Source of the DNA: an archaeon
GTDB lineage: Archaea; B1Sed10-29; JAJRYS01
Length of the DNA stretch: 64,000 nt
Assembly: GCA_024275665.1 (NCBI GenBank)
Contig: JAJRYS010000018.1
Coordinates: 5,442-69,441, forward strand
Reading direction: 5' to 3'
In this document: piece by piece, positions 1-64,000 of the stretch
Position numbering within the stretch: the first letter of the stretch is position 1
How the letters are laid out: each line of letters opens with the position of its first letter
The notes under the pieces: generated by a model
Database searches by the model: none
What the model saw: the letters and a program-made list of their open reading frames with translations, nothing else
Told to the model about the DNA's origin: nothing
Position numbers and translations under genes: made by a program

Positions 1-433
1 TTTCTTCAGTGGCAAGAGTGCTTGAAGGATTGATCAACTTTAGAATTTTGCCAGGGTCTTCTTTGAAGAAGTTTTTCTCTTCTAACTCTCTTTCAAGAAC
101 TTCGGTGAGAATATTTTCCATCATCACTGCTGTTTCTACTTTTTCCAACCTTGTTAAAAATTTTTTTAAGCTTCCAGGGGGTTTTAAGAATTCTTCCAAG
201 TACTCTTGATTCATCCTCACGAAGCCCCCTAATCCCTTTGGTTTATAGAAAAAAGGTTTTGTTTTCTCAAACAACTCACTGATAAATGCCTCCGTGTTAT
301 TAGAATAGTAAAAGTGATTAGTATCGCATCCAAGAGAATAAGCTTCTTGCTCAACATTATAATAACTGCCTAGTTTTTTGAACGCTTTCAACTGGTAATA
401 GTTAGGCAGCGTGTATTTCCCAGTGCTCCTGTG
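1..433 (-). CDS. hypothetical protein, 5' part only (ORF continues past window start); immediately downstream of swivel-domain gene
   Basis: Hand translation of minus strand gives an open frame from about 433 to position 1 with no stop (…GKYTLPNYYQLKAFKK…MNQEYLEEFLKPPGSLKKF…); not in ORF track because truncated. Confidence 0.35.
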
Positions 434-434
434 T

Positions 435-743
435 TTAGGAGTCAATGATTCTAAGAATTCCTTTCGTAGCATTCAACTCTACCATTGTTCCTTCTCTTAT
501 CTCAGGAACTTCTCCTGCTCCTACAATACAAGGAATGTTGAATTCTCTTGCTATTATTGCCCCGTGGCTTAGTATTCCTCCTCTTCGCATTACAAATCCC
601 TTGGTTTTTGAAGGGTTGAGGAATTCTGTTGGTTTAAGAGTGTCAAGTATGAGTATCCCTTCTTCTTCAAGCGATTTGACTACTCTTCCTCTCACTATAC
701 CAGGGCATGCTGATTTTCCAACGAAGACTTCATCCACTATCAA
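435..743 (-). CDS. stand-alone PEP-utilizing enzyme mobile (swivel phosphohistidine) domain protein, 102 aa
   Basis: Motif GGILSHGAIIAREFNIPCIVGAG matches the PEP-utilizers phosphohistidine domain signature (GGxxSHxAIxAREx GIPxVVG); no ATP-grasp or PEP-binding domain attached. Confidence 0.7.
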   Translation of the reverse strand: MIVDEVFVGKSACPGIVRGRVVKSLEEEGILILDTLKPTEFLNPSKTKGFVMRRGGILSHGAIIAREFNIPCIVGAGEVPEIREGTMVELNATKGILRIIDS

Positions 744-942
744 AGCACCTTCTATGCTGTTTGTTTAAAAATAAGGGAAAGGAGAGGGTGTTTTTTGTTT
801 TCAGAAGCCAAAGTCTCCTATGCCTTTCATTTGTTACTGCACCTCCTTGGGAATAAAAATTAAAAATAAGGCAATATATTAACCTTTCCACGGCAAACGT
901 CTAAATTAGAACCAGTCTCCGAGCATGCCATATCCCCTTCAC

Positions 943-2022
943 TTACACGTCGCGTTCTATTAAGTACTGCGCGAAAGCACGTAGTTTTTCTTTTGCTTCT
1001 GAAGGAGGGAGTACTTCATCAACTTCTTTCCAAGCTTCCTCCATTAGCTGTCTTGCTTTTTTCCTAGCATACTCAATGGAACCGTATTTTTCAAGAATAC
1101 TTATCGCTTCCCTTATTAACTCCTTGTCCTTGGTATGCATTGCCAAGATTTCCTCAAGTCTCTTCTTATCTTCTTCGCTCGCATTGTTTAATGCGTGCAC
1201 TACCATGAGTGTCCTCTTTCCTTCTGTGATGTCACTTCCGATGTATTCTTTCACGAATTGTCCTTTGCCAGAAATAGCAGTAAGGTTGAGGATGTCGTCT
1301 TGTATTTGGAAAGCTACTCCAATAGTCTCAGCGAATTTTCCTACTTTTTCTATCACGTCCTCAGAAGCCCCTGATAATAAAGCTGCCAACTTGGCGCTCA
1401 TTCTTGCAAGTGTTCCAGTCTTATAAGCGCACATTTGCAAGTAATGCTCTTCTGTAACATCCCTAGCATTGTCAGGGTGTTTGTGCCAGTAAATATCCAT
1501 TGCTTGCCCAAAACTAATGTTAATCATTTCCTGAGCATAAATATTATAAGCTTCTAACAGTGTCTTGTCGTCAAACTTCCCCCTGCTGTTCATGAAAACT
1601 TTCAAAGGCAAGTAGTAAAGAGTGTTACCACAGTTCAACGCAATATCCACACCGTATATCAAATGTGATGCTGGTCTCCCTCTCCTAGTATCACTCCCGT
1701 CTTCTATGTCATCTACGAAGAGAGTACCGTTATGCACTAGTTCAGGCACTAGGACAAAGTCTTTTACTTTTTCCTTGTCTCCCCCAAGCGCTTCCACGAG
1801 CATTAAGAACAACGCAGGCCTCCATCTCTTTCCTCCTCTTTTGAGGAACTCCCAGGTTGGCTCTGCAACTGCCTTAGTAACTGCTTTAGTATGGTAAGAG
1901 TATCTTGGTTCTCCTGCAAGGAACTTCAATACTTCTTCATCAAACTCTTCAGGAACATACTTCTTAATAGTGCTATCTATTTCTGGTTTTTTGCTTTCCA
2001 ATTCTCGTATAATGTCTATCAT
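943..2022 (-). CDS. idsA: polyprenyl (geranylgeranyl) diphosphate synthase
   Basis: Both aspartate-rich motifs present: FVDDIED (FARM) and QIQDDILN (SARM); length 359 aa typical. Confidence 0.85.
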   Translation of the reverse strand: MIDIIRELESKKPEIDSTIKKYVPEEFDEEVLKFLAGEPRYSYHTKAVTKAVAEPTWEFLKRGGKRWRPALFLMLVEALGGDKEKVKDFVLVPELVHNGTLFVDDIEDGSDTRRGRPASHLIYGVDIALNCGNTLYYLPLKVFMNSRGKFDDKTLLEAYNIYAQEMINISFGQAMDIYWHKHPDNARDVTEEHYLQMCAYKTGTLARMSAKLAALLSGASEDVIEKVGKFAETIGVAFQIQDDILNLTAISGKGQFVKEYIGSDITEGKRTLMVVHALNNASEEDKKRLEEILAMHTKDKELIREAISILEKYGSIEYARKKARQLMEEAWKEVDEVLPPSEAKEKLRAFAQYLIERDV

Positions 2023-2250
2023 GAGTTAATCACCGAGTTATTCTTCTTCTAAAAATTGTTTATAATGTTTTACTGTTCCCTTGAAATCCATCTTGCTTTC
2101 TACTTCCATTTTTAGCACTACTATTCGTAGTTGTACTACTTTTAGTAGTTGTTCTTCTAAAAAAAGTGATTTATAAACCTTTCCGCGGCATTTGACGTGA
2201 TGAAAAAACTTATTAAAGCAAAGAAGTTAACTAAGAACGAGTGAAGCAAG

Positions 2251-2898
2251 ATGAATTTTGAGGAAAAGCTTGAAAAACTTAAAAAAATTACTGAGAGGGA
2301 AATGCAGGGCAGTGGTTGTGTTGTTCACGACTGGAACCACGTGCTAAGGGTTTTCAGAAATGCGGAAATGCTGTGGAAGGAAGAAGGAGGAAACTGGGAG
2401 ATAATAGCACCAGCAGTGCTTCTTCATGACGTAGTACGCCCGGTCACGAAAGGAATCAAGAACGACCACGCGTTGCTCAGTTCTCATAAAGCAAGACCAA
2501 TCCTTGAAGAACTATGCTTTGACCACGTTGACAAGATAACGACATGCATTCTAAGGCATTCGAGTTCAAGCAGCAGGAAGCTTCCTGAAACAATTGAAGA
2601 GAAGATAGTATGGGACGCTGACAAGATTGACGGGTTCGGGTTGATGGGCGTAGCACGAACTATGATACTCTCAGGGGAGAGGAGCAAAGGAGTAGAAGAA
2701 ACAGCCAAGGAATGGCTTGAAGAGATTAAGAGAATAGCAGGAACAACAGAAGACATCGACACAGTGGTTGAGAAGTGGTTGTTCACAGACACTGCGAGGA
2801 GAAAGGCCAAGAAGAAAGTTGCTTTCTTCATCGACTTCTACAAAACTCTTCTCGGAGAATCAGAGGAAGAAAAGTATTATTCATTCTTCCAACCTTAG
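2251..2898 (+). CDS. HD-domain phosphohydrolase
   Basis: H…HD metal-binding motif (VLRVFRN…LLHDVVRP) and downstream D residue pattern typical of HD superfamily. Confidence 0.55.
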   Translation: MNFEEKLEKLKKITEREMQGSGCVVHDWNHVLRVFRNAEMLWKEEGGNWEIIAPAVLLHDVVRPVTKGIKNDHALLSSHKARPILEELCFDHVDKITTCILRHSSSSSRKLPETIEEKIVWDADKIDGFGLMGVARTMILSGERSKGVEETAKEWLEEIKRIAGTTEDIDTVVEKWLFTDTARRKAKKKVAFFIDFYKTLLGESEEEKYYSFFQP

Positions 2899-4428
2899 TC
2901 TTTTTACTACGAATTCTTTGTCAAGCGAGGCGAGGAACGGGCCTAGACGCGGGCCCCTGCTTTTGCCAAGCAGTAACTGGTAGAAGACCATGAAAGCAGT
3001 TTTTAAAGGAATCTCCTTCTCTTTTGCCTTGTTGTAAATGAATTGCTGTATTTCATCTCCTGCACGCGTTCCTGTTTCAATGAAGTCAGCAGTGTCTCTG
3101 AGGAGTTCTTTTACTTCTTCCCCCCACTCGCTCAGCATGACGTCCGGCATTTCTTCCTTGACAGTGAATTTGAATTGTTCCGGAGCGTAGTCCTGAACCC
3201 AGTTCCAAGCAAGCTTCAGCCTTTCGTCAGCATGCTCGTACGCGTGTCCTGTTTTCTTCAGGATTTTCTTGGCTTTTTCCACGTCCCCTAATGCTATCTG
3301 GATAGCGTTCACGCACACTGAGAACTGAGGAAGCTCAACATAACCGTGCTCTCCTATTCTTGAAAAGAAGTACCTGCGTGCCTCGTTTTCATCAGCACTG
3401 TTCTCCACACTGTAATACTTCTTCCTTGCTTCGTCAAAATAGTTGTAAGTGTTTAACAAGTCAGCGTCAAAGCTGATGTCAAAAGCCTTGTTGATCTTAG
3501 CAGTGTACAAATACCTTACTACTTCAGGCTCGTACACTCTCAGCAACTCAGTGACCGTGACCACATTTCCCTTCGAAGAACTCATCTTCTCCTTCTGGCC
3601 TTTCACGTTCACAAACTCGTACATTGGGCCTATTGGAGGCTCGTGTTCAAAAACCTGCCTAGCTATTAACACTCCAGTGTCCCAAGAGCCTCCTGCTGCT
3701 TTGTGGTCCTTGCCACTGCTCTCGAAGTCAACGTCATAGAAAGCCCAACGCATAGGCCAGTCAACCCTCCAAGGAAGCTTTGCATTACCAGGCTTCTTGC
3801 TGAAGTCAAGCACTGCTTTGTGACCGCAAACGCATTCGTACTCCAATTCATAGTTTCCAAGGTATTTTGCTTTCGTAGTGTCCTTGCCGCATTCCTCGCA
3901 GTACACTCTTACAGGAAGCCATCCTTCTTCTAATGGCTCTGCTCTGTACTTGTCAAGAATGTTTTTAATCAGTGAAGTGTTTTCTAATGCTTTTTTAACC
4001 ATTTCAACAAACGTTCCAGCAGGGTATTCTTTTGAAGCATGCTTGAAACTCACTTCTATTACAAGTTCTTGCATTTCTCTTATTACTGGTTCCTGGAAGT
4101 GTTCTGCGTAGGAGTCATGACAACCCCAAGGGTCAGGAGTCTTGCTAATAGGAATGCCAATGTACTTTTCCCATTCTGAAGGAACTCCTATTGGTACTTT
4201 CCTGAACCTGTCGTAATCATCCCAGAAGTACTGGTAAATTGCTTTGACTCCCTTGTCCAATAGTGCTTTGTAAACGAATTCCTGCGTGAGGATTTCCCTG
4301 AAGTTCCCAACGTGAACTATTCCAGAAGGAGTAATACCACTCTCTACTATGTACTCTTCTTTCTGTTTTCTCTTCACTATCTCGTCAGCATACTTGTCAG
4401 CCCAGTGCTTTGGTTCTTCCTCTTTCAA
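2881..4428 (-). CDS. lysK: lysyl-tRNA synthetase, class I (archaeal type)
   Basis: HVGNFRE (HIGH-like) and KMSSSKGN (KMSKS) motifs, 515 aa, class I LysRS architecture. Confidence 0.9.
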   Translation of the reverse strand: MKEEEPKHWADKYADEIVKRKQKEEYIVESGITPSGIVHVGNFREILTQEFVYKALLDKGVKAIYQYFWDDYDRFRKVPIGVPSEWEKYIGIPISKTPDPWGCHDSYAEHFQEPVIREMQELVIEVSFKHASKEYPAGTFVEMVKKALENTSLIKNILDKYRAEPLEEGWLPVRVYCEECGKDTTKAKYLGNYELEYECVCGHKAVLDFSKKPGNAKLPWRVDWPMRWAFYDVDFESSGKDHKAAGGSWDTGVLIARQVFEHEPPIGPMYEFVNVKGQKEKMSSSKGNVVTVTELLRVYEPEVVRYLYTAKINKAFDISFDADLLNTYNYFDEARKKYYSVENSADENEARRYFFSRIGEHGYVELPQFSVCVNAIQIALGDVEKAKKILKKTGHAYEHADERLKLAWNWVQDYAPEQFKFTVKEEMPDVMLSEWGEEVKELLRDTADFIETGTRAGDEIQQFIYNKAKEKEIPLKTAFMVFYQLLLGKSRGPRLGPFLASLDKEFVVKRLRLEE

Positions 4429-4638
4429 GAAAACCAGCCCCTCATGCTCTTCTTGCTCTTGCTTTCTTCAGCTTTGCTTCTCTTTCTCTTCTTGCTTTCT
4501 CAGCAATCCAGAAAGCTTCTGCTTTTTCAAACGTTATTTCTCCTTTCAACACTCTGAGTTTGAGCTCCAAAGGCCATTCTTTTGGAAAATGAATCATGAT
4601 TGTATTACTCATTACTCGTTTAAAAAAAGCAAAGCAAA

Positions 4639-4782
4639 CGGGCCCGATGGGATTTTCGTGAAGAACTGCACTAAGAGCACGTCTTCTTTCGAACCCACGA
4701 CAACCTGGTTAAGAGCCAGGCGCTCTGCCATTCCAGGGATTAAAAACGCAACACGCTTTAACCCTGACTGAGCTACGGGCCC
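4639..4782 (-). tRNA. tRNA-Lys(CTT) with two putative introns (D-loop about 35 nt, T-loop about 35 nt), none at 37/38
   Basis: Minus strand: acceptor GGGCCCG/CGGGCCC, U8A9, D-stem GCTC…GAGC interrupted, anticodon stem CCTGG/CCAGG with loop CTCTTAA, T-stem GTGGG/CCCAT with TTCGAA loop interrupted by a hairpin-forming insert. Confidence 0.6.
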
Positions 4783-4859
4783 ATGTTTTTTGTTTTAATT
4801 GTTAAGAATAATAATCCTGTGCGCTTATTTTATATTCGTCTTCGTTTTAAAACATTACC

Positions 4860-5378
4860 ATGATCACAGTACTGCGCTTGGGGCATAGGAGAGTAAGGGA
4901 TGCCAGGGTTTCCACTCACTGCGGGTTGGTTGCTCGTGCTTTCGGAGCAGACGGCATAGTGTATTCTGGTGAAAAGGATGAGAAATTGTTGGAAAGCATT
5001 GCTGACGTTAGCAGGCGTTGGGGAGGAGAATTCAAGGTTGCTTATAACAAGAACTGGCGCAAGGTGATACAGGAATTCAAAGGAGTGAAAGTGCACTTGA
5101 CAATGTACGGGCTGCCTTTCCAAGAACATGTTAGTAAACTGCGTGGAGAGGACTTGCTCGTGGTTGTTGGCGGTGAGAAAGTTCCTTGGGATGCTTACGA
5201 ATTATCTGATTTTAACCTAAGCGTTACTAGCCAGCCTCATTCTGAAATAGCTGCTCTCGCAGTGTTCTTGGATCACTTGTTCGATGGAAAAGAGCTTGGG
5301 AAAGAGTTTAAAGGAGGTTTGAAAGTAATTCCACAAGCCCGCGGCAAGATAGTGAGAACAGGGGAAGAAAAGGAATAA
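4860..5378 (+). CDS. trm56: tRNA (cytidine56-2'-O)-methyltransferase aTrm56 (SPOUT)
   Basis: N-terminal [26 protein letters not shown] is the aTrm56 signature; about 175 aa. Confidence 0.75.
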
Positions 5379-5404
5379 ATACCTTCACCTTCATAAATAA
5401 TACC

Positions 5405-5923
5405 ATGCCTTCTGTTTCTTCTCTGAAAATCGACGACCCTCTCGTGAAGAAATTCATCGAGAATAAAGTTAACAAAGACGCTTATAAAGTCATTTCTGCA
5501 ATCAAAAGGGGTAAGACTGACGAGCAAATAGCAAAATCACCAGGATTGAAAGTCAACACTATCAGGAACTTGTTGAACAGGCTTCATTACATCGGAGTAA
5601 TCCATTATACTAAGGAAAAAGCCAAGAACAGTAATTGGTATACTTATACGTGGTTTTTGAGGAAAGAACGTCTTGCAGAACTCTTGGAAGAAGAATACAG
5701 GGAAGAACTTCAAAGGCTTGAGGAAAAAATCAGTTTTGAGAAGAATTATGTTTTCTTTTCCTGCGGAAACAAATGCACTAAGCTCCCTTTCGAACTAGCA
5801 TTCGAGTATGATTTCAAGTGCCCTGAATGTGGTTCCACAATGGAGGAAATGGACAATGAGAAGGAGTTGAAGAAAATAGAACGCAAGATAAGACAAATAA
5901 GAAAACTACTTTATTCTAAATAA
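5405..5923 (+). CDS. tfe: transcription factor E (TFIIE alpha homolog)
   Basis: N-terminal winged helix plus C-terminal zinc ribbon CGNKC…CPECG, size 172 aa. Confidence 0.7.
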   Translation: MPSVSSLKIDDPLVKKFIENKVNKDAYKVISAIKRGKTDEQIAKSPGLKVNTIRNLLNRLHYIGVIHYTKEKAKNSNWYTYTWFLRKERLAELLEEEYREELQRLEEKISFEKNYVFFSCGNKCTKLPFELAFEYDFKCPECGSTMEEMDNEKELKKIERKIRQIRKLLYSK

Positions 5924-6584
5924 TTTCCCTAACTTTATGTATTTTCATGCCTTTTTTGGTTAGTTCATAAGGGTGGATTGCAGGGTCTATTCTCGTTCCT
6001 ATCATCTTTCTTACTGAGACTCCTCTTATGACTTCTGATTCTTTTCTCATCAAGTGCATTTGTATCACTCCGTCAAGCACGAATTCCTCTGACCCGAACG
6101 CGCTTAGCTTGTCAGTATTGTCAGGCGTTTCAGTAATCATAATAGCAGTTGCTCCAGTATTCTTAATCATGTTCCTCATTTCAATAAGTCCTTTCCTCAT
6201 CTTGTAAGGAGAGTCAAAGAACTGCCCAATGATGGTAAGAGAATCAAGAACTACTCTTGAAGCGCTTAGCTTGTCAATGTTGTCCTCTAAGTCTGATAAG
6301 AAGGTTTCAAACTGATACAACTCGCTTGTAACTACTGTGAATTGCTTTGACTTTATTCTTTCTTCCAAATCCCAGTCAAACAGTGACAATGCGTCTTTTA
6401 AGTAATTAGTGTCTTTTTCAAAAGTATAAAACAAGGAAGGCTCGTTAGAGTTGTACAAGTATTCTGAAGCGAAGAAAAGCTTTCCTGCACCACAAGGGCC
6501 TGTAAGCAGTACTGAAGAGCCTTTTGGAATGCCTCCTTCCACGAGGTCATCAAAGCCCTTAATACCTGTCTTTATTCGCTCCAT
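5916..6584 (-). CDS. KaiC-like/RecA-superfamily ATPase
   Basis: Walker A GPCGAGKLFFASE, single RecA-like domain of about 220 aa (KaiC/RadB-like), flanks pilus locus. Confidence 0.65.
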   Translation of the reverse strand: MERIKTGIKGFDDLVEGGIPKGSSVLLTGPCGAGKLFFASEYLYNSNEPSLFYTFEKDTNYLKDALSLFDWDLEERIKSKQFTVVTSELYQFETFLSDLEDNIDKLSASRVVLDSLTIIGQFFDSPYKMRKGLIEMRNMIKNTGATAIMITETPDNTDKLSAFGSEEFVLDGVIQMHLMRKESEVIRGVSVRKMIGTRIDPAIHPYELTKKGMKIHKVREII

Positions 6585-6671
6585 GTTTTATGAAAACTCG
6601 TGAATGGTTTAAAACTCTTGCGGTTGAATACAACTAAACCAGTTGTGAAAAAGGGAGATAAAATTAGAAAG

Positions 6672-6697
6672 AAAGGCCTTGGAAGGCCTTTTTTATT
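6672..6697 (-). terminator. hairpin plus T-tract downstream of pilin gene
   Basis: AAAGGCCTTGGAAGGCCTTT inverted repeat followed by T-rich run on the strand of gene 6703-7179. Confidence 0.4.
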
Positions 6698-6702
6698 CAG
6701 GT

Positions 6703-7179
6703 TTAACTTTCACAGTCTGCGTATATTGTTCCAGTATCTGTGTGCTGCAATCCTGATGTTGTTGTGTATATCACTTTAACTTGCACTGTTGCTGATGCTC
6801 CAGAAGTACAGCTTATGGAAGCATTAACTGTTTTTTCTTGTCCTGCTCCTACTGATGCTGTTGATGCTGTTCCAAAGTACGCTTGGTGGTATGTTGATCC
6901 TCCATCATCACTTGTTGTAATATTAACATTTCTTAGAGTTTGTCCTGCTACGTTCCTGAATACTATTTGAGAGTTAGTAACAGAGTAGTTCCCTCCGTTG
7001 GTAACTATCTTCCATTCTGCTGGTACTAACACGTCAAAACCACTTGCTCCTGTTGAACTTGTTCCAAATACTCCAGACCTCCAGAGTACGAGTCCTACTA
7101 TGACTACTACGAGTATTGCCCACCCGTAGGTCATGAGGTATTCTAGTGCTCCTTGTGCTTTTTTCATGTCATGCGTCAC
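6703..7179 (-). CDS. archaeal type IV pilin-like protein (class III signal peptide)
   Basis: N-terminus KKAQGALEYLMTYGWAILVVVIVGLV = basic residues, QGxxEY cleavage motif, hydrophobic helix. Confidence 0.6.
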   Translation of the reverse strand: MTHDMKKAQGALEYLMTYGWAILVVVIVGLVLWRSGVFGTSSTGASGFDVLVPAEWKIVTNGGNYSVTNSQIVFRNVAGQTLRNVNITTSDDGGSTYHQAYFGTASTASVGAGQEKTVNASISCTSGASATVQVKVIYTTTSGLQHTDTGTIYADCES

Positions 7180-7391
7180 CTCTTAAAACATGTTTTTATG
7201 AAGAAAGAGAACGAAAAAGCCGTTTATAAAAGTTTCTATAAACTCATTATGCTTGATAATAAACTACCAAGCCCACTTAACGCTATGAAGAACAATAACA
7301 ATGCCACGAATATGAACACTGGCACTTCTTTTATCCCTTCCTTCTCTTCCCCCGTACGTAGTACGCCTACTACTAGTGCTCCGAAGAAAGC

Positions 7392-8279
7392 CTAGATGGC
7401 AAGGTTTGCTATTGAAAACCATAACAATAAGTCTTTGCTTATTGGTTTTGACTGCGTCATTCCTCTTATTGAAGGAAGAGAAGTGCTCATTATTGGTGGT
7501 TGTTGAATGTTAGCAGAACCAACGCTTTCCCTAATGCTTGCGCTCATTCCAACGAAGTTAATGGAAGTAGCGTAAAGCACTGGCGCTGCTATGAGTATTG
7601 CAAGCATTGTAAATATGACGTAAGCCCCTATGTTTGCTTTTATTTCCTCTTGCAGTATCTCACTCATTCTAATGTCGTCTGCTGTTTTTTCAAGCAAGCT
7701 TGCTAATTCTCCTCCAGCACTCATTCCCTCTGCAATGAGATTCACTACTCTTTTCAGTACTTTTGAATCCACTCTTTCAGAAAACTCTAACAATGCTTCG
7801 TCTACGGGTTTTCCAGCCATTGCTTGCTGTCCTATGAATGTTATTTCCTCGCTTAGTATTCCGAATTCTTTCCTTGCTGATAAGAACAACGCTTTGTCAG
7901 GAGTAAGGCCTGCTCTTATGTTAGCTGCTATTAACTGCAACGCGTCTGGAAGCATTCTTTCTATTTGCCTGGCACGCTGGTAAGCAGCATAGGATAGAAG
8001 GAAGTACAATGTTAGAAAGATGGTTGAAGAAAATATTATGAACAAGAATAAGAAAACAATAGCAGTTGTTAAGCTTGATGCAAAATGATGTGTTGGAAGA
8101 GAAGAAATGATTAAGACAATTATCGCTGATATCATAACACTAAAAGAAGCTGCGAATCCAAGCCAGATGTTTTCATTCATGCTAATGCTTGAGTAAACTA
8201 ATAGTTTCTTTACTTTTTCTCTTACTCTTCTTGGGAACTTCTTCCCTATTCCCAGGTATGTTCTTTCAATTAATTTCAT
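7392..8279 (-). CDS. TadC/FlaJ-like pilus assembly membrane protein (T2SS-F domain)
   Basis: 295 aa polytopic membrane protein adjacent to secretion ATPase; paired with second paralog as in Tad systems. Confidence 0.6.
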   Translation of the reverse strand: MKLIERTYLGIGKKFPRRVREKVKKLLVYSSISMNENIWLGFAASFSVMISAIIVLIISSLPTHHFASSLTTAIVFLFLFIIFSSTIFLTLYFLLSYAAYQRARQIERMLPDALQLIAANIRAGLTPDKALFLSARKEFGILSEEITFIGQQAMAGKPVDEALLEFSERVDSKVLKRVVNLIAEGMSAGGELASLLEKTADDIRMSEILQEEIKANIGAYVIFTMLAILIAAPVLYATSINFVGMSASIRESVGSANIQQPPIMSTSLPSIRGMTQSKPISKDLLLWFSIANLAI

Positions 8280-8280
8280 T

Positions 8281-9174
8281 TCAAACCCTCAGCATCGGCC
8301 TCTTGTTTTTCAAAAACTTCACGAAGAAGAACTGGAAAGCAGCGAAAAACACTGTGAATATGAAGAACATTGACTCATTTAATTCAATAGGAGCAAGAGT
8401 AGTCAGCACTAATAACATTGCTATTCCCATTGTTGGAAATATCACTGTGAGCATTAAGTACATTAACGCCCATGGCGACAATTCTTTGCTGAATCTTTGG
8501 AGTTTTACTCTTTCTTCTTCTGAAAAATTTTTAACGAGCATTTCAATGGTTTCAGCTAAGTCAGAACCTGCTCTCAGTGCGTTTGAAATCTGCCACACTG
8601 CTCTTCTAAGATAAGAGGAGGGTGTTCTTAGAACCATGTTGTCAAGTGCTTGTGTCTGCGGCGTCCCTCCGTTTATTTCCTTGGCTGCTGTTTCAAACTC
8701 TTCTGACACTACTCCGTATCCTGCTTCGCTTACGGATATTATAGCGTTGTAAAGAGGCACCCCTGACCTTATTTGAATAAGCAGGTGTCTCAACGCGTAT
8801 AACAAGTCTTTGTTTAATTGCTCTGCTCTTCTTTTCAAAAGCACGCTTGGGTAGTAAATTGTTTGTAAGAATATGAAGAAGGAAAAAGCAAGAGAGGATA
8901 TGAAAAGGACTAACAATGCTTCTGATAATTCAGAAGGGACTAACAAAAACAATACAGCAAGTAACGAGAAGAAAATCAGCGAGAAGGAATAAATGCTTGA
9001 CAGTATTGCTATGGAAACAAATTCCGTGGGTGAAACCCCTGCTTCTATTTGCACTAATTCTGATTTCAAAGCAGGCCTTAGCATAGCCATTCGTGTTGCT
9101 ACTGGTTTGAATATTCTTGAAAAGCGTTTCACTTTTCTTATTTCCAAAGGAAAGAAAGGGAGCTTCGTAAGCAT
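8281..9174 (-). CDS. TadB/FlaJ-like pilus assembly membrane protein (T2SS-F domain)
   Basis: 297 aa membrane protein, paralog of the downstream gene, 1-nt gap, same operon as ATPase. Confidence 0.6.
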   Translation of the reverse strand: MLTKLPFFPLEIRKVKRFSRIFKPVATRMAMLRPALKSELVQIEAGVSPTEFVSIAILSSIYSFSLIFFSLLAVLFLLVPSELSEALLVLFISSLAFSFFIFLQTIYYPSVLLKRRAEQLNKDLLYALRHLLIQIRSGVPLYNAIISVSEAGYGVVSEEFETAAKEINGGTPQTQALDNMVLRTPSSYLRRAVWQISNALRAGSDLAETIEMLVKNFSEEERVKLQRFSKELSPWALMYLMLTVIFPTMGIAMLLVLTTLAPIELNESMFFIFTVFFAAFQFFFVKFLKNKRPMLRV

Positions 9175-10674
9175 TTAATCACTTTTGTATTTTTTTCCTT
9201 TCTCAACAAGGCCTATTATCTCATTTTTGTTCTTATAATAACTTGCCACTATTTTTCCCACTTCATGCACGTCATTAATGCCATTGTCAACCATCCAGTG
9301 GAGTATTTTTTTCTTTTCTTCAAGGTCTTCTGTGAGTTCTCTTTGAGTCATTCCAGTCATTAGCCCTATTTCTGAGAACAAACGCATTGATGGTTTTTCT
9401 TTCACTATCCTATCTTCTCTTGGCTTCCAGCGGTAAAGAGTCCTTATATCAACTCCTGTTTCTCCTTTTGTCTCACCAACTGGCATGACTTCGGCAACTT
9501 CTATTGTTCTTCTTATCCCTATCCTCCTGTGCCTGTATTGCACTAATATTAAGTGAAGTGATTCAAGAAGTGATTCTGGAACATTAATAGGAGGAGTGAT
9601 TAATCTTCTTTTCATTTGCTCAGCACTGTCAGCGTGGACGGTTGAGTACACTGAGTGTCCTGTGTGCATTGCCTCGAACAGTACTTCTGCTTCTCTTTGT
9701 CTTCTGATTTCCCCCACTACTATCCTGTCAGGTCTCATTCTTAAAGCATTAACCATCAAGTCAAGCATTGATACTTCTCCTTTTCCCTCTGGGTTTGGTT
9801 CTCTTGTTGTTAAAGGAACCCAGTGCTGGAATTTTGGCAAAGACAATTCCCTCGTATCCTCAATTGATATTATCCTATGGCTTGATTGTATGAAAGGAAG
9901 CACTGTATTAAGAGCGCTTGTCTTACCAGACCCTGTTCCCCCTGTTATTATCACATTCAATTCATACTGAATGCATAGCCATACCAATGCAGCTACTTCT
10001 TCATTAAGCGTGTTTAGTTTTATGAAGTCAGTAATGGTCCATGGCTTCCTAGCGAACTTTCTAATAGTAATGGTGTTCCCTTCTGTTGAAATTGGAAATA
10101 GCGTCGCGTTAACTCTGTCTCCTGTTAACAAATGAGCATCCATTAAAGGATTCAGAATCGTGATCTGCCTTCCCACTCTTCTTCCAATAAGGTTGGAGTA
10201 GTCAAGAATGCTTTCTTCTGAAGGAAGAAAAATGTTCGTCTTTAGCCACCCATACCTCTTGTGGTAAACCCATACCGGCTGCTTTGAGCCGTTGATTACT
10301 ATTTCCTCTAATTCTTCATCAGCTAACGGAACTTCTATTTCACCAAGCCCGAACATTTCATTAACAATTAGCCCTGCAAGCATTTTCTTTTGCTTTTCTT
10401 TCATTTCAGGAAAATACTGGTTTATTTTTTCTTTTGCTTTCTGGTTGAATTCTTCCTGCATTCTTTGAAAAATTCTCGGATCAAGAACTTCTTTCATTCT
10501 TATAGTTGACTCTTTTATAAGCTCTGCTTTTATCTCGTTAAGAACATTGGCAGTAGCTGGTCCTACCTTAGGAAGAGTAACTTCATAGAATGGGACAAAA
10601 TCTTCTTTCTCAATTATGTTTATCTCTGCCTCAAGCCCATGAGTGTTAACAATATAAGTTTCAAACTTTTTCAT
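9175..10674 (-). CDS. type IV pilus/archaellum-type secretion ATPase (FlaI/TadA/VirB11 family)
   Basis: Walker A ITGGTGSGKTSALN, Asp box and His box regions, 499 aa. Confidence 0.85.
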   Translation of the reverse strand: MKKFETYIVNTHGLEAEINIIEKEDFVPFYEVTLPKVGPATANVLNEIKAELIKESTIRMKEVLDPRIFQRMQEEFNQKAKEKINQYFPEMKEKQKKMLAGLIVNEMFGLGEIEVPLADEELEEIVINGSKQPVWVYHKRYGWLKTNIFLPSEESILDYSNLIGRRVGRQITILNPLMDAHLLTGDRVNATLFPISTEGNTITIRKFARKPWTITDFIKLNTLNEEVAALVWLCIQYELNVIITGGTGSGKTSALNTVLPFIQSSHRIISIEDTRELSLPKFQHWVPLTTREPNPEGKGEVSMLDLMVNALRMRPDRIVVGEIRRQREAEVLFEAMHTGHSVYSTVHADSAEQMKRRLITPPINVPESLLESLHLILVQYRHRRIGIRRTIEVAEVMPVGETKGETGVDIRTLYRWKPREDRIVKEKPSMRLFSEIGLMTGMTQRELTEDLEEKKKILHWMVDNGINDVHEVGKIVASYYKNKNEIIGLVEKGKKYKSD

Positions 10675-11640
10675 TCAAAACACCCCTAATAATAAAACAC
10701 TTATGAGAACAGCATCGACAATCAAAAGGAAGATTATTGCTTGTTTTGTTCTCCTGTTCCTAAGTTTCACCACTAACTCATCTTTTTTCTCATAATGCTT
10801 TTTTATTTGTTCTTCAATTCCTTTCATTCTGCTGCTTATTTTGCTTAATTCATCTTCTGCTTTCTTCTTAGCATCAATCATGTTTTGCTTTTTTTCAAAA
10901 GCTTGTCTCTTAGCAATAAAAAACTCCTCAATCTTTTCTTCTATTCCCTTTACTTCTTTCAAAGCCGTTGCTCTTTCCTTATTCTTATTCTCAAGCTGTT
11001 TTCCAATTTTCTTTTTTTCTTTGTTCATTTTCTTAATAAGCTCTCTATACTTCTTCTCTCTCTTCGTTCCTTTATACTTGTCCATTTTCATTTCATAATC
11101 TTTTATTTTTGCTTCTGTTTTTGATATTTTTGACTCTATTTTTTTCTTCTCCTCTTCTATTTTTCTAAGTTTTTTCCTTGCTTTTTCAAGCCCTTGTTTA
11201 AGGCTCTCTGCTTTCTCCCCTTGCTTTTTTGCTTTTTCCCCTTCTTCCACTATTCTTCTCTCATGCTCCTGTATTTTCTTTCTTATATCTTGTTTTTTCA
11301 GGAAAAGCTCTGCAACATCCTTCTCAAGTTTTTTAATAACTATCTCCTGCTGTCTTATCATTGATTTCAGAGAAGGTTGTTTTTTAGAAACAATCTTACG
11401 CAATTTTGAGGGCTTTGTCCCTTCTTTCTTTCCTTCTTTTGGGATTTGAATAAAAGGAGGGGCAAGGGGATTTGTAGGATAAACTAATTCTATAAGTCCT
11501 TCCTTGTCAAGAATTGTGCACCACTCTTCTATTTTTTCCTCAGATACTCCAGTATGCTCTGCAAGCTGTTCAAGAGTTACTTGGCCTTTCTTCTTTGCAA
11601 GAGAATAAATCTCATCAACTATGCTTGTTATTTCTTCCAA
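10675..11640 (-). CDS. coiled-coil protein with N-terminal HTH and C-terminal TM anchor
   Basis: HTH-like N-terminus (LEQLAEHTGVSEEKIEEW), long K/E-rich heptad region, C-terminal hydrophobic segment. Confidence 0.4.
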   Translation of the reverse strand: MEEITSIVDEIYSLAKKKGQVTLEQLAEHTGVSEEKIEEWCTILDKEGLIELVYPTNPLAPPFIQIPKEGKKEGTKPSKLRKIVSKKQPSLKSMIRQQEIVIKKLEKDVAELFLKKQDIRKKIQEHERRIVEEGEKAKKQGEKAESLKQGLEKARKKLRKIEEEKKKIESKISKTEAKIKDYEMKMDKYKGTKREKKYRELIKKMNKEKKKIGKQLENKNKERATALKEVKGIEEKIEEFFIAKRQAFEKKQNMIDAKKKAEDELSKISSRMKGIEEQIKKHYEKKDELVVKLRNRRTKQAIIFLLIVDAVLISVLLLGVF

Positions 11641-11646
11641 TTTTCT

Positions 11647-12714
11647 TCACCATGTTATCATTTTTTTGTCTTTTTCTTTGTAATAGTAAAGACTTAACAC
11701 ATTATCAAATGACACTGAATTTCCGTCTTGGCTTATTGTTATTAAAAAGCCCCTGCTGTTTAAAAATATTTGCGAAGCATTTGTTTTCATAAAAGAGTTT
11801 GAAAAGTTGGAATCAGCATCAATGAACACAGCATCATAATACGAGTCGTTATTATAATCTATTACTATCAGATTATAATTAACTCCATAAAGAGATACTG
11901 TGCCATAATGCTTAACAGCATTTGTTCCAGAAGGATATGAGGGCTCTGTGAAACCAGGGTTAGTTGTTGAAGAAGTATCTGCTTGGAAGTGGTTTAAATA
12001 ATGTTTGAAGCCGCTTGTTTTATCAGTGCGTATCAATAAAGAGTGAGAGATTGAAGGAATGCTTGAATAGTCAAAAATAAACCCTTGACCATCAAAATCA
12101 ATGTTTAAAACATTGCCTGAAAAATTAAGCGAAATCGTGCAAGGGAAGGAGAGGTTTTTTGAAAAATAATCCCCTGCGTTTATTTCAAGAAAAATCGCGC
12201 CTATGTTCGTACAGTTGTCATTAATCACCGAAGAATTTGAAAAGTTGAATACAAGATGAGAGTAAGAGCCATTAAGAACTAGTTTGTCTGAAGGATAATC
12301 CCACACGTATTTTATTCCCACAGCAGAGGCGTTGATGTTAGAATAGTTTAGTGCTGCAAAGTCGAATGAAAGAGAGGAGTTAATGATTGTTGAGATTTTT
12401 GAAATGAGCAGAGAGTAAGAGGAAAGCCTGTTAGAAACATTCCCAGCTTTTCCTTGAAAAAACCTCTCCTGGATCAAATAATGAGAAGAATTGTATGAGA
12501 AGTTTGTTTGAAAAACATTATTAAGGTCATTCTCAAAAGCAAAAGATAATGAGGATATTGTGTTTGCTTCGAAGAAAGAGGAAGACAATGGCTTGTGTGA
12601 ATAAGAATATAAAAACATTAATGCTAAGAGCATTAGCAGTATGAAAGAAGTCATTACAGTCATTATGAATGCCTTACTCCCATACTTGTAAGTAAACAAT
12701 TGCATAATAATCAC
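11647..12714 (-). CDS. membrane-anchored pilus-associated protein, N/S/T-rich
   Basis: N-terminal hydrophobic helix, many N-x-S/T sequons, in pilin operon. Confidence 0.35.
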   Translation of the reverse strand: MIIMQLFTYKYGSKAFIMTVMTSFILLMLLALMFLYSYSHKPLSSSFFEANTISSLSFAFENDLNNVFQTNFSYNSSHYLIQERFFQGKAGNVSNRLSSYSLLISKISTIINSSLSFDFAALNYSNINASAVGIKYVWDYPSDKLVLNGSYSHLVFNFSNSSVINDNCTNIGAIFLEINAGDYFSKNLSFPCTISLNFSGNVLNIDFDGQGFIFDYSSIPSISHSLLIRTDKTSGFKHYLNHFQADTSSTTNPGFTEPSYPSGTNAVKHYGTVSLYGVNYNLIVIDYNNDSYYDAVFIDADSNFSNSFMKTNASQIFLNSRGFLITISQDGNSVSFDNVLSLYYYKEKDKKMITW

Positions 12715-13114
12715 CGCTTACAAAAGTCTGAACATTGGAGGAAACTGTTGAATCCTTTAAAGGTCTTGCAGATGAAGGGCTCCTTGCTTGAATAGTAACT
12801 ATAGGATTCATTGATGAATCATAAACCTTAATGGTTAATTGTTTTTTATGCTTGCTTTTAAACAACGTGCTAAGAGCATTTCTTAGCAAGGTTTGCGCTT
12901 GTAATGTGTTCCCGTTCACAGCATAACTCACTGCTCTATCAAGGTCTCCTTTTGCTCTCATTGCTTGCAAAGCAGTTGAAGTTTGCAAAGCTGTTTCAAC
13001 CCCTGAAATTTGTGAAAAAGGAAAAGACTGCATGAATGCTATTGCAAATACTGAGAAAGAAGCGATTAGTAATAAGGAAACCACTGCATCAAGAGAAAAC
13101 ACAAACCCCTTCAT
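12674..13114 (-). CDS. minor pilin-like protein (class III signal peptide)
   Basis: MKGFVFSLDAVVSLLLIASF N-terminus. Confidence 0.5.
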   Translation of the reverse strand: MKGFVFSLDAVVSLLLIASFSVFAIAFMQSFPFSQISGVETALQTSTALQAMRAKGDLDRAVSYAVNGNTLQAQTLLRNALSTLFKSKHKKQLTIKVYDSSMNPIVTIQARSPSSARPLKDSTVSSNVQTFVSGDYYAIVYLQVWE

Positions 13115-13548
13115 TCAAACACCCTCACTCTAACCACTACGTAATCTCCTCCAAGGACTGCAAACCTTTCAGCAGTTGAAAGTCTTGTAGGATTCTTGAA
13201 AGAAAGCCCTGCTGATAATTGAACTGAATCAACTGATTTTGTTTTTCTTGTATGAGCGTCAATAATGCTTATTGAAAAATTATAGGATATTCCAAACATT
13301 TGGCTTAGTTGGGCATAATCTTTCGAAAACAACGCCTTCGCAGTATTCTCATCAATTACAGAATTTTGGGAAACATTGTTCATAACTTGAGAAATTAGCG
13401 CCTGCGCTGCTCTGTCAAGCCTTGAAGAAGAGTAAGAGTAGTCAATTTCCTCAAGCATTATTTGGTGAACAAACAAAGCCAAGCCTATTGCCATTATTAT
13501 CACTGCTGAAGCAGCCACTGCATCTGCTGTGAACAACTGAGCTTTCAT
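13111..13548 (-). CDS. minor pilin-like protein (class III signal peptide)
   Basis: MKAQLFTADAVAASAVIIMAIGLALFV N-terminus; 4-nt overlaps with neighbours. Confidence 0.5.
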   Translation of the reverse strand: MKAQLFTADAVAASAVIIMAIGLALFVHQIMLEEIDYSYSSSRLDRAAQALISQVMNNVSQNSVIDENTAKALFSKDYAQLSQMFGISYNFSISIIDAHTRKTKSVDSVQLSAGLSFKNPTRLSTAERFAVLGGDYVVVRVRVFE

Positions 13549-13943
13549 TTCACCACCACAGTGCCTCCAACGTTTTCAAACAACTGGTTTCCTCCTTTCC
13601 TCCATTGAATGACTTCAACACTTGAAGGAATTATCGTCGAAAAAGCCACAAAACCATTAGAAGTGTTCAACTCAAGAACATGAGCAGATGAATTAACAGT
13701 GATTGAATAATCATAACCAGCTATTTTCTCAGGCATGGTCATGTTTGTTGAAAACCCGCTCCCTGCCTTCCAAACCTTATTAACCTCTTCACCGATCATA
13801 GACGCAAGATTTCTTGCTTGCATGCGTGCGTTTTCTTCTTGCAGGTCTCCGTAATTTTTTATGAAAATTGCTGAGAAGATTGAGACAAGTAAGAAAAACA
13901 AGATAAAAATATTCATGAATTCAAGAGAAGCTTGTGCTTTCAT
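13545..13943 (-). CDS. pilin-like protein (class III signal peptide)
   Basis: MKAQASLEFMNIFILFFLLVSIF N-terminus (KAQ…E motif). Confidence 0.55.
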   Translation of the reverse strand: MKAQASLEFMNIFILFFLLVSIFSAIFIKNYGDLQEENARMQARNLASMIGEEVNKVWKAGSGFSTNMTMPEKIAGYDYSITVNSSAHVLELNTSNGFVAFSTIIPSSVEVIQWRKGGNQLFENVGGTVVVK

Positions 13944-16138
13944 ACTGGTTTCCTCAAGTAAAATGATTTCATATTTCTAATAATAACCGAAGATGAAGTG
14001 TACGCTGACACGTATATGTAATAAGTATCTTCTTCTGCTAATGTTGAAGTGTTAACAAGCGCAGAGTAATACCCATTCCCATCATCATTTACTGTAAGAG
14101 CTGTTCCGCTAACAGAAGCATAAATATTCCCTCCTAATCCTGAAACACCTTCTCCTTGCAAATCAAGAACCAAGAAGGAAACGTTAAAGATGTCCCCTTT
14201 AGTATAAACTGCTTTGTCTGGTTCAAAGGAAATGTTAATCTTCCAAACATTAGTGCCGTCTTCTCCAATCATGAAAGGAAACACTGATGAGTAGCAAGAA
14301 GTCTTCACTCTTAAATACCACTCACCGTAAGCATAAGAATCATACAAATAGAAATTACTTTGATAAGTGGGAGAAGCCCACGCGCTCTTATACTGTATTA
14401 TGTTCTTTGAAGAGTTAAGCAATTCGTAAGTAGCATATTCTGTGACTGCTTGCTCTGAATCATTATAAAAAGTTGCTGTGAAATACATTCTAGGATCGCA
14501 TGAAGAATACTGCGCATAATTAGTATTAACAGACTTCTGTGGAAAAGCAGTACAAAGAGGAGTAGTGTTGTAATAAATTGAAAGCAAAGCATAGTCAAGC
14601 AGCATTGTTCTGGTGCCTCCTCCTGAACTCGTCCTAACTCCTCTTAGTCTTAATTCAACTCTATTGGCTTTGCTTACAGTGGTTATGAAGCTGGTTAAAT
14701 CGCATGTTTCAGTAAAATCAGAAGAAGAAATGGTAAGGCTGCATGCAGGAGCCCATGATGACCCGTCAAAATAATCAACATACAAGTAATTAACATTCTC
14801 AGCATGTTCAAGAGTGATGTTAGCTTGCTGAACAGTTGCTTCTGCAGGGATAGAATTGCTCCAATTCATATAAATATAATTCTCCTGCTGCCATGAAAAC
14901 AAATAAGCCACTGCGTAAACATCATCACTCGCACTCACATCAGTAGTAGCATCTCCAAAGTCATCCTCTGCATAATCAGGAGTTTTCTGAAGCGTGCTCG
15001 TACTAATAGTATAATTGATTAAAAAAGAAGTACTTGCCTGTAGTGAATCATCATTCTGATCAACCACTGTGATGTAATAGGTTCCTGGGCAAGCGTAATT
15101 CACACCCCATGAATGGCTGAAACCACCAGTGGAATTAGTAGAAACATTCTGAGGATAACCTACTGCGTTGCTTGATAAGTTGTCTTTAATCCATAATTTT
15201 ACTATTGAATTATTACCAAACCCAGTCCCATATATTTGCACTGTTTCAGTAGCATTGTAAATACCCTTGTCAGTCCATACTTCAGGACCAATAGCTCCTA
15301 CTGTGAAGCACATCTCGTTAGTAGAATTCCAGTTGTTAGAAGTGTCATTATACCAGATTTTCCAACACACTTTGGTTCCTGTAGTAATGCTCGTGTTCTG
15401 CCAAGTGAAGTTAGACCATGTCCAAGTATTGACAGCATCCCCCATATCCATCGGAGAGCCGTAGACGCCTGAATAATTCACCCATGAACCAGTCTCGTTA
15501 GTAGAAAGAACTGCGTAATCTAATGCTGTTTCATCCTTTCCCTGAGCATACAACAACACTGGATCTCCTTCTGCTGGAGTGCTTGTGTTCTGCCCTTGAT
15601 TCTGCCAAGTTGGAGGAGTAGTGTCAGGAGGAGTATAAACTATTGTTATGTTTTCATAATCCATGTAGGCATAATAAGTAGTTAACAATGCTCCAGAACC
15701 ACTTCTTGTTGCAACCCATCTAAGAGAAATGTCATTAGCTTCACTAACGGTGTTGATATAAGCTGACAAGTCACAGCTTGCTGTTACTTCTGACAATGAT
15801 TCTGTAGGAGAACAAACAGTAACCCAACTGCTTCCATCCCACCATTCAACACTCAGATCTACTCTTGTAGTGCTTGTCTCATAATGTTCGAAATTATAAA
15901 CAACAGAGTTTATAGTTGACCCTGCAGGAATTCCATTATTACTCCAAGTTGATTCAATGTAGTCTGTTAAGTCAAAAAGGTTGACATCCAACGTTGCTCT
16001 CACATCATCACTTGCACTTACCTCTGTTAATACATTAGTCCCGTCATCTTCGAAGGCAGAGTCAGGAGACTGAGAGAAAGTAGAGGCTATTGAAATCGTC
16101 GCAAGCATCACTAATAATAATACTATTTTCAACTGCAT
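13940..16138 (-). CDS. large secreted surface/adhesin protein (732 aa) with internal duplication
   Basis: Signal peptide, S/T/N-rich, two similar segments (…SASDDVRATLDVNLFDLTDY… and …SASDDVYAVAYLFSW…). Confidence 0.5.
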   Translation of the reverse strand: MQLKIVLLLVMLATISIASTFSQSPDSAFEDDGTNVLTEVSASDDVRATLDVNLFDLTDYIESTWSNNGIPAGSTINSVVYNFEHYETSTTRVDLSVEWWDGSSWVTVCSPTESLSEVTASCDLSAYINTVSEANDISLRWVATRSGSGALLTTYYAYMDYENITIVYTPPDTTPPTWQNQGQNTSTPAEGDPVLLYAQGKDETALDYAVLSTNETGSWVNYSGVYGSPMDMGDAVNTWTWSNFTWQNTSITTGTKVCWKIWYNDTSNNWNSTNEMCFTVGAIGPEVWTDKGIYNATETVQIYGTGFGNNSIVKLWIKDNLSSNAVGYPQNVSTNSTGGFSHSWGVNYACPGTYYITVVDQNDDSLQASTSFLINYTISTSTLQKTPDYAEDDFGDATTDVSASDDVYAVAYLFSWQQENYIYMNWSNSIPAEATVQQANITLEHAENVNYLYVDYFDGSSWAPACSLTISSSDFTETCDLTSFITTVSKANRVELRLRGVRTSSGGGTRTMLLDYALLSIYYNTTPLCTAFPQKSVNTNYAQYSSCDPRMYFTATFYNDSEQAVTEYATYELLNSSKNIIQYKSAWASPTYQSNFYLYDSYAYGEWYLRVKTSCYSSVFPFMIGEDGTNVWKINISFEPDKAVYTKGDIFNVSFLVLDLQGEGVSGLGGNIYASVSGTALTVNDDGNGYYSALVNTSTLAEEDTYYIYVSAYTSSSVIIRNMKSFYLRKPV

Positions 16139-17202
16139 GGCAATACCTCGAAAGTAGTTGTAGTGGTTGTTGAAGAGTCATTCAAATAAACTGTGTAATT
16201 CCCTGAAGGCTGCAACGCAGGGTCCCATGAATCACTAACAGTGCCATTTGCACTCGCTGTGAGTGTTTTAGGATATCCTGTAACTGAGTTGTTTGAAGGA
16301 TTTTTTATGTCAATTGTTAGTGTTGAGTAAGGTTCCCAACCAGCCCCTGTAATAATAACAGGAGATCCTATCCGGAATATATAATCCTGTGTTGAGTAAG
16401 AAGAGTTGTGATAAAACCTTACTATTACATGAGTAGAGTTGCAAAGTACTCCTCCTTCTGAGTAAACAGTTATTTCAAACAAAATATCCCTTGAACTGTT
16501 AGCACTTTCAGCTACTATCTTGCCAGTGTTCAAACCATAAGAAGCAGTGGTTGGAATGCTTATGTTTCCGTAAACGACTACGCTGCTACCTGCTGACAGA
16601 TTAACAGAATCCTGTGACAGGGTGATCCAGCCCCCTACTGTCCCTGTCTTTGAAAGGTTTACATTAAGGTTGTAGTCAGATAAGCTTACAAGAGTGAAGT
16701 TAAATTCTTGAACACTTCCCCTTTTTATATTGTAAGAAAAGTAAGAAGGAACTGCATCAAACTCTAATTCATAAGGAGTTACTAATACGAAGCCATCTTC
16801 TGTCATGTAAACAGTAAATACTTGCATTCCAGAGTGATTAAGCCAAGAGCCCCTAACTTCTGGGATTGTTGTTGCGAACACATCTGTTTCTCCAGCTCGT
16901 GTTGAGACTTTTAAACCAATCTCTTTTGACTCCACTGAAGGACCTGCAGTGCTTGGTTTTCCAATATAAGAAGCAGTGAAATTAACCCCGCCAGGAACGT
17001 AAACTGATACAAGAGTTCTTGAACCAGTTCCCTGAGCATATACGTGGTCAGCTGCTGATGCCAGTGCTTCAACTGCCCTTCTTGCTTGCATTATCCTTGA
17101 TGACTCTTGTGAAGACATATAGCCGTAATAAATGAAAGGAGTTAGTATGCCTACTGCCAGAGCCACTATTAAAACATATTCTATTGCTGACTGGCCACGC
17201 AT
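16129..17202 (-). CDS. pilin-like adhesin; start re-set to internal Met giving class III signal peptide
   Basis: ORF track starts 63 codons upstream, but MRGQSAIEYVLIVALAVGILTPFIYY is a canonical class III signal peptide. Confidence 0.5.
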   Translation of the reverse strand: MRGQSAIEYVLIVALAVGILTPFIYYGYMSSQESSRIMQARRAVEALASAADHVYAQGTGSRTLVSVYVPGGVNFTASYIGKPSTAGPSVESKEIGLKVSTRAGETDVFATTIPEVRGSWLNHSGMQVFTVYMTEDGFVLVTPYELEFDAVPSYFSYNIKRGSVQEFNFTLVSLSDYNLNVNLSKTGTVGGWITLSQDSVNLSAGSSVVVYGNISIPTTASYGLNTGKIVAESANSSRDILFEITVYSEGGVLCNSTHVIVRFYHNSSYSTQDYIFRIGSPVIITGAGWEPYSTLTIDIKNPSNNSVTGYPKTLTASANGTVSDSWDPALQPSGNYTVYLNDSSTTTTTTFEVLPCS

Positions 17203-17220
17203 GCTTTTAAAAACGATGAA

Positions 17221-18042
17221 GTGGTATTTAAATCGTTGGTAGCCATGCAGCGTAAGAAAAAAGTTGTGAAAAAACGCAAGACAGCAACTGAAAAGAAAAA
17301 GAAAGAAAACAGTAATCCAAAACCTCTTCCGAGTGAAGAAGAAATTAAAAAAGCAATGCAACAAGCAATAATGAGAGAAGAGAAGATACAAGAGAATAGA
17401 ATAAGCACTGGTATTAAAAAACTTGATTATTACTTGTCAGGAGGGTATCCTTTTCCATCAGTAATCCTAGTAATAGGAAGGCCAGGAGTTGGCAAAACTC
17501 CTTTCGCAATAGCGTTCGCAGCTAAGGGAATTGAGAACGGCAATAACGTATTATACATTTGCTTAAACAACTTTCCTTCTGAAATAAAACAAATAGCTAA
17601 GAAAGTAGGATATTCGCTTGAAAAAGCAACACTAATAGATGCATACTCATGGATTATTGGAAAACAAGGAGGAGAGTACAGCATCTCTGCTTTGAACCCT
17701 ACTAAGATTCTTGAAATCTTAGAAGAGCAGTTGAAAAAGGGTAAAGTTGAAAACGTAATACTTGATTCACTTTCAACAATGTACTTATATCATGATGAAA
17801 AAACCATTCAAAGGTTTGTCCAAACATTTGTAGCAATGATAAAAGAATACGAAGCATGCGGCATTATAATAACAGAACTAGGGACTTGCTCAGAAGAAAT
17901 GAACGCAATGCTTGAATACTTGACTGACGGCACTGTGTTCATTGACAAAGGAAGGATAGTTATTGAAAAAATGGCAGGAGTTGAAGTAAAGAAAAGAGAA
18001 ATGCGTTTTGAAATAACAAAGAAAGGAATTGAAATAGAGTGA
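17221..18042 (+). CDS. KaiC-like/RecA-superfamily ATPase
   Basis: Walker A VIGRPGVGKTPFAIAFA, KaiC-like single domain; Lys-rich N-terminal 60 aa may be upstream of the true start. Confidence 0.65.
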   Translation: MVFKSLVAMQRKKKVVKKRKTATEKKKKENSNPKPLPSEEEIKKAMQQAIMREEKIQENRISTGIKKLDYYLSGGYPFPSVILVIGRPGVGKTPFAIAFAAKGIENGNNVLYICLNNFPSEIKQIAKKVGYSLEKATLIDAYSWIIGKQGGEYSISALNPTKILEILEEQLKKGKVENVILDSLSTMYLYHDEKTIQRFVQTFVAMIKEYEACGIIITELGTCSEEMNAMLEYLTDGTVFIDKGRIVIEKMAGVEVKKREMRFEITKKGIEIE

Positions 18043-18046
18043 GGTA

Positions 18047-18508
18047 ATGAAATTAAAGAAAACACTTCAATTAAAGAAGCCAAAAATTGTTGAAAAAATA
18101 GAAAAAAGCAAAAAGAAAGGAGCTTATTTCACGATAATAAAAAATGGAAAAAATATTTACTTGACACAATACGAAGCCAGAGTAATGGAAGAGATAATAA
18201 AAAAAGGAGGAAGAGCTGCTTCAATAGAAGAGATTGCTGATTCAATTAAAAAAAGACAAGGATGGGTTTCTGTAAAAATAATAAAAAGGACCATTGAAAA
18301 ATTAGAAAAAGCAGGCTACCTAAAAAAGACCAGTGAAAAAAATAAAGAAGTTGTGGTATCCATTAATTTTAACAATTCTTTGAAAGGAGAAAGAAGAAAG
18401 CTTTATGAAAAACTGTTGGAAGAACAAAAATTCCAGAAAGCAATGAAATTAAAATACGGCACTATTGAAGAAAAAAAGAGAATATTAAAAGAATACGGGC
18501 TGATTTGA
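18047..18508 (+). CDS. winged-helix DNA-binding protein
   Basis: MarR/TrmB-like wHTH segment (LTQYEARVMEEIIKKGGRAASIEEIADSI…LEKAGYL). Confidence 0.4.
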   Translation: MKLKKTLQLKKPKIVEKIEKSKKKGAYFTIIKNGKNIYLTQYEARVMEEIIKKGGRAASIEEIADSIKKRQGWVSVKIIKRTIEKLEKAGYLKKTSEKNKEVVVSINFNNSLKGERRKLYEKLLEEQKFQKAMKLKYGTIEEKKRILKEYGLI

Positions 18509-18545
18509 TAATAATTTAAAAAAGAAGAAGATTGTAAATAAACAC

Positions 18546-19757
18546 ATGAAAACTAAAATTATTTTGATAATAATTGCATTACTTAGTAATTCTCTTGCCT
18601 TAATAAGTATAGTTTCACCAATTCCTGACTACACTTATTTTTCAGGAGAAAACGTTGAGGTTCTCGGAAGCATTGGTTTTGAAAACTGCTCAGGAACAGC
18701 AGTACTCTTGGTTGACGGAGTGAAAAAAGAAGAAGCCTCATTCAAAAAAGGAATTTTTTACAAATTGGAAAAACTGTTTGAAAACGCCTCGCTTGAATTG
18801 AACGAAGGCGAGCACTATGTCACTATAACAACTGACTGTGGTGAAAAAGAAACCATTTACTTTAAAGTAAAAAACAAACTAAGCATTGTTTTCAGCACAA
18901 ATGGAGACAAGTTCATGACAGGAGACGTGTTGGAGGTATCTGCTTATGCTTTTAGAAAAGAAAAAATATCAAACATTACTGAGATAATAATAAACAATCA
19001 ATCCTTCATTGGCCACTCTTCAATAAAACTAGAAAAACCTGGAAAAACAAGTGTGTTAATAAGAGCAAAAGATGAATTAGGAAACAGTGCTGAAAAAACT
19101 CTTGACATTGAAGTGTTTAACGAACTAAAAATAGATGTAAGCGTTGGTAAAGAAGAACTGAAACCAAACGAAACCGCAAGCATAACAGTGCTGTGTTTTG
19201 ACGTGCTTGGAAATATGAGAAATTGTAATGCCAGTGCTTACTGGTTCTCTAAATGGGCTCCAATTGATTCCCTCATAATCCCTGAAAACGCTTCACCTGG
19301 AAACTATACAATAAAAATAATCACAAGCAACGGAAGCAACACAGGGGAAACAACAGTAAAAATAAAAGTATTGAGAATTCCTGTAATAAAAGACATCATA
19401 ATAAAAGATGAGTGGTTTGAAGTGATAAGCACTGACCAAAACGGCAATAGTTTCATGACAAAAGTTAATGTGTCTTTTTTTGACAATCAAGGAAGACTAG
19501 TTAAAGAGGAAAACATACTGACAAACAATAAGTACAAAATTAATTTACCTCCTGGGACTTATTCAATTGTAGTTAATACTGCTGGAAAGTCTTTTGAAAA
19601 ACAAGCATCATTAAAAACAAGGGAAAGCACTGCAACAGGAAACATAAGCGGATTAGTGGTTGCTAAGAAAAGAGCAACATTAATAGCAGGGCTTGTAATA
19701 ATTGCATTGACAATAATGGCAGTATTACTACAAAAACGAGATAAAATAAAGCGCTAA
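18546..19757 (+). CDS. secreted surface protein with C-terminal TM anchor
   Basis: N-terminal signal peptide, beta-rich repeats, C-terminal LIAGLVIIALTIMAVLL then basic tail. Confidence 0.45.
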   Translation: MKTKIILIIIALLSNSLALISIVSPIPDYTYFSGENVEVLGSIGFENCSGTAVLLVDGVKKEEASFKKGIFYKLEKLFENASLELNEGEHYVTITTDCGEKETIYFKVKNKLSIVFSTNGDKFMTGDVLEVSAYAFRKEKISNITEIIINNQSFIGHSSIKLEKPGKTSVLIRAKDELGNSAEKTLDIEVFNELKIDVSVGKEELKPNETASITVLCFDVLGNMRNCNASAYWFSKWAPIDSLIIPENASPGNYTIKIITSNGSNTGETTVKIKVLRIPVIKDIIIKDEWFEVISTDQNGNSFMTKVNVSFFDNQGRLVKEENILTNNKYKINLPPGTYSIVVNTAGKSFEKQASLKTRESTATGNISGLVVAKKRATLIAGLVIIALTIMAVLLQKRDKIKR

Positions 19758-19939
19758 AAAGCCTCAGTCCGCCTATCAATCATCATTCGCATGCCGCGGA
19801 AAAGCGTCTGATTGAGGATAATCATCATCGGCTGTTAATAATTATGAAAAATGTTGATTAAACAAACAAATGCTTTTAAATAAAATAAACTCAAACCAGT
19901 TTGAAAATTGATTTAATTATTAAAAACGAAAAAAAAGAT

Positions 19940-20526
19940 AATGAACAAAATAAGAATAAAAAAATTATCAAAAAAAAGAAGAGTACCTTCTTGAATTATT
20001 TCTAGGAGATGGGTATTTTTCAATAGATAAGAATAAGCATTACAAAACTTGTTTTTGTCTAAATCCAAAAAAAGACTTCTTGATAATGCTTAAAGTGGTA
20101 TTATTACTAAAAAAGATTGAGTTAAATTCTTATCTTATTAATAATAATGGATGTGTTGAGGTAAAAGTAAATTCAATACTATTTATGGATTATATGAAAG
20201 AAAGTTTGAAAAAATGGTGGGATGAACCGGAAAGTTATTTACTTGGAGTTATTAGTGGTCTTATTGATTCTGACGGAAATATTGGCAATGGTGAAATAGT
20301 AATAACAAATAAGAACAAAAGTATTTTAAAGAAAGTAAAAGAAATTATTAATAAGAAGAATATTCACACTAAGTTGTGGATAAAACAAAACAAAGGAAAA
20401 GAGGATAAGTGGAAGTTTAATATTTACAAATTGAGAATTGGAACTGCTTTAAAAAACCTTGATCATTGTTCTTTAAAGGTTAAGTTCTTGAATAGTGGGG
20501 ATTCCGCAGCGACTAACAGGCATTAA
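19940..20526 (+). CDS. LAGLIDADG homing endonuclease, double-motif, apparent frameshift in A8 run near 5' end
   Basis: ATG at 19940 gives MNKIRIKKLSKK then stop; the other frame, open from 19959, reads …EEYLLELFLGDGYFSIDKNKH… and continues into the listed ORF containing LGVISGLIDSDGNI: two LAGLIDADG motifs about 100 aa apart. Confidence 0.7.
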
Positions 20527-20647
20527 AAATGCTTGTTAGTTGTAAGGGTAGGGCAGCTTGGAGTGCCCGTCGGGCTCATATGCGTTCCGGTTCCAAAAGG
20601 AACGCGGAAACACCCGAAGGTCAGAGGTTCAAATCCTCTCCCCGCTA
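20508..20647 (+). tRNA. initiator tRNA-Met(CAT) with two putative introns (acceptor stem after pos 4, and 37/38)
   Basis: A1:U72, AGCG|…|GGG acceptor pairing with CCCCGCT, U8A9, D-stem GGGC/GCCC with A14 and G18G19, anticodon stem with three G:C (TCGGG/CCCGA), loop CTCATA, T-arm AGAGG-TTCAAAT-CCTCT, discriminator A. Confidence 0.6.
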
Positions 20648-20743
20648 TTTAACATAATTATAACTGCATTGTTAAGGGAAGATAGTAGAGAAAAAAACCA
20701 TAGGTATTTTAGTATTCTCTGCTGACAACTGTTTCTTGTCTTA

Positions 20744-21229
20744 TTATCTTCCAGAAATTTCATTTAATATTTTTTTCTTAACTTTTTTGTTAAGTTCATT
20801 AATATCAATTTTTTCAAAATCTTTCTTACTTAATTCTTTCCTTAGCTCTAAAATTACTTCATTTGTTGCATTTCTTATTATGCTTTTTATCTCTTTATCT
20901 ATCATTCTTTGATTATTTTGTTTTTTGATAGATTCAATTACACTCTCAATCTCCCATTCATATCTTTCTTTTAAGATATTACTTATTGTATCTTTTTCTA
21001 AATCTCTTATTCTTTTAATATTATTTTCTTCTAATCTTTTCCTCAGTTCTTCTGCCCTGCGTTGTGAGGGGGTCTTCTTAGGCTTGTTAATCTTTTTCAC
21101 TGCTTCTTCGTAAGCTTGCCTGCGTGGATCTGTTAATGGTAGTATTGCCCATTCCCTCTTAATTCCATTAGGTAATGGAGTAAGGCTTGTCTTTTTTTTC
21201 CTGTATTTTTTATGTGGTCTATACACCAT
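20744..21229 (-). CDS. hypothetical basic protein
   Basis: 161 aa K/R/E-rich ORF, no recognisable motif. Confidence 0.35.
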   Translation of the reverse strand: MVYRPHKKYRKKKTSLTPLPNGIKREWAILPLTDPRRQAYEEAVKKINKPKKTPSQRRAEELRKRLEENNIKRIRDLEKDTISNILKERYEWEIESVIESIKKQNNQRMIDKEIKSIIRNATNEVILELRKELSKKDFEKIDINELNKKVKKKILNEISGR

Positions 21230-21313
21230 GCTTTTTTTATGTTATACAATGTTTATAAAGAAAGGAGGCTCCCTTTGGTTCCAGTATTCAACGAGTTTTG
21301 ACGTTGGTTTTTG

Positions 21314-21973
21314 TTATTCGCTTATTTTTTTGATGAATTCTTCTGCTTTTTTAATACTTGGCTGAAAAGGAAAAGAATTAAAAAATTCTTGCACTGAATT
21401 GGTTTCTGTTACCACTTCCAATACTTTCTCAATCAACTCTTTTTCATCATTACTGAGATCAGAATCATAGAGAATAATTCTAACATCATCTCTTAGTACA
21501 GGACTTGAATAAGAATAAATCAAATTAAGAAGATTTAAAGAAAAATTTTCTATGTTCTTATCTTTTATTATTCTGTAGAATATTGCCACAGCATCAAGAT
21601 TTACCTCAGGGAATTTTGGGAGATTAAACATTAAAACATCATCACTTAAGTGCAAAAAATTTACATGATATAATTTTTTCAACTTTCTTGGTTTTTTCTT
21701 ACCTACTTTTGAATAATAATAAGACAAAAGAGTTCTTGCTTTGTTCCAAAAATTGTCTTTTGGAGAATATTCAAGAATTATGTTCTTTTCAACAAGTTCT
21801 CTTAGCTCTTTTTTTTCCAAAAATTTTACAACCTGCTCGCTTGGGGTTTTTCCATAAAATCCTTTTACATTCATTTTTAGCATTTCAACTATTGACTTTG
21901 GAGTCCTAGGAGCTGGAAACCTGCAAAATTCAATTATTTTCTTCCTTACTTCTTCCTTATCATAATTAGTCAT
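21314..21973 (-). CDS. hypothetical protein
   Basis: 219 aa ORF, codon usage consistent with neighbours. Confidence 0.35.
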   Translation of the reverse strand: MTNYDKEEVRKKIIEFCRFPAPRTPKSIVEMLKMNVKGFYGKTPSEQVVKFLEKKELRELVEKNIILEYSPKDNFWNKARTLLSYYYSKVGKKKPRKLKKLYHVNFLHLSDDVLMFNLPKFPEVNLDAVAIFYRIIKDKNIENFSLNLLNLIYSYSSPVLRDDVRIILYDSDLSNDEKELIEKVLEVVTETNSVQEFFNSFPFQPSIKKAEEFIKKISE

Positions 21974-22048
21974 GTTTTACAAAATAAGAAGTTTAAGTAT
22001 AAAAAAGTATTATAGTTATCTCTGGTTTTTTGTGAATATTAAAAATCT

Positions 22049-22291
22049 TTATTTTTGCACTAAAATCATGTCACTTATTGACTTCACTCTTCTGAACAGT
22101 ACGCTGTGTTTTTGAATTAGTTCTTTTGTATTTGAATCTATTCTTGTTAGTGGTTTTGTTAGTATTCTTACTGCTTCCCCTGTTTCCATATTTAGTATTA
22201 CGTCATTTACTTTTCCAATATACTTAGCGTCTGAAGTGTATATGTCCATTCCATATATTTTTGACAAGCTTACAGTCATCTGCGTCACCAT
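22049..22291 (-). CDS. PRC-barrel domain protein
   Basis: 80 aa; DAKYIGKVNDVILNMETGEAVRIL resembles PRC barrel, similar to paralog at 37599-37868. Confidence 0.45.
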   Translation of the reverse strand: MVTQMTVSLSKIYGMDIYTSDAKYIGKVNDVILNMETGEAVRILTKPLTRIDSNTKELIQKHSVLFRRVKSISDMILVQK

Positions 22292-22320
22292 TTAAGGTAA
22301 CGTGTTATTGGTTTAAAAGC

Positions 22321-22446
22321 TTATTCCTTATCTTTTATCAAGCTTACGAATATTTTTCTTTCAAGCTTGTAATCAGAACGCACGTGTCCTATTATTTCTT
22401 CAAGTTCTTTTACAGTCATTTCACCTATTTTCAAGTTTAAATTCAT
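22321..22446 (-). CDS. small ORF (41 aa) with strong Shine-Dalgarno
   Basis: GGAGGTG 7 nt upstream of ATG; MNLNLKIGEMTVKELEEIIGHVRSDYKLERKIFVSLIKDKE; below ORF-track size cut-off. Confidence 0.4.
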   Translation of the reverse strand: MNLNLKIGEMTVKELEEIIGHVRSDYKLERKIFVSLIKDKE

Positions 22447-22455
22447 CAAAACCAC

Positions 22456-22479
22456 CTCCGCATTTATCTAAATGCGGAG
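22456..22479 (-). terminator. 11-bp perfect hairpin between ATPase gene and small ORF
   Basis: CTCCGCATTTA TC TAAATGCGGAG. Confidence 0.4.
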
Positions 22480-22535
22480 CCAATGGGTAATGCTCATTGT
22501 GACTCCGCACGGCTTAACATGTTGTGAAATCACTC

Positions 22536-23795
22536 TCAGTCTGATGAGAGTATTTTTCTTACGTGAGGGGAGAGGGAGTAGATGTACCCTCTTCCCATCA
22601 TGTTTTCTCTTTCTTCTATCAAGGGATAAAGGTCTTTTATAGTGGGCCTGTTTTGTGGTTCGTTGTATTTTCCTTGCAGTCTTTTAAGCATGTGCCTCAC
22701 AGTATCATACTTGTCGTTTATTGATTTTGCTATTTCTACTGCTGTTTTAGGCTCTTCTTCAAACAAGAAAAGGAGTATTCTTCTTTGAAGAGGAGATATT
22801 GCTGTTAATAACTCGTGTTTTTCAAGATTGTAAGTTTGTTTTGGTACAAACTTGGGTGGTTCTCCTTCAACTAATTTTTCAAGGGTGCTTGTTTTTTCTT
22901 CAACTACCTCTATTGCTGGTTCTTCTTTTAACTCTTCTTTTATTGTTGAAAAACTCGGCTCATATATTGGTGTTGCTTCATCTCTTTTCATTTTAAAAAA
23001 TCTTTCAACATCTTCTTTTCTTATCTCATGCTTGTTGTTTTCAATAGCAAACTCTATCATGCGTGAGCAGTTTTCAATTATTTCTCTTGGAATATATTTT
23101 GAGTGTTCTGCTATTTTTTTCATAGCGTTTTCAGTAAATAAGTAATTGTTTGACTTCGCGAGCACTTCTATTCTTTTTTTAATCATGCCTATTGATTCTT
23201 TTTCTGTAAGTGGTCTTAGGCTTTCACATAATTCAAGCCTGTCAATTAAATATTCAGGTATCTTTTTATTTCCTTTTACTAATTCTGTTTTTCCAGCAAA
23301 TATTATTGAGAAGGAGGTTCCGCTTTCTGATAAATTTCTTAAGTATGAAAAAATGTGTTCATCTAATGCGTGAGCTTCGTCAATTATTAATAGTGTTTTT
23401 TTTCTTATTTGTTTGTTTATTTTTTCATAATCATTTTCATCTATTCTTATTAATCCTATTTTTTGAAGTAATTGGTTTCCACATAGCTCTTTTATTTTTT
23501 TTATTAAGTATGTTTTTTCAGGTGGTTCTTCAAATAAAATAACATTGTATTTGTTTTTGAAGTCTTCTGCTATTTTTTTTATCAGGGCTGTTTTTCCAAA
23601 TCCGTACTGCCCGTATATTACTGCGTAGTTTTTGTTCAGTTCTATGAATGAATAAACTTTACTTAGTATGTCTTCGAATCCTACGAATAATTCTGGCATA
23701 GTTACGTGAGTAAAAGGGTTTTTTACTTCCCATCCTTGTTTCTGCTGCCATTCTTCTATTTTTTTTATTTTTTCTTCAAAAAACATGTTTTTCAT
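22536..23795 (-). CDS. AAA+ ATPase with C-terminal winged helix (archaeal ATPase / AAA_22-like), not Orc1/Cdc6
   Basis: Walker A GQYGFGKTAL, Walker B LIIDEAHALD, C-terminal wHTH (LQRRILLFLFEEEPKTAVEIAKSIN…VRHMLKRL); lacks the Orc1 N-terminal LPxRE motif. Confidence 0.7.
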   Translation of the reverse strand: MKNMFFEEKIKKIEEWQQKQGWEVKNPFTHVTMPELFVGFEDILSKVYSFIELNKNYAVIYGQYGFGKTALIKKIAEDFKNKYNVILFEEPPEKTYLIKKIKELCGNQLLQKIGLIRIDENDYEKINKQIRKKTLLIIDEAHALDEHIFSYLRNLSESGTSFSIIFAGKTELVKGNKKIPEYLIDRLELCESLRPLTEKESIGMIKKRIEVLAKSNNYLFTENAMKKIAEHSKYIPREIIENCSRMIEFAIENNKHEIRKEDVERFFKMKRDEATPIYEPSFSTIKEELKEEPAIEVVEEKTSTLEKLVEGEPPKFVPKQTYNLEKHELLTAISPLQRRILLFLFEEEPKTAVEIAKSINDKYDTVRHMLKRLQGKYNEPQNRPTIKDLYPLIEERENMMGRGYIYSLSPHVRKILSSD

Positions 23796-23832
23796 AGTGT
23801 TTGTAATATTCTCTATTCTACTATATAAAAGT

Positions 23833-23976
23833 AACGAGTATTTCCGAGTAATTTATACTCGTTTTACTCGTTAATACTCGTTTAATTACTCGGTATTACT
23901 CGGTGATTTTACAATAATTACTCGTTTTTACCCGTTAGTTTTACTCGTTAATACCCGTTGAATTACTCGTTTACTC
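23833..23976. repeat. iteron array: about 13 copies of TACTCGTT (variants TACTCGG, TACCCGTT), spaced 9-12 bp, first two copies inverted
   Basis: Read directly: AACGAGTA…CGAGTAA…TACTCGTTT TACTCGTTAA TACTCGTTTAAT TACTCGG… TACCCGTT… TACTCGTT TACTC. Confidence 0.75.
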
Positions 23977-24147
23977 TTTTGAATTTAGACAGTCAGGTTC
24001 AGAGCTAACATAATACAAGAAGTAAGCCCCCCCTCTATACTGTTTTTGAAAAATAATTTTTGTTATTGTTTGAAAAATAGCGTTCCTTGTATTGGTTTTT
24101 TACTTATGTGAACAGCCTTTTTTCCTTAAATGCGTCACTGTTTTTTT

Positions 24148-24413
24148 GTGAGGGTTTGTTCTCACTTTAATTTGTGAGAGAAAAACCCTCACTTTTTGTG
24201 AGGATCGTTGAATCCTCACTTTTTTACAAGAGGTTTTTTGCCTTGCTTTCCTCTTGTTTTGTTTTTAATGCGTCACCACACCTGTTTATTGTGTTTCTCT
24301 CACTTTTTAAAACTTTATGCTTTTTTTATATCTCCTTTTTAAACTCTTTTTGTTTTCTCTCACTTTTTTCAAACAAAACCAATTGCAATTATTTTACACT
24401 AATTTCTCTCACT
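24148..24413. repeat. second repeat family: GTGAG(N)CTCAC palindromes followed by direct TTCTCTCACT(T/A)5-7 repeats
   Basis: GTGAGGGTTTGTTCTCAC, GTGAGAGAAAAACCCTCAC, GTGAGGATCGTTGAATCCTCAC, then TTCTCTCACTTTTT x2 and TTCTCTCACTAAAAAAA. Confidence 0.65.
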
Positions 24414-24579
24414 AAAAAAACAAAGATTAATACTTTTTAGTTTATATTAAAAAATTTATTAATTAATGTTAAAATTTTAATTATATTGCATTGTTAATAT
24501 ATATTTCTGTTAATAATATTTTTGGAAATCCTTAAATATGAAAACTCATTAATATAAATTACAATTAACAGGTGAGGCT

Positions 24580-24861
24580 ATGATTACCACTATTTTCTTC
24601 AAGGAAAAACCACTCCGTACCCTAGTATCTTTGGCTGACAATGAAAAAGTTTGGTATGCTTCAATGTTGTGTAAAGAAACAGACTGCACTTATCCTCATA
24701 TGCTGAAAATTCTCGGAATGTTTGAAAAAGAAGGACTGGTTAGAGCAGAGGGGCAGGGAAGGATTAGGATAGTAAGGTTGACTGAGAAAGGAGAAGATCT
24801 GGCTACTGAAGTGAAGGCACTGCTTAGGAGAATTGAAAAGCTTGAAGGTGGGAAAGAGTGA
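24580..24861 (+). CDS. winged-helix DNA-binding protein (93 aa)
   Basis: HTH-like YPHMLKILGMFEKEGLVRAEGQGRIRIVRLTEKG; 4-nt overlap with downstream GNAT-like gene. Confidence 0.5.
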   Translation: MITTIFFKEKPLRTLVSLADNEKVWYASMLCKETDCTYPHMLKILGMFEKEGLVRAEGQGRIRIVRLTEKGEDLATEVKALLRRIEKLEGGKE

Positions 24862-25427
24862 TTAGGGAAGCAGGAATAGAAGACCTTGATGCTTTGGTTG
24901 ATGTTTATCAAAAGGATGGTAGGAAGCATTCAAAGCCGTTAGGAGCTTATCCTGTTGCTGATTGGATTCTGCGCAAGACTGCTGTAGTAGTTCTTCATGA
25001 GAACAAGAAGGGAAAACCAGATGCTTTCATAGTAGTAAGGCCGAAGGGAGAGACAGCGAGCATTGACATGCTTAGTGTTAAGAGGTCTTGTAAAGAAGCT
25101 AATGAGGTTAAGAAGAGGTTGGTTGAGGAAGCTGGTAAGAAGTCAGGAGCGCGTGTGCTTACTGTTTATGTTTCTAAGAGGGACAAGCTTGTTGATTTTT
25201 TCAAGAAGAATGGGTTCAAGTTGGTTGAGGAGATCAAGGAGAGCAAGCAACTATTCTTTGCAAAAACTTTACGTTTATCCAGGAGGAAAAAACCTACAAG
25301 AATATTGCACAAAAAAGGGGTTTTTAAAAAACAGTTGAAAGAAAACCTAAGAAAACTTGAAGAAACATCAGGAGATGAGTTTGGGCCTGACTTGATTGAC
25401 TTGCTTGAAGAGCAAGGAAAATTATAA
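24858..25427 (+). CDS. GNAT-like acetyltransferase fold protein with Lys-rich tail
   Basis: Weak GNAT core (…IVVRPKGETASIDMLSV…KKRLVEEAGKKSGARVLTVYV…FFKKNGFKLVEE). Confidence 0.4.
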   Translation: MIREAGIEDLDALVDVYQKDGRKHSKPLGAYPVADWILRKTAVVVLHENKKGKPDAFIVVRPKGETASIDMLSVKRSCKEANEVKKRLVEEAGKKSGARVLTVYVSKRDKLVDFFKKNGFKLVEEIKESKQLFFAKTLRLSRRKKPTRILHKKGVFKKQLKENLRKLEETSGDEFGPDLIDLLEEQGKL

Positions 25428-25787
25428 GTTTATGCTTAGTTTTTGTTCGTCAAATTCTATTACTTTATTGTTAGCAAGGGTTTTCCAAGCTTCTCCAAGT
25501 CTTCTCACAGCAGTTGAGAATTCAGTGTTTAAGTAGTACTTCATTTGCCTGCGTTCAACCAAACCTAGCGACCTTAAGCGTTTGAATACTTTGTGCATTG
25601 TTGCTTTTGGAATTCCTTTTTCTTTGCAAAGCCTGGCAATGTCATAACCATCTGCTCCTTTCTTTTCTTGTATTGTTTTTAAAAACCAAGCAGCTGCTAT
25701 CCTGTACTTATCTTGTTTTGGATAAATAACTCTGATGAAACCCTCAAAGCTCATTCCTGTTGAAATGCGTTCATGATGAAAGTCCAT
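25422..25787 (-). CDS. winged-helix transcription regulator
   Basis: GYDIARLCKEKGIPKATMHKVFKRLRSLGLVERR. Confidence 0.5.
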   Translation of the reverse strand: MDFHHERISTGMSFEGFIRVIYPKQDKYRIAAAWFLKTIQEKKGADGYDIARLCKEKGIPKATMHKVFKRLRSLGLVERRQMKYYLNTEFSTAVRRLGEAWKTLANNKVIEFDEQKLSINL

Positions 25788-25966
25788 GTCAAAATCTCCT
25801 TTTTAGTAAACCAGTAAGTGGTTTGTAGGATTTCCACAAACAACTTGTTATACTAATAAGTAAACTTATATAAATACTCCTCTGTTGTACTTGCTCAACA
25901 ACCAGTTAAAAGCTAGAAAATAAGAGTTTTAAGGAGTTTGAGTTGGAAATTGCAAGGGTTTACTTT

Positions 25967-26590
25967 TTAGGAGAACATCTTTAGTCTTTGTCCATGAGAG
26001 TAAATCATTAAAATGAACAAGCCTGCTGTGAAGAAAATTAGGAACAAAGGGAATAAGAAGCTTGCAATTGATGGGAACCCTATTGCTTCTGCCACTTGGC
26101 TTATGCTTGAATTCTGCACGCTTACTACGAGTATTGGGGTTGTCTTACTTGTTATTGTTTCCTTGTTTGTTTGTTCAAGTCCCTTAATGCTTCCTATTTC
26201 AAAGAAGTTGGTTTGCGGTTGTGCTTTTTCTATTTTGTATTTTGGTATCACCATTGCAAAAGTTGTTAATAAAAAGAAGAGGATTACAACAGCAAACACA
26301 GGTTTTAATATTTCCACATGGCTTGCTCTTCTTCTGCGTGTTTTCCACTCTTTTTTCAAGAGTTTTACCTTAGTAGTTTTTAAGTTTTTTTCATCTAATT
26401 CTATTATGATTGAGCCAGTATAACCACAATCAGAGCAATAGTATTTTTCTGGTATCCCAAGTCCTACTATTTCTCCTGATTCTGGGTGCAGGGAAGCATA
26501 ATCAATGTTCCTGCTCCCGCATTTGGGGCAGATTAATGCTTTTCTTGTTGTTCTTGTTTTTATTGGCTTTTTTTTCTTTTTTGCAACCAT
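25967..26590 (-). CDS. zinc-ribbon membrane protein
   Basis: CPKCGSRN…CSDCGYTG then 3-4 TM helices. Confidence 0.45.
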   Translation of the reverse strand: MVAKKKKKPIKTRTTRKALICPKCGSRNIDYASLHPESGEIVGLGIPEKYYCSDCGYTGSIIIELDEKNLKTTKVKLLKKEWKTRRRRASHVEILKPVFAVVILFFLLTTFAMVIPKYKIEKAQPQTNFFEIGSIKGLEQTNKETITSKTTPILVVSVQNSSISQVAEAIGFPSIASFLFPLFLIFFTAGLFILMIYSHGQRLKMFS

Positions 26591-26591
26591 T

Positions 26592-26963
26592 TTAATCCCT
26601 GCTTATAACTCTCAATATAGTGTAAGTGTCGTAAATGTTTTTAGTTTTGTCATAACGGCTTTCATCATGCTCTATCACTCTTATGTTTATTTTATACTCT
26701 CCTGGCTGTATTGAATGCTTTCCGTACAATGGTATTGGTATTGTTTTTTCAGTTTTTGGTTTTATGAACCCTATTCTTTTTACTGCTTCTCTTTCCAAAC
26801 CAATCTTGTTAAAGCCAAGAGAGAAAGGAATTTTCACTATGAGCGAAACAAGTTTTGATTCATCTGAGTCATTTTTCACATACACGTTTAGCACTACTGG
26901 TTCTTTTTGTCCAGCAACCATTCTTATTGGAAGGAAGCTTGTAGTGATTTTCATGATAATCAA
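26592..26963 (-). CDS. hypothetical protein
   Basis: 123 aa ORF directly abutting upstream gene. Confidence 0.3.
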   Translation of the reverse strand: MIIMKITTSFLPIRMVAGQKEPVVLNVYVKNDSDESKLVSLIVKIPFSLGFNKIGLEREAVKRIGFIKPKTEKTIPIPLYGKHSIQPGEYKINIRVIEHDESRYDKTKNIYDTYTILRVISRD

Positions 26964-27192
26964 TTACTTATTATGTGTTTTTAACTCTTTTCATACGGGC
27001 ATATTTTGCATGAAAATATAGCACATAGTAAACATAATATTATTGCTTTTTGTTAATAATAACAATAGTATTAACAAAATAATATTATATTTTGGTTATC
27101 TTTTTTATTTTATTGTTTTTTATTAATATTTAACATTTTTTGAAACATTATTGCACTGAATTTTTTGTCTCACAAAAACAAAAACCATAAAA

Positions 27193-27783
27193 TTATTGCA
27201 AAAATTGTTTGTGGATACGGAAATTCAATAACTGCTCGCTGAAAGCATTCAAAACACGCCTAGCAGTGTCTTGTTTTTGCTTCAACCCAGGCACTATGCT
27301 ATTAGGATATACAAACTCAGAGAATTTGTAGTATAATTCCTCAAGCTCGTCGTATAATCCTTCAGCTTCCCTGATTCTTCCTTCTGCAAGAAACTGCATT
27401 CCCACTCGCTTCAACTCTCCGATGGCATCTCCTAAGCCAAGCAAGTAATATTCTGCAGGAATGCTCAAGACAGGTAGTTTTTTGTTCTTCAAATAATTCA
27501 GAAATATCATCAGCTCTGCGTATTCCTGGTAAGCAGTTCCAAGCACTGGTTTCACCATGTCAGGGTGTTTTTTCAACAGCTTCTCAATCCTCTTAATCTT
27601 CATGTCAATCTTCTTAGCACTCTTCCAAGCCTTATCAACCTTCCCCTTCTGCACGTCCCTAATAGCCTGAGCGCACAAGGGAATGATCTCACGCTGTGCT
27701 TTAAGCGCTTCTTCTCTTACCTTGACTTTTTCATCAAGCTCGCTGATAATTTTTTTCATCATTCCAACAACTCCTTTGTTCAT
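27193..27783 (-). CDS. translin-family protein
   Basis: All-helical 196 aa; YLLGLGDAIGELKRVGMQF matches the translin/TRAX YLxGLADLTGELMR motif. Confidence 0.55.
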   Translation of the reverse strand: MNKGVVGMMKKIISELDEKVKVREEALKAQREIIPLCAQAIRDVQKGKVDKAWKSAKKIDMKIKRIEKLLKKHPDMVKPVLGTAYQEYAELMIFLNYLKNKKLPVLSIPAEYYLLGLGDAIGELKRVGMQFLAEGRIREAEGLYDELEELYYKFSEFVYPNSIVPGLKQKQDTARRVLNAFSEQLLNFRIHKQFLQ

Positions 27784-28316
27784 AATTCTTTTACTAAAAA
27801 GTTCCTCTTTTTCTCATCTTTTTTAAAGCCCATTTTTTCATAAAAACCAACAGATTTTCTTAAGCTTTTCACAAAAACCTTCCTCACGCCTCTTTTTTTT
27901 AGTTCTTTTAACATGAAGTTAAGTGCTTTTGCTCCGACACCTTTGTCCCTCAGCTCTTCAGGAGCCCCTGCATTATTTGTTAATGCTTCAAAAGGAAAAA
28001 AATAATCTATTATTGCTGTTTTTCCATCTTTTTTTATCATTACTGAAACATTGCCAACAGGAACGCCTTTCTTATGAAATAACTTTTTCCTATAGTTTAA
28101 TTCATTGACAAGGCTTGTTTTTTTTCTCATTTGGTTAATTACTTTTTCATCAACAAAAACTAAGGAAATTAATTCAGTAGACCCATCAATTTTTTTAAAT
28201 TCCATTGGAGAATCAATCCAAGCAATTCCAGGGTTCTTAATTCTATCCTTCATTCTCAGCCTTTTTTTCTCAGCAATCTTACCCCAGGGTGTTTTTGAAC
28301 GATGTTTGTTAGTCAT
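27780..28316 (-). CDS. GNAT family N-acetyltransferase
   Basis: Motif A RDKGVGAKALNFMLKELKKRG and …VGFYEKMGFK. Confidence 0.6.
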   Translation of the reverse strand: MTNKHRSKTPWGKIAEKKRLRMKDRIKNPGIAWIDSPMEFKKIDGSTELISLVFVDEKVINQMRKKTSLVNELNYRKKLFHKKGVPVGNVSVMIKKDGKTAIIDYFFPFEALTNNAGAPEELRDKGVGAKALNFMLKELKKRGVRKVFVKSLRKSVGFYEKMGFKKDEKKRNFLVKEL

Positions 28317-28645
28317 TTTTTCGCCTTCTTCCTGACCACATAATATTTGTTGCGCCTGCCAATGACTTCCTCAACTTCGTGAACCCATTCATTCACTTGC
28401 CGCATTTTCCTTGGAATGAACCAGATGTTGTACATGCCGATTATCAGTACTGCTAAGTTCAAGTATATGAAGATAGAATCACCTAATAACAAGCTATAAG
28501 CAAGCAACAAAGCCACTCCACTACACAAGAGCAGAGAATAAGCTAAAGGCATGTCGCTTTCCTTCTTTTTCCATACTCTTATGGTTGAAGGAAGCCAGGC
28601 TACTACTAGCAATAATGAACCTATAATTCCAATAATTTTAATCAA
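28313..28645 (-). CDS. small membrane protein (3 TM)
   Basis: IGIIGSLLLVVAWL…LLLCSGVALLLAYSLLL…YLNLAVLIIGMY. Confidence 0.4.
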   Translation of the reverse strand: MIKIIGIIGSLLLVVAWLPSTIRVWKKKESDMPLAYSLLLCSGVALLLAYSLLLGDSIFIYLNLAVLIIGMYNIWFIPRKMRQVNEWVHEVEEVIGRRNKYYVVRKKAKK

Positions 28646-29166
28646 AGCTCTTTCCTCCTGTATGTCCCAGTGCTATGAAGTGATATGTTACTTTCATATT
28701 TTCCTTTTTTTTCTCTTAGTATTTCCCCAGATTTTTCTTTTAACATTCTGGCAATAGGTTTTGGGATTTCTTTAAACTTCTTGCGTAGAATAGATAATTT
28801 TTGCCCACTGATATACACTTTTTTCAGAATAACTTTATTCTTATTTCCTCTTGCTATCAAGCACAAAGCATCATATTCTTCAGGAGAAAGTTCTAATGTT
28901 TTTTCTTTATTGAGAGGGATTAGTACAACTTCTCTTTTTCTTATTTTTTTCCTATTATTTTTATGAATTATTTCTTCTTCGAGAGTAGTATGTATTGGAA
29001 AAGGAAATAATATTGGCCGCATGATGTTTTCTTTTTTTATTTCAGGAAGGTTTTTTGCGTTCTTAACATTCTTTGTTAAATATGAGCTTAAGTTTGACTT
29101 TTTACCTATTAAGAGTTGATGGAGCCCCCTTTTCCGCGTTTTCATATGCTCATCTCCTTTTAACAC
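28642..29166 (-). CDS. hypothetical protein with possible GerE/LuxR-like HTH
   Basis: LSPEEYDALCLIARGNKNKVILKKVYISGQKLSILRKKF resembles LuxR-type HTH. Confidence 0.3.
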   Translation of the reverse strand: MLKGDEHMKTRKRGLHQLLIGKKSNLSSYLTKNVKNAKNLPEIKKENIMRPILFPFPIHTTLEEEIIHKNNRKKIRKREVVLIPLNKEKTLELSPEEYDALCLIARGNKNKVILKKVYISGQKLSILRKKFKEIPKPIARMLKEKSGEILREKKGKYESNISLHSTGTYRRKEL

Positions 29167-29668
29167 TTTTCCAAGCTTCTTTTTTTCTCTTTTTAATTTC
29201 CTCTTCTTGTTTTTTAATCAAGTCCCTGAAATAATTTTTAACCCTCTTTGATTGGAATGAATCATCTAATTTAAGAAACATTGCTGCTTGTTCCAACAGT
29301 TCCTGCTTCCTTTTATCAATGCTAAACTTTCTTGCAAGTTTTTTTCCTTTCTTAATGTCTGTTAACATCGTTCCAAATACCTTTTCTTCTTTACCAGGTC
29401 TTATTACTAAACCTTTCCCCTTTGGAAGAAAGAATACTCTTCGCACTCCCCCCTTTTCGTCAAGGTAGGTTTCTATGAAAAGAGGTTGCATGAAAACATT
29501 TTTTTCAAGGCCTCTTTCCATCATCTTTGCTTTTATCTCCTTATCTTTTGCAAGGTCTTTTATTATTGTGCGGGAAACTACAGTTTTTTTTCCTTTAAGT
29601 ATTCTTCCTATATCTGTGAATATGCGAGTATATTGTGTTAGTTTAGGATTTTTTTTAACTCTCCTCAT
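29150..29668 (-). CDS. hypothetical basic protein
   Basis: 172 aa; first gene of overlapping five-gene operon. Confidence 0.35.
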   Translation of the reverse strand: MRRVKKNPKLTQYTRIFTDIGRILKGKKTVVSRTIIKDLAKDKEIKAKMMERGLEKNVFMQPLFIETYLDEKGGVRRVFFLPKGKGLVIRPGKEEKVFGTMLTDIKKGKKLARKFSIDKRKQELLEQAAMFLKLDDSFQSKRVKNYFRDLIKKQEEEIKKRKKEAWKSVKRR

Positions 29669-29754
29669 TTAATCAACCTTTTTTGGTAGTGTCTTTTTAA
29701 ATCTTGTTTTTCTTTGCTCATTATTTTTATTCTTTTCTTATTATAAAATAAGGC

Positions 29755-30513
29755 ATGGTGATTAATGAAGAGGAGTTTCAAGAAGTAAGAAAAGCTGTTG
29801 AAGGAAAGAAAACCCTGATCCTTGTTGGTAATTGTTATGCAGAATATTATGGGCGTGCTACTTCTAAGATTGCTGAAGGAGACCGCATAGTAATCATAAA
29901 ACGTGATGGGAGTTTCTTAGTGCATCAGAACAAAAAACTAGCAGCCATCAATTACCAACCCCCGAATTCCAGAGTGTCATGCGAATTGCTTGACGGGTGC
30001 TTGTTGCTGCAAGCGAGGAATCCTAAGAAGAAGGAAATGCTGAAGGTTCTCTTCAATAAATTGTATTATGCCGGCTCTTTTGAATTGAAAGATGATGAAA
30101 ACATCACAGTGTTTGCTACGGAGGAAGACCTTGCCAGGGATTTGATGCAGGACTTGTCAGTAATAGAAGAAGGACTGGTTCCTTTGAAGAACGAGGCAAT
30201 GGTATTGAAAGGGTTCATTGACATCCTGGCAGAAGACAAGCAAGGAAGGCTCGTAGTGATAGAAGTTAAGAGAAGGGTAGCTACTCTTGACGCTGTTTCG
30301 CAGTTGAAAAGGTATGTTGCAGAAGTAATGAAGGAGAAGAACAAGCCAGTGCGCGGCATTCTCTGTGCTCCCAGCATTTCCCCCAATGCTCATGCGTACC
30401 TACTGAGAGAAGGGTTTGAGTACAGGAAAATAGAATACGACCCTCTTAACAAGGAGAAATGGATTAAAGGAGTTTCAAAAAAACAAAAACCATTAGCAGA
30501 GTTCATGAGCTGA
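29755..30513 (+). CDS. nucS: endonuclease NucS (EndoMS)
   Basis: RecB-like nuclease motifs IDILAED…LVVIEVKRR…QLKRY; 252 aa two-domain size. Confidence 0.75.
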   Translation: MVINEEEFQEVRKAVEGKKTLILVGNCYAEYYGRATSKIAEGDRIVIIKRDGSFLVHQNKKLAAINYQPPNSRVSCELLDGCLLLQARNPKKKEMLKVLFNKLYYAGSFELKDDENITVFATEEDLARDLMQDLSVIEEGLVPLKNEAMVLKGFIDILAEDKQGRLVVIEVKRRVATLDAVSQLKRYVAEVMKEKNKPVRGILCAPSISPNAHAYLLREGFEYRKIEYDPLNKEKWIKGVSKKQKPLAEFMS

Positions 30514-30516
30514 GCA

Positions 30517-31308
30517 ATGATGACTGTTTGTGTGGTTTTCTCAACCAAAGACGTTGCAAGCATGAACATTTTCAACAACATTACTTCAATCACTGAGTTT
30601 GAACCTACTGGTTATCCTTTTGACGGCTTTGAAGTATTGAAACACGGCAAGGTTGAATTACTGCGCACTAACGAACAATTAGTGTTCTTCGAGAGAATTA
30701 ACAGCCTTGATTATGACGAATTCATATTCGCAAGCAAGCATTCTTCCCAAAGCAAGAAACCAACACTCACAGTGCATGCTTGCGGTAATTTCGGGCCAGC
30801 TGACTTAGGAGGAAAGCCTAATACTCTTTCTAATGCTAACGCATTACGCATGCTTTCATTGTACAAAGGATTAATAGAGAAGCAGTTGAGTGGTTTTGAG
30901 GTTTCTCTTGAAGTAACTCATCACGGTCCTTTCGTGGAAAAGCCCCATGCTTGGATTGAAATAGGTTCAAGCATAGAACAGTGGGAAAATGAAAAAGTGG
31001 GGGGAACAGTTGCTGAAGTGATACTTAATTCTTTGAAAAAACCACTGCCAACAGCTCCCGTTGTGATAGGGATTGGAGGAGGACATTATGCTGTTAAGTT
31101 TTCTGAAATGGAAGGAGGGTATGCATTTGGTCACATCATGCCGAAGTACGCGCAAAACTATTTTAACAAGGACATTCTTGAACAAATGATTAACAAAACC
31201 ATTTCTAAGCCAGAGAGGATAATAATTGAAAAGAAGGGAGTAAAAGCACAGCAAGAGTTAAGGGAAAAGATAAGCAAATGGACAGAACTTGAGATTGTAA
31301 CAGTGTGA
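30517..31308 (+). CDS. dtdA: D-aminoacyl-tRNA deacylase, archaeal type
   Basis: 263 aa, N-terminus MMTVCVVFSTKDVASMNI typical of DtdA/GEK1 family. Confidence 0.5.
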   Translation: MMTVCVVFSTKDVASMNIFNNITSITEFEPTGYPFDGFEVLKHGKVELLRTNEQLVFFERINSLDYDEFIFASKHSSQSKKPTLTVHACGNFGPADLGGKPNTLSNANALRMLSLYKGLIEKQLSGFEVSLEVTHHGPFVEKPHAWIEIGSSIEQWENEKVGGTVAEVILNSLKKPLPTAPVVIGIGGGHYAVKFSEMEGGYAFGHIMPKYAQNYFNKDILEQMINKTISKPERIIIEKKGVKAQQELREKISKWTELEIVTV

Positions 31309-31315
31309 GGTGTGA

Positions 31316-32467
31316 TTGTTGCATTTGTCTTACTTGTATTTCATCACGCGCACAAAGATGAAGGAGACAATGATAGAACTTTACACTACTAGAATGCTTA
31401 GGGCAATGGCTTATTCCCTTATCGGAGTATTCATTCCAATATACTTGCTTAATCTTGGTTTTTCCTTTCAACAAGTAGTATTATACCTGCTGGTGAAGTA
31501 TGTGGTTGCTGGTGTTGTTTCTCCTGTCGTTCCTTTCATTCAGAGGAAGACAGGAGTGAAGCACACTATATTCCTGTCAACATTGTTCTTGTCGGTTTTT
31601 TTCTTAATGCTTTATTCCATTCAGCAGTATCATTGGAACATCTTCTTATTAGCAGTATTGCAGGGTTTTGATCTGATGTTTTTTTGGGTTCCTCTTAATT
31701 CAGAGTTTGTTTCACGTTCTTCTTCAAAACACGTTGGCAAGCAGATGAGCGTGTTGCTCGCTATTCCAAGAGTAATTTCAATATCAGCTCCTTTCATAGG
31801 GGCTTTGGTGATTTCTTACTTCAATTTTGACGTCCTGCTGATAATTTCTTTACTTATAATAATAAGCTCTTCTTTCCCATTATTCTTAAGCAGGGAGGAT
31901 TTTTTCAAAACAAAGAGGATTAAAAAAGTTTTTTCTTCGAAAATCAACAAGAAGTATTCTCTTCTTTACTTCTCAAAAGGAATGATCTCAGTCTCTTTAT
32001 ACCTGTGGCCTTTGTTTGCTTATTATGCTTTGAAAGAATACTTATTCGTTGGAGGCGTTTCTACTTTCAGGAGCGTCGCAGGCCTTTTAATAACCTTGCT
32101 AATGGGATGGCTTTCTGACGAAACAAGCCTTCCAAAACTTGTTAGGATAACTTCTGCGTTGTCTTTCTTTTCATGGTTAGTAGTAATTGCAGTTCCTTCT
32201 TCTCCTCTCACAGTTGCTTTGCTTTCTTTCCTGGTTGGCTCTTCTTTCATTGCTTTCTCAATACCCACTTTTTCTTTAGTATGCAGGGATAAAGTCAAGG
32301 GAGAAGAACTGGACATGATGACTTTTAGGGAAGTTGTTTTGAACGTTGGAAGAGCAGTGTCTTTAATGCTGGTATTGTTGGTTCCTTTTGAAAAAGCTTT
32401 TGCAACTGCTTTCATAGCGTCTGCTGCTGCTTCTGCATTACTGTTTTTATGGGCTAAGCATTTTTAA
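31316..32467 (+). CDS. polytopic membrane transporter-like protein (about 11-12 TM)
   Basis: Hydrophobicity pattern; MFS-like. Confidence 0.4.
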   Translation: MLHLSYLYFITRTKMKETMIELYTTRMLRAMAYSLIGVFIPIYLLNLGFSFQQVVLYLLVKYVVAGVVSPVVPFIQRKTGVKHTIFLSTLFLSVFFLMLYSIQQYHWNIFLLAVLQGFDLMFFWVPLNSEFVSRSSSKHVGKQMSVLLAIPRVISISAPFIGALVISYFNFDVLLIISLLIIISSSFPLFLSREDFFKTKRIKKVFSSKINKKYSLLYFSKGMISVSLYLWPLFAYYALKEYLFVGGVSTFRSVAGLLITLLMGWLSDETSLPKLVRITSALSFFSWLVVIAVPSSPLTVALLSFLVGSSFIAFSIPTFSLVCRDKVKGEELDMMTFREVVLNVGRAVSLMLVLLVPFEKAFATAFIASAAASALLFLWAKHF

Positions 32468-33827
32468 GCTGTTCTCCTATTTTTTTGTTAAGCTCTTCTA
32501 AGAATTCTTTCACTTTGTTTGCTGGAATGGTTGCTCCTGCTGCTATATCGTGCCCTCCTCCTGCACCTTCAAAACAAGAAGTTATTTCTTTCAAAGCCTT
32601 GCCTAAGTCAAGGCCTTTGCTTACCAAGCGCTTGGTACCGCGTGCTGATATTTTTATAGTGCCGTCTTCTTTCACTGCAAGAGTGATTATTGGTTTATCC
32701 TGCTTTATTTCTCTTGTTCCGTAAAGCATTCCAGCAATAGTCCCAACTATGCTGTCTTTTATGTTTAAACCAGCATTGAAGTAATAAATGTTTTCTTTTT
32801 CTTTCACTCCTTGTTTTTGAACAAATTCAATACCATCCCTTAGCATTTTCCTATGCTTTTGAAGGAGTTTTTCCGCTTTTCTAAGAGCCTCTCCTCTATC
32901 TCCCATTAACACTCTGACTCCTAATTCTCCTGCTTCATGCCTGCCACATGCATTCAGTATTGTTGAAAACTCTTTAGCATCTTTCAAAGGAGTCTTGTCA
33001 GGTTCTTTAACAAGCTCGTACACTTCTCCTATAAGCCCTTTTAACAAGAACTCAGGAGCCCCATGCTCTTTAGCATAAATATAAATTGCAGTTACTAATC
33101 TTTTTTTTTCATCCTCTGTCAAGTCGCAGTAATACCTCCATTCTTTCTTTTCATTAACAAGATTTATTCCTATTTTTTTCAAGAACCCTGCGCATGCTTC
33201 TTCGTTAGCAGTTAAACCAGGAAGGAAGGGGTCAGTAGAGTAGGATAAGAATTGTATTAATGGGCGTGAATGTCTTCCATACATTCGAATGTCTTTCTTA
33301 ACTATTACTTCTCCTGCTTCTTCTGCTTCTTTTAACAATTCCCTGTTCTTGCCTATCAACCTTCCTTCTTTGTCTTGCTGGTCTCCAACAGCACCTATTA
33401 TTGCAAGTTTTGCAAGGTCTTTGTTGTTTCCAAAAGAACGAGCTAGTAAGTAAACCATTCCAGCTCCGCTTATTTCAGTTGATCCATCAAAACCTTCCAA
33501 ATGAGCATTGTAATGAGGGATTGTTGTTTGTTTTTCAGGCTGGTGGTGGTCTATTATTGCTATTTCTTTTCCTTTTAGTTTTTCCTCTATTCTTGAAATA
33601 CTGCTTGAACCAAGGTCAACAAATAGCAAAGTCTCATTTTTTTCTTTTATTTTGTCTAACTCATTCGGCTCCAATGATTTTAGTATTATGAATGAGTACT
33701 TTTTGTTAAGTCTTTCAAGCATCAAGCAAGCAATAGCAGTGCTTGACAAACCATCAGCATCATAATGCCCTACTACTAAGAAGCAGTTGTTTTTTTCTAT
33801 GAATTTTTTAACATCTTGTAACCCCAT
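32454..33827 (-). CDS. DHH-family phosphoesterase, RecJ/GAN-like
   Basis: Motifs GHYDADGLSS, DHH (IIDHHQP), GGGH near C-terminus (GAGGGHDIAAG). Confidence 0.7.
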   Translation of the reverse strand: MGLQDVKKFIEKNNCFLVVGHYDADGLSSTAIACLMLERLNKKYSFIILKSLEPNELDKIKEKNETLLFVDLGSSSISRIEEKLKGKEIAIIDHHQPEKQTTIPHYNAHLEGFDGSTEISGAGMVYLLARSFGNNKDLAKLAIIGAVGDQQDKEGRLIGKNRELLKEAEEAGEVIVKKDIRMYGRHSRPLIQFLSYSTDPFLPGLTANEEACAGFLKKIGINLVNEKKEWRYYCDLTEDEKKRLVTAIYIYAKEHGAPEFLLKGLIGEVYELVKEPDKTPLKDAKEFSTILNACGRHEAGELGVRVLMGDRGEALRKAEKLLQKHRKMLRDGIEFVQKQGVKEKENIYYFNAGLNIKDSIVGTIAGMLYGTREIKQDKPIITLAVKEDGTIKISARGTKRLVSKGLDLGKALKEITSCFEGAGGGHDIAAGATIPANKVKEFLEELNKKIGEQLKNA

Positions 33828-33879
33828 AACTCTTTTTTTAGTATTTTATTCTATTTATTCCCTGCACAACTGTTTTTAA

Positions 33880-34536
33880 ATGATTAAAAAGAAAAATAAT
33901 AATAGTATGGAAGAAAAGAGTTTGGAAGAACAGTTAGAGGAATGCAGGCAAAAAATGAAGCAATATTACTACAAAAACCTGCTTTTTGACTTGTTGATTG
34001 AGAGATATGGAGATTACATAAGAACGAATGAAGCAAAAACAATTCAAGACCTTAAGAGAATGATACAGCCTGAAGAAGAAGGGATAAGAAACATAGCTAA
34101 TGATATAATAAGAAGCATTCCTGACTACAATCCGGAAAAAGACTTGGAAAAAACACTGAATAAAGCATACGAATATGTGTGTGAAAACATACAATCTGTG
34201 CCTTCTCTTGGGATTAACTTTTGGATGACTGTTAAAGAAATATTAAAACATAAAGTGTCTGACTATGAAGATAAAGCGATTTTTACCTGTTCTCTTTTCA
34301 GAGCATTAGGAGCCGATGCAAGCGTGCTTATAGTGAAAATGCAAGGAGGTACCAATAGGCCATTAGTGTTAGTTCGTTTGAAAGATTCTGATTTACTATG
34401 CGACCCTAATCACAGACACGATTTTTTCAAGTACAAAAAACCATTGCCAATAGCCATAAAAGAATTTGAAGAAGAAGGAAGAATTGAAAAAGTGTTGTAT
34501 GAGTTTAATGACGAGAAGTACGTTGACTATGAGTAA
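33880..34536 (+). CDS. transglutaminase-like putative cysteine protease
   Basis: FTCSLFRALGADASVLIV…CDPNHRHD suggests a Cys-His-Asp core. Confidence 0.35.
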   Translation: MIKKKNNNSMEEKSLEEQLEECRQKMKQYYYKNLLFDLLIERYGDYIRTNEAKTIQDLKRMIQPEEEGIRNIANDIIRSIPDYNPEKDLEKTLNKAYEYVCENIQSVPSLGINFWMTVKEILKHKVSDYEDKAIFTCSLFRALGADASVLIVKMQGGTNRPLVLVRLKDSDLLCDPNHRHDFFKYKKPLPIAIKEFEEEGRIEKVLYEFNDEKYVDYE

Positions 34537-34603
34537 GTTGTTGTTTTGAAAACAAAAAGTTTATATGCTGTTGTTTTGAAAACTTACAAGAAGGTGTTTT
34601 ATA

Positions 34604-34786
34604 ATGGCTGTCAAAGCAGATAGGGATAAATGCATTTATTGTGGTGGGTGCACTGCAGTATGCCCTGTTAATGCGCTTACCCTTAAAGAAACCAGGATTG
34701 AGTGTGATGCTTCTAAATGCACTGATTGTGGGCTATGCATTAAGTTCTGTCCAGTAGGTGCTTTAAGCAAAGTAAAAAAGGAATGA
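34604..34786 (+). CDS. 2x[4Fe-4S] ferredoxin
   Basis: CIYCGGCTAVCP and CTDCGLCIKFCP. Confidence 0.8.
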   Translation: MAVKADRDKCIYCGGCTAVCPVNALTLKETRIECDASKCTDCGLCIKFCPVGALSKVKKE

Positions 34787-36000
34787 TGATTATTATGAGG
34801 TTTGAAGAGGAATATGATGTAGTGATAGTGGGAGCAGGCCCAGGAGGAAGCATAGCTGCCCGCGAGTTTGCGAAAAGAGGATTAAGTACTCTCGTAATAG
34901 AAAGAAGGCAAGAGATAGGAGCACCAGTACGCTGTGGAGAAGGTCTTGGAGAAGTATGGATGAAAAAAGCAGAACTGGAATACGACCCTACTTGGTGCTT
35001 GCAGGAAATGAGAGGAGCAGTGTTATATGCTCCTAATGGAAAGCCAGTGAAAATACCAACAGATAACAAGGGCTACGTGATTGAGAGGAAAATGTTTGAG
35101 AAAAAACTAGCAGCACAAGCAATAAGAGAAGGAGCACAATACCTTGTAAAAACACAAGTTTATGACGTTATAAAAGACGAGAAAGGTTTTGTAGCAGGAG
35201 TAAAAACAAAAGGAGGCTTGCTTGGAGCAAGAGACTTCAAAGCAAAACTGGTAATAGCAGCTGACGGAGTGGATTCTCAGACAGCAAAATATGCTGGTAT
35301 TAACACTTTCAACCCATTATCAGAAGTAGACTCAGGCTATGAGTATGAAATGGCTGGCTTGAAAATGGATGATCCTCACATGATCCACTTATACGTTGGA
35401 ACCGAAATAGCTCCAAGAGGATATGTTTGGATCTTCCCGAAAGGAAAAGACACTGCAAACGTTGGAATAGGAATAGCAGGAGACAACCAGCAGACAGCAA
35501 AGCACTATTTGGACAAGTTCATAGCAAGCCATCCTGAGATTTTTGAAAAAGCAGGAGCTTACGAAGAGAAAGGAGGATGCGTTCCAGTAGGAGCTCCTCT
35601 TGAAAAGCCTTATGCTGACGGCTTGATGATAATAGGAGACGCTGCTCACATGGTCAACCCTATTCACGGAGGAGGAATGGGCACTGCAATGGAAGCAGCA
35701 GTAATAGCAGCAAGAATAGGAGCAGAAGCAGTAAGCAGAGGAGATGTGTCAGAACAAGCCTTGAAACCTTTTGCTGATGAATGGTTTAAAGAGAGAGGGG
35801 AACAGCTTAAGAGAGTATTGAAAGTGAGGAAGTTCTTTGAAAAGCTATCAGACGATGACATGAATTACTTGGCAGACGTGTTCATAAACGACACTGACTT
35901 ATTACTGCGTTTCAGTGATGGTGACAAGTTCTCTTCAGCAGTAAAACTCTTCGCCAAACACCCTAAATTAGCATTACTTGCTGCGAAAATGCTGGTATGA
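34783..36000 (+). CDS. geranylgeranyl reductase (digeranylgeranylglycerophospholipid reductase family)
   Basis: FAD-binding VVIVGAGPGGSIAAREFAKRG, 405 aa, coupled to ferredoxin by 4-nt overlap. Confidence 0.8.
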   Translation: MMIIMRFEEEYDVVIVGAGPGGSIAAREFAKRGLSTLVIERRQEIGAPVRCGEGLGEVWMKKAELEYDPTWCLQEMRGAVLYAPNGKPVKIPTDNKGYVIERKMFEKKLAAQAIREGAQYLVKTQVYDVIKDEKGFVAGVKTKGGLLGARDFKAKLVIAADGVDSQTAKYAGINTFNPLSEVDSGYEYEMAGLKMDDPHMIHLYVGTEIAPRGYVWIFPKGKDTANVGIGIAGDNQQTAKHYLDKFIASHPEIFEKAGAYEEKGGCVPVGAPLEKPYADGLMIIGDAAHMVNPIHGGGMGTAMEAAVIAARIGAEAVSRGDVSEQALKPFADEWFKERGEQLKRVLKVRKFFEKLSDDDMNYLADVFINDTDLLLRFSDGDKFSSAVKLFAKHPKLALLAAKMLV

Positions 36001-36805
36001 AGCCATGAAAGCAAAAGACACTGCTTCATTATGTCTTCTGATAACTCTTGCTTATTTAGTGCTTTCAAAAGATTATGTTTATATCCCATGGCAGTACTTG
36101 AAAGAATACGGTTTCTTGTTATCAAATCCTTTAACTGTTTTTTCTTATGCGTTCTTGCACATAAGCCCAACTCACTTAATAAGCAACTTGTTACTTTTAG
36201 TGCTTGTAGGAGTAATAGCAGAAGAAAAAATAAGTTCAAAAGAATACTACGCAGTGTTTTTTTCATCAGCAATAATAGCTGCTGTTGTCTTTGCCTTGCT
36301 TGTTCCCAACACTATTCTCGTAGGAGCTTCTGCTGCTATTTCAGGAGTATTAGCAATAGCATTTTTCGTGGATTTTAAAAAGACGATAATAACAGTGTTA
36401 ATATTTTCTCTTGTTCTCCCTCCTGTTACTTCTGTGATAAACACTCAAGTTCAACATTATTACTCTTCATTAGTAGTTGAAAAGCAGTCACTTGAAGAAA
36501 AGCAAAAAACAATAGAGATAGAAATATCAAAAGCTGTTAAGGAGAATAACACAGCGCTTGTTGAAAAACTACATGAGGAAAAACAAAAAATAATTGTTGA
36601 AAAACAGAAAAAAGAAGCGTTAACTACTGCAATAGAAGAAGGCAAGGAAAGAGAAAAGCAAGCAGTAGTAATGCAAGTAGTTCACGTGGCAGGAGCTCTT
36701 ACAGGAGTAGTGTTTTTGCTGTTGTTTAGGAAAGACATATTGATTAATATCCCAGAACAGTTTGAGGATTTATTGAATCATGTTTTTATTCAGAGAAAAA
36801 CTTAA
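35978..36805 (+). CDS. rhomboid-family intramembrane protease with C-terminal coiled coil
   Basis: GASAAISGVLAIAF (GxSG) and VHVAGALTGV (AHxxGxxxG). Confidence 0.55.
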   Translation: MLRKCWYEAMKAKDTASLCLLITLAYLVLSKDYVYIPWQYLKEYGFLLSNPLTVFSYAFLHISPTHLISNLLLLVLVGVIAEEKISSKEYYAVFFSSAIIAAVVFALLVPNTILVGASAAISGVLAIAFFVDFKKTIITVLIFSLVLPPVTSVINTQVQHYYSSLVVEKQSLEEKQKTIEIEISKAVKENNTALVEKLHEEKQKIIVEKQKKEALTTAIEEGKEREKQAVVMQVVHVAGALTGVVFLLLFRKDILINIPEQFEDLLNHVFIQRKT

Positions 36806-36813
36806 TACACCAC

Positions 36814-37602
36814 ATGAAGAAGCAGTCAATCTCAAACCACTTACTCGGACTGGTTGTAAGAGAATTAAATGAATGCCTTGTTGGAAAAAGACTTGACAAA
36901 GTGCAGCAAGTAGGAGCAGAATTGTTCAAATTTTCTTTTTCTCCTGGAAGCAAAAAGCTCTTAATAGAACCAGGGGTGAGAATCCACTTGACGGAGTATG
37001 ATTATAAAGCACCATTACAAGCTTCTAATGCTGCGATGTTCTTAAGGAAGAGGCTAAAGGGAAAGAAGTTATTATCAGTTGAAAAAAAGACGAATGACAG
37101 AGTAGTAGTGTTTGACTTCGAAGAATACTTCCTAATAGCAGAGTTTTTCTCTCACGGGAATCTCGTGCTTACTGACAAGGATTACAACATTTTGTTCACT
37201 TTTAGGAAAGAGCAGTGGAAAGACAGAGAGCTTAAGAAGGGAGTTGATTACAAGTTTCCTTCAAACCCTGTCAAGCCAAAAAAAGACTACTCTCCCTTGT
37301 TGAGAGAGGTTGTTGAAAAAGCAGAAAGCATTAACAAGGCTCTCGACCAATACTATTCAGAGAAAGCAGTTGAAAAAGAAAACCCTCAGCTCCAAAAGCT
37401 GCGTAGAAGGCTTGAAATGCAGGAAAAAACAATAAAAGAGTATGAAAAACAAGCAGATGAAGAAAAAGCCAAAGCTGATTGGATTTACGAGAAGTACGAA
37501 CTTGTTGAAAAAGCCTTGCAGTTATTCAAGCAAGGGAAGAAGAAAGAACTTGAAGAAATAGGCGTGAAAATAATTAATGGTAAAATGGTGTTCGAGGTTT
37601 AA
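36814..37602 (+). CDS. NFACT-N domain protein (Rqc2/FbpA-like, short form)
   Basis: N-terminal LLGLVVRELNECLVGKRLDKVQQVGAELFKFSF pattern. Confidence 0.4.
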   Translation: MKKQSISNHLLGLVVRELNECLVGKRLDKVQQVGAELFKFSFSPGSKKLLIEPGVRIHLTEYDYKAPLQASNAAMFLRKRLKGKKLLSVEKKTNDRVVVFDFEEYFLIAEFFSHGNLVLTDKDYNILFTFRKEQWKDRELKKGVDYKFPSNPVKPKKDYSPLLREVVEKAESINKALDQYYSEKAVEKENPQLQKLRRRLEMQEKTIKEYEKQADEEKAKADWIYEKYELVEKALQLFKQGKKKELEEIGVKIINGKMVFEV

Positions 37603-37868
37603 ACAAGCATTCCTTCATCAACGACTATAACGTCGCTTACTGCGAACACTGACTTGAAAGGAACCATTTCCATTCCATCATGCTTCATGAGGTTCCTCGC
37701 CACTCTTGAATCAGCATTTGGTTCTATTATGAATGCTTCTATCTTGCTGTTTGTTTCATCAATGAGCACGTCTTTTACTCTTCCTATTTCTTCTCCCTTG
37801 TTAGTTATTACTCTCTTTCCGCCTAGTTGTCTTGCGATTACGAATTTTTTAGCAGCCATTACTAACAC
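37599..37868 (-). CDS. PRC-barrel domain protein
   Basis: GEEIGRVKDVLIDETNSKIEAFII. Confidence 0.5.
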   Translation of the reverse strand: MLVMAAKKFVIARQLGGKRVITNKGEEIGRVKDVLIDETNSKIEAFIIEPNADSRVARNLMKHDGMEMVPFKSVFAVSDVIVVDEGMLV

Positions 37869-37944
37869 CTTTTCTACTTGTTTTTTAACATACGAAAAGA
37901 TTCTTTATAAACTTATCTGTTCAAAATAAGAATAACACAAGGGA

Positions 37945-38874
37945 ATGATGGAAATGAAAGAGTATGTGCAACAATTATTCAAACAGCATTATGCTGTAGT
38001 AGGCAAACACCAACATTCAGCAGTAAAACCCTGCACTTGGCTGAAGAAGTCACTTAAAAACGAAGGAGTATGCTACAAGCAAAAGTTCTACGGAATACAA
38101 TCGCATCGCTGTCTTCAAATGACTCCTAACATTTACTGCAACCAGCAATGCGTGTTCTGCTGGCGTTCCTGGGAAAAACAAGAATCCTGGCCAAATGCAT
38201 GGGACTCTCCTGAGGAAATAATAGAAGAAAGCGTAAAAGCACACAGAAAACTCATATCAGGGCTTGGTGGGAATGAAAAAGTTGGCAAGGAAAAGTTCAA
38301 AGAAGCACAAAACCCAAACCAAGCAGCAATATCCCTGACAGGCGAGCCCACTGGTTATCCCTTCATAAGCGAACTCGTTGAAGAACTCCACAAGAGAAAG
38401 TTCACAACCTTCGTCGTCACAAACGCCTTGTTTCCCAGAACTCTTGCAAGCATGACTCTCCCAACACAGTTATATTATTCTCTGGATACTCCTAATGAGG
38501 AGATTCATAAGAAAATAAACCAGCCAATGCCAAGCAATTCATGGCAGTTGATAAACGAATCACTCGAGTTAATGCCTTCTCTTGACACTAGGAAAGCCAT
38601 AAGAATAACTCTTGTGAAAAGATTAAACGACGTGAAACCAGAAGCATACGCAGAGCTGATTGAAAAAGCAAGCCCGGACTTCGTGGAAGTCAAGGGATAC
38701 ATGTTCGTAGGAGGAAGCAGGCAAAGGCTCAGTATTGCCAATATGCCCAGGCACGAAGAAGTCAAGCAATTTGCAGAGAAAATCAACGAGCGTTTATCAT
38801 ACGAGTTAGCTGGAGAACAACCAATAAGCAGAGCAGTATTATTATCAGCTGGAAAGAAGAAGATGAGAATATGA
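37945..38874 (+). CDS. taw1: tRNA 4-demethylwyosine synthase (TYW1/Taw1, radical SAM)
   Basis: AVKPCTW…CYKQKFYGIQSHRCLQMTP…CNQQCVFCWR signature. Confidence 0.7.
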   Translation: MMEMKEYVQQLFKQHYAVVGKHQHSAVKPCTWLKKSLKNEGVCYKQKFYGIQSHRCLQMTPNIYCNQQCVFCWRSWEKQESWPNAWDSPEEIIEESVKAHRKLISGLGGNEKVGKEKFKEAQNPNQAAISLTGEPTGYPFISELVEELHKRKFTTFVVTNALFPRTLASMTLPTQLYYSLDTPNEEIHKKINQPMPSNSWQLINESLELMPSLDTRKAIRITLVKRLNDVKPEAYAELIEKASPDFVEVKGYMFVGGSRQRLSIANMPRHEEVKQFAEKINERLSYELAGEQPISRAVLLSAGKKKMRI

Positions 38875-39503
38875 AGAAACCAAAATTCAAGGAAGAAATG
38901 CTCAAAGAGGATGATTATAAGAAAGTAGTTGAAAGAGCAAGAGAGATAGCAGAAAAAACCAAGCACTTGATAAATAAAGACACTCTAATAATCTACTTGG
39001 ATGTTTCAGGAAGGCTTGCAAGAGTTCCCTTAGAACAAGCATGGAAAGAACTAGGAGTTAAAATTCCTAAAAAACGCTTCTTCTTCAACTTCTCTGTTTA
39101 CAAAGGAGAAGGGAGAATGTCAAAACAGCAAAAAGAAGCATTGAAGAGAATAATAGAGAAAAACAAACAAGCGAAAAATGTTTTAATAATAGACACTGTT
39201 TCTTACAGGGGGGTATCCCTTGGATTAACCAAGAAAGAATTGGAAAAGATAACGAACAAGAAAGTGTCAACAGTTTCAATGCTTGACGTTGAAGGAGTAG
39301 TAAGAAAGCCATTTGGGAAACCAGACTACGCTCATTCAAAACCGTTTGATGTTAAAAAAGGAGATGTAATGGCTGTACTGGATTATCAAGACATACATGT
39401 TAGCTCAAAAGAAGGAAAAACAGTAAGACACGAGGAAGGGTTAAAAACTTATGACTCGATAGTAAAGAAAGTAAAGAAAGCATTCAGGAGGAGACGCAGG
39501 TGA
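38871..39503 (+). CDS. hypothetical protein, weak phosphoribosyltransferase-like motif
   Basis: VLIIDTVSYRGVSL. Confidence 0.3.
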   Translation: MKKPKFKEEMLKEDDYKKVVERAREIAEKTKHLINKDTLIIYLDVSGRLARVPLEQAWKELGVKIPKKRFFFNFSVYKGEGRMSKQQKEALKRIIEKNKQAKNVLIIDTVSYRGVSLGLTKKELEKITNKKVSTVSMLDVEGVVRKPFGKPDYAHSKPFDVKKGDVMAVLDYQDIHVSSKEGKTVRHEEGLKTYDSIVKKVKKAFRRRRR

Positions 39504-39697
39504 GTATTCTCGGAAAACTGTTCAAGAAAAAACCAGAAGAAAAACATGAAGCAAAGCAACCGGAGATAAAACCAGAATACGCTGATAATATTTGCTCAGT
39601 CTGCGGGCAGCCAGGAGCTGACAAGAAATTCGCCGGCCAATGGTTTCACAAAAAATGTTTAAGGAAAGCACGCAAAATGGCTAAGAGTATGATTTAA
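39500..39697 (+). CDS. small zinc-ribbon protein
   Basis: CSVCGQPG…HKKC. Confidence 0.35.
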   Translation: MSILGKLFKKKPEEKHEAKQPEIKPEYADNICSVCGQPGADKKFAGQWFHKKCLRKARKMAKSMI

Positions 39698-39710
39698 GAA
39701 ATGCTTCTAC

Positions 39711-39730
39711 TTGGGTAATTAATTACCCAA
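39711..39730. terminator. perfect 20-nt palindrome between convergent genes
   Basis: TTGGGTAATTAATTACCCAA. Confidence 0.45.
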
Positions 39731-39756
39731 TCTTTATAACTGTTTCCTTTTTTGTT

Positions 39757-40311
39757 TCACTCTTCTTTGAATATCTGGCCTTCGAACCTGTAGAAGGTAA
39801 CGTTAGGGTCAAGCCATTTGCTTGGCTCTAAGCCTGCTTTCCAACAGGTCTGCGCTAGGAAGGTTTCAGCATCCCATCCTTCTTCGACAGCTACCTGTGG
39901 CAAGAGCAATCCACTGAAGGGGCTCCATTCTGCGATGAGTCCGTGTTTGCCGATTTCAACGTGTTTCACGAGTTCTCTTCCGTGAGCGTTTATCTTCTCA
40001 GGTGTTGTAAGCACTGTTACCTCTATCCTAATGTCTTTTAACTCTTCCTCGCGTAACGGTGGGAAGCGAGGGTCTTGAAAAGCAGCTGCTACTGCTGCTT
40101 TCCTAACAGCTTCTATCAATGGAAGCATTGGGTAAGGATAACCAATGCATCCTCTCAGTTCCCCGTTCTTGTACAGTGTAACGAAAGCTCCTCTCTTCTC
40201 GTAAAGCCTTCCAGGGATTTCTTCTTCTGTTGCTTTCTTCCCTAATTTTTTCTCAATGATTCTTCTTGCTTCTCTTACTAATAGCATTCCGTCTTCTTTG
40301 CTTAACAACAT
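39757..40311 (-). CDS. AMMECR1-domain protein
   Basis: LRGCIG motif and overall AMMECR1 pattern (GAFVTLYKNGELRGCIGYPYP). Confidence 0.8.
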   Translation of the reverse strand: MLLSKEDGMLLVREARRIIEKKLGKKATEEEIPGRLYEKRGAFVTLYKNGELRGCIGYPYPMLPLIEAVRKAAVAAAFQDPRFPPLREEELKDIRIEVTVLTTPEKINAHGRELVKHVEIGKHGLIAEWSPFSGLLLPQVAVEEGWDAETFLAQTCWKAGLEPSKWLDPNVTFYRFEGQIFKEE

Positions 40312-40422
40312 ATAATATAATGAAAGGTTTTTTTGTTTTAAACTTTTCCACGGTTTTGACTTGTTAAAACCAACAATGTTTGCAAAAATGTTTTATACTT
40401 TTTTGTTTGTGAAAAAATAAAC

Positions 40423-42963
40423 ATGGACTTAGCTTCTTTGTTTGTAATCTCTCTTGTTTTTAACTCGAATATTTTCTATCCTCTGGACTTATCGAATCCA
40501 ACAATAATACCAACGCAAGTATGGGAGTTGTATCATGCCAGTGCTTCTCTTAAAATCTACGATGCTACGCAGGCCAACGGGTTTGAGGAGGCGTTTTTTC
40601 TGAAAAACGCTTGGAGCAATGCTCGTAAGGCAAAAGAGATCTCCTCACAATTAAAAGACGACGTGTTTTCTTATTATATCTACTTATTCTCTCCTAAAAC
40701 GTTTTCCCAGTTCACTCCTTTTTATCAGAAATACAAACAAGCAGAGGCTTATTATAGGATGAGTATTGGCAATGCTTCTATGGTTTTTTCTCTTCTTAGA
40801 AATCGTTTTGCTGAAGACATGCAAACTCTTGACTTAATAGGAGTAGACAAGACCAACTCGACTGCAAGGGCTTTTTTTGAAGAGGGAAAAAGAGTGATAG
40901 AAGCTTTCAGAGGAGCAATAAGCTCTTCTTGTTCTTCTAACAAGCTTTCTTTCAAAACAGCGTGCGCTTTGAATTCTTTGAAATCCAAAGAGAAGCTACC
41001 GATTTTTTATAACTCAGTAGTAAGCCTTGACAACAATTCTTTACTCTTCTTGTTCAAAAACTTTCATGACAAGACGAATGAAATAAAAAAAGACATGGAG
41101 AATAGGTGTTTAAAATTAAAAGAAAAGTCAATTGAGCAAATCAATAAAGCAAATAAATTACTGCAATGGCTTGATAGGCAAGAAGCGTTCATGGTAAGTC
41201 CTGCTGACGAAGCAAGATTCTTGAAATCTTCAGGAAGAGAAGTAACCATGGGAGATGCTTTCTCTTTTCAGAATTTAATTTATGATGCGAGAAGAAGGAT
41301 TTTGAAACTTAAGGAAGAAGTGATAAAAGTCAATGACGTTTTCGAAAGAAAAGCAGATGATTACTTGCTTGAAACTATTATAAAGCTTAGTGGTGTTTCT
41401 TCAGAAGCAAAAATGCTAACCTACAACCTGGAAAGAGCAAAAGATAAACTTAAAAATGTTAATGGCAATGCAAAGCAAGAAGCATTGCTTAAAAGACAAG
41501 AAAATGAAAAAGAATCATTTTTCACCAAGAAAGCTGATTATTTTATTAAAAAAGCAGAAGAAGCGCCTCTTGGGCTTTCAGTAGTTTATTACTCTAAAGC
41601 ATTAGACTTCCTTGAAGTGATTCATGAGGAGGAAGAATTCCTGAAAATGCTTACCAATGCTGATAAAATATTAAGAGAGCTGAAAAAATTAGGAGTTAAT
41701 ATAAGGGCAGAAGAGGAGAAGCTAGAAAAATTGAAAAAACCAGGTTTAAATGAATTTGACATGTTTTTAGCAGAATCTGATTTGTTGTTGTCTTCGGTGA
41801 AGCTAAAAGCCATGCCCTTTAAAGAAAAAGTTGAAAAGGAAAGAAAGGAGATAAAAAACATGTTTAAGGTTATTGATGAATTATCAAAGCTGCCTTTTTT
41901 TGAAAAACCAGACAACATGCTTAGGGAAAAATTTGAAGCTTCTCTTGTCGATGATGATTTTGAAACTCTTTATGAAGACATTAAACTATATGAAGAGATT
42001 AAAAATAAACTAACAAGAACCATAAAGCCGTTTGTTAACAAGTTATTAGAAGATAAGATAAGGCAAGAGTTGATAATTCCAAGAGCGCGTTGTAATGAGG
42101 AAATAACAACAGTTGAAAAAGTAATAATAAGCAACCCTTTTGACATCACGCTTGAAAATATTTCCATTACAATAAAGCCTTTTGGAGAAATAGCCGAACA
42201 GTTTGAAGGAAAAAAATTCATAAAGATAAAAATATTGAAGCCGCGAGAAATTAAGGAGTTTGAGATAAATTCTTCTCTTGTTCCTGTTGTATGCTCTGCT
42301 CAGCATGATGAAAGAACAGGCAATGTAATAACGTCTATTAGAAAAATAGAAGTTTTTTACCCTGCTGACAGTATTGAAGTTGTTTTCAAAAAACCGTTTG
42401 AAAACGCTTCTGTTATGAGAACACAGTTTCCTGCTATTGACAAAAAGGAAGAAGTTGTTATTAATGCTCCCCCTGCCAATGGAAGTGTTTTTGTAACTTT
42501 CTTCAACAATTCTCTTTCACTTCCTGTTCCTCTGAATCACAATGAAAGCATATTAATGAAAGAGGATGCAGTTCAAAACCAATCCTCTATTTTAACAAAC
42601 ATCAGCCATGATAATAATTCATATTATGAAGAAGAAAAAACAACAGTGGAAAAGCAAGTATTGCTTGAGGAAGCGAATTCAACAGTTTCTTTACTGGAAG
42701 AAAAAGCAAGGCAAGAATTAGAGTTCGCTAAGAACCACTATTATTCCAGGGAAATGCTTGAAAAAGCGGCAGACGCATTTGAAAAAGGAAACTACCTTGA
42801 TTCCATTTATTACTCAAGAAAATCAACAGAACAAAACAAACCTAATTATTTTCCTTTCATATTATTGTTTTTTTCTTCTCTGACAATTTTCTTTTTCATA
42901 TTGTTAAAAAAGCCCAAGAAAAAGCCTCCGAGGAGAGTAATGTCTTACTCCTTTCCAGAGTGA
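40423..42963 (+). CDS. large surface protein (846 aa), signal peptide plus C-terminal TM anchor
   Basis: N-terminal hydrophobic segment, K/E-rich helical body, C-terminal FPFILLFFSSLTIFFFILL then basic tail. Confidence 0.45.
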   Translation: MDLASLFVISLVFNSNIFYPLDLSNPTIIPTQVWELYHASASLKIYDATQANGFEEAFFLKNAWSNARKAKEISSQLKDDVFSYYIYLFSPKTFSQFTPFYQKYKQAEAYYRMSIGNASMVFSLLRNRFAEDMQTLDLIGVDKTNSTARAFFEEGKRVIEAFRGAISSSCSSNKLSFKTACALNSLKSKEKLPIFYNSVVSLDNNSLLFLFKNFHDKTNEIKKDMENRCLKLKEKSIEQINKANKLLQWLDRQEAFMVSPADEARFLKSSGREVTMGDAFSFQNLIYDARRRILKLKEEVIKVNDVFERKADDYLLETIIKLSGVSSEAKMLTYNLERAKDKLKNVNGNAKQEALLKRQENEKESFFTKKADYFIKKAEEAPLGLSVVYYSKALDFLEVIHEEEEFLKMLTNADKILRELKKLGVNIRAEEEKLEKLKKPGLNEFDMFLAESDLLLSSVKLKAMPFKEKVEKERKEIKNMFKVIDELSKLPFFEKPDNMLREKFEASLVDDDFETLYEDIKLYEEIKNKLTRTIKPFVNKLLEDKIRQELIIPRARCNEEITTVEKVIISNPFDITLENISITIKPFGEIAEQFEGKKFIKIKILKPREIKEFEINSSLVPVVCSAQHDERTGNVITSIRKIEVFYPADSIEVVFKKPFENASVMRTQFPAIDKKEEVVINAPPANGSVFVTFFNNSLSLPVPLNHNESILMKEDAVQNQSSILTNISHDNNSYYEEEKTTVEKQVLLEEANSTVSLLEEKARQELEFAKNHYYSREMLEKAADAFEKGNYLDSIYYSRKSTEQNKPNYFPFILLFFSSLTIFFFILLKKPKKKPPRRVMSYSFPE

Positions 42964-42965
42964 GA

Positions 42966-43577
42966 TTATTTTTTTGTTTTTTTCTTTGTTTTCTTAATTG
43001 TTTGTTTTTTCTTGGCTACTTTCTTCTTTGTTTTGCCAGGTGATTGTTTTTCAAGGTAAGAAGAGAAATCAACGTCGTCTCCTTGTGAAGTTCCGTAAAT
43101 TATTTTCAAGGCTTTTTCAAAGGTTTCTTTCGGCTTCTTGTTAGTAGTGTCTATTTCAAAAACCGCTTTGTAATTCTGTCTTGCCATCTGAGTGCAGTAG
43201 TCAAGAGCCTCTGCTTCAACATTCTCTTTTATCTTCTTAGTGGAATACCCTCTCTTTTTCAATCTTTTCTTCAATTCTTCAGGATGGCATCTTAGTACTA
43301 ACACAAAGCTGTTGCGAAGTTTGAATTCGCATGCCAAGTGCCCTTCTATTATGCCTGTTTCTTTGTTAAGCATGTTACGAAGTTCTTTCATTTTAGGTAT
43401 TATAGTGCCATCTCTTAGCTTTTTCTCAATTAATTCGTTTTCTTTAATGTAATCAGTAATGTGAATAACCCTAGTCATAAAATGCTCTCCGAGCATGTTA
43501 GCTATTGTGGTCTTTCCAGTTCCAGGCACTCCTGTGATTATTATCTTCTCATACATGCTTTTCTTAAAAGAAGGCAA
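42966..43577 (-). CDS. Fap7-like adenylate kinase / NTPase
   Basis: P-loop ITGVPGTGKTTIAN, about 180 aa core plus Lys-rich tail. Confidence 0.6.
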   Translation of the reverse strand: MPSFKKSMYEKIIITGVPGTGKTTIANMLGEHFMTRVIHITDYIKENELIEKKLRDGTIIPKMKELRNMLNKETGIIEGHLACEFKLRNSFVLVLRCHPEELKKRLKKRGYSTKKIKENVEAEALDYCTQMARQNYKAVFEIDTTNKKPKETFEKALKIIYGTSQGDDVDFSSYLEKQSPGKTKKKVAKKKQTIKKTKKKTKK

Positions 43578-43620
43578 GGTATTTAAATCAATTCTGTTCT
43601 AACTTATCAAGGTGGTATTA

Positions 43621-43758
43621 ATGGCTAGTTTTAGAAGGACATGCAGACAGTGTTTTATTGAAAGAGGAGAAACAATCCTCTTAGTAAAACAAGGGGACAA
43701 ATGGGTTTGCCCAGTAAACCAAAACCATAAAACAGTTGATGACGTACAAGTAGCATGA
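43621..43758 (+). CDS. small zinc-ribbon ORF (45 aa) with Shine-Dalgarno
   Basis: AAGGTGGT 5 nt upstream of ATG; CRQC…CPVNQNH. Confidence 0.4.
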   Translation: MASFRRTCRQCFIERGETILLVKQGDKWVCPVNQNHKTVDDVQVA

Positions 43759-43835
43759 GGGTTTTTGAACGAATCCTCCTGCTCACTATCCCTGCATTTT
43801 ATTAAAAAACGATTACTTATTTTAAAAACAAGGTT

Positions 43836-44261
43836 TTGAAGATGAAAACTCTAGTGGTTGGAATTGGTAATCCTTTGAAAAAAGATGACAACATAGGAAA
43901 CGTAATAGCTATTGAAATAAGCAAGGAGTATGACACCATCATAGCAGAAGTTAATCCAGAAGCGTTCTTGAATAAGATGAAAGATTATGATGTTATAATA
44001 TTCCTGGATGCTGTTGAGTTCAATTCGCTCCCAGGAGACGTTCGTCTGTTCTCTTTAGAGGAAGTAACTGACAGGGCTTTTTCAACTCACTCAACTCCTT
44101 TTTCATTAATATCTTCAATGCTTAAAAGTAAGAAAGCAGTGGTCATAGGAATACAACCGAAAGACACTGGTTATGGAATAGGGTTATCAGAGGAGTTAAA
44201 ATCAATGAAAGAAGACATAAAAAAGAAGACAAAAAAGTTACTAAACGAGATTCTTTCTTAA
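43836..44261 (+). CDS. hycI: hydrogenase maturation protease (HycI/HyaD family)
   Basis: GIGNPLKKDDNIGNVIA signature. Confidence 0.7.
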   Translation: MKMKTLVVGIGNPLKKDDNIGNVIAIEISKEYDTIIAEVNPEAFLNKMKDYDVIIFLDAVEFNSLPGDVRLFSLEEVTDRAFSTHSTPFSLISSMLKSKKAVVIGIQPKDTGYGIGLSEELKSMKEDIKKKTKKLLNEILS

Positions 44262-44567
44262 CTTTTCTTTATTAGAACTTGCATATTCAAATGCATGAGT
44301 ATAATGAATGCACTTAACAGGACAGACATCCCTGCATAAGCCACAGTAAATGCATTTTCCCATGTCAAAATCAATCCTTCCTTTTTCATGAAAATCAACA
44401 GCTTTCACTGGACAGTACTTCTCACACAGTCTGCATCCAATGCACCTATCAGCTTCGTACAAAATTCTCCCCCTGAACCTTTCTTTAGGCTTTTTCTTCA
44501 CGAAAGGATGCAGTTCTGTGAAAGGCTCTTTGAAAAAGTTTATTATTATTTCTTTTAAAACACCCAT
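44241..44567 (-). CDS. group 4 hydrogenase 2x[4Fe-4S] subunit (NuoI/MbhN-like)
   Basis: CIGCRLCEKYCP and CIYCGLCRDVCP. Confidence 0.8.
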   Translation of the reverse strand: MGVLKEIIINFFKEPFTELHPFVKKKPKERFRGRILYEADRCIGCRLCEKYCPVKAVDFHEKGRIDFDMGKCIYCGLCRDVCPVKCIHYTHAFEYASSNKEKLRKNLV

Positions 44568-45427
44568 ACTAATCCACTCAATACTCTTATGAATTCTATT
44601 AATGCAATAATCATTATGAAGAACAATGACTTAAACGCCTGATCTACCCTGTAACGAGGGGTGCTTGCCTGGCTAAGTGACAGCCCTATCAAAGTGAAAA
44701 AACCACCAGTGACGTAGAGGAAAGGAGAACGCAGTCCAAACAACAATAAAGGAACTAGTAATACGTAGAATAGTCTTCTCATGTAGTTAGTTAATTCCAT
44801 GAAGAAAAGCCTTCTCCCAGAATACTCTGTTTCCACTGAAGTCAGCACTTCTGGTTCTGCTTCTGCAGTGTCGAAAGGAGTAATTTTCAACTCTACTACA
44901 CTCACAGCTATTAATGCGAAAGAAGCAAGAGGAAGGCTGAAAGCCAAGTAGTGGCTGCTTATGCTTGACAATGACAAGCCCCCTGAAACTATTACAAAAG
45001 AGAACACGCTTACAGCAAGCACTACTTCATAGCACACCATTAACACCATTTCTCTCATCGCTGCTGTTATTGAGAAAGGAGAGTCAGAACTGACTCCTGC
45101 TAAGACATAAAAACCACTACTGAGAATTGTTAAGTAAATCAAAAAAATGAAATCGTAATCAAACGCCAGCAAAGAAAAGGGAATAATCAAAAATAAAGCA
45201 TAAGTTGACAAGAAGTAGAAGAAAGGAGCGTTTTTGAAAAAAGGGTCGTTATTATCTTCAAGGGTTTGCTTGTGCCACAACTTTCTTAAATCATAAAAAG
45301 GCTGGACTACAGGAGGCCCTATCCTATGTTGGAACATTGCCATAAATTTCCTGTGCATTCCTTCAAACACTATTGCTATTATTGGAATTGTTAAGAAGAA
45401 AACAATTCTAAGGATTTCGCTTAACAT
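44555..45427 (-). CDS. group 4 hydrogenase membrane subunit (NuoH/MbhM-like)
   Basis: 290 aa, 8 TM, operon position between large subunit and FeS subunit. Confidence 0.6.
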   Translation of the reverse strand: MLSEILRIVFFLTIPIIAIVFEGMHRKFMAMFQHRIGPPVVQPFYDLRKLWHKQTLEDNNDPFFKNAPFFYFLSTYALFLIIPFSLLAFDYDFIFLIYLTILSSGFYVLAGVSSDSPFSITAAMREMVLMVCYEVVLAVSVFSFVIVSGGLSLSSISSHYLAFSLPLASFALIAVSVVELKITPFDTAEAEPEVLTSVETEYSGRRLFFMELTNYMRRLFYVLLVPLLLFGLRSPFLYVTGGFFTLIGLSLSQASTPRYRVDQAFKSLFFIMIIALIEFIRVLSGLVWVF

Positions 45428-46578
45428 GAATACTTCCTCCTGAATTCTGCTTCAGTCATCCACTCCTCTCTGTCTTCTTTTGCCACGAGCACTCTTTCCA
45501 TGCATGAAAAACAAGGGTCAAGAGAAGCAACTATTACTGGCACGTCCCCTATTTTCACTCCTTTTAATATTTTTTCAAGTATTTTTATGAATGCAAAAGT
45601 AGGAGTTCTTACTTTAGCTCTTCTTATCAACCCGTCTTCCACTTTCAAAAAGTAAAACAACTCTCCTCTTGGAGCCTCAACTCTTCCAATCGCTTCCCCT
45701 TCCTTGATGTTAGTTAATGAAAACTTTGGAATCTTCTCACTGGGAAGCATTTCAACACACTGCCTTATTATCCCCATTGACTCATGCACTTCTCTCATCC
45801 TAAGCAGGGTTCTTTCCATGGCATCTCCTTTCTTAATCACTATGGTTTTGAAATTTATATCAGCATAGGAATCATAGGGATCAATTCTTCTAACGTCATT
45901 ATCAATCCCACTTGCTCTTGCATTAGGGCCTATCAAACCGTATTCTATCGCAGTCTTCTTACTAATCTTTCCTACTCCTTTAAGCCTTTCCTTTATAACT
46001 TTGTTTTTCTTTATCTCGTCTTCATAATCTTTTAATTTTTCTTGCATGCTGTCAAGACAGTCAAGCACTTCTCTTTCCTGCACTGGAGCAATGTCATACC
46101 TGAGAGAACCAATCTTACAAATGTTTTTATGAACCCTGTTACCGCAAATGCTTTCAAACAAGTCAAGCACTCCTTCCCTCTCTCTCCACAAGTACTGGAA
46201 CAAAGTATCAAAGCCTATTTCATGCATCATGAAACCAGCCCATAGCAAGTGGGAAGAAATACGCTCTAACTCAAACAAAATTGTTCTTATCAGTTTCACT
46301 CTTTCATTAACTTCTTTCTTCATCATGTCTTCAACAGTGCGTATGAAAGCGCGTTCATGAGAAATAGAGCAAATTCCGCAAATTCGCGAAGCAACATACA
46401 TTGCTTGATCCACGTTCTTTCCTTCAAGCAGGCCTTCTACTCCTTTATGAGTGTAACCAAGTCTCATGTCAACGCTTCTTACTTCTTCTCCTTCAAGCTT
46501 TAGTTTTAACAGCATGGGTTCTTTCAAAGCAGGAGACTGAGGCCCTACAGGCATTACAAAATCATGCATTCTTCTCAC
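45421..46578 (-). CDS. [NiFe] hydrogenase large subunit, group 4 (NuoD/MbhL-like)
   Basis: N-terminal RICGICSISH and C-terminal DPCFSCMER nickel-binding cysteine motifs both present. Confidence 0.85.
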   Translation of the reverse strand: MRRMHDFVMPVGPQSPALKEPMLLKLKLEGEEVRSVDMRLGYTHKGVEGLLEGKNVDQAMYVASRICGICSISHERAFIRTVEDMMKKEVNERVKLIRTILFELERISSHLLWAGFMMHEIGFDTLFQYLWREREGVLDLFESICGNRVHKNICKIGSLRYDIAPVQEREVLDCLDSMQEKLKDYEDEIKKNKVIKERLKGVGKISKKTAIEYGLIGPNARASGIDNDVRRIDPYDSYADINFKTIVIKKGDAMERTLLRMREVHESMGIIRQCVEMLPSEKIPKFSLTNIKEGEAIGRVEAPRGELFYFLKVEDGLIRRAKVRTPTFAFIKILEKILKGVKIGDVPVIVASLDPCFSCMERVLVAKEDREEWMTEAEFRRKYSC

Positions 46579-46864
46579 CTTTCAACAACGGGTGTTTGTT
46601 TTTTTCTTCTTCAGGAAGGAACAAAGGAACATGAAGATTAGGATTGCCCTCGAACTCCACGCCGTAATAATCATGGATCTCCCTCTCGAACAAATCAGCC
46701 ACTGGATGTTCTCTTATAATGCTCTTAGTCCTCATGCTCCTCCTACCAACCTTCCTGATTCTTTTAATAAGCTTTCCATCGCCTTTATCAAAATAATACA
46801 ATAACCTGAAATCCTCTTTCTTAGGTCCTTGGTCTTGAACGCAAACAATAGCCACTAACCTCAT
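46562..46864 (-). CDS. NuoC/MbhK-like subunit
   Basis: HPVADLFEREIHDYYGVEFEGNP. Confidence 0.55.
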   Translation of the reverse strand: MRLVAIVCVQDQGPKKEDFRLLYYFDKGDGKLIKRIRKVGRRSMRTKSIIREHPVADLFEREIHDYYGVEFEGNPNLHVPLFLPEEEKNKHPLLKGEKNA

Positions 46865-47283
46865 TCTTCTTTCACCATCCTCAACGCTTTAAGCAAACCA
46901 TCAATAATAGCTTCTGGTCTCGGAGGACATCCTGGCACGTAAACGCTTACCGGGATGTGTTTGTCTACTGGTCCTGCGAAGTTATAAGCTTCTGCAAAAG
47001 GCCCTCCTGTGATAGCGCAAGAACCAACAGCCATCACTACTTTCTTTTCAGCCATTTGAGAGTAAATCTTTTTCAGCCTCTTCACTGCTTTTTTGTTCAA
47101 ACAACCCTGCACTATTAGCACGTCAGCATTCTTAGGACTGCTCTTGTAAACCACTCCAAACCTCTCCACGTCATACCTTGGAGTGAGAGTAGCAAGCACT
47201 TCCAAGTTGCATCCGTTGCAACCACCGACATCGTAGTCAATCACCCAAGGACTTTTCTTAACGTAGTTGTGTTTCTTCTTCAT
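46861..47283 (-). CDS. hydrogenase small subunit (NuoB/MbhJ-like)
   Basis: GGCNGC, GSCAITGGPF, VPGCPPRPE cysteine motifs. Confidence 0.8.
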   Translation of the reverse strand: MKKKHNYVKKSPWVIDYDVGGCNGCNLEVLATLTPRYDVERFGVVYKSSPKNADVLIVQGCLNKKAVKRLKKIYSQMAEKKVVMAVGSCAITGGPFAEAYNFAGPVDKHIPVSVYVPGCPPRPEAIIDGLLKALRMVKEE

Positions 47284-47441
47284 AATAACACCTTCACAGC
47301 TTCTGCAAGCAAGAGAAAGAAAAACACTACGGAAAGTACTTTCAGCAAGTTTTTCTTATTGAAGAAGTGCTCGTAATGTTTTGGAGTCCTGTAACCCACG
47401 TAATCCGCTTCTTCTCCACTGAGGTAAATATCTGGCTTCAT
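47280..47441 (-). CDS. small membrane-anchored hydrogenase-operon ORF (53 aa), not in ORF track
   Basis: Starts 1 nt after stop of upstream gene (TAGTATG), stop overlaps NuoB-like start (ATGA); C-terminal TM LSVVFFFLLLAEAV. Confidence 0.45.
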   Translation of the reverse strand: MKPDIYLSGEEADYVGYRTPKHYEHFFNKKNLLKVLSVVFFFLLLAEAVKVLL

Positions 47442-47442
47442 A

Positions 47443-48321
47443 CTATGCCACCATCGAAAGCAATCTCCAAGTTATTTGAGGAACAAGGCCAAGGATTATT
47501 ATGCTCCCTGCAAGCACTCCGTTTAGGAAAGTAACTGGTTTTGGCACTTTCCTCTTTTCCCCTTCCCCGACTAATAATACATACACTATTTTGTAATACA
47601 TTATGAACAATAATAATGCTGCGAATACTCCCAGCAGAGAGATTGAAGGGCTTGTTTTGAAAGCAGTAGTGAACAACACCCATTCTGATATGAATATATT
47701 GAAACCAGGCAATCCTGCTAATGACAAACAAGCAATAGTAGCAAAAGCATCATTCCACTTGTTGTAGAACACGAATCCTCTTAACTCATGAACATATTCC
47801 TTGCCTCTTGCAAACACGCCAATAGTCAAAAACAAGCAGAGCCCTGCTATGGAATAGTGAAATACTTGAGCTGTTTTTATGATGATTTCTGCCCCTGTCA
47901 TCATGCCAACACTTAAATCTAAGAAGACGAAGGTTACTTGAGCAGCGTTTGAAATAAGCAAGTACTTCCTCAGGTTTTTTTCAAAAACGCCAGCCACTGC
48001 AAGTAGACAGATAACCATGAGAGAAGCGAAAGCAGCTAGTTTGTAAGGAAAGAAAATAGATTCAAACAAATGAAGTAACAAGAAGGAGAAAGAAACAGCA
48101 GCAAGCATGCTTGAGCCAGCGAACAAGCCGTAAGGAAGTTTTTTGTAGTATAATAAAGGAAGGAACAGGAATAATGACAATGAAGGGAGGCTCAAACTTG
48201 CAAATGAAACAGCACCTAGTAAAACCAGCCACGTGAGGCTTTTCCTGTCATAGTAAAAGCAGTAAACTCCTGTGAACAAGAGAACCATTCCAAGCAACGT
48301 GGCGAATAAGGCCTCAACCAT
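47443..48321 (-). CDS. hydrogenase-associated polytopic membrane subunit (Mrp/NuoL-like fragment size)
   Basis: 292 aa, about 9 TM, first gene of operon. Confidence 0.4.
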   Translation of the reverse strand: MVEALFATLLGMVLLFTGVYCFYYDRKSLTWLVLLGAVSFASLSLPSLSLFLFLPLLYYKKLPYGLFAGSSMLAAVSFSFLLLHLFESIFFPYKLAAFASLMVICLLAVAGVFEKNLRKYLLISNAAQVTFVFLDLSVGMMTGAEIIIKTAQVFHYSIAGLCLFLTIGVFARGKEYVHELRGFVFYNKWNDAFATIACLSLAGLPGFNIFISEWVLFTTAFKTSPSISLLGVFAALLLFIMYYKIVYVLLVGEGEKRKVPKPVTFLNGVLAGSIIILGLVPQITWRLLSMVA

Positions 48322-48357
48322 GCTATTACTAAAACCCAGCGAGGTTTATATTTCAAA

Positions 48358-48527
48358 CGCCTCGGGCAGGATTTTCTCACCGTCCAGTTGGCTTTTTTCC
48401 GCTGTGAAGCGGAAACCAGGCCACTTCAGCTTCAGCTGAATGTGGTCTCAGCCAGCCGGATACGGATGTTCGAACCTGCGGTCTCACGGTTAACAGCCGT
48501 GCGCTTTAGCCACTAAGCTACCGAGGC
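48358..48527 (-). tRNA. tRNA-Asn(GTT) with about 100-nt intron in T-loop (59/60)
   Basis: Minus strand: GCCTCGG TA GCTT AGTGGCTA AAGC G CACGG CTGTTAA CCGTG AGAC CGCAGG TTCGAA [insert] T CCTGC CCGAGGC G. Confidence 0.6.
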
Positions 48528-48598
48528 GTTGTTTGTTCAGTGTCTGAGAATGTTTGTGTGTAGTGTTTGTTTCTTTAGAATTGGTTTTATTTAAAACA

Positions 48599-49876
48599 TT
48601 AAGGATAGTATCTTTCAGGTGTTCTTGGGAATGGTATTGCGTCTTTTATAGAGTCAAGCTTGCAAATCCACTGGATCAAGCGCTCTACTCCCATTCCGAA
48701 TCCAGCGTGAGGCACTGCTCCGTACTTCCTGAGGTCGAAGTACCATTCGTAGTGTTTTGGATCTTCTCCTTTTTCAATGAGTGCTTTCTTCATTTCCTCG
48801 ATGTCAAGGTCTCTTTCACTCCCTCCTATTACTTCGAATCCCACTTCTGGGAGTAAGACGTCTAGGCATCTTGCTACTTCAGGGTCTTCAGGATCTCTTG
48901 GTTTGTAGAAAGCCATTGCTGATTTCGGGTAATGAGTTACTATTAACGGCTTGTCGTAGTGAGTCATTAATTGTTTTTCTTCCTTGGTTCTGAGGTCTTT
49001 CCCGAAAGGAACACTTATTCCATCTTTTTCAAGAATCTTCAAAGCTTCTCTGTAAGTGATTCTTGGAAAAGGAGGTTTTATTCTGAGCATTTCTTCAGGG
49101 TCTCTTCCCAGGAGTTTGAGTTCTTCAGGGTATTCTTCTGCAACGTATTCGCATACGTATGAGATTAGTTCTTCACTTGTCTTTGCAAGCTCGTCCAAGT
49201 CCATCCAAGCTGCTTCCATCTCAGCGTGCCAGTATTCTGTCAAGTGGCGTGCTGTTTTTGACTTCTCAGCTCTGAACGAAGGGTTTATAGTGTATATTCT
49301 TTCAAGAGCAGGGAGTAATGCTTCTGCGTAGAACTGCCATGTTTGTGACAATCTTAGTTTTTTCCCAAAGTAGTCTACTTCAAATAATTCCAAACCACTT
49401 TCAGAAGTCATGGTGATGAAAGGAGCGTGAGTCTCGTAGTATCCTTTTTTCTTGAAGTATTCCCTAATGGCCCAGAACACAGCGCTTCTAACCTTCCACA
49501 CTGCTGTCAGCTTTCTTGACCTGACTGCCAAGTGCCTTACGTCAAGAAGGAATTCTTCTGAATAGTCTTTCGTAATCGGGAATCTTTCAGCAAGTTGCAC
49601 TACTTCGTATTCTTCTACTCTTACTTCGTAGCCTCCTGGCGCTCTCTCATCTTTGACTACTTTTCCTTTTAGTTTGATGCTTGATTCTATGGTTGTTTTT
49701 TCTGCTTTTTCAAAGAAAGGAGAGTCTTTTTTCACAGTGCATTGGATTATGCCGCTTGAGTCTCGCAGGATTATGAAAACTACTTCTTTCGTGGCTCTGT
49801 GTCTGTAAACCCAGCCACGCAACCACACGCTTTCTCCTTCGTGTTCCGGCACTTCAGAAACTTTTATGAAATCCAT
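48599..49876 (-). CDS. asnS: asparaginyl-tRNA synthetase (class IIb)
   Basis: OB-fold N-terminus, motif 2 FRAE, RHLTEYWHAEME and SQTWQFYAEA fit AsnRS rather than AspRS, motif 3 GFGMGVERL. Confidence 0.7.
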   Translation of the reverse strand: MDFIKVSEVPEHEGESVWLRGWVYRHRATKEVVFIILRDSSGIIQCTVKKDSPFFEKAEKTTIESSIKLKGKVVKDERAPGGYEVRVEEYEVVQLAERFPITKDYSEEFLLDVRHLAVRSRKLTAVWKVRSAVFWAIREYFKKKGYYETHAPFITMTSESGLELFEVDYFGKKLRLSQTWQFYAEALLPALERIYTINPSFRAEKSKTARHLTEYWHAEMEAAWMDLDELAKTSEELISYVCEYVAEEYPEELKLLGRDPEEMLRIKPPFPRITYREALKILEKDGISVPFGKDLRTKEEKQLMTHYDKPLIVTHYPKSAMAFYKPRDPEDPEVARCLDVLLPEVGFEVIGGSERDLDIEEMKKALIEKGEDPKHYEWYFDLRKYGAVPHAGFGMGVERLIQWICKLDSIKDAIPFPRTPERYYP

Positions 49877-50084
49877 GTTGTTTATTGAGAATGCTTTCCT
49901 TTATAACGATTTTGGTGGAAGTATTAGAGTGCTTACGCTGTGGAAAGAGCTTCATGCTCTGAGTCTTGAGACTAAAGAATTCACTCCTGCCCCTTGCGGG
50001 GCATTATTAGACTCATTCATCTTCATCATCACTGGTTATTGTCTTCGTCCTGGTTTAAAAACATTGCTTGTATAATGAAAAATC

Positions 50085-50663
50085 ATGTGGTCAAAGCATG
50101 AGATAAGCGAGTTAGTGAAGAAAGCGTTGGAAGCAGGAGCAGTGCTTGAACTTACTGATTCTCAGGTTGTTTCTTTGCTGTCTTTTGAAAAATCACCTGC
50201 TAGTGACGTGGGGGGGAATGTAATGAACAGGGTTAAAGAAGCTGTTTTCCTGCATGCTGATAAGAAAGCACCAGTGCGTTTGAAAGTGTTTGAAAAACAA
50301 TGGCCTGAGAAAAAGTTTGAAGTGTTCCTCTTTTCTAACGAAGGAAAGCTTGCAGGTCCTGATGCTTTTGACGAGTTGTACTTGTTCAAAGGTAATGTTT
50401 ACTCAGTCCCTCCTACTCCTGGCAAGGAACTGCAAATAGTAAAAGAAAAAGGAAGCAGGATAACAAGTTTTGTTGAAGCGTTCGCTGCAAGGATAGGAGC
50501 AGGGTTGGAGGAATTGAAAGAAGATTTTGAAACAATTGAAATGAGCAGGATTGGAAGCTTGGAACAAGCAAACATAATGGTTCCTAAGTTTTTGAAGAAG
50601 TTTATAAAAACAGAATTCATAGACGCTGATGTTGGCTTGCATGCAGAATTAAGAGTGGTTTGA
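50085..50663 (+). CDS. hypothetical protein
   Basis: 192 aa ORF, no motif recognised. Confidence 0.35.
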   Translation: MWSKHEISELVKKALEAGAVLELTDSQVVSLLSFEKSPASDVGGNVMNRVKEAVFLHADKKAPVRLKVFEKQWPEKKFEVFLFSNEGKLAGPDAFDELYLFKGNVYSVPPTPGKELQIVKEKGSRITSFVEAFAARIGAGLEELKEDFETIEMSRIGSLEQANIMVPKFLKKFIKTEFIDADVGLHAELRVV

Positions 50664-50668
50664 TGAAA

Positions 50669-52573
50669 TTATTTCAGCCTTATTGAGTCAAGGTTTCTTG
50701 GAGCTGTTGCTTCTACTTTGAACTTGTAAGCAATTGAGCGCGCTAGGTTCATGCATTTCTTTTCTTCCCCGTGAACAGTTAATACTCTTTCTGGCTTTGG
50801 GTTAAGCTTCTTGTAATATCCTAATAGTTGGTTGAGGTCAGCGTGCCCTGAAAAACCCTCGATTGTCTCCACTCTTGCTTTTATCTTGAATTCTTGAGTG
50901 CGCCCGTTTTCTTCCAGCACAGCTTCTTTTGCTCCTCTTTGTATTTTTCTTCCAAGGCTTCCTTCTGCTTGGTATCCTACGAACACTAACGCGTTCTTCT
51001 CGTCTTCTGCTATTGCTTTGAAGTATTCAAGCACTGGACCTCCGTTCATCATTCCAGCAGGAGCAAGTATTACGCATCTCCCGTCTTCTGCTATCTGCCT
51101 TCTTTGCTTTGGATCTGCGTTTTGGAATATGTTTGAGTTGAAAGGAGAATTATTGTGAAGTATTCTTCTTTGAAGTGACCTTTTCAAGTACTCAGGGTAT
51201 ATGGCGTGCATTGCAGAAGCTTCTTTAGTCATTCCGTCTAAGTAAACTGGTATGTCCCAGCCTCCTTTTTGCCTGGCGTACGACTCTATCACCATCATAA
51301 CTTCTTGCGCTCTTCCAACAGCGAATGAAGGAATGAGAACTGTGCCATTATTTTCAGTTACTTCAAGGATTAAGTTTATTAGTTCTTTTTCAGCAACGTA
51401 TCTTGGTTTTTGAATATCCTGTGGTCCTCCGTAAGTTGATTCTATTATTAGTGTTTCAAGTCTTGGGAAGCTGGGGTCTGCTGAGTCAAACAACTCTGCG
51501 TAGCCGAATTTCAAGTCGCCGGTGTACACTAAATTGTGTGCCCCTTCTCCTATGTGCAAGTGCACTATTGAAGAACCAAGAATGTGCCCTGCGTTGTGAA
51601 GAGTAAGCCTCACGTCAGGGGCTATGTCAGTCACTTCTCCGTACGCTCTTGGTATTACGTGTTTTAATTCTTCTTTTATATCTTTTTCAGAGTATAAGGG
51701 TGTTTTTGCGTTTCTTTCAAGTACGCTTATGTAGTCTTTTTGAAGTAAGACCATGACGTCTCTTGTTGCTGGAGTAACGTATACTGGCCCGTCGTACCCG
51801 TATTGGAACAAGTATGGCAGGAAGCCGCTGTGGTCTAAGTGCCCGTGCGTGATAACCACTGCATCCAGTTCTTCTAATGAGAAGTCAACTGATGACAAAT
51901 AAGGAAACATTTTATCTGAATTGCCTGCTACGCTTACTCCGCAGTCAAGCATTATCTTGCTTTCAGGAGTCTCTACTAAGATGCATGACCTTCCTACTTC
52001 CCTCCATCCTCCTAATCCTGTTATTCTAATCCAGTCTGTTGGTTTCTTGTCTTCTTTGTAAATCCTCTTACCTACTCTTTTAAGTATTTTTTTCCTGTCA
52101 GCGCTTTCCTTTATCAAGAGTTCTCTTATTGCTCTTATTGTCTTGGCTTCTTCAGGAGCTGCTCTTAATAATCTTACTCCCCATCCTGTTTCCTGTGTTA
52201 TTTTTTTGAGAGTAGAACCTCCTTTTCCTATTACTAAGCCTAGTTTTTCAGCCTCTATTACTGCTTCATTAAAACTAGTGTCAAAATAAATGTTTTTCAC
52301 TCCTGCTTCCAATGGTATTATTTCTTCTATTCTTTTCTTAGCTTCCTCTGGTTCTGTTAGTATTGAAGAAGCAGGCCTTATGATGAATTTTTTCTTAAAA
52401 GTGCTTGCAAGTCTTTTAATTATGGTTTCATCGCTTAGAAACTTGTTAATAGTGCTCGTGTAAATGACTATGTCTGGCCCTTCGTATTCCAATGAGGATA
52501 TTTCACACTCTTCTGGTAATACTTCTTTCATTTTTTTCTCAAGTTCTTTTAAAAACTGCGTCAAAACAAGCAC
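50669..52573 (-). CDS. aCPSF1 (KH-KH-metallo-beta-lactamase-beta-CASP RNase)
   Basis: HGHLDHSG, N-terminal KH-like domains, 634 aa. Confidence 0.85.
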   Translation of the reverse strand: MLVLTQFLKELEKKMKEVLPEECEISSLEYEGPDIVIYTSTINKFLSDETIIKRLASTFKKKFIIRPASSILTEPEEAKKRIEEIIPLEAGVKNIYFDTSFNEAVIEAEKLGLVIGKGGSTLKKITQETGWGVRLLRAAPEEAKTIRAIRELLIKESADRKKILKRVGKRIYKEDKKPTDWIRITGLGGWREVGRSCILVETPESKIMLDCGVSVAGNSDKMFPYLSSVDFSLEELDAVVITHGHLDHSGFLPYLFQYGYDGPVYVTPATRDVMVLLQKDYISVLERNAKTPLYSEKDIKEELKHVIPRAYGEVTDIAPDVRLTLHNAGHILGSSIVHLHIGEGAHNLVYTGDLKFGYAELFDSADPSFPRLETLIIESTYGGPQDIQKPRYVAEKELINLILEVTENNGTVLIPSFAVGRAQEVMMVIESYARQKGGWDIPVYLDGMTKEASAMHAIYPEYLKRSLQRRILHNNSPFNSNIFQNADPKQRRQIAEDGRCVILAPAGMMNGGPVLEYFKAIAEDEKNALVFVGYQAEGSLGRKIQRGAKEAVLEENGRTQEFKIKARVETIEGFSGHADLNQLLGYYKKLNPKPERVLTVHGEEKKCMNLARSIAYKFKVEATAPRNLDSIRLK

Positions 52574-52618
52574 CTGCTATTTAGTATTTGGTGAACAGTA
52601 AAGGTTTTTTTAATCATT

Positions 52619-53242
52619 TTATTCTTTTTTCAAGTATTGTTGTATCTCTTTTTTCTCAAGCATTCTAATTCCTTTCTTGTTTATGATTGCTATATCAAAC
52701 CCTGTTCCTCCAGAGTATATGTCTCTTTCTGTAGCTGATTTCAGAGCCTTAACTGCTGTTGGAATGTTTTCTTTCACTGTTCTCCCTTCTTCGTATTTGT
52801 CTTCTATTACACCATAAGCCACTGGTGACCCTGAACCTGTTGCCACGCTTTTCTCCGGAAGCAGTCCTCCGAATGCGTCAACAGAGAACAACCTTGGCTG
52901 GGTGTCATAACCTCCTATTAGGAGTTGAACGTAATAAGGGAAGAATTTGTTGTTCTGAAGAATGTTAGCAAGAAGCGTTGCAGCGCTTTCAACGCTTATT
53001 TTTTTCTTTCTCTGAATTTCATATAAGGCGCATTGCGCTCTTAGTACTTTAATAAGCCTTTGAGCGTCTCCTACTCCTCCTGCTATTGACATGACTATGC
53101 TGTCAGTTATTTTGAACACTTTCTGAGCTTCTTTGTTAGCTATTAATGAGCCCATTGTTGCTTTTCTCTCTGCTCCTATTATTACTCCGTCAGAGCAAAG
53201 AAGTCCAACATTCGTGGTTCCTTTTTTTGGTTGTTCTTCCAT
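52619..53242 (-). CDS. psmB: proteasome beta subunit
   Basis: Propeptide then GTTNVGL active-site Thr; start moved to internal Met (MEEQPKKG) to remove overlap with FKBP gene. Confidence 0.8.
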   Translation of the reverse strand: MEEQPKKGTTNVGLLCSDGVIIGAERKATMGSLIANKEAQKVFKITDSIVMSIAGGVGDAQRLIKVLRAQCALYEIQRKKKISVESAATLLANILQNNKFFPYYVQLLIGGYDTQPRLFSVDAFGGLLPEKSVATGSGSPVAYGVIEDKYEEGRTVKENIPTAVKALKSATERDIYSGGTGFDIAIINKKGIRMLEKKEIQQYLKKE

Positions 53243-53327
53243 TAACTCTACTCCTTTTAAATTCTCTAAAATAAGGGTTTGCTGGGTTGCTTTATTAGTG
53301 TTCCTTTTTATATTTAAATGTTTGTTT

Positions 53328-54011
53328 TTAGTATTCTTCGTTGAATTTAACTTTTTCAACACCAACGTACTTCTTCAGGTCTTTTGTTACCATGAGTTTT
53401 CTTGTTTGAATGTCTTTTAATTTCGTGGCTTCTTTTGAAAGGCTTACTATTGCTTCTTTGTCTTTTATTTCTACTTTCACTTCTCCAGGGAAGAAGGATT
53501 CTGTTATTGCTTTTGCTATATCTTCTTTCTTCTCAAGTTTTTCAACCACTTTAATATCAAATATCAAAGTCTTGCCAGCAAGAGGGTGATTGAAATCTAT
53601 TCTCACTCTTCCTCCGCTTACTGATTGAATTCTTGCAGGCATTCCTTCAATGTCTATTACCATTCCAGGATAAGGAGTGATGTTATTGTCTTTGAAAGTT
53701 TTCAAAGGAACAAGCTTTACCAGTTCTTCTTTCCTTTCTCCATAAGCCTTGTCAGGGCTTATTTCAACTGTCTTGCTTTCACCTGGTTTCATTCCTTTCA
53801 ATGCTTCTTCAAACCCAGGAATGAGTTGGTTGTCTCCTATTATCATCAAAATAGGCTCGTATTTCTTTCCAGGAGTAAGTACTCCTTCTTTCTTAGCGAC
53901 TTCTTCATCATTAGTGTCGAATATTTTGTTGTTTGTTTTATCCCTCCCAGTGTATATTACTTTGAAGAACTCCATCAAATCACCAGTTAGTTTATTAAAA
54001 CTCTTCTGCAT
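53328..54011 (-). CDS. FKBP-type peptidyl-prolyl isomerase, long archaeal form with IF domain
   Basis: FKBP core plus insert and C-terminal domain, 227 aa. Confidence 0.7.
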   Translation of the reverse strand: MQKSFNKLTGDLMEFFKVIYTGRDKTNNKIFDTNDEEVAKKEGVLTPGKKYEPILMIIGDNQLIPGFEEALKGMKPGESKTVEISPDKAYGERKEELVKLVPLKTFKDNNITPYPGMVIDIEGMPARIQSVSGGRVRIDFNHPLAGKTLIFDIKVVEKLEKKEDIAKAITESFFPGEVKVEIKDKEAIVSLSKEATKLKDIQTRKLMVTKDLKKYVGVEKVKFNEEY

Positions 54012-54040
54012 TATAAATAAAGCAGGAGGTTTGTATTATT

Positions 54041-55117
54041 ATGAAAACTTCTTTTAAAACATTACTGCTCATCATTATTGCTATTATAATTCTATCAGCA
54101 GGTCCTCTTATTTATTTTACGAGAACGCCTGCGCAAATCAACTTGAATCAGTCGAGTGAAAACTTTCTAAGAGTTTTCAGTGGTAATGTCACTGGAAAAG
54201 TGGTATTTATCCCAACCTCCTTGTCCTATGTGGGTGTGTCAAACCGTAATGATGATTTTTTTGTGAGAGAAGTGAATGAAACAGCATCAGGGATTAGTCC
54301 AGGATGCACTATGCGGCTTCCTACTCTTAATCCTTACGGAAATGGATACAGGTATGAGATTGTTTGTTCTCTTGTTTCATCTGATGATGTTCTCAGTGTT
54401 GGATTCAAGCTTTACAACAGGCTTCATTATTTGTTCAATCAGGATTTTTTCCCTAATTATATTGGCAGGGTTAAGCTTCCTCTTTCTTTTAACATGAGCG
54501 GGGAAGTAATTAAAACAACCAATACTACGGATACTGCTTCAGCTATTTTATACTACTCTGAATTGAATGAAACTAATGTAGTGATTGAATGTCCTCAAAT
54601 AGTGGTAAACCCCTCGAATGTAGTGGTGAAGAGTCCTGGTTTATGCGTTGACGTTACTCCTAAGGGAAAGCTCGGATTGTCTCCTCTTCAGGAATTATTC
54701 TATGCCAAGAATTTCAACAAAACCCTTGAGCTTAATGTCACGGATTACTACGCATATGGTTTGAGAGCAGAAGCAGAAGGCAACAAGACTAATGAAACAA
54801 AGTCAGATTTAATTACCTATTCTAGTTATTCCCCTTCCACTGGCAAGACTGTTGTTTATGCTGAAGACTTTAACAAGTCAAAGGTTGATGAGCTTGCAGA
54901 TGAGCTTGAGTCAAAAGGATTCACAGTAGAAGAGTACAGGATAGGAATAGCTTCAATGCCTTCAAGAATAAGCACTGATTACTCCTCTTACTTTGTTCCA
55001 AACAGGTTGAGAAGGATAAAAGTAAAACTAGGGTTGGATGAGGAACTAGGAGTCAAGACTGTAACACTAGTAGTCCAAGCAATATTTGATGACGTTGTAA
55101 ACATTTATACTTATTAA
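54041..55117 (+). CDS. secreted hypothetical protein
   Basis: N-terminal signal/TM helix, N-x-S/T rich. Confidence 0.4.
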   Translation: MKTSFKTLLLIIIAIIILSAGPLIYFTRTPAQINLNQSSENFLRVFSGNVTGKVVFIPTSLSYVGVSNRNDDFFVREVNETASGISPGCTMRLPTLNPYGNGYRYEIVCSLVSSDDVLSVGFKLYNRLHYLFNQDFFPNYIGRVKLPLSFNMSGEVIKTTNTTDTASAILYYSELNETNVVIECPQIVVNPSNVVVKSPGLCVDVTPKGKLGLSPLQELFYAKNFNKTLELNVTDYYAYGLRAEAEGNKTNETKSDLITYSSYSPSTGKTVVYAEDFNKSKVDELADELESKGFTVEEYRIGIASMPSRISTDYSSYFVPNRLRRIKVKLGLDEELGVKTVTLVVQAIFDDVVNIYTY

Positions 55118-55458
55118 CTCTCTTTTTCTTTCAGCATTAGAATAGCTTCTGCGATGTCCCCGTTTTTCTCTTCAAGCGCTTTTCTTGCTTCTTCCTCACT
55201 TACTCCTGCTTGCCCTGCTACTATTTTCACATCTTCTTCTGATACTGTTTCTTCCTCAACATCCCCGGTTATCTGAAAACTTTTGTTCCCTTGCATTTCA
55301 ACTACTGTCACTGAAGGATTCTTAATCCTGATGGTTTTTTCCCCTTTTATTATGACTTCTTCTGCTTCTATTTGAGTTGTTTTCACTCCCATTTTCTTCA
55401 TCAATGCTTCTACTTGCTTAGGATTGAACATACCACCACCTATGTGTTTTTTTAACAA
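55114..55458 (-). CDS. nac: nascent polypeptide-associated complex alpha subunit
   Basis: NAC domain plus C-terminal UBA (EEEARKALEEKNGDIAEAILML). Confidence 0.7.
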   Translation of the reverse strand: MLKKHIGGGMFNPKQVEALMKKMGVKTTQIEAEEVIIKGEKTIRIKNPSVTVVEMQGNKSFQITGDVEEETVSEEDVKIVAGQAGVSEEEARKALEEKNGDIAEAILMLKEKES

Positions 55459-55479
55459 AGTATTCCTTTATTAAACAAC

Positions 55480-56070
55480 ATGCAAGAAGAACAGTTAAAA
55501 GGACTTGATGAACAAGCTAGAAGAATAGTAGAGGAGTATTTGAAAATAGGGGGTGTTGTAAGAATCAAAGAAGGTAGGATAATTTACCCTGATAAGAAAA
55601 GAATAGTTTCCCAACTTGAACAAGTAAAGAAAAGGATTGAAGCAATAAAACAACAGCAATTGGAGCTTAATAAAAAAAAGAAAGAATACGACTACAAGAC
55701 AGTTCTTTCTGAGATGGTTTGTTTCACTGATCCCCTTTACTGGAAGCACTTGTTGAAAATGCTTACTGACAAAGGATACAGGGAAGTGTTTGAAACAGTA
55801 GAACCTCCTGTTAACAGGGTTAAGGACCCTAAGTGGAGGAACATGATTAGAATGTTTGTGAAAAGCGAAGAATACAGGCAAAGGTTGTTAGAAGCTAAGA
55901 CAAGCAAGCTTGGAAAACACAGGAAGACAATCCGAGAAACAGTGGAGAAAAATCTTGAAGCAACACAAGAGTTGATAAAGCACAGGCTTGAAAAGCTTGA
56001 AAAAGAAAAGCAACAATTAATGAGAAAAGAAAAAGCACTTTCTTCTATGACAAGACTGTTACAAACTTAA
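55480..56070 (+). CDS. coiled-coil hypothetical protein
   Basis: K/E/R-rich helical ORF. Confidence 0.3.
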   Translation: MQEEQLKGLDEQARRIVEEYLKIGGVVRIKEGRIIYPDKKRIVSQLEQVKKRIEAIKQQQLELNKKKKEYDYKTVLSEMVCFTDPLYWKHLLKMLTDKGYREVFETVEPPVNRVKDPKWRNMIRMFVKSEEYRQRLLEAKTSKLGKHRKTIRETVEKNLEATQELIKHRLEKLEKEKQQLMRKEKALSSMTRLLQT

Positions 56071-56274
56071 GGGCTTAAAAGCAACATGAAAGGTTGTGAA
56101 AAATATTTATAGCTAAGGTATTCTATTAATGTTGGTATGAAAAGAATTAAGAAAGCAGCAAGAGCCTGATTGTTCTCTATTCTCGTTTTGAAAGCCTCGT
56201 CGAATAGTGCTATTGCTAGTGAGATTATGAAAAAATCAATCAACCAGCTCAAAACGTATAACAGCATTGCTTAA

Positions 56275-56901
56275 TCACATCATTGTAGGAGTTCTTACGA
56301 AGAGCATTAAGACAGCCATTAATAAGAAAAACACAGCCATTAAGGCCCCTGTCGTTGCTCCGTAAACCATTCCTGCTTTTGGAAGGCTTGTTTTCTGCAC
56401 TCTTGATAGTGATTGAAGCATCACTGCATTAACAATGCTTCCTGCAATAGAAGTTATTAAAACACCAATTCCCATTGCAAGGTAATAAACTGGAATGTTT
56501 TTAGTGACCGCTCCTATTACTCCTAAAAGCATTGCCGGGGCGCTTGCTATGGCAATCATGGGGATTACTATTCCAAACAATCCCATTATTTTGCCAGAGT
56601 TAGCCTTCCCTCCAGTTGCTTTGCTTATCAAACTCAGCACAACACTGAAAATACCAAGCCCTATCATACTTATGAATGGAAGTAGTATGAGACTAAAAAT
56701 TAATATCATTATTGTTGATTGAATGTTTTTAGAAAATGGAACAATTAAAGCGCTGAATATTACTCCTATGATTAGCGAAAACAACCCTATTGAGATTAGT
56801 CCTTCTTTTGAGTTGAGTTTTCCTCTTTCAAGTTTCTTAGCAACCTTGTCAGCGTCTATTATTCCTTTAAACCACAAAGATATGTACTCCTTCACATTCA
56901 T
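56275..56901 (-). CDS. polytopic membrane protein
   Basis: 5-6 TM helices. Confidence 0.4.
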   Translation of the reverse strand: MNVKEYISLWFKGIIDADKVAKKLERGKLNSKEGLISIGLFSLIIGVIFSALIVPFSKNIQSTIMILIFSLILLPFISMIGLGIFSVVLSLISKATGGKANSGKIMGLFGIVIPMIAIASAPAMLLGVIGAVTKNIPVYYLAMGIGVLITSIAGSIVNAVMLQSLSRVQKTSLPKAGMVYGATTGALMAVFFLLMAVLMLFVRTPTMM

Positions 56902-56950
56902 TTCTCATCACCTTAAGCCTATTTGAAACAAGCACTATTTTTATTGGTTT

Positions 56951-58162
56951 TCATTGCTCGTTTTCAAAACTTTTTTCAACAACTCTCTTAATATTATCAG
57001 CTGGGAAAGCAAGCCTTATCAGGGTAGTATTCCCTCTTACGCCTTTTCCTGATATTGAAGTGGTTATCAAGCCAAGCATTTCAAGCTCGTTCAAGTACTC
57101 CCTCACCCACCTGGCGCTCCTAGCATCCTTGCCAAATAAGTGACACAGCATTTCGTATTTTTCGTAAACCTCTCCTGAGAATAACACTTTCTCGTCATAA
57201 GAGCCGTCCAAGCGAGCGTATTTCTTCCCTTCCTTGGTCAAGAGAGCTATTGCGTATAATGTTACTCTCTGGTGTTCTGGCAGAGTGCTTACAATATCAT
57301 AAACTATTTCTTCTTCAACGCTTTTCCTTGCTTTTTTCACATGCTTTTCAACTACTTTGCTTGCTTCTTCAGAGTCAGCTATTTCCCCTGCTTTTTGCAG
57401 TAGTTTCAAAGCATACCTAGCGTCTCCTGATTCCTGCGCTGCCAAGGCAGCTGCATAGCTCAACGCGCTTTCCTCAACTACTCCTTTTTTGAAACCTTCA
57501 ACTGCTCTTTGTTTCAGTATCTCTTTTAACTGCTCTGCGTTGTAAGGAGCAAAAACTATTTCTTCTTCGCAAAGAGTGGATTTTGTTCTTGGGTCTAATT
57601 TTTTCTTAAAAGTAATGTTATTAGTAATCCCTATTATTCCAACGTGCCCGTGCTTTAATTCGTCATTCATCCTGGTCAAAGTATACATTAAATCGTCTAA
57701 TTGTTTTACCTTGTCAAGCTCATCAAGGACTACTATCATGTTCAATTTTTTTTCATTAATGAACCTTATAAGCTTGTCAACCAAGTGTTGTAAAGGAAAT
57801 CCTAAGAAGTTTTCTTCAGGATAATGGTGTTCGGCGAACTTCAACATTACTTGATATTTTGTGTTAATGATGCGGCAGTTCACGTAAACCGCATCCACGT
57901 TGGCATTGTATTTTTCCTTCACTTGCATCAGTCTTTCCAACACATACTTAGTAACTGACGTCTTCCCAGTTCCTGTTTTCCCGTAAATGAATAAGTTGTT
58001 GTAATTCTTCCCCCTGAGAGAAGGAGCCAGCACTTTCATCACTTTCTCTATTTCTTTTTCCCTATGAGGAAGAGTCTCTGGCAAGTAGTGCGGGCTAAGC
58101 ACGTCCCTGTTCTTGAATACTGTTTGTTTCTGCATTTCTTTTTCAAAAATATCCATGAACAT
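56951..58162 (-). CDS. cdc6: Orc1/Cdc6 replication initiator
   Basis: HYLPETLPHRE, Walker A GKTGTGKTS, Walker B VVLDELD, C-terminal wHTH. Confidence 0.9.
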   Translation of the reverse strand: MFMDIFEKEMQKQTVFKNRDVLSPHYLPETLPHREKEIEKVMKVLAPSLRGKNYNNLFIYGKTGTGKTSVTKYVLERLMQVKEKYNANVDAVYVNCRIINTKYQVMLKFAEHHYPEENFLGFPLQHLVDKLIRFINEKKLNMIVVLDELDKVKQLDDLMYTLTRMNDELKHGHVGIIGITNNITFKKKLDPRTKSTLCEEEIVFAPYNAEQLKEILKQRAVEGFKKGVVEESALSYAAALAAQESGDARYALKLLQKAGEIADSEEASKVVEKHVKKARKSVEEEIVYDIVSTLPEHQRVTLYAIALLTKEGKKYARLDGSYDEKVLFSGEVYEKYEMLCHLFGKDARSARWVREYLNELEMLGLITTSISGKGVRGNTTLIRLAFPADNIKRVVEKSFENEQ

Positions 58163-58250
58163 CTCCTTAACAATTAAATTAAAATACTGGAATAGTATAA
58201 CTATTAACAGTTATTGTATTTGTTAAATAAAAACTTAGGAGGTCTATGAA

Positions 58251-58601
58251 ATGGCAATACTTGACAAGTTTAAGATAGGTGGGAAACAAGAAGCAGACAT
58301 AGAAGAGTATTTAAACACTCTTGGGCTCGAGGAAGATGACTTAATGGTGGAACACGCTGACATGTGGGTAAGGCCATACTCTTTAGAGGACATAATGGAT
58401 GTTGAAAAAGTTTCATCAGAGCTGAAGAAAGGAAACATTGTAATACTAAACATTGAACCATTATACAAGAGGAATGCCATAAAACTAAGGCAAGCAATCT
58501 CCGAATTAAAAGGAACAGTGCAAGATATTAACGGAGACATTGCAAGAATAACAGAACAAAAAGTGCTCTTAACACCGTCAGGAGTTAAAATAGCAAAGTA
58601 A
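58251..58601 (+). CDS. sepF: SepF-like cell division protein
   Basis: 116 aa; C-terminal GNIVILNIEPL…ISELKGTVQDINGDIARITEQKVLLTPSGVKI resembles DUF552. Confidence 0.45.
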   Translation: MAILDKFKIGGKQEADIEEYLNTLGLEEDDLMVEHADMWVRPYSLEDIMDVEKVSSELKKGNIVILNIEPLYKRNAIKLRQAISELKGTVQDINGDIARITEQKVLLTPSGVKIAK

Positions 58602-58643
58602 GAAAACCCCTTTGTTTCCTTTTAATCCCTTACTAAAGGTGCT

Positions 58644-59426
58644 TTGATGATATTAGACAATCCTGCATTAGTGCTTAATATTAGAATGCAGGATATTCTT
58701 GATATTCTTGAAAGCACTCTCAAAGAAAGAAACTGGCAGCATTTTGACGTGGCAAACCTCAAACTATCTTACTTGCCTTATTACATTTTCAACTACGATG
58801 TTCTCGTAGAACAAAAAGCAGGCGAGCAGACTTATTCTCAAGGTTTTTCAGGCACAATGGCAATGAGCGCTGTTGACGGCAAACTCGAACCACTCTTAAC
58901 CCAGATAATGGAACAGCAACCAGTAGACTACGAGAAGAAAGTATCACATGACCTGAAATACGAACTCAACCCACCTGCTTTGAAACCAGACGAAGCAAAG
59001 CAGACAGCAATACTCAAGCTTGCAGCAAAGTTTGGTACAGGAAAGGATTCTATTGCTGTTACTGGTTTCAGGCTTGTTTACTGGCCTGTTTGGAAAGTGT
59101 TTGTAACCCTTCCTAACAAACACATTCAACGCATTCTAGTGGAAGGCGTTTCTGGTTATCCTCTTAACATTGAAGAAGTCCCAGAGAGGGAACTCACTTG
59201 GATGGAAGTAACGCAGGAAACGCTTGAAAAACTAAGAACTCCTAAAGGATGGGCTGAATTGTCAGGAAAACTACTGAACCTCACGGCTTCTGCTGCCAAG
59301 TCAGCAGCTGGGAAAAAGCAGAAAGGATTCGTAAGCGAACTCGTGCACTGGCTTCTTCACACAAAACTTGGTAGATGGACTTTGCTAGGGATAGCAGTTA
59401 TAATACTGATAATCTTGTTCTTCTAG
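58644..59426 (+). CDS. hypothetical protein with C-terminal TM anchor
   Basis: 260 aa; TLLGIAVIILIILFF at C-terminus; 42 nt after sepF-like gene. Confidence 0.4.
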   Translation: MMILDNPALVLNIRMQDILDILESTLKERNWQHFDVANLKLSYLPYYIFNYDVLVEQKAGEQTYSQGFSGTMAMSAVDGKLEPLLTQIMEQQPVDYEKKVSHDLKYELNPPALKPDEAKQTAILKLAAKFGTGKDSIAVTGFRLVYWPVWKVFVTLPNKHIQRILVEGVSGYPLNIEEVPERELTWMEVTQETLEKLRTPKGWAELSGKLLNLTASAAKSAAGKKQKGFVSELVHWLLHTKLGRWTLLGIAVIILIILFF

Positions 59427-59440
59427 GGAGTGTTCTACGG

Positions 59441-59767
59441 TCAATCTTCTATAGTTATAATGGCATCTAATCCATTAGTTTTCAATTTTACCTTTGCTCC
59501 ATCTTTAATTTCATTTAACACATTTTTCACATTTATAATACATGGAATGCCAAGCTCTCTTGATACTATTGCAGCATGGGACAGCATTCCTCCTTTTTCT
59601 ATTATTAATGCAGCTGTTTTACTTAAGTAAGGTACATGGGCAGGAGTTAATTGTAGTAATATTAAGATATCTCCCTCTTTTAGTTCTTTGATATTTTTAC
59701 ATGCTCTTCCTTTAGCTTCTCCTGGAAAAGCAGTTTTTCCTTTAAGTATTTTCATCATATTATTCAC
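59441..59767 (-). CDS. stand-alone PEP-utilizing enzyme mobile (swivel phosphohistidine) domain protein, 108 aa
   Basis: GGMLSHAAIVSRELGIPCIIN; overlaps upstream radical SAM gene by 8 nt. Confidence 0.7.
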   Translation of the reverse strand: MNNMMKILKGKTAFPGEAKGRACKNIKELKEGDILILLQLTPAHVPYLSKTAALIIEKGGMLSHAAIVSRELGIPCIINVKNVLNEIKDGAKVKLKTNGLDAIITIED

Positions 59768-61694
59768 TAACCTTTAACCTTTTTATGTTTATTTTATTTT
59801 TTGTTAGGTAGCAGGCAAGCCATGGGTAAAATTTTTTGTAAAATGGACATAATGGATCTGGCTTGTTTAGTTCCTTATAATGATAATAAACTGCGCATGT
59901 TCTCCCGCCTCCACATATTCCTCTTATATCGCAGTCTTTACATGAGCCAATTATTTCAGTTCTTCTGTTTCTTAATTTTTCAAATTTTTCTGAGAATAAG
60001 GCTTCTTCCAAGGGTTTTCTTGTGCTCCATTCAGCAAAACTTGGGCATGGTGCAATGTTTCCATTAGGTAATATTGCAAGTATTCTTTTACCTGCTCCAC
60101 AAGGATTTTCAAAACACATATTTTTTCGTTCCCAAGGGGGGTTAGTAAGATTATTTATATAATCATAGATATTCTCAAATAGAATCTTTTTTTCCCACTC
60201 TTTTTTGAAGTAAGTGATAGTTGCGCTTTTCATAAATTTAAAAAAGATTTCAGGTTCAATTTCAAATTGTTTATTTGCTCTTCCTCCTGCTTTAACAGGG
60301 TTTATCCTTATTCCTACAGCACCAATTTCATGAGCCCATTTAAAAAGAGTTTCAGGCATTATTTCAGCTTTTCTTTTTGTTAGCGTACTTTTTGTAAGGG
60401 TAGAGATTATTGAAAACCTTATTTTATTTTTCTTCAGTAATTTTATCCCTTCTATTATTCTGCTATAAGAACCAGAACCATCGGGAAAAATCCTATTAAT
60501 ATCATTATACTTTTTTGGTCCGTCAATTGAAATTCCTATATTAATATTTCTCTTATACTCTTTTAAAAAATCGCAAACTTCTTGTGTTATGAGCGTGCCG
60601 TTTGTTTGGATCGAATATTTGAAGTTTTCAGAAGGAAACTCTTTAACAATTTGTTTTATTTCTTTGAAATGAAGTAATGGTTCTCCTCCAAAGAACTGAA
60701 TTTTGCTGACCCCTGTTATTCTATTAACCTCTTTAATTCTTGAGATAATCTTTTCGATGTCTGTTTTTTTCTTGTCACTGGTATGTGTAAAGCAATATTT
60801 GCAACTTAAATTACATTCATTGCCAAGGAAAACTACTAATAGAGAAGGTTTTATTCTGACAGAGTAATTTATTTTAGCTGAAAGGCTTTCAAAAGCTTCT
60901 TTTTCTTCTTTTGATAAAATAATATTTGGGATAGGTATTCCAATTGGAAATTTTTCTTCTTTATCAGTGCAAACCCATCTACCTGTTTTTTTGTTTATTA
61001 TCAATGTTAAACTACCTACTTTTATTCTTGAAAATAGGTTTTTTGATAAATAAGCATTACCATACTCTTTTGTGACTAAAGGAAGAATGTTGTCCTTTTC
61101 TTCATAAAGTAATTGACAAGCTCTTGCAAGTTTAGCAGCTTCCCTTAAAAAGGGATCCTTTATTTTTTTTCTGTTACCTCTTTTCTTAGGCTTTACTTTA
61201 TTAGGAGTTACATTTGTGGCATGGACTACTCTCCAGAAAGGATGATATTCATCTTCTTGAATTCTCAGAAAAAAGCTTTCTTTATCAGGAACTATTAATC
61301 CCCAATCTTTTGTCTCTTTGATAATCATTTCTATTAATTTATTTCCTATTAATACTGTCAAGATTATTGATGCCCAAAAGTCTTCATATTCAGAGAGTTT
61401 TAATTTTTTGTTTTTTATTTTTTTGCGTAATTTAGGGGTATTTTTAAAAGTATGCTCTAGTATCCTATTAAGTCTTTTCAATTTACCTGTCTCTCTTGTT
61501 TCAAATAAGTTTTTTATAAAAAGAGAAGCTTCTTGTTCAGGGGAATTAGTTTTGTTAATTTTTAGATAAGATAATGCTTTTTTTAGAGCTCTTTGTCTTA
61601 ATTCTTTTTCTTGAATAGATGTCTTTAGCGGGACCTCTTTCCCATCAGAAAATTTTCTAACTAATTTGATACCCAAAACAGTGTCTAGTGTCAT
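59760..61694 (-). CDS. radical SAM / SPASM-domain enzyme with 280-aa N-terminal extension
   Basis: CNLSCKYC (CxxxCxxC), GGEPLL, C-terminal Cys cluster CGAGKR…CPSF…CKDCDIRGICGGGRTC. Confidence 0.8.
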   Translation of the reverse strand: MTLDTVLGIKLVRKFSDGKEVPLKTSIQEKELRQRALKKALSYLKINKTNSPEQEASLFIKNLFETRETGKLKRLNRILEHTFKNTPKLRKKIKNKKLKLSEYEDFWASIILTVLIGNKLIEMIIKETKDWGLIVPDKESFFLRIQEDEYHPFWRVVHATNVTPNKVKPKKRGNRKKIKDPFLREAAKLARACQLLYEEKDNILPLVTKEYGNAYLSKNLFSRIKVGSLTLIINKKTGRWVCTDKEEKFPIGIPIPNIILSKEEKEAFESLSAKINYSVRIKPSLLVVFLGNECNLSCKYCFTHTSDKKKTDIEKIISRIKEVNRITGVSKIQFFGGEPLLHFKEIKQIVKEFPSENFKYSIQTNGTLITQEVCDFLKEYKRNINIGISIDGPKKYNDINRIFPDGSGSYSRIIEGIKLLKKNKIRFSIISTLTKSTLTKRKAEIMPETLFKWAHEIGAVGIRINPVKAGGRANKQFEIEPEIFFKFMKSATITYFKKEWEKKILFENIYDYINNLTNPPWERKNMCFENPCGAGKRILAILPNGNIAPCPSFAEWSTRKPLEEALFSEKFEKLRNRRTEIIGSCKDCDIRGICGGGRTCAVYYHYKELNKPDPLCPFYKKFYPWLACYLTKNKINIKRLKVSE

Positions 61695-61707
61695 TAATGT
61701 TTGCCCC

Positions 61708-61821
61708 TTATCTATACGCTATGTCATCATCATATTCGTCCCAAGTTATGTTAGTGTGTTGTCTATAACTATCCTCAAAGCTTGTTGGTTTTTCTTCTAA
61801 ATCTTTAATATACGCAAACAT
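61708..61821 (-). CDS. small acidic ORF (37 aa), candidate precursor peptide
   Basis: MFAYIKDLEEKPTSFEDSYRQHTNITWDEYDDDIAYR; stop 13 nt upstream of the radical SAM start codon, same strand. Confidence 0.35.
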   Translation of the reverse strand: MFAYIKDLEEKPTSFEDSYRQHTNITWDEYDDDIAYR

Positions 61822-61896
61822 ATCCTCCACCACCAATGTTCATGTAAAATTTGTTATTATTAATTATTTTGGTTGGACAACTGTCGTACTGGTCTT

Positions 61897-64000
61897 TCAC
61901 ACAAAATCAGCAAGAGATGATTGGTTCTTGTCGATTTTTTCTTCTTCTTTTTCTCCGAAAATACTGTTCAAGTCAATTTCCACTAGTTTCAGTCTTTGTT
62001 TTATGTAATCCTCCAACCCGTACTTGTCAGCTATTTCTTGTGAGACTTTCAAGTACTTTTCAATGCTTCCCCTGTGCACTGTTAATAAGAGTTTGCCACC
62101 GCATTTCAAACACTTCCCACTTATGGGAGCGCGTCTGTACTTCGCGTTACAATCAACGCATCTGAAGGACTGTTGTCCGAAAGAACGCAGGTTTCCGTAA
62201 ATATCACGGATGAAGTGGAAGTTAATCACTCTCCTGGCAACGTCTTTCTCATCAACTGCTCTTATCTTCTCAGCTAGTCTTAATTGTTTTTCCACTTTAT
62301 CACTCATTGATTTTATTTGCTTGTAAGCAGTTACTAACACACCTTCGTCAATGCTCGTAGTGTCAAAGAAAAAACCTAATCCATTGTTATGTTCAGGAGT
62401 GCCTAGCTTGTTCTTCACTATTGGTATTTTCACTTCTGAAGGCATTACTATTTTCTGTGTTGCTTCGTAGAATTCTAACGGAAGCTTGCAAGTGGTTTCA
62501 ATGTCATGTGCTTGGTCATCTACTTCAGCAGGATTCATCTTAGTAGTAAGTACTAGAAAAATGTCTTCTGTTGCTCCTGCCTTGTCAGGAACGTATTTTC
62601 TTGAAAAGTTTATCAAAGCGTCAAGCATTAATGTTACTGAGTTCTCGTCACCATCACAATCTCGTCTCGTAGCGCAGTGGAAGTAAGGGTGAGCGTATAA
62701 ACCGTTGGCTTTGGAAAAGCCTATTACCCTTCCAAGTACTCCTGCTGATATGTGAGGAGCCATTCCAATGACCAAGTGTCCTATTAAGTCTTCTTTCTTC
62801 TCAGCGTTGTAAAAACGTGGCAAGCCGTAGAATTTTTCCAGCAAGTCATCAATGAACTGAGAGACTCTTAGCAAGTACTCTCCTGCTCTTTCAGACAATA
62901 CGAGGTCTTGAGGCCATAATTCTACTACTTGCTCTTCGCTTGTCAAAGGCTTGCCAGTATAATCCTCTTCGTATCCTAGTTCTCTTAGTTTTTCAATGCT
63001 TGTTCCTATCTCTCTTGGTTTGAAATGAGTTAACGGAAGGTTAGTAGCGTCAAACCTCGAAGTTCCATCCTTGAACACGTACACGTCATGCTTTGCCCGT
63101 AGTATTACTTTTTCAAGAGGCTCGAAGTACTTCTCCTTATTAACAGTTCCCTTAACTCCTTTCATCTTGCTTGGCATTCTTTCCTCTAGTTTTCTGAGCG
63201 TTTCTTCTACTTCTTTTTTCAAGTTTACTACTTGCTTGTGGTATGGTACTGCTCTTGCCTTGCAACGAGAGCATTCCTCAGAATCAACGACCCTCCCGCA
63301 CTTAGTGCAAACGTATTTCTGTACTGCTCTGCCACCGCACTCGCACTTGTAACTCGTTAACTCCTTGCCACACTTCTCGCATACGAGTACTGGCATGTCC
63401 AGTACTATTTTTTCTTTTTCAATTGCTTTTACAATATCTCTTGTCTTGCCGCCGTAATTGCTTATAGGGTATAATCCGTGTGGAGCAGGGCTCATCAGTC
63501 TTTCTTTTGCTTTCTCAGGCCTCCCCATCCTCGCTCCTATGTATGTGGGTGCTTTGTCATACACTGGAAAAGGAGCAACAGAGTTTACCACTTCCAACAC
63601 GTTTTCTTTTTCTTCGCATAGTTTTTTATAATCAACTTTTTCATCAAGTCCCAATGTTTTTATGAGTGCTTTGTGCCCTTCTCTTATTATTACGAAGTCG
63701 TCTCTGAGCAAGTGCTGGACGCATAGTTTTTCAAGAAGCCTCTTCTCAGGAGCGTTTCTTACTTTGAATTGTGTTGTTTCCACCCCTTCAAGAGTATTTA
63801 TTTTCTCTTCTTCTCCTTTTTTCAACCATTCTACTAATAGTAGTAGTTCTTTTTTTGACAAGTCGTTGTAGAAGAAAGTATACTTAGGATGAAGAGGAAT
63901 ATCATGCTCTTCTGACAGTCTTATTGCTTGTTCCTCACTTATACCCCAGGCGTTAACATTAATTCCTTTTGATTCAGCAATTTGCTGCCACCACTCCTCG
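61897..64000 (-). CDS. polC: DNA polymerase II (PolD) large subunit DP2, C-terminal about 700 aa; gene continues past window end
   Basis: Frame stays open upstream of listed start to position 64000; GMAPHISAGVLGRVIGF, RRDCDGDE catalytic-like acidic motif, C-terminal zinc finger RCVDC…CLKCGG, internal Cys4 cluster. Confidence 0.6.
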   Translation of the reverse strand, partial: EEWWQQIAESKGINVNAWGISEEQAIRLSEEHDIPLHPKYTFFYNDLSKKELLLLVEWLKKGEEEKINTLEGVETTQFKVRNAPEKRLLEKLCVQHLLRDDFVIIREGHKALIKTLGLDEKVDYKKLCEEKENVLEVVNSVAPFPVYDKAPTYIGARMGRPEKAKERLMSPAPHGLYPISNYGGKTRDIVKAIEKEKIVLDMPVLVCEKCGKELTSYKCECGGRAVQKYVCTKCGRVVDSEECSRCKARAVPYHKQVVNLKKEVEETLRKLEERMPSKMKGVKGTVNKEKYFEPLEKVILRAKHDVYVFKDGTSRFDATNLPLTHFKPREIGTSIEKLRELGYEEDYTGKPLTSEEQVVELWPQDLVLSERAGEYLLRVSQFIDDLLEKFYGLPRFYNAEKKEDLIGHLVIGMAPHISAGVLGRVIGFSKANGLYAHPYFHCATRRDCDGDENSVTLMLDALINFSRKYVPDKAGATEDIFLVLTTKMNPAEVDDQAHDIETTCKLPLEFYEATQKIVMPSEVKIPIVKNKLGTPEHNNGLGFFFDTTSIDEGVLVTAYKQIKSMSDKVEKQLRLAEKIRAVDEKDVARRVINFHFIRDIYGNLRSFGQQSFRCVDCNAKYRRAPISGKCLKCGGKLLLTVHRGSIEKYLKVSQEIADKYGLEDYIKQRLKLVEIDLNSIFGEKEEEKIDKNQSSLADFV

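Follow-up and report, generated by a model that had tools for sequence, protein, structure and literature searches.

The 144 nt that lie upstream of a class I lysyl-tRNA synthetase gene (lysK) in the analysed DNA, a stretch of 64 kb hereafter called the window, raise the question of whether a tRNA-Lys gene that standard finders fail to recognize can be a working gene with two removable interruptions. A sequence-only reading of this DNA had placed a tRNA-Lys(CTT) at positions 4639-4782, interrupted in both the D-loop and the T-loop by a non-canonical intron of about 35 nt. The coordinates proved to be exact, each intron measured exactly 35 nt by BHB geometry, and the spliced 74-mer was called as tRNA-Lys(CTT) by ARAGORN. 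We consider it very likely that the locus is a functional tRNA-Lys(CUU) gene of a member of the Micrarchaeota (DPANN), the transcript of which would be spliced at two BHB-type introns.

The performance of the tRNA finders was assessed with and without the proposed introns. ARAGORN called zero tRNA genes in the unspliced 64-kb window, and Rfam at the gathering threshold returned two partial tRNA matches elsewhere in the window and none at tRNA-Lys. Under permissive settings, the Rfam tRNA model scored 22.8 bits at tRNA-Lys versus a gathering score of 29; in this partial match, the D-loop insert was taken as a 41-nt insertion and the T arm failed. Upon removal of both introns (4765..4731 and 4687..4653), ARAGORN recognized a 74-nt tRNA-Lys(CTT) with stems of 7, 4, 5, and 5 bp, while removal of a single intron gave either no call or a spurious one. 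The doubly spliced sequence combines the four stems with the conserved nucleotides U8, A14, G18, G19, A21, U33, G53, U54, U55, C56, A58, and C61.

The complete gene (4639..4782, minus strand) is composed of three exons of 17, 43, and 14 nt and two 35-nt introns, all described below in the minus-strand direction from 4782 to 4639. Exon 1 (4766..4782), the limits of which were set by the BHB scan and the alignment with orthologues, contains the 5' strand of the acceptor stem (GGGCCCG), U8 and A9, the 5' strand of the D-stem (GCUC), and A14 G15 U16 C17. It is followed by intron 1, AGGGUUAAAGCGUGUUGCGUUUUUAAUCCCUGGAA (4731..4765; nt 18-52 of the pre-tRNA), which is located in the D-loop between nucleotides 17 and 17a in Sprinzl numbering. 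Exon 2 (4688..4730) comprises the remainder of the D-loop (UGGCA), the 3' strand of the D-stem (GAGC), G26, the anticodon arm CCUGG-CUCUUAA-CCAGG, the variable loop UUGUC, the 5' strand of the T-stem (GUGGG), and T-loop nucleotides U54-A59 (UUCGAA). The CTT anticodon was assigned by ARAGORN on the spliced sequence to positions 4711..4713 (minus strand), and the anticodon loop CTCTTAA is intact, as had been noticed from the sequence. Intron 2, AGAAGACGUGCUCUUAGUGCAGUUCUUCACGAAAA (4653..4687; pre-tRNA nt 96-130), interrupts the T-loop at 59/60. Exon 3 (4639..4652) supplies U60, the 3' strands of the T-stem (CCCAU) and the acceptor stem (CGGGCCC), and the discriminator G73 at position 4639. The assignment of the inserts to the D-loop and the T-loop thus stands, and the T-loop boundary was refined to A59|U60, with U60 placed ahead of CCCAU. 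The spliced product is the 74-nt sequence GGGCCCGTAGCTCAGTCTGGCAGAGCGCCTGGCTCTTAACCAGGTTGTCGTGGGTTCGAATCCCATCGGGCCCG.

CCA is not encoded, and the DNA runs on with GTTTGC after G73. The G+C content is approximately 65% in the exons, 43% in each intron, and 35-39% in the flanks. A TATA-like A/T-rich box, ATTATTATT (4807..4815, minus strand), read by eye at -33 to -25 from the mature 5' end, represents a putative archaeal promoter, and a run of seven T residues (4622..4628, minus strand) located 11 nt downstream of tRNA-Lys is a likely archaeal transcription stop.

To define the splice junctions, every possible excision from the precursor was scanned for BHB geometry, comprising a 4-bp central helix, 3-nt bulges, and cuts after the second bulge nucleotide. 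An inner helix in the intron and an outer helix outside it were also scored, and only excisions with four of four central pairs were kept. Both predicted introns headed the resulting list, and the top candidate in the whole precursor was intron 1 (nt 18-52). The BHB motif of intron 1 has a 4-bp central helix UCAG/CUGG (U12-G15), the bulges UC|A and AA|U, and a 9-bp inner helix abutting the central helix; the outer helix has 1 bp only, and the motif is of the relaxed HBh' type. The intron 2 motif is a near-strict hBHBh', in which the 5-bp T-stem serves as the outer helix and UUCG pairs with CGAA in the central helix; the bulges read AA|A and AA|U, and one extra unpaired A separates the inner helix from the central one. 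The inner helix, with segments of 5 and 3 bp, agrees with the hairpin that had been seen in the T-loop insert. When the letters of the introns were shuffled, the observed BHB geometry was matched in none of 20000 shuffles for intron 1 and in 7 of 20000 for intron 2. Hence a BHB-compatible structure is present at both junction pairs by both the scan and its shuffle controls. Moving the boundaries of intron 2 by 1-2 nt leftwards yields an identical product.

Alternative tRNA models were explored by splicing and rescanning, in which 982 single or double BHB excisions were each passed to ARAGORN. This permissive tool accepted 17 of the 982 spliced variants, namely the favoured model and 16 others, including nominal Leu(TAA) and Asn(GTT) species. 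The listed alternatives had poorer BHBs, products of 69-83 nt, or a worse alignment to orthologues. The variant with intron 2 at 4691..4657 tied with the favoured model on the orthologue score, but its T-loop UUAAAAU lacks C56 and its motif has no outer helix. No ARAGORN-accepted variant scored better than the favoured model against the intronless orthologues, and the alternative variants examined lacked conserved tRNA features.

The lineage of the host and the conservation of the locus were assessed by searching for LysRS relatives in 185,579 species genomes. The closest relatives were found in MAGs of Candidatus Micrarchaeota (78%, 58%, and 58% identity; loci L001, L002, and L003, respectively), with other DPANN archaea ranking next and Thermococcus after them, and LysRS matches in metagenomes repeated this result. 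The gene order lysK-polyprenyl synthase is common to the window and the Micrarchaeota relatives. Judged from a single protein, LysRS, and synteny, the source organism would belong to the Micrarchaeota (DPANN). It is taken as a non-ARMAN member, possibly from a hydrothermal setting, the setting being a guess from the sample names of the relatives and the Thermococcus-like next-best LysRS matches.

In all three closest relatives, tRNA-Lys is located upstream of lysK on the same strand, and its intron content is graded. The tRNA-Lys gene of L001 (168 nt) contains introns of 47 and 46 nt at the same two sites as the window gene, with unrelated sequences. The 123-nt gene of L002, located approximately 1.1 kb upstream of lysK, has a single 49-nt D-loop intron at the same site, and the 74-nt gene of L003 is intronless, with 2 nt between its end and the LysRS start codon. 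The D-loop introns of the window, L001, and L002 share the UCAG/CUGR central helix, the 3-nt bulge UC|N, and an abutting inner helix, the sequences of these inner helices being unrelated (GGGUUAAAG.., CUGCAGGAGCU.., and AGGC..). For covariation analysis, we aligned eight DPANN tRNA-Lys sequences, of which three were spliced in silico and five were intronless. All cloverleaf cells of the alignment (100%) contained standard pairs, and seven pairs changed on both sides; in the register control, in which the 3' partners were slid by one to three columns, pairing fell to 25-54%. By their sequences, we regard the tRNA-Lys genes of this alignment as living genes rather than wrecks.

The two other tRNA genes of the window are also interrupted and were likewise recognized by ARAGORN only after manual splicing. 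The initiator tRNA-Met gene (20508..20647, plus strand) has an acceptor-stem intron of 34 nt at 4/5 (20512..20545) and another of 31 nt at 37/38 (20581..20611), and the tRNA-Asn(GTT) gene (48534..48358, minus strand) contains a 97-nt intron at 59/60 (48468..48372). Thus, all three tRNA genes of the window are interrupted, by five introns in total at 4/5, 17/17a, 37/38, 59/60, and 59/60. For the initiator tRNA-Met, a different model was considered in which a LAGLIDADG ORF lies in a BHB intron of approximately 700 nt with the 5' exon AGCG at 19803. By manual count, this model has three of four central pairs and a 5-bp inner helix versus four of four and 11 bp for the 34-nt intron, and the short model was therefore tentatively kept. 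The homologue search with the LAGLIDADG ORF recovered the protein itself only and no significant PDB match.

The exact position of the D-loop cuts is the point at which thermodynamic and comparative data diverge. The 144-mer as a whole folds stably (-63.3 kcal/mol, z = -5.9 versus 200 dinucleotide shuffles), and the BHB of intron 2 is found in its minimum-energy fold with pair probabilities of 0.89-1.0. The BHB conformer of intron 1 is off the minimum-energy fold, locally unfavourable by approximately 12.5 kcal/mol, and has a pair probability near 0, because the tandem UCAG-UCAG at the junction permits the CUGG of the intron to pair one register further in and to form a continuous 6-bp helix. 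Excision of the D-loop intron 1-3 nt further 3' (pre-tRNA nt 19-53, 20-54, or 21-55), leading to the mature D-loop AGUCAGGCA, would accord with this non-BHB register; its product is equally acceptable to ARAGORN and scores only one point lower against the intronless orthologues. However, the shifted boundaries have no BHB-like geometry, with at most two of four central pairs by manual reading, and are absent from the scan list. The YUGG found at the junction in the intronless orthologues, L001, and L002 fits AGUC|UGGCA but not AGUCAGGCA, and the geometry of helix H, 3-nt bulge, and helix h' at C17|N is kept in three genes. The minimum-energy fold prefers the shifted register in the window gene and in L002 but the BHB register in L001, where the competing register of the window gene cannot form; the competing register is therefore not conserved. 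Since the BHB register is conserved and the shifted one is not, we did not take the folding result as a refutation, and the comparative data appear to outweigh the weakness in folding energy of the D-loop BHB. Excision at the shifted sites is therefore judged very unlikely, and the D-loop AGUCAGGCA was rejected on its missing BHB geometry and on the YUGG of the orthologues. The BHB geometry and the orthologues together place the predicted splice site of the D-loop at C17|U17a, from which the mature D-loop AGUCUGGCA results.

Two further explanations dispense with splicing altogether. The gene is known from its sequence alone, within a 64-kb window of the genome, and the standard tools do not recognize it; these facts would suit a decaying pseudogene that carries two insertions, is unexpressed or unspliced, and has a working copy elsewhere in the genome. 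Such decay is very improbable in view of exons that are intact, 100% paired, and covarying with their orthologues, and of insertions that fall exactly at BHB-forming positions. Moreover, in L001, with its 78% identical LysRS, the same two sites are filled with other intron sequences and the BHB is preserved; the position adjoining lysK is conserved; and, because all three tRNA genes of the window share this manner of interruption, decay would imply three pseudogenes of three. The inserts could also be retained as expansion segments of an unusually large mature tRNA, to which we assign an almost negligible probability. Nothing positive favours retention, for which it speaks only that splicing is deduced from sequence. 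The D-loop/T-loop elbow formed by G18, G19, U55, and C56 is required by every canonical tRNA, and retained inserts would break it. In addition, the inserts carry the recognition motif of the splicing endonuclease, and their length, sequence, and presence vary between close relatives, whereas the exons are conserved. The preferred reading remains that of a functional gene with two spliced introns.

For this probably functional gene, we propose the following processing pathway by analogy with the one established in archaea; transcription itself, the cleavage and ligation steps, the order in which the introns leave, and the EndA type are all inferred. The 144-nt precursor would be transcribed from its own A/T-rich promoter up to the T7 run. 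EndA would then cut at four sites, C17|A and A|U17a for the D-loop intron and A59|A and A|U60 for the T-loop intron, and an RtcB-type ligase would join the three exons. RNase P and RNase Z would trim the ends, and CCA would be added, as the gene does not encode it. The resulting 74-nt tRNA would be charged by the neighbouring class I LysRS. Because the D-loop motif is relaxed, it implies that the host would possess an EndA of broad specificity, such as the ε2 enzyme of ARMAN-2; an ε2-type EndA is plausible in this host, since it has been published in ARMAN-2 (PMC3239211) and Mia14 (PMC5829648). Among approximately 70 ORFs of the window scanned against Pfam, none matched EndA (tRNA_int_endo), RtcB, or the CCA-adding enzyme.

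For the Thermoproteales, tRNA introns that are non-canonical or multiple belong to textbook knowledge. Genes with as many as three introns have been described in this order, as has the transposition of introns (Sugahara 2008; Fujishima 2010; summarised in PMC4033280, PMC4090602, and PMC8450103). The window gene resembles these tRNAs in having several short BHB introns at non-canonical positions, of which the Thermoproteales have many, and in the differing presence of introns between close genomes. Another shared feature, similar introns at different sites, is found in L001 but not in the window gene, whose introns differ. In contrast to the DPANN host, the Thermoproteales belong to TACK and employ an (αβ)2 enzyme with a Crenarchaea-specific loop.

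A closer parallel is provided by ARMAN-2 (Candidatus Micrarchaeum acidiphilum), in which 56% of tRNA genes are disrupted (PMC3239211). Its pre-tRNA-Cys(GCA) contains a 59/60 intron, and its pre-tRNA-Pro(GGG) contains two introns at 53/54 and 59/60, both precursors being substrates of the ε2 splicing endonuclease (Fujishima et al. 2011, PMC3239211); the 59/60 site is also among the known intron positions in a review (PMC4090602). ARMAN-1 and ARMAN-2 are named explicitly among the archaea that have non-canonical and multiple tRNA introns (PMC4033280). The ε2 EndA of ARMAN-2 cleaves relaxed BHBs in vitro (PMC3239211), and an enzyme of the same type has been published for Mancarchaeum Mia14 (PMC5829648). 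The window tRNA-Lys shares with the tRNAs of ARMAN-2 the assignment to Micrarchaeota (from LysRS), several non-canonical BHB introns including the common 59/60 site, a mix of strict and relaxed BHBs, and the fact that both are missed by default finders. The differences are that the window gene specifies Lys(CUU) and combines other sites (17/17a and 59/60), that its host is taken as a non-ARMAN member of the Micrarchaeota, and that, of the two, the EndA type is established for ARMAN-2 alone. As multi-intron tRNAs, 59/60 introns, and the ε2 EndA are already published for Micrarchaeota, the single gene is ordinary for its lineage.

The introns also follow the rules of the canonical 37/38 hBHBh' intron, in which cleavage follows the second nucleotide in each of two 3-nt bulges that are 4 bp apart, and the same enzyme family and ligase are presumed to act. 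In contrast to the canonical arrangement, the anticodon loop of the window gene is uninterrupted, and the D-loop motif, which competes with the D-stem, has no real outer helix. Disruption of the same isoacceptor is also found in a further DPANN archaeon, Nanoarchaeum equitans, in which, as in Staphylothermus, a split tRNA-Lys(CUU) is joined at 30/31 (PMC4090602). Its repair likewise proceeds through BHB recognition, but there two genes are joined in trans, whereas the window contains one contiguous gene with cis introns located elsewhere.

The class I lysK gene (2881..4428, minus strand) was identified by the profiles Pfam PF01921 (3.3e-117) and TIGR00467 lysS_arch (2e-148). It starts 210 nt downstream of tRNA-Lys on the same strand, so that the cognate pairing and spacing noticed in the initial reading were borne out by the profile matches and the measured gap. 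A 51-codon ORF, MIHFPKEWPLELKLRVLKGEITFEKAEAFWIAEKARREREAKLKKARARRA by its translation, is located between the two genes (4442..4597, minus strand); it had no Pfam match and no tblastn match in the related loci. Because the T7 run and this ORF intervene, tRNA-Lys and lysK are probably separate transcripts here.

Linkage of tRNA-Lys to a following lysK was observed in the window and in loci L001, L003, L004, L037, and L046 of DPANN relatives, and was absent from all Thermococcus or bacterial loci. The AsnRS gene of the window (NF003037, 446 bits) is similarly linked to tRNA-Asn, in the order AsnRS, tRNA-Asn, and this order recurs in L161, the locus of the closest AsnRS relative, with an intronless tRNA. 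In L003, the order is tRNA-Ser(GGA), SerRS, tRNA-Lys, LysRS. The linkage is not always cognate, as tRNA-Asn precedes SerRS in L001. A shallow literature search found no description of recurring cognate tRNA/synthetase linkage. These arrangements invite the speculative and rather unlikely idea that a tRNA and its tightly linked, co-oriented cognate synthetase gene form a functional unit, in which the tRNA or pre-tRNA would be co-transcribed with the synthetase mRNA or processed from it. If this were true, tRNA processing, including the removal of introns, would set or report the expression of the charging enzyme. How often cognate tRNA and synthetase genes adjoin each other merits a systematic count.

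A second and independent strand of this speculation is that BHB introns may still be moving in this lineage, as the two introns of L001 are paralogous and the number of introns varies between close genomes. In the L001 tRNA-Lys, the D-loop intron and the T-loop intron are clearly similar to each other (local alignment z = 9.5) and clearly paralogous; similarity of this kind is the signature from which intron transposition has been argued in the Thermoproteales. The introns of the window gene showed no similarity beyond chance to each other or to other places in the window, and intron 1 had a weak 11-nt match to intron 1 of L002.

These results bear on the annotation of DPANN genomes and on the evolution of their tRNA genes. 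ARAGORN missed three of the three tRNA genes of the 64-kb window and mislabelled the orthologous tRNA-Lys of a relative as tRNA-Gly(ACC), and Rfam saw fragments only. The 'missing' tRNAs of DPANN archaea are therefore in part a detection artefact, as already suspected (PMC5829648); tRNAscan-SE 2.0 includes an iterative search for non-canonical tRNA introns (PMC8450103). What is mildly new is the graded intron content at fixed sites, the mutual similarity of the introns in L001, and the recurring linkage of cognate tRNA and synthetase genes. The orthologous tRNA-Lys genes of the window, L001, L002, and L003, which contain two introns, two different introns at these sites, a single intron, and no intron, respectively, represent a compact natural series of intron gain, loss, and replacement, and the similar introns of L001 would extend the idea of intron duplication and transposition from the Thermoproteales to DPANN.

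The initiator tRNA-Met(CAT) gene of the window (20508-20647, + strand) carries two introns and was matched by ARAGORN only after manual splicing; its initiator features are an A1:U72 pair and a GGG/CCC anticodon stem. A 34-nt intron interrupts the acceptor stem at site 4/5 (20512-20545, +), with a central helix of GCAG/UUGU and an inner helix of 11 bp. The other, of 31 nt, lies at site 37/38 (20581-20611, +) and has the correct bulge-helix-bulge (BHB) geometry, with just two of the four central pairs formed.

A LAGLIDADG-type homing-endonuclease-like ORF (approximately 19942-20526, +; Pfam LAGLIDADG_3, 1.8e-8) runs into this gene, the codons at its 3' end overlapping the tRNA-iMet 5' exon and the acceptor-stem intron. 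Both LAGLIDADG motifs, LELFLGDGYF and LLGVISGLIDSDGN, are present; there is an apparent frameshift at a poly-A run near 19970, and the G+C content of the block carrying the ORF is just 16-35%. A search of 5.8 billion proteins returned no homologues other than the protein itself. The ORF may be a mobile element tied to the disruption of the tRNA-iMet gene. A long BHB intron of tRNA-iMet containing the ORF is a less probable alternative to the 34-nt intron, with a worse fit.

The asparaginyl-tRNA synthetase (AsnRS) gene of the window (48599-49876, -; NF003037, 446 bits) is followed after 64 nt, in the same orientation, by tRNA-Asn(GTT) (48358-48534, -), which contains a 97-nt intron at 59/60 (48372-48468). 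The same gene order was found in L161, the locus of the closest AsnRS relative (72% identity), whose tRNA-Asn (2818-2892), in contrast to that of the window, is 75 nt long and intronless.

Between tRNA-Lys and lysK of the window lies a lysine/arginine-rich ORF of 51 codons (4442-4597, -). It has no Pfam match, the related loci lack a counterpart, and it is possibly not a genuine gene. On the other side, 77 nt separate the 5' end of tRNA-Lys from the divergently transcribed gene for aTrm56, the methyltransferase for T-loop C56 (4860-5378, +). In the pre-tRNA-Lys, the T-loop BHB has C56 in its central helix, so this tRNA may be methylated and spliced in a set order, which is pure speculation. 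Elsewhere in the window, a sub-threshold Rfam match to the C/D-box snoRNA family SNORD102 (12825-12892, +; 33.4 bits, E = 0.15, gathering score 47) overlaps ORFs on the minus strand and could be an archaeal C/D-box sRNA.

Three intron-bearing tRNAs were called by ARAGORN in L002, a Micrarchaeota lysK locus (63-170, 184-314, and 1790-1913). The tRNA-Lys(CTT) with a D-loop intron was wrongly labeled as an intron-containing tRNA-Gly(ACC), and the other two calls, tRNA-Lys(TTT) and tRNA-Leu(GAG), came with introns of 28 and 55 nt, respectively. On our own reading of the sequence, the tRNA-Lys(TTT) insert directly follows the anticodon stem rather than lying at 37/38. Automatic tRNA labels in L002 are unreliable; like the window genome, it is rich in tRNA introns. 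In L004, another locus with tRNA-Lys linked to lysK, the final ~17 nt of tRNA-Lys(TTT) (2611-2686), GGATCCCCTCGGGCCCG, recur approximately 120 nt downstream of the gene (2802-2818), the pattern that an element integrated into the tRNA 3' end would leave.

The Micrarchaeota locus L003, on the same contig as L084, has tRNA-Ser(GGA), SerRS, tRNA-Lys(CTT), and LysRS on one strand (1538-4527), with 2 nt between the tRNA-Lys 3' end and the LysRS ATG. The arrangement resembles an operon in which each tRNA is paired with its cognate synthetase. In the related locus L001 the order is tRNA-Asn, SerRS, tRNA-Lys, and LysRS, with tRNA-Asn rather than tRNA-Ser(GGA) in first place. In the orthologous tRNA-Lys gene of L001, the D-loop intron (2825-2871) and the T-loop intron (2916-2961) both begin with UCUGCAG and are alike over their full length (alignment z = 9.5 compared to shuffles), a similarity that suggests intron duplication or transposition inside one gene.

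Follow-up and report, generated by a model that had tools for sequence, protein, structure and literature searches.

The locus at 20508-20647 (+ strand) of the window, by which we mean the whole 64,000-nucleotide stretch of archaeal DNA analysed here, is best read as a functional initiator tRNA (tRNAi) gene of a DPANN archaeon; its splicing is predicted, and no RNA data were available. We consider it likely that the transcript is spliced through EndA and that the intron in the acceptor stem, a rare position, belongs to a homing-endonuclease element directed at the 5' ends of tRNAi genes or is a scar left by one.

Exon structure and bulge-helix-bulge motifs

The initial annotation had described the locus as an initiator tRNA-Met gene with two interruptions, one of them in the acceptor stem. 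This description holds, and bulge-helix-bulge (BHB) geometry predicts the positions of both inserts; the coordinates and sequences of the inserts and of the three exons were unchanged on re-reading. Exon 1 (20508-20511, +) is AGCG, corresponding to tRNA positions 1-4. Exon 2 (20546-20580, +) covers positions 5-37, namely GGG, U8 and A9, the D arm, the 5' strand of the anticodon stem and the loop sequence CUCAUA (CTCATA at the 3' end of the exon DNA). Exon 3 (20612-20647, +) covers positions 38-73 with the discriminator A as its last base, and CCA is not encoded at the 3' end. When AGCG, 20546-20580 and 20612-20647 were joined, the minimum free energy (MFE) structure of the resulting 75 nt was a perfect cloverleaf (-34.5 kcal/mol). 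Archaeal initiator tRNAs are defined by the CAU anticodon, the A1:U72 pair and three G:C pairs closing the anticodon stem. All of these marks and the cloverleaf were present in the spliced sequence, and uninterrupted tRNAi genes of archaea that bear the same features matched exon 2 at 97% identity. The canonical initiator fold that had been proposed for the joined product was reproduced by both MFE folding and ARAGORN.

No tRNA was called by ARAGORN on the native DNA. When insert 1 was removed, the program reported tRNA-Met(cat), with insert 2 listed as an intron of 31 nt in the anticodon loop; removal of both inserts again gave tRNA-Met(cat). The Rfam tRNA match was confined to 20546-20642 (model positions 5-66), as would be expected if positions 1-4 are displaced. 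A sub-threshold Rfam match to rli38 over the leader and the intron hairpin was regarded as spurious. The window is syntenic with the related locus L019, in which exon 3 is identical, and the closest named homologues of its aCPSF1 (71-74% identity) are proteins labelled Micrarchaeota; the taxon was inferred from this synteny and these homologues.

Intron 1 (20512-20545, +; 34 nt) lies at position 4/5 and forms a strict hBHBh' motif. The hairpin that had been noted upstream of the tRNA body is contained in this intron, where ACTAACAGGCAT and ATGCTTGTTAGT form an inner helix of 12 bp. The geometry was satisfied throughout: the central helix GCAG/UUGU had 4/4 pairs, the bulges were CG|A and AA|G, and the outer helix was 2 bp. 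The 5' strand of the motif (20504-20509, +) consists of CC for the outer helix and GCAG for the central helix. The leader CC (20504-20505) pairs with G6 and G7, whereas GCAG (20506-20509) is composed of two leader bases and A1-G2; this composition of the 5' half from leader bases and A1-G2 had not been described.

When the upstream 100 nt were shuffled, only 1 of 40,000 shuffles gave a strict BHB with the 3' splice site before G5 and an AGCG exon. Since the same architecture was also found in 27 other distinct sequences, a chance origin of the 4/5 BHB is excluded. In all 28 distinct genes, which belong to DPANN, Hadarchaeales, Woesearchaeota-like and Thermoplasmatota-like archaea, the strict 4/5 BHB had 4/4 central pairs and 3-nt bulges (CG|A and NN|G), with inner helices of 2-12 bp and outer helices of 2-7 bp; AGCG...GGG was invariant across the 4/5-interrupted relatives. 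Among the 22 distinct BHB cores, 97.5% of cells were paired, compared with 15-40% in slid controls. Four BHB pairs were changed on both sides (U:A to C:G, A:U to G:C, both inner pairs), and the outer helix also covaried (CCUAUC/GGUAGG versus CCCAUC/GGUGGG). These relatives are related sequences, and the counts overstate the number of independent events. The claimed acceptor-stem insert is one that many archaea keep, with covariation. With regard to bulges, 4-bp helix, flanking helices and compensatory changes, intron 1 meets the archaeal BHB criteria at the level of sequence; its cleavage by EndA and the subsequent ligation are inferred.

Intron 2 (20581-20611, +; 31 nt) lies at the canonical position 37/38 and forms a relaxed BHB. 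Its reported hairpin (GCGTTCC/GGAACGC) was present and provides a 7-bp inner helix, with the 5-bp anticodon stem serving as the outer one. The geometry of this motif was satisfied only in part: the bulges (UA|U and AC|A) were correctly placed, but the central helix CUCA/GGAA had only 2/4 pairs. A tolerant EndA would therefore be needed; the window yielded no gene for EndA. The analysis of compensatory changes covered intron 1 only.

Only 64 kb of the genome is in view, and the adjacent endonuclease gene described below is already frameshifted; the locus could hence be a decaying pseudogene whose work is done by a normal tRNAi gene elsewhere in the genome. We regard this as very unlikely, because none of the 75 tRNA positions is damaged or departs from the canonical form, and the BHB is perfect with compensatory changes across phyla. 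Furthermore, a search for a second, intron-less tRNAi gene found none within the 64-kb window, the rest of the genome being outside its scope.

A copy of the acceptor strand in the leader

The leader segment TTGAATAGTGGGGA (20488-20501, +) is complementary to TCCCCGCTATTTAA (20639-20652, +), which comprises the 3' acceptor strand and the trailer. Within this leader segment the 5' strand of the acceptor stem is present a second time, as AGTGGGG (20494-20500, +); this copy, hereafter X, was not mentioned in the initial annotation. The predicted duplex between the two segments was 14 bp (-21.0 kcal/mol, z = -6.7 against shuffles). In the relatives, the duplex between leader and 3' strand had a median of -18.1 kcal/mol (n = 25), compared with -8.35 kcal/mol in 52 controls (p = 3.7e-8). 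X lay 14-30 nt upstream of A1 in every one of the 28 relatives, where it was often imperfect (e.g., AGCGGTT, GGCGGTG and GGTGGGA).

A continuous 7-bp acceptor stem in an alternative fold had been named as an observation that would refute the acceptor-stem intron. Such a stem can be drawn, as X does form seven pairs, one of them U.G, with the 3' strand, and the MFE fold of the precursor uses them; however, no BHB joins X to U8. X could on this account be the true 5' acceptor strand, forming a 7-bp stem with U3.G70 and followed by a 48-nt insert at 7/8 that extends up to U8, in which case the mature tRNAi would start with AGUGGGGUA rather than with the AGCGGGGUA of the 4/5 model. True 7/8 introns do exist in two relatives (L115 and L120), and in relatives X lies at a normal distance from TATA-like boxes. 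Nevertheless, X is not adjacent to U8, the 48 nt between them are without flanking helices, and only 2/4 central pairs are formed here and 1-2/4 in all 28 relatives, whereas the 4/5 BHB has 4/4 pairs everywhere. The frequent imperfection of X likewise contrasts with the invariant AGCG...GGG. The exon model of X, 48 nt and U8 was rejected, as it gave no BHB in any of the 28 genes, and we give this reading hardly any credence.

With intron 1 placed at 4/5, the following course of processing is inferred. The 4/5 intron would keep the acceptor stem of the precursor from forming. Leader bases -2 and -1 together with A1-G2 would pair with the 3' end of the intron to form the central helix, and the leader CC with G6-G7, while the free 3' acceptor strand would be held by X. 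EndA would cut the two introns of the primary transcript at their BHB motifs and RNA ligase would rejoin the exons, upon which the contiguous AGCGGGG strand would replace X, and RNase P would then trim the leader. If functional, X would represent a new means by which a precursor with a divided acceptor stem remains able to fold. Alternatively, X may be a duplication footprint only and no folding aid; this is suggested by its being contained in one copy of the repeat that flanks the open reading frame (ORF) in the relative L106, and by its spacing to TATA-like boxes, which is that of a native 5' end. A TATA-like sequence, TTTAAAGG, lies at 20472-20479 (+), 22 nt upstream of X, and in many relatives TATA-like strings lie 28-39 nt upstream of X. 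On a reading of the sequence alone, this box could serve the tRNA transcript as an internal promoter, a use that is predicted.

The upstream endonuclease gene and its linkage to interrupted tRNAi genes

A frameshifted gene for a two-motif, I-DmoI-like LAGLIDADG homing endonuclease was found at 19941-20526 (+). Its frame runs through the tRNA leader and exon 1 into intron 1, where it ends at a TAA stop (20524-20526). The initial annotation did not contain this gene, and its overlap with the 5' end of the tRNAi gene changes the most likely identity of the acceptor-stem intron. The product matched Pfam LAGLIDADG_3 (PF14528) with 35 bits against a cutoff of 22.5. Its motifs LFLGDGY and GLIDSDG aligned with those of 10 homologues; across the 11 sequences GDG and G.ID.(D/E)G were invariant, the second motif was ID(S/A)(D/E)G, and both catalytic acidic residues were invariant. 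The best PDB match of one homologue (P0003) was to I-DmoI chains (E = 2e-5), and a profile search placed the family at more than 110 clusters. By domain and motifs, the gene meets the criteria for a LAGLIDADG homing endonuclease, and cleavage of DNA by its product is inferred. Pfam searches with neighbouring ORFs (20744-21229, 21314-21973 and others) gave nothing that could be tied to the element.

The gene has no in-frame start codon, the ATG at 19941 lying in a different frame, and the reading frame breaks at an A8 homopolymer (19970-19977, +). Deletion of one A gave a 194-aa ORF whose N-terminus aligned with the homologues. The break may represent a pseudogene, an assembly error or slippage; the ORF was intact in L015, L106 and L116.

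In all 16 distinct contigs sampled for close homologues (the window and 15 others), the endonuclease gene lay directly upstream of a tRNAi gene in the same orientation, and this tRNAi gene always carried a BHB intron at 4/5, 7/8 or 12/13. The layout was observed in L007, L015, L100, L102, L106 and L109, in contigs found by protein search (L110, L112, L113, L115, L116 and L117), and in three further sampled profile matches (L118, L119 and L120). The 7/8 introns were those of L115 and L120 (central helix GCGG/CCGU, 4/4), and the 12/13 introns those of L113 (4/4) and L119 (3/4). A more distant homologue (P0113 in L121) had no adjacent tRNAi gene. When interrupted tRNAi genes retrieved by tRNA pattern alone were counted, the endonuclease gene was upstream of 6/19, compared with 0/53 uninterrupted genes (Fisher p = 1.7e-4). 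The remaining 13/19 interrupted alleles had no endonuclease ORF; together with the frameshift in the window, this indicates that the intron persists without the enzyme.

These counts bear on whether intron 1 is an ordinary non-canonical tRNA intron that arose by an unknown "intron transposition", the LAGLIDADG gene being an unrelated free-standing selfish gene that favours this spot. Multiple and non-canonical introns are common in DPANN and Thermoproteales, a tRNA-Asn gene of the window has a 59/60 intron and no endonuclease, and the many ORF-less alleles point the same way. We nevertheless find this unlikely, because the 15/15 other close-homologue loci all lie upstream of tRNAi genes with introns in the 5' region and in one orientation, the gene lies upstream of none of the 53 uninterrupted tRNAi genes, and the ORF ends within the leader or at A1-G2 in the relatives, its insertion having repeats of the tRNA 5' strand at both ends (see below).

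LAGLIDADG maturases and regulators such as WhiA exist. The protein might thus have been domesticated as a maturase-like or DNA/RNA-binding helper of tRNAi expression or processing, a possibility to which we attach little weight. Some homologues gave faint LAGLIDADG_WhiA matches. The ORF and the tRNA are probably co-transcribed, and a UAG stop codon overlaps A1-G2 in six loci (L007, L015, L102, L106, L109 and L119). On the other hand, the ORF is dispensable, being missing or broken in most alleles including the window, and the catalytic acidic residues are retained. The presence/absence polymorphism and the occupation of native tRNAi genes of unrelated phyla are furthermore the behaviour of a selfish element.

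Mobility and relation to known systems

The alleles L099 (without the ORF) and L106 (with the ORF) are 91% identical and differ by a 549-bp insertion between 9-bp repeats, ATAGCGGGG, which include the copy X. Fragments of the tRNA (positions 1-10/12) were present just before the start of the ORF in L015, L106, L118, L119 and L120; no such far-upstream fragment precedes the ORF in the window. When exon 2 was compared with uninterrupted tRNAi from Hadarchaeota, Woesearchaeota and Thermoplasmatota, identity was 97-100%, which indicates that the tRNA bodies are the host lineages' own; at least four lineages have the homologous site of their native tRNAi genes occupied. Both hallmarks of a mobile element, presence/absence polymorphism at one site in related genomes and occupation of the homologous site in unrelated hosts, are observed. 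We also considered a large ORF-containing BHB intron. In most loci, duplexes between the sequence upstream of the ORF and the leader or intron were no better than shuffles, and the far-upstream tRNA fragment lacked an inner helix; this splice route is not supported.

These findings lead us to the following proposal. The 4/5 intron would be the tRNA-side half of a homing-endonuclease arrangement at tRNAi 5' ends in several archaeal phyla, the other half being the I-DmoI-like gene immediately upstream, preceded in some relatives by a tRNA fragment (positions 1 to 10-12). The enzyme would recognize uninterrupted DNA at approximately positions 1-20 of tRNAi genes, a target that is inferred. A BHB intron at 4/5, 7/8 or 12/13 would split this target, so that the carrier allele remains uncut while its RNA is mended by splicing. 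A span of the size of a LAGLIDADG site takes in the ORF junction (tRNA positions 10-12) as well as all three intron positions (4/5, 7/8 and 12/13). Immunity conferred by the intron is the most likely logic of this arrangement; it rests on position only, and both cleavage and immunity are inferred. In its widest form, the proposal is that an I-DmoI-like family homes into archaeal tRNAi 5' ends and spreads across phyla with a self-contained BHB cassette (X as decoy, AGCG, intron and GGG) that shields the carrier and lets host splicing rebuild the stem. This form is tentative, and we lean slightly against it. If true, archaeal tRNA BHB introns would for the first time have a mechanism of mobility at the DNA level, and collaborative homing would have a counterpart in the archaea.

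In Thermoproteales, ARMAN/Micrarchaeota and Hadesarchaea, tRNA genes have been described that carry several BHB introns or have them at non-canonical sites (PMC4090602, PMC4033280, PMC3239211, PMC5829648), and a 3/4 intron recorded in Thermoproteales (PMC4090602) bears out the earlier comparison with known acceptor-stem introns. As in those genes, the introns of the window are of the protein-spliced type with a 3-4-3 BHB, several per gene and at sites outside 37/38. Unlike them, the window has an intron at 4/5 of an initiator tRNA, a BHB 5' half built from the leader, the copy X and a link to an endonuclease; no description of these four features was found in the literature searched. Nor did that literature, which left out most subscription journals, contain a link of homing endonucleases to archaeal tRNA introns or initiator tRNA, which is not proof of novelty.

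The archaeal rRNA BHB introns (I-DmoI in Desulfurococcus 23S; Thermoproteales 16S) share with the window a monomeric two-motif LAGLIDADG protein, the same splicing system and a highly conserved RNA gene as the host (PMC4496867, PMC6125680). The ORF of the window, however, lies outside the spliced intron, upstream in the leader, and the host gene is a tRNA; in some relatives the ORF stands between a tRNA 5'-end fragment and the complete intron-bearing copy. In collaborative homing (PMC6083498), a free-standing endonuclease likewise adjoins a gene with an ORF-less intron that would shield the carrier allele, and joint spread is possible. There the intron is a self-splicing group I intron, the enzyme is of the Endo VII type and the host is a protein-coding gene of a phage; its cleavage and immunity are experimental, whereas those of the tRNAi element are only inferred. 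The loci of the relatives, in which the ORF is preceded by a partial tRNA duplicate (positions 1-10/12) and followed by a rebuilt, complete gene, resemble integrative elements that enter tRNA genes and bring a substitute part of the tRNA with them; the present loci differ in having no integrase, in duplicating the 5' rather than the 3' part, and in the intron of the rebuilt part.

The locus and its relatives provide a concrete, testable candidate for how non-canonical archaeal tRNA introns arise and move, with a defined endonuclease family, a universally conserved proposed target (the first ~20 bp of tRNAi) and naturally occurring alleles that either carry or lack the gene. This arrangement suggests how odd tRNA introns may spread between archaea. 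Furthermore, it explains why the initiator tRNA is missed by tRNA finders in many DPANN, Hadarchaeales and related genomes; missing tRNAs have been remarked upon (PMC5829648). At such loci, gene callers translate straight through the tRNA.

Exon structure and splice motifs of the initiator tRNA gene

The region 20300-20850 was read again. The initial annotation had described an initiator tRNA-Met (tRNAi) gene interrupted twice, once by a putative intron within the acceptor stem, and its pieces proved exact: exon 1 (AGCG, 20508-20511), a 34-nt insert (20512-20545, hairpin ACTAACAGGCAT/ATGCTTGTTAGT), exon 2 (20546-20580, GGGTAGGGC...CTCATA), a 31-nt insert (20581-20611, hairpin GCGTTCC/GGAACGC), and exon 3 (20612-20647, ACCCGAAGG...CCCCGCTA). 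The minimum-free-energy structure of the joined 75 nt was a perfect cloverleaf (-34.5 kcal/mol) with A1:U72, G29-31:C39-41, and the anticodon CAU, which are marks of archaeal initiator tRNAs. When the native window DNA was run through ARAGORN, no tRNA was called at this locus. When the first insert was removed, tRNA-Met(cat) with a 31-nt anticodon-loop intron was called, and deletion of both inserts gave an intron-less tRNA-Met. The Rfam tRNA model covered only 20546-20642 (model positions 5-66), as predicted from the displaced 5' end. Judging from the 64 kb of this genome in the window, it is very likely that this tRNAi is functional and spliced twice, the splicing being inferred without RNA data. 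An Rfam match to the Listeria sRNA rli38 at 20404-20545 scored 24 bits, below the threshold of 49, and was almost certainly spurious; it owed its score to the AT-rich leader and the hairpin of intron 1.

What defines an archaeal intron is the bulge-helix-bulge (BHB) motif: a 4-bp helix lies between two 3-nt bulges, one on each strand, and cleavage falls after the second base of each bulge. A 3-4-3 hBHBh' form has been described (PMC3239211). At the first insert the motif was strict: an outer helix CC(20504-20505)/GG(20547-20548), a central helix GCAG(20506-20509)/UUGU(20540-20543) with 4/4 pairs, bulges CG↓A and AA↓G, and a 12-bp inner helix, with the splice geometry exactly on the proposed exon junctions. 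Since A1 and G2, together with the two leader bases before them, make up the 5' strand of the central helix, this motif exists only in a leader-bearing precursor. When the upstream 100 nt were shuffled, a strict BHB that also left an AGCG exon appeared in 1 of 40,000 trials. At the second insert the expected geometry was met only in part. The site (37/38) is canonical, the bulges are correct (UA↓U and AC↓A), the 5-bp anticodon stem serves as the outer helix, and 7 bp form the inner one, but the central helix (CUCA/GGAA) forms only 2/4 pairs and the motif is therefore relaxed.

Relatives with the 4/5 intron and the leader copy of the acceptor strand

Nine genomes sharing the split acceptor stem came from a pattern scan in which each species was represented by one genome. 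A metagenome scan with a more specific pattern found 19 further loci, and look-ups guided by the endonuclease described below added more; the total set comprised 28 distinct tRNAi genes of the 4/5 type. In all 28, the central pairs were 4/4, the bulges were CG↓A and NN↓G, and the inner and outer helices measured 2-12 bp and 2-7 bp, respectively. YTRY had been required by the search pattern at the 3' strand of the central helix, whereas the two leader bases pairing with it had been left free, and related sequences in the set are not independent. For covariation, fixed-length segments of 22 distinct BHB cores were cut out and aligned without gaps. Paired cells amounted to 97.5%, and four pairs had changed on both sides (U:A to C:G, A:U to G:C, and both inner pairs), whereas the same structure slid by 1-3 columns was only 15-40% paired. 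Furthermore, the outer helix covaried with the tRNA body (CCUAUC/GGUAGG versus CCCAUC/GGUGGG). Exon 2 of these genes was 97-100% identical to that of uninterrupted tRNAi (Hadarchaeota L040, L049; Woesearchaeota L033, L066, L085; Thermoplasmatota L034; DPANN-like L027, L035), indicating that the interrupted genes are the native tRNAi genes of several phyla. The window host is, as judged from sequence, a DPANN archaeon; its aCPSF1 was 71-74% identical to proteins labelled Micrarchaeota, and the two genes flanking the tRNAi were syntenic with a MAG so labelled (L019).

A copy of the 5' acceptor strand lay in the leader of all 28 genes, 14-30 nt upstream of A1, mostly as AGCGGGG and in the window as AGTGGGG (20494-20500). 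In precursor folds it paired with the 3' acceptor strand, often on into the discriminator and the trailer or encoded CCA; the window duplex had 14 bp (20488-20501 with 20639-20652). The median duplex energy was -18.1 kcal/mol in 25 interrupted genes against -8.35 kcal/mol in 52 uninterrupted tRNAi (Mann-Whitney p = 3.7e-8), and z-scores against shuffled leaders were -3 to -7 in most. Substitutions at positions 1-5 of the copy were A to G and C to U, which still pair with U72 and G70; the lone exception was U at position 1 in L110. Hence a continuous 7-bp acceptor stem, which the initial annotation had named as grounds for refuting the intron, does occur in an alternative predicted fold. However, if the copy were the true 5' strand, the 48 nt up to U8 would have to be excised, and the central pairs there were 2/4 in the window and 1-2/4 in all 28. 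As no BHB could excise these 48 nt, the pairing does not refute the 4/5 intron. The copy may keep the otherwise unpaired 3' strand occupied for as long as A1-G2 and G6-G7 sit in the BHB, and be displaced after ligation; it may also be the footprint of a duplication, and the two are not mutually exclusive. A folding role is conceivable, and we lean somewhat against it.

Two other leader arrangements were observed. Uninterrupted tRNAi in Desulfurococcales/Acidilobales-type loci had GGCGGGG 8-10 nt upstream of A1 (L002, L008, L012, L016, L025, L030, L042, L045, L056, L060, L090), with a matching CCCCGCC in several trailers (e.g. L008, L012, L025, L045), and in L090 the first 13 nt were copied in tandem (GGCGGGGTAGGGCAGCGGGGTAGGGCAG); an old duplication, or a processing stem formed by leader and trailer, would look like this. 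In Hadarchaeales-like loci (L092, L098, L101, L107, L108), an upstream 427-443-aa membrane-protein ORF continued across the leader copy and exon 1 and on into the intron (tail ...TTVAGPATTAASG), and the leaders also contained GCTAC(C/T), which duplicates the tRNA 3' end and can form a hairpin with the leader copy GGTAGC.

A LAGLIDADG gene upstream of the interrupted tRNAi

An ORF overlapping the tRNAi start (stop to stop, 19960-20526) contained two LAGLIDADG motifs, LFLGDGY and GLIDSDG, and matched Pfam LAGLIDADG_3 above threshold. It had no in-frame start, and an ATG at 19941 was in another frame. Removal of one A from an A8 run (19970-19977) gave a 194-aa protein whose N-terminus aligned with homologues; the frameshift may reflect a genuine pseudogene, slippage, or a mistake in the assembly. 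In the public annotation, the protein (P0001, 146 aa) begins from a TTG within the ORF and is missing the first LAGLIDADG motif. The best solved relative was I-DmoI, the enzyme of an archaeal rRNA BHB intron, and the catalytic GDG and (D/E)G were invariant among homologues.

Homologues lay directly upstream of interrupted tRNAi, in the same orientation, in three groups of loci: those found by the tRNA pattern (L007, L015, L100, L102, L106, L109), six from a protein search (L110, L112, L113, L115, L116, L117), and three (L118, L119, L120) sampled from a profile search whose >110 clusters (E<1e-44) bore names such as Aenigmarchaeota, Pacearchaeota, and Woesearchaeota. Every one of these loci had a BHB intron in the 5' part of the tRNAi, mostly at 4/5; L115 and L120 had it at 7/8 (central GCGG/CCGU, 4/4), and L113 (GUAG/CUAU, 4/4) and L119 (3/4) at 12/13. 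The ORF 3' end fell in the tRNAi leader, and its stop UAG was U(-1)A1G2 of the tRNA in L007, L015, L102, L106, L109, and L119. Among genes found by tRNA sequence alone, the endonuclease gene was upstream of 6/19 interrupted and 0/53 uninterrupted tRNAi (Fisher p = 1.7e-4). No tRNAi adjoined the gene of P0113, a more distant homologue. The 4/5 intron probably belongs to the endonuclease arrangement. For P0002, P0003, and P0006 (L110, L112, L116), gene callers had run the ORF through the intron and tRNA, and the resulting C-terminal tails (ending ...RRAHNP or ...RWAHNP) gave spurious short tblastn matches on other tRNAi loci.

Signs of mobility were also found. L099 and L106 were 91% identical through leader, intron, and tRNA, and differed by a 549-bp insertion carrying the ORF and flanked by a 9-bp direct repeat, ATAGCGGGG, one copy of which is the leader copy of the acceptor strand. 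Several loci had an extra tRNA 5'-end fragment just ahead of the ORF start, stopping at position 10-12: AGCGGGGTAG in L015 and L106, where a TATA-like box precedes it, GCGGGGTAG in L118, AGCGGGGTGGAG in L119, and AGCAGGTAGAG in L120. No such fragment preceded the ORF in the window. The L118 fragment (A9) was unlike the resident tRNA (GGGTGGGG, G9), a hint that it travelled with the element from another host. The window enzyme was 40-42% identical to those beside Hadarchaeales-like and Thermoplasmatota-like tRNAs and 30-36% identical to those beside DPANN-like tRNAs; from these protein comparisons, the endonuclease may have been transferred between lineages.

Proposed processing and homing, and other interrupted tRNAs

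What the sequences show directly is the gene structure, the BHB with its covariation, the linkage to the enzyme, the indel polymorphism, and the complementarity of the leader; precursor folding, cutting by the host tRNA-splicing endonuclease (EndA), ligation, strand takeover, and the RNase P step are inferred. A precursor would start either upstream of the ORF or from a TATA-like box at 20472; in its fold, the leader copy would pair with the 3' strand and the BHB arm would stay exposed. EndA would cut at 20511/20512 and 20545/20546, and at 20580/20581 and 20611/20612, ligase would rejoin the exons, and the newly contiguous AGCGGGG would take over the 3' strand. RNase P would cut before 20508 after splicing, because earlier leader removal would destroy the BHB.

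A stretch of the size of a LAGLIDADG recognition site takes in all the intron positions (4/5, 7/8, 12/13) as well as the ORF junction (positions 10-12). In the simplest model, the enzyme would cut uninterrupted tRNAi DNA there, the intron would spare the carrier allele, and splicing would keep the tRNA intact. Experiments on F-CphI and the psbA intron have demonstrated this logic, known as 'collaborative homing' (PMC6083498). For the tRNAi, the specific model of target and intron-based immunity is inferred, and we place it just short of even chances. An intron without its ORF and a broken ORF are usual in the decay phase of homing elements, which the ORF-less intron alleles and the frameshifted window copy fit.

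Multiple and non-canonical archaeal BHB introns, including the 3/4 intron of Thermoproteales, and heavy tRNA disruption in DPANN and Hadesarchaea are well documented, and LAGLIDADG genes are known within archaeal rRNA BHB introns. A twice-interrupted tRNAi by itself is of a known kind; the endonuclease linkage, the leader-built BHB, and the leader copy as a decoy strand set this locus apart as a variant. A literature search of incomplete coverage found no report linking a LAGLIDADG gene to an archaeal tRNA intron or tRNAi, which is not proof of novelty.

A second interrupted tRNA in the window, tRNA-Asn(GTT) at 48358-48527 (- strand), was missed by ARAGORN. It lies just downstream of an Asn/Asp-type tRNA synthetase gene (48599-49876) and has a 97-nt intron (48372-48468) at 59/60 in the T-loop, with a relaxed, hBH-like motif (central UUCG/AGAA 3/4, T stem as outer helix, no adjacent inner helix). 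Three tRNAi introns each were found in L119 (Aenigmatarchaeota, tRNA at ~1750-1990; 12/13, 37/38, and T-loop) and L120 (7/8, anticodon stem, and 37/38), both with the endonuclease gene upstream. T-arm or T-loop introns occurred in many tRNAi of Woesearchaeota, Nanoarchaeota, Hadarchaeota, and relatives (L015, L023, L033, L040, L049, L085, L092, L100, L106, L108), and a variable-region intron in L082; these are independent of the acceptor-stem intron. In the tRNAi of L110, L112, and L119, C33 (anticodon loop CCCAUAA) replaced the near-universal U33.

What the first reader, a model, noticed from the sequence alone, without database searches (positions are those of the whole stretch)
19940..20526. 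Frameshifted LAGLIDADG homing endonuclease gene whose 3' end overlaps the 5' exon and first intron of tRNAi-Met
Both LAGLIDADG motifs (LFLGDGYF and LIDSDGNI) are in one frame. The only ATG (19940) is in a different frame and meets a stop after 17 codons, right after an A8 homopolymer (tcAAAAAAAAgaag). The gene is either a recent pseudogene, uses programmed frameshifting, or the assembly has a homopolymer error.

The ORF's last codons run across the AGCG 5' exon and into the intron hairpin. A free-standing homing endonuclease abutting an intron-containing tRNA suggests the intron or gene arrived by homing. It could also mean the true intron is long and contains the endonuclease.
Basis: seen in the sequence. 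Interest (0 to 1): 0.65.

Follow-up and report, generated by a model that had tools for sequence, protein, structure and literature searches.

The report
Decayed homing endonuclease beside initiator tRNA
A broken copy of a selfish DNA-cutting enzyme gene sits directly against the start of the cell's initiator tRNA gene, which is itself split by two small introns. The same pairing recurs in at least 16 distinct loci, including genomes assigned to three archaeal groups, which links homing endonucleases to the odd introns found at the 5' end of archaeal tRNA genes.

Summary
A two-motif LAGLIDADG open frame (19960-20526) is separated from its only ATG (19941) by a +1 frame offset at an A8 run (19970-19977). 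A7 or A10 would give an intact 194- or 195-residue protein whose closest structural match is I-DmoI. Its last codons cross the leader, the 4-nt 5' exon (AGCG, 20508-20511) and the first intron (20512-20545) of a tRNAiMet gene. That gene needs two bulge-helix-bulge (BHB) splices to become a perfect tRNA-Met(CAT).

The arrangement is not an accident of this locus. All 15 other distinct loci of this endonuclease family that I could read lie against a tRNAiMet gene. In 14 of 15 the tRNA carries a short BHB intron within its first 16 nt (after nt 4, 7, 10, 13 or in the D-loop). Six carry an intron-less tRNA 5' fragment at the endonuclease start. Eleven of the 15 same-strand upstream loci, the window included, carry a pseudo-acceptor strand in the leader. 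Three copies, the window's included, are degraded.

The best reading is a decaying homing endonuclease that travels with a tRNA intron interrupting its own target. The long-intron model is not supported for this window. Whether the frameshift is real cannot be settled without reads, but 15 other A/T runs of 8 or more in the window leave their ORFs intact.

The parts
19941..19977 (+). Start codon and first 12 codons (MNKIRIKKLSKK) of the endonuclease, in the frame that is lost after the A-run
   Evidence: Translation. The A7 reconstruction aligns with the homolog N-termini.
19970..19977 (+). A8 homopolymer, site of the +1 frame offset
   Evidence: A7 gives an intact 194 aa and A10 gives 195 aa. 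Fifteen other A/T runs of 8 or more in the window lie in intact ORFs.
19960..20526 (+). Body of the LAGLIDADG endonuclease reading frame (188 codons plus TAA), without a start codon
   Evidence: Pfam LAGLIDADG_3 E=1.6e-11. AF2 model pLDDT 75.8 with alpha-beta-beta-alpha-beta-beta-alpha twice. Best PDB match is I-DmoI, E=1.4e-9, TM 0.64-0.66.
19996..20019 (+). LAGLIDADG motif 1 (LFLGDGYF); the GDG Asp is invariant in the family
20260..20283 (+). LAGLIDADG motif 2 (LIDSDGNI); the SDG Asp/Glu position is conserved
20448..20477 (+). Two TTTAAA boxes inside the 3' end of the ORF (20448-20453, 20472-20477), candidate TATA boxes for the tRNA transcript
   Evidence: In relatives the TTTAAA/G that encodes the conserved F-K-(Y) lies 29-46 nt upstream of the pseudo-acceptor, or 34 nt upstream of tRNA nt 1 where there is no leader (L021). 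This is inference, not tested.
20494..20500 (+). Pseudo-acceptor strand AGTGGGG in the leader, complementary (one G.U) to the tRNA 3' acceptor strand CCCCGCT
   Evidence: The MFE fold pairs 20490-20501 with 20639-20650. An equivalent NGCGGGG-like copy lies 14-30 nt upstream of nt 1 in 10 of the 14 related same-strand upstream loci.
20508..20511 (+). tRNAiMet exon 1 (AGCG, nt 1-4)
20512..20545 (+). Intron 1, 34 nt, position 4/5, BHB: H = GCAG/TTGT, bulges CG|a and aa|G, inner helix ctaacaggcat/atgcttgttag. Contains the ORF's stop codon in its loop
   Evidence: Six related loci have the same 4/5 intron with H = ATAG/CTAT.
20546..20580 (+). tRNAiMet exon 2 (nt 5-37: end of the acceptor strand, D arm, anticodon CAT)
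20581..20611 (+). Intron 2, 31 nt, canonical position 37/38, 8-bp hairpin. The central helix of the BHB has only 2 of 4 pairs (relaxed motif)
   Evidence: ARAGORN finds this intron once intron 1 is removed.
20612..20647 (+). tRNAiMet exon 3 (nt 38-73, T arm, acceptor 3' strand, discriminator A)
   Evidence: The spliced product has A1:U72 and three G-C pairs at the base of the anticodon stem.

Best explanation
The window holds a degenerating copy of an I-DmoI-like, single-chain LAGLIDADG homing endonuclease gene. It belongs to a family that lives specifically at archaeal initiator-tRNA genes.

Shown:
- The gene abuts the tRNAiMet gene on the same strand.
- The tRNA is made from three exons through two BHB introns.
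- The first intron splits the acceptor strand after nt 4.
- The same family and tRNA pairing, with a BHB intron somewhere in tRNA nt 4-16, recurs in distinct loci including MAGs labelled Nanoarchaeota/Nanoarchaeia, Aenigmarchaeota and Hadarchaeota.
- Several relatives keep an intron-less copy of tRNA nt 1-12 at the endonuclease start.

Inferred:
- The intact enzyme cuts intron-less tRNAiMet genes in their 5' region.
- Repair from an endonuclease-bearing allele copies the endonuclease gene together with the intron-bearing 5' part of the tRNA.
- The intron, removed harmlessly by the host splicing endonuclease, interrupts the recognition sequence and so protects the carrier. This is collaborative homing of a free-standing endonuclease and an ORF-less intron.
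- The pre-tRNA is transcribed from a TATA box lying in the last codons of the endonuclease ORF. Its leader carries a surrogate acceptor strand and, in relatives, a strand that pairs with exon 2 to build the outer BHB helix.
- In this copy a one-base gain in an A-run has cut the start codon off from the body, so the enzyme is no longer made. This is the expected late stage of a homing-endonuclease life cycle, and the tRNA gene and its introns remain.
For: Protein:
- Pfam LAGLIDADG_3.
- Model with two alpha-beta-beta-alpha-beta-beta(-alpha) halves, best PDB match I-DmoI.
- The 22 columns invariant across the seven aligned sequences, including both motif acidic positions, are by definition unchanged in the window copy.
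- The last 21 residues, which overlap the tRNA, are predicted disordered.

tRNA:
- The spliced product is a perfect tRNA-Met(CAT).

Linkage:
- 14 distinct loci have the endonuclease directly 5' of tRNAiMet on the same strand: L001, L003, L004, L006, L007, L008, L009, L011, L012, L021, L022, L023, L024, L026.
- L010 has the two genes converging, and L047 has the endonuclease directly 3' of the tRNA.
- Endonuclease identities are only 26-59%, so the pairing is old.

Introns:
- BHB with 3-4 bp in helix H in 13 of 14 loci, at 4/5, 7/8, 10/11 and 13/14.
- L001 versus L003 show a compensatory change in the outer helix, A-T/T-A against A-T/C-G.
- L010 and L047 have D-loop introns. Only L009 has no 5' intron, and its acceptor and D-stem sequence differs.

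Displaced 5' fragment:
- GCGGGGTRG sits at the endonuclease start in L004, L006, L009, L011, L022 and L026.
- In L009 it differs from the resident tRNA (AGCAGAG), so it travels with the endonuclease.

Decay:
- L012 is frameshifted and L026 has an internal deletion.

Precedents:
- Collaborative homing (PMC3984707).
- A tRNA 5' fragment, a mobile element and a tRNA with an extra intron, in that order (PMC3293823).
Against: - No cleavage, splicing or transcription data exist. The target site is inferred only from where the introns and the displaced fragment end.
- No endonuclease-free allele of the same locus was found, so mobility is not directly shown. The search through the KaiC neighbour failed because synteny ends there.
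- The family is deeply diverged (26-59% identity) and mostly intact. That could also mean a retained host function rather than recurrent homing.
- Intron position does not track the endonuclease tree cleanly.
- The window has no recognisable displaced 5' fragment. Its outer BHB helix is weak (2 bp) and intron 2 has a relaxed BHB.
- The frameshift could be an assembly error.
Confidence: 0.6

Rival explanations
1. The frameshift is an assembly or sequencing error at the A8 homopolymer. The true sequence is A7 and the endonuclease is intact and active. Everything else in the best explanation stays the same.
For: - A7 gives a full-length protein whose N-terminus aligns with homologs.
- All family-invariant residues are intact, with no other stop or shift in 188 codons.
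- The source is a 76-kb metagenome-type contig.
Against: - Fifteen other A/T runs of 8-9 nt in the same window lie inside intact ORFs of 170-644 aa, four of them in one 419-aa ORF. The assembly is therefore not prone to homopolymer frameshifts.
- Two of the 15 other distinct loci of the family are independently degraded, so decay is common in this family.
Confidence: 0.25
2. The offset is bridged during expression. Either transcriptional slippage on the A8 run (loss of one A or gain of two) or +1 ribosomal frameshifting produces a low level of full-length endonuclease.
For: - The shift lies exactly in an A8 run, and both A7 and A10 restore the frame.
- Low expression would suit a toxic nuclease.
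Against: - No homolog has a frameshift or a conserved slippery run at this position. All intact relatives read straight through.
- L012's shift is at a different place.
- A -1 shift leads to a stop.
- No stimulatory structure was looked for or seen.
Confidence: 0.07
3. Long-intron model. The real 5' exon lies upstream of the endonuclease gene (for example AGCG at 19803-19806). The whole 0.7-kb stretch, endonuclease included, is one BHB intron, as in archaeal rRNA introns.
For: - The nearest structural relative, I-DmoI, and a sequence relative (L027, inside a 16S rRNA gene) are intron-encoded.
- More distant relatives L025 and L042 do sit inside 651- and 724-nt BHB introns of tRNA-Gln genes.
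- Six relatives keep tRNA nt 1-12 at the endonuclease start, and the fragment is intact (AGCGGGGTGGAG) in L011.
Against: - In the window the proximal AGCG has a contiguous BHB (H 4/4, inner helix 8/8).
- The site at 19803 is followed by TCTGATT, not tRNA sequence. It lies 138 nt before the ATG, and AGCG occurs 115 times in the window.
- Six other loci conserve the proximal ATAGCG|a junction.
- In most relatives the distal fragment has A1 destroyed (A-T-GCGGGG). In L009 it does not match the resident tRNA.
Confidence: 0.04
4. The protein is no longer, or never was, a selfish homing enzyme. It is a domesticated DNA- or RNA-binding LAGLIDADG protein serving the initiator-tRNA locus, or cargo left by an integrase-type element that integrated into the tRNA gene.
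For: - The association is ancient and mostly intact across deep divergence.
- The order of tRNA 5' fragment, ORF on the same strand, then tRNA with an extra intron is exactly what integrase-mediated insertion produced in Caldiarchaeum (PMC3293823).
- LAGLIDADG folds have been recruited to other roles; WhiA appears among the fold matches.
Against: - Both catalytic acidic positions are conserved across the family.
- No integrase or other element genes lie between the repeats. The insert is just the ~0.6-kb endonuclease gene.
- Three independent degraded copies, with the tRNA retained, argue that the protein is dispensable to the host.
Confidence: 0.1

Closest known systems
I-DmoI and other archaeal intron-encoded single-chain LAGLIDADG endonucleases (rRNA BHB introns)
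   Same: - About 190 aa, two LAGLIDADG motifs in one chain, best structural match E=1.4e-9.
- Archaeal host, and an association with a BHB intron in a stable-RNA gene.
- A sequence relative (L027) lies inside a 16S rRNA gene.
   Different: - Here the gene is not inside the intron. It lies upstream of, and overlaps, the leader, exon 1 and intron 1 of a tRNA gene.
- The intron is only 17-34 nt and has no ORF.
- The host gene is tRNAiMet, not rRNA.
- Sequence identity to I-DmoI is about 20%.
Collaborative homing: a free-standing endonuclease plus an ORF-less intron at its target site (phage cases reviewed in PMC3984707, and T4 mobE trans-homing, PMC2790892)
   Same: - A free-standing endonuclease gene lies next to a gene whose intron sits where the enzyme would be expected to cut.
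- The intron would give immunity and would be co-converted.
   Different: - The known cases are bacteriophage protein-coding genes with self-splicing group I introns and HNH or GIY-YIG type enzymes.
- Here the host is an archaeal chromosome, the intron is a protein-spliced BHB intron in a tRNA, and the enzyme is a LAGLIDADG.
- The target site here is inferred, not measured.
tRNA gene disruption by a mobile element in Caldiarchaeum subterraneum (Sugahara et al. 2012, PMC3293823)
   Same: [quoted passage not shown]
- The insert's ORF lies on the same strand, immediately upstream of the reconstituted tRNA.
- The reconstituted tRNA has gained an intron near the junction.
   Different: - That insert is 1.8 kb, encodes a recombinase and is thought to use site-specific integration.
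- It is a single case in tRNA-Thr.
- Here the insert is only a LAGLIDADG gene, and the pattern recurs across distinct loci, including MAGs labelled as three different archaeal groups, always at tRNAiMet.
[quoted passage not shown] 42 in PMC4496867)
   Same: A homing endonuclease specialised on the initiator tRNA gene.
   Different: [quoted passage not shown]
- Rfam finds no group I intron in the window.

Membership tests
LAGLIDADG homing endonuclease (single-chain, I-DmoI type) | Two LAGLIDADG motifs in one polypeptide, each ending in a conserved acidic residue | tested here: met
   LFLGDGYF and LIDSDGNI in one frame. The GDG Asp and the S[D/E]G acidic position are conserved in all 7 aligned sequences.
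LAGLIDADG homing endonuclease (single-chain, I-DmoI type) | Profile match to a curated LAGLIDADG family above threshold | tested here: met
   PF14528 scores 44.7 bits against a cutoff of 22.5, E=1.6e-11. PF05204 falls just below its cutoff.
LAGLIDADG homing endonuclease (single-chain, I-DmoI type) | Pseudo-dimeric alpha-beta-beta-alpha-beta-beta-alpha fold | tested here: met
   AF2 model with pLDDT 75.8 and secondary-structure order H-E-E-H-E-E-H / H-E-H-E-E. Top 34 PDB matches are I-DmoI. The model rests on a 7-sequence alignment, so confidence is moderate.
LAGLIDADG homing endonuclease (single-chain, I-DmoI type) | Intact, translatable gene | tested here: not met
   The start codon is out of frame with the body, and the motif frame has no alternative start. 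The window copy is a pseudogene as assembled.
LAGLIDADG homing endonuclease (single-chain, I-DmoI type) | Site-specific double-strand cleavage of an endonuclease-free allele, and biased inheritance | not testable with these tools
   No biochemical or population data. The search for an empty site failed.
Archaeal BHB (bulge-helix-bulge) intron | Two 3-nt bulges on opposite strands separated by a 4-bp helix, with the splice sites in the bulges and flanking helices | tested here: met
   Intron 1 has H = GCAG/TTGT (2 Watson-Crick plus 2 G.U pairs), bulges CG|a and aa|G, an inner helix of 8/8 and a weak outer helix. The same geometry is seen in 13 related loci. Intron 2 is relaxed, with 2 of 4 pairs in H.
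Archaeal BHB (bulge-helix-bulge) intron | Removal yields a functional RNA | tested here: met
   The in-silico spliced product is a canonical cloverleaf tRNA-Met(CAT). Actual splicing was not observed.
Archaeal BHB (bulge-helix-bulge) intron | Host encodes a splicing endonuclease able to cut non-canonical positions (alpha2beta2 or epsilon2 type) | not tested
   EndA was not looked for in the window. A second tRNA, Asn, with a ~97-nt T-loop intervening sequence suggests the host handles non-canonical introns.
Archaeal initiator tRNA (tRNAiMet) | CAU anticodon, A1:U72, three consecutive G-C pairs closing the anticodon stem | tested here: met
   Spliced sequence AGCGGGG...GGGCTCATAACCC...CCCCGCTA. 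The same features are present in all linked tRNAs.
Group I intron with homing endonuclease | Group I ribozyme core | tested here: not met
   No Rfam group I hit in the window at gathering threshold. The 13 family loci searched at E<=1 returned only tRNA matches and one weak snoRNA-like match.
Integrase-type element integrated in a tRNA gene | Integrase or recombinase gene and att-type direct repeats of the tRNA end | tested here: not met
   Direct repeats of tRNA nt 1-12 exist in six relatives. However, the only gene between the repeats is the LAGLIDADG ORF, with no integrase. The window shows no such repeat.

The most novel reading that the evidence does not exclude
This family is a previously undescribed kind of archaeal mobile unit, made of three things together.

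- A LAGLIDADG endonuclease gene lodged in the 5' end of the single-copy initiator-tRNA gene. In some members it is expressed from the captured tRNA promoter and the displaced tRNA nt 1-12, even using A-T-GCGGGG as its start codon.
- A short BHB intron that splits the enzyme's own target in the replacement 5' exon.
- A leader that supplies a surrogate acceptor strand and the outer BHB helix.

If this is right, homing endonucleases are one source of the unexplained non-canonical introns in the acceptor and D regions of archaeal tRNAs. It would also make intron-as-immunity (Randau and Soll's protection idea) directly testable.
Probability: 0.4. Interest if true: 0.8.

Novelty: new variant of a known kind. 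Interest (0 to 1): 0.66.

Why it matters
How archaeal tRNA genes acquire introns at non-canonical positions, and why, is a long-standing open question. Current ideas are intron transposition and protection against integrating elements. In the literature I could search, homing endonucleases are tied to archaeal rRNA introns but not to tRNA genes.

This locus and its relatives give a concrete, repeatable case. A defined endonuclease family is always next to one defined tRNA gene, and that tRNA almost always carries a short intron in the stretch the enzyme would be expected to recognise. Target, immunity and co-mobility can therefore be tested with a few cloned proteins and synthetic tRNA genes.

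There is also a practical consequence. Such tRNAiMet genes are missed by standard tRNA finders. The endonuclease ORFs are annotated as truncated, or as running on through the tRNA.

Tried and rejected
- ARAGORN with default settings finds no tRNA in the window. The gene was resolved by hand and then checked by splicing in silico.
- Alternative exon 1 = AGTGGGG (20494-20500) with a 48-nt intron at 7/8. Rejected because no BHB can be drawn, it would put a G.U at 3:70, and AGCG plus GGG gives the consensus initiator stem. I keep this sequence as a leader pseudo-acceptor.
- Long intron from AGCG at 19803. Rejected (see rival explanations).
- Displaced 5' fragment in the window. The stretch AACGAAAAAAAAGATAATG (19923-19943) can be lined up with L011's AGCGGGGTGGAGAAATAATG only by assuming many G-to-A changes in an A-rich stretch. 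I do not claim it.
- Empty-site search. The KaiC-like neighbour has a 60% homolog on a 28-kb contig, but synteny stops right after KaiC. The contig look-up for the window's own protein found nothing, and the cluster look-up gave no name or accession.
- A wider claim that distant LAGLIDADG relatives sit next to other tRNAs. The ARAGORN -i calls in L019, L033, L035, L037 and L041 were not supported by Rfam, so I dropped it.
- L021's BHB is ambiguous. Helix H has 2-3 bp depending on the register.
- Intron class against the endonuclease tree. Close relatives share intron position, but deeper branches mix classes. This neither proves nor refutes co-inheritance.
- The sequence search against solved structures gave nothing significant. 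Only the fold search did.
Full report
**1. Observation**

The region reads as the first-stage reader described, with small coordinate corrections.

- An ATG at 19941 opens a 17-codon frame, MNKIRIKKLSKKRRVPS*.
- The next frame is open from 19960 to a TAA at 20524-20526. It contains LFLGDGYF (19996-20019) and LIDSDGNI (20260-20283).
- That frame has no ATG, GTG or TTG before the first motif.
- The two frames meet in an A8 run at 19970-19977. Removing one A, or adding two, gives one continuous ORF of 194 or 195 aa.
- Pfam LAGLIDADG_3 matches at E=1.6e-11.
- An AlphaFold model built on a 7-sequence alignment (pLDDT 75.8) has the double alpha-beta-beta-alpha-beta-beta topology. Its best PDB matches are 34 chains of I-DmoI (E down to 1.4e-9, TM about 0.65), followed by PI-PfuI, I-Tsp061I and others.
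- The last 21 residues are predicted disordered. These are the codons that overlap the tRNA gene.

**2. The tRNA gene**

- Rfam matches 20546-20642 to tRNA model positions 5-66 only. ARAGORN finds nothing in the raw DNA.
- Joining AGCG (20508-20511), 20546-20580 and 20612-20647 gives a 75-nt tRNA-Met(CAT) that ARAGORN draws as a perfect cloverleaf. It has A1:U72 and three G-C pairs closing the anticodon stem, which makes it an archaeal initiator.
- Intron 1 (34 nt, position 4/5) has a full BHB core. The 4-bp helix is GCAG/TTGT, the bulges are CG|a and aa|G, and an 11-bp inner hairpin abuts it directly.
- Intron 2 (31 nt, position 37/38) has an 8-bp hairpin but only 2 of 4 pairs in the central helix.
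- The endonuclease ORF's stop codon lies in the loop of the intron-1 hairpin.

**3. The pairing is conserved**

Three searches supplied relatives. The word-indexed protein search gave six, at 31-42% identity. Pattern scans of genome and metagenome contigs gave more. An exhaustive profile search found 42 clusters at E<=1e-30 among 1.84 billion representatives.

Every family locus whose DNA I could read has a tRNAiMet gene against the endonuclease gene.

| Arrangement | Loci |
|---|---|
| Same strand, endonuclease directly upstream (14 distinct loci) | L001=L020, L003, L004, L006=L005, L007, L008, L009, L011, L012, L021, L022, L023, L024, L026 |
| Converging | L010 |
| Endonuclease directly downstream | L047 |

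- Record titles place L009 and L010 in Nanoarchaeia/Nanoarchaeota, L011 in Aenigmarchaeota and L012 in Hadarchaeota.
- Flanking genes differ between loci: RNase HII, PmbA/TldD, PurS.
- Many gene calls run on through the tRNA. Their C-terminal tails spell it out...AHNP is the anticodon loop, HHSE or IAS is CATAGCGA, and SGVE is AGCGGGGTAGAG. Several N-termini read MRG, from ATGCGGGG.
- Endonuclease identities among loci are 26-59%, so the association is old.

**4. Architecture**

(a) In 14 of the 15 distinct related loci whose tRNA 5' region could be read, the tRNA has a short BHB intron within its first ~16 nt.

| Intron position | Loci |
|---|---|
| 4/5 | window, L001, L003, L007, L008, L024, L026 |
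| 7/8 | L004, L011 |
| 10/11 | L006, L012, L022 |
| 13/14 | L021, L023 |
| D-loop | L010, L047 |
| none | L009 |

- L009 has a different acceptor and D sequence, AGCAGAG...
- The BHB table shows 3-4 pairs in the central helix in 13 of 14 loci, and mostly good inner helices.
- In L001, L003 and L008 the leader is almost the reverse complement of exon 2 nt 2-12. L001 and L003 differ by a compensatory pair in this outer helix.

(b) Six loci carry an intron-less copy of tRNA nt 2-12 (GCGGGGTRG) right at the endonuclease start.

- In four of them (L004, L006, L022, L026) it reads A-T-GCGGGG, which supplies the called start codon. L009 has the same motif about 45 nt upstream of its start.
- In L011 it is an intact AGCGGGGTGGAG, 5 nt before the ATG and about 25-32 nt after a TTTATAAA box.
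- In L009 this fragment (GCGGGGTGGA) does not match the resident tRNA, so it belongs to the endonuclease unit.

(c) Eleven loci, including the window (AGTGGGG, 20494-20500), have a further acceptor-like heptamer 14-30 nt upstream of nt 1.

- In the window the MFE fold pairs it, with flanks, to the tRNA 3' end.
- It is conserved although it lies in the otherwise variable, disordered tail of the ORF. In L026 it lies outside the remaining ORF. That argues for a constraint at the nucleic-acid level.

(d) The TTTAAA/G that encodes the conserved F-K-(Y) near the end of the protein lies 29-46 nt upstream of that heptamer. In L021, which has no leader, it lies 34 nt upstream of nt 1. This geometry fits a TATA box for the tRNA transcript. 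It is inference only.

**5. Is the frameshift real?**

- Homolog alignment shows that the motif frame, with an N-terminus like the A7 reconstruction, is ancestral.
- No relative has a shift or a conserved slippery run at this position, so programmed recoding has no comparative support.
- The window contains 18 A/T runs of 8 or more. Apart from this one and one intergenic run, all 15 lie inside intact ORFs of 170-644 aa, four of them in a single 419-aa ORF. Systematic homopolymer error is therefore unlikely.
- Two other family members are independently degraded. L012 has a frameshift between the motifs, and L026 has lost residues ~36-89.
- I therefore favour a real, recent inactivation, since everything else in the ORF is intact. 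Only reads can settle it.

**6. Long-intron alternative**

- For the window it fails. The proximal exon 1 has a contiguous BHB that six relatives share as ATAGCG|a...CTATaa|GGG.
- The AGCG at 19803 has no tRNA sequence after it. The tetramer occurs 115 times in 64 kb.
- The idea is not absurd for the wider clade. Two more distant relatives (L025, L042) lie antisense inside 651- and 724-nt BHB introns at 37/38 of tRNA-Gln(UUG) genes. L027 lies in a 16S rRNA gene.
- The displaced nt 1-12 fragment in six relatives shows that the endonuclease gene was at some point inserted into the tRNA gene rather than merely beside it.

**7. Mechanism**

Shown: the anatomy and its conservation.

Inferred:
- The intact enzyme cuts intron-less tRNAiMet genes in the region where the introns cluster and where the displaced fragment ends (nt ~4-16).
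- Repair from a carrier allele copies the endonuclease gene and the intron-bearing 5' part.
- The intron, removed by the host splicing endonuclease, breaks the recognition site and protects the carrier.
- The tRNA is transcribed from a promoter inside the end of the ORF.
- The leader helps build the BHB.
- After fixation the endonuclease decays, as in the window, while the intron stays.

This corresponds to collaborative homing as described for phage free-standing endonucleases and ORF-less group I introns (PMC3984707). It also corresponds to the fragment, element and intron-containing tRNA arrangement seen once in Caldiarchaeum with a recombinase element (PMC3293823). And it fits the proposal that introns protect tRNA genes from mobile elements (Randau and Soll, as cited in PMC4090602).

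**8. Novelty**

- Full-text searches for LAGLIDADG or homing endonucleases together with archaeal tRNA genes or introns returned only rRNA-intron, group I intron and organelle work.
- A 2014 review of tRNA introns never uses the word 'homing'. A 2015 paper ascribes endonuclease genes to rRNA introns.
- The library is incomplete, so prior description cannot be excluded.
- I classify the finding as a new variant of a known kind: a LAGLIDADG homing endonuclease in a new niche and architecture. The window's copy is a decayed member.

**9. Limits**

- There are no expression, splicing or cleavage data.
- No empty site was found.
- The organism of the window was not identified. It is an archaeal-type contig at 30-44% GC, and its protein look-ups returned no name or record.
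- The endonuclease tree is a simple distance tree.

Noticed in passing
L025:804-1533 (- strand) and L042:85-887 (- strand): Two tRNA-Gln(UUG) genes are split at 37/38 by 651- and 724-nt intervening sequences, each closed by an 18-bp helix and a BHB motif. A LAGLIDADG ORF (26-34% identical to the window's) lies antisense inside each intron. I did not find protein-coding archaeal tRNA introns in the literature searched.
   Followed up: partly
window 48358-48527 (- strand): tRNA-Asn(GTT) is interrupted in the T-loop (about 59/60) by a ~97-nt, highly structured intervening sequence (about 48371-48467). Rfam sees only model positions 8-63 and ARAGORN misses the gene. The spliced construct is accepted as tRNA-Asn.
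   Followed up: partly
window 18000-24000: GC drops to 0.30-0.32, against 0.35-0.44 on both sides. The stretch holds a surface-protein-like gene, the endonuclease, the tRNA, a DUF5364-like gene, an unknown 219-aa gene and an AAA_22 ATPase. In a 60%-identical relative (L045), synteny with the window ends exactly at the KaiC-like gene (18042). This may be an island integrated at, or brought with, the tRNA.
   Followed up: no
L047:516-1313: The endonuclease lies directly downstream of a tRNAiMet that has a D-loop intron. There is no in-frame ATG after the tRNA, and the called ORF starts upstream and reads through the whole tRNA gene (MVSGVGQRYRF...RRAHNPEVGGSNPPSAT...).
   Followed up: no
L010:3001-3690: The endonuclease and a tRNAiMet with a D-loop intron converge, 3' end to 3' end. 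The pairing survives a change of orientation.
   Followed up: no
L011:3540-3600; L004:3540-3600: Up to three tandem acceptor-like copies precede the tRNA body. L011 has AGCGGGG-caatgctt-AGCGGGG|intron. L004 has AGCGGGTtcac-AGCGGActgcac-AGCGGGG|intron. This suggests repeated replacement of the 5' exon.
   Followed up: no
L027:1-1394: A 30%-identical relative of the endonuclease lies within an archaeal 16S rRNA gene. This is the classical niche for this enzyme type.
   Followed up: no
L023:2504-2760; L026:824-1000; L006:675-790; L012:3565-3700; L022:2498-2682: The endonuclease-linked tRNAiMet genes often carry additional introns (37/38, variable region, T-loop), up to four in L023. These loci are among the most fragmented tRNA genes seen here.
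   Followed up: no
window 19923-19943: The A-rich stretch AACGAAAAAAAAGATAATG just before and including the ATG can be aligned to L011's AGCGGGGTGGAGAAATAATG if many G-to-A changes are allowed. It may be a decayed displaced tRNA 5' fragment, but this is not demonstrable.
   Followed up: partly
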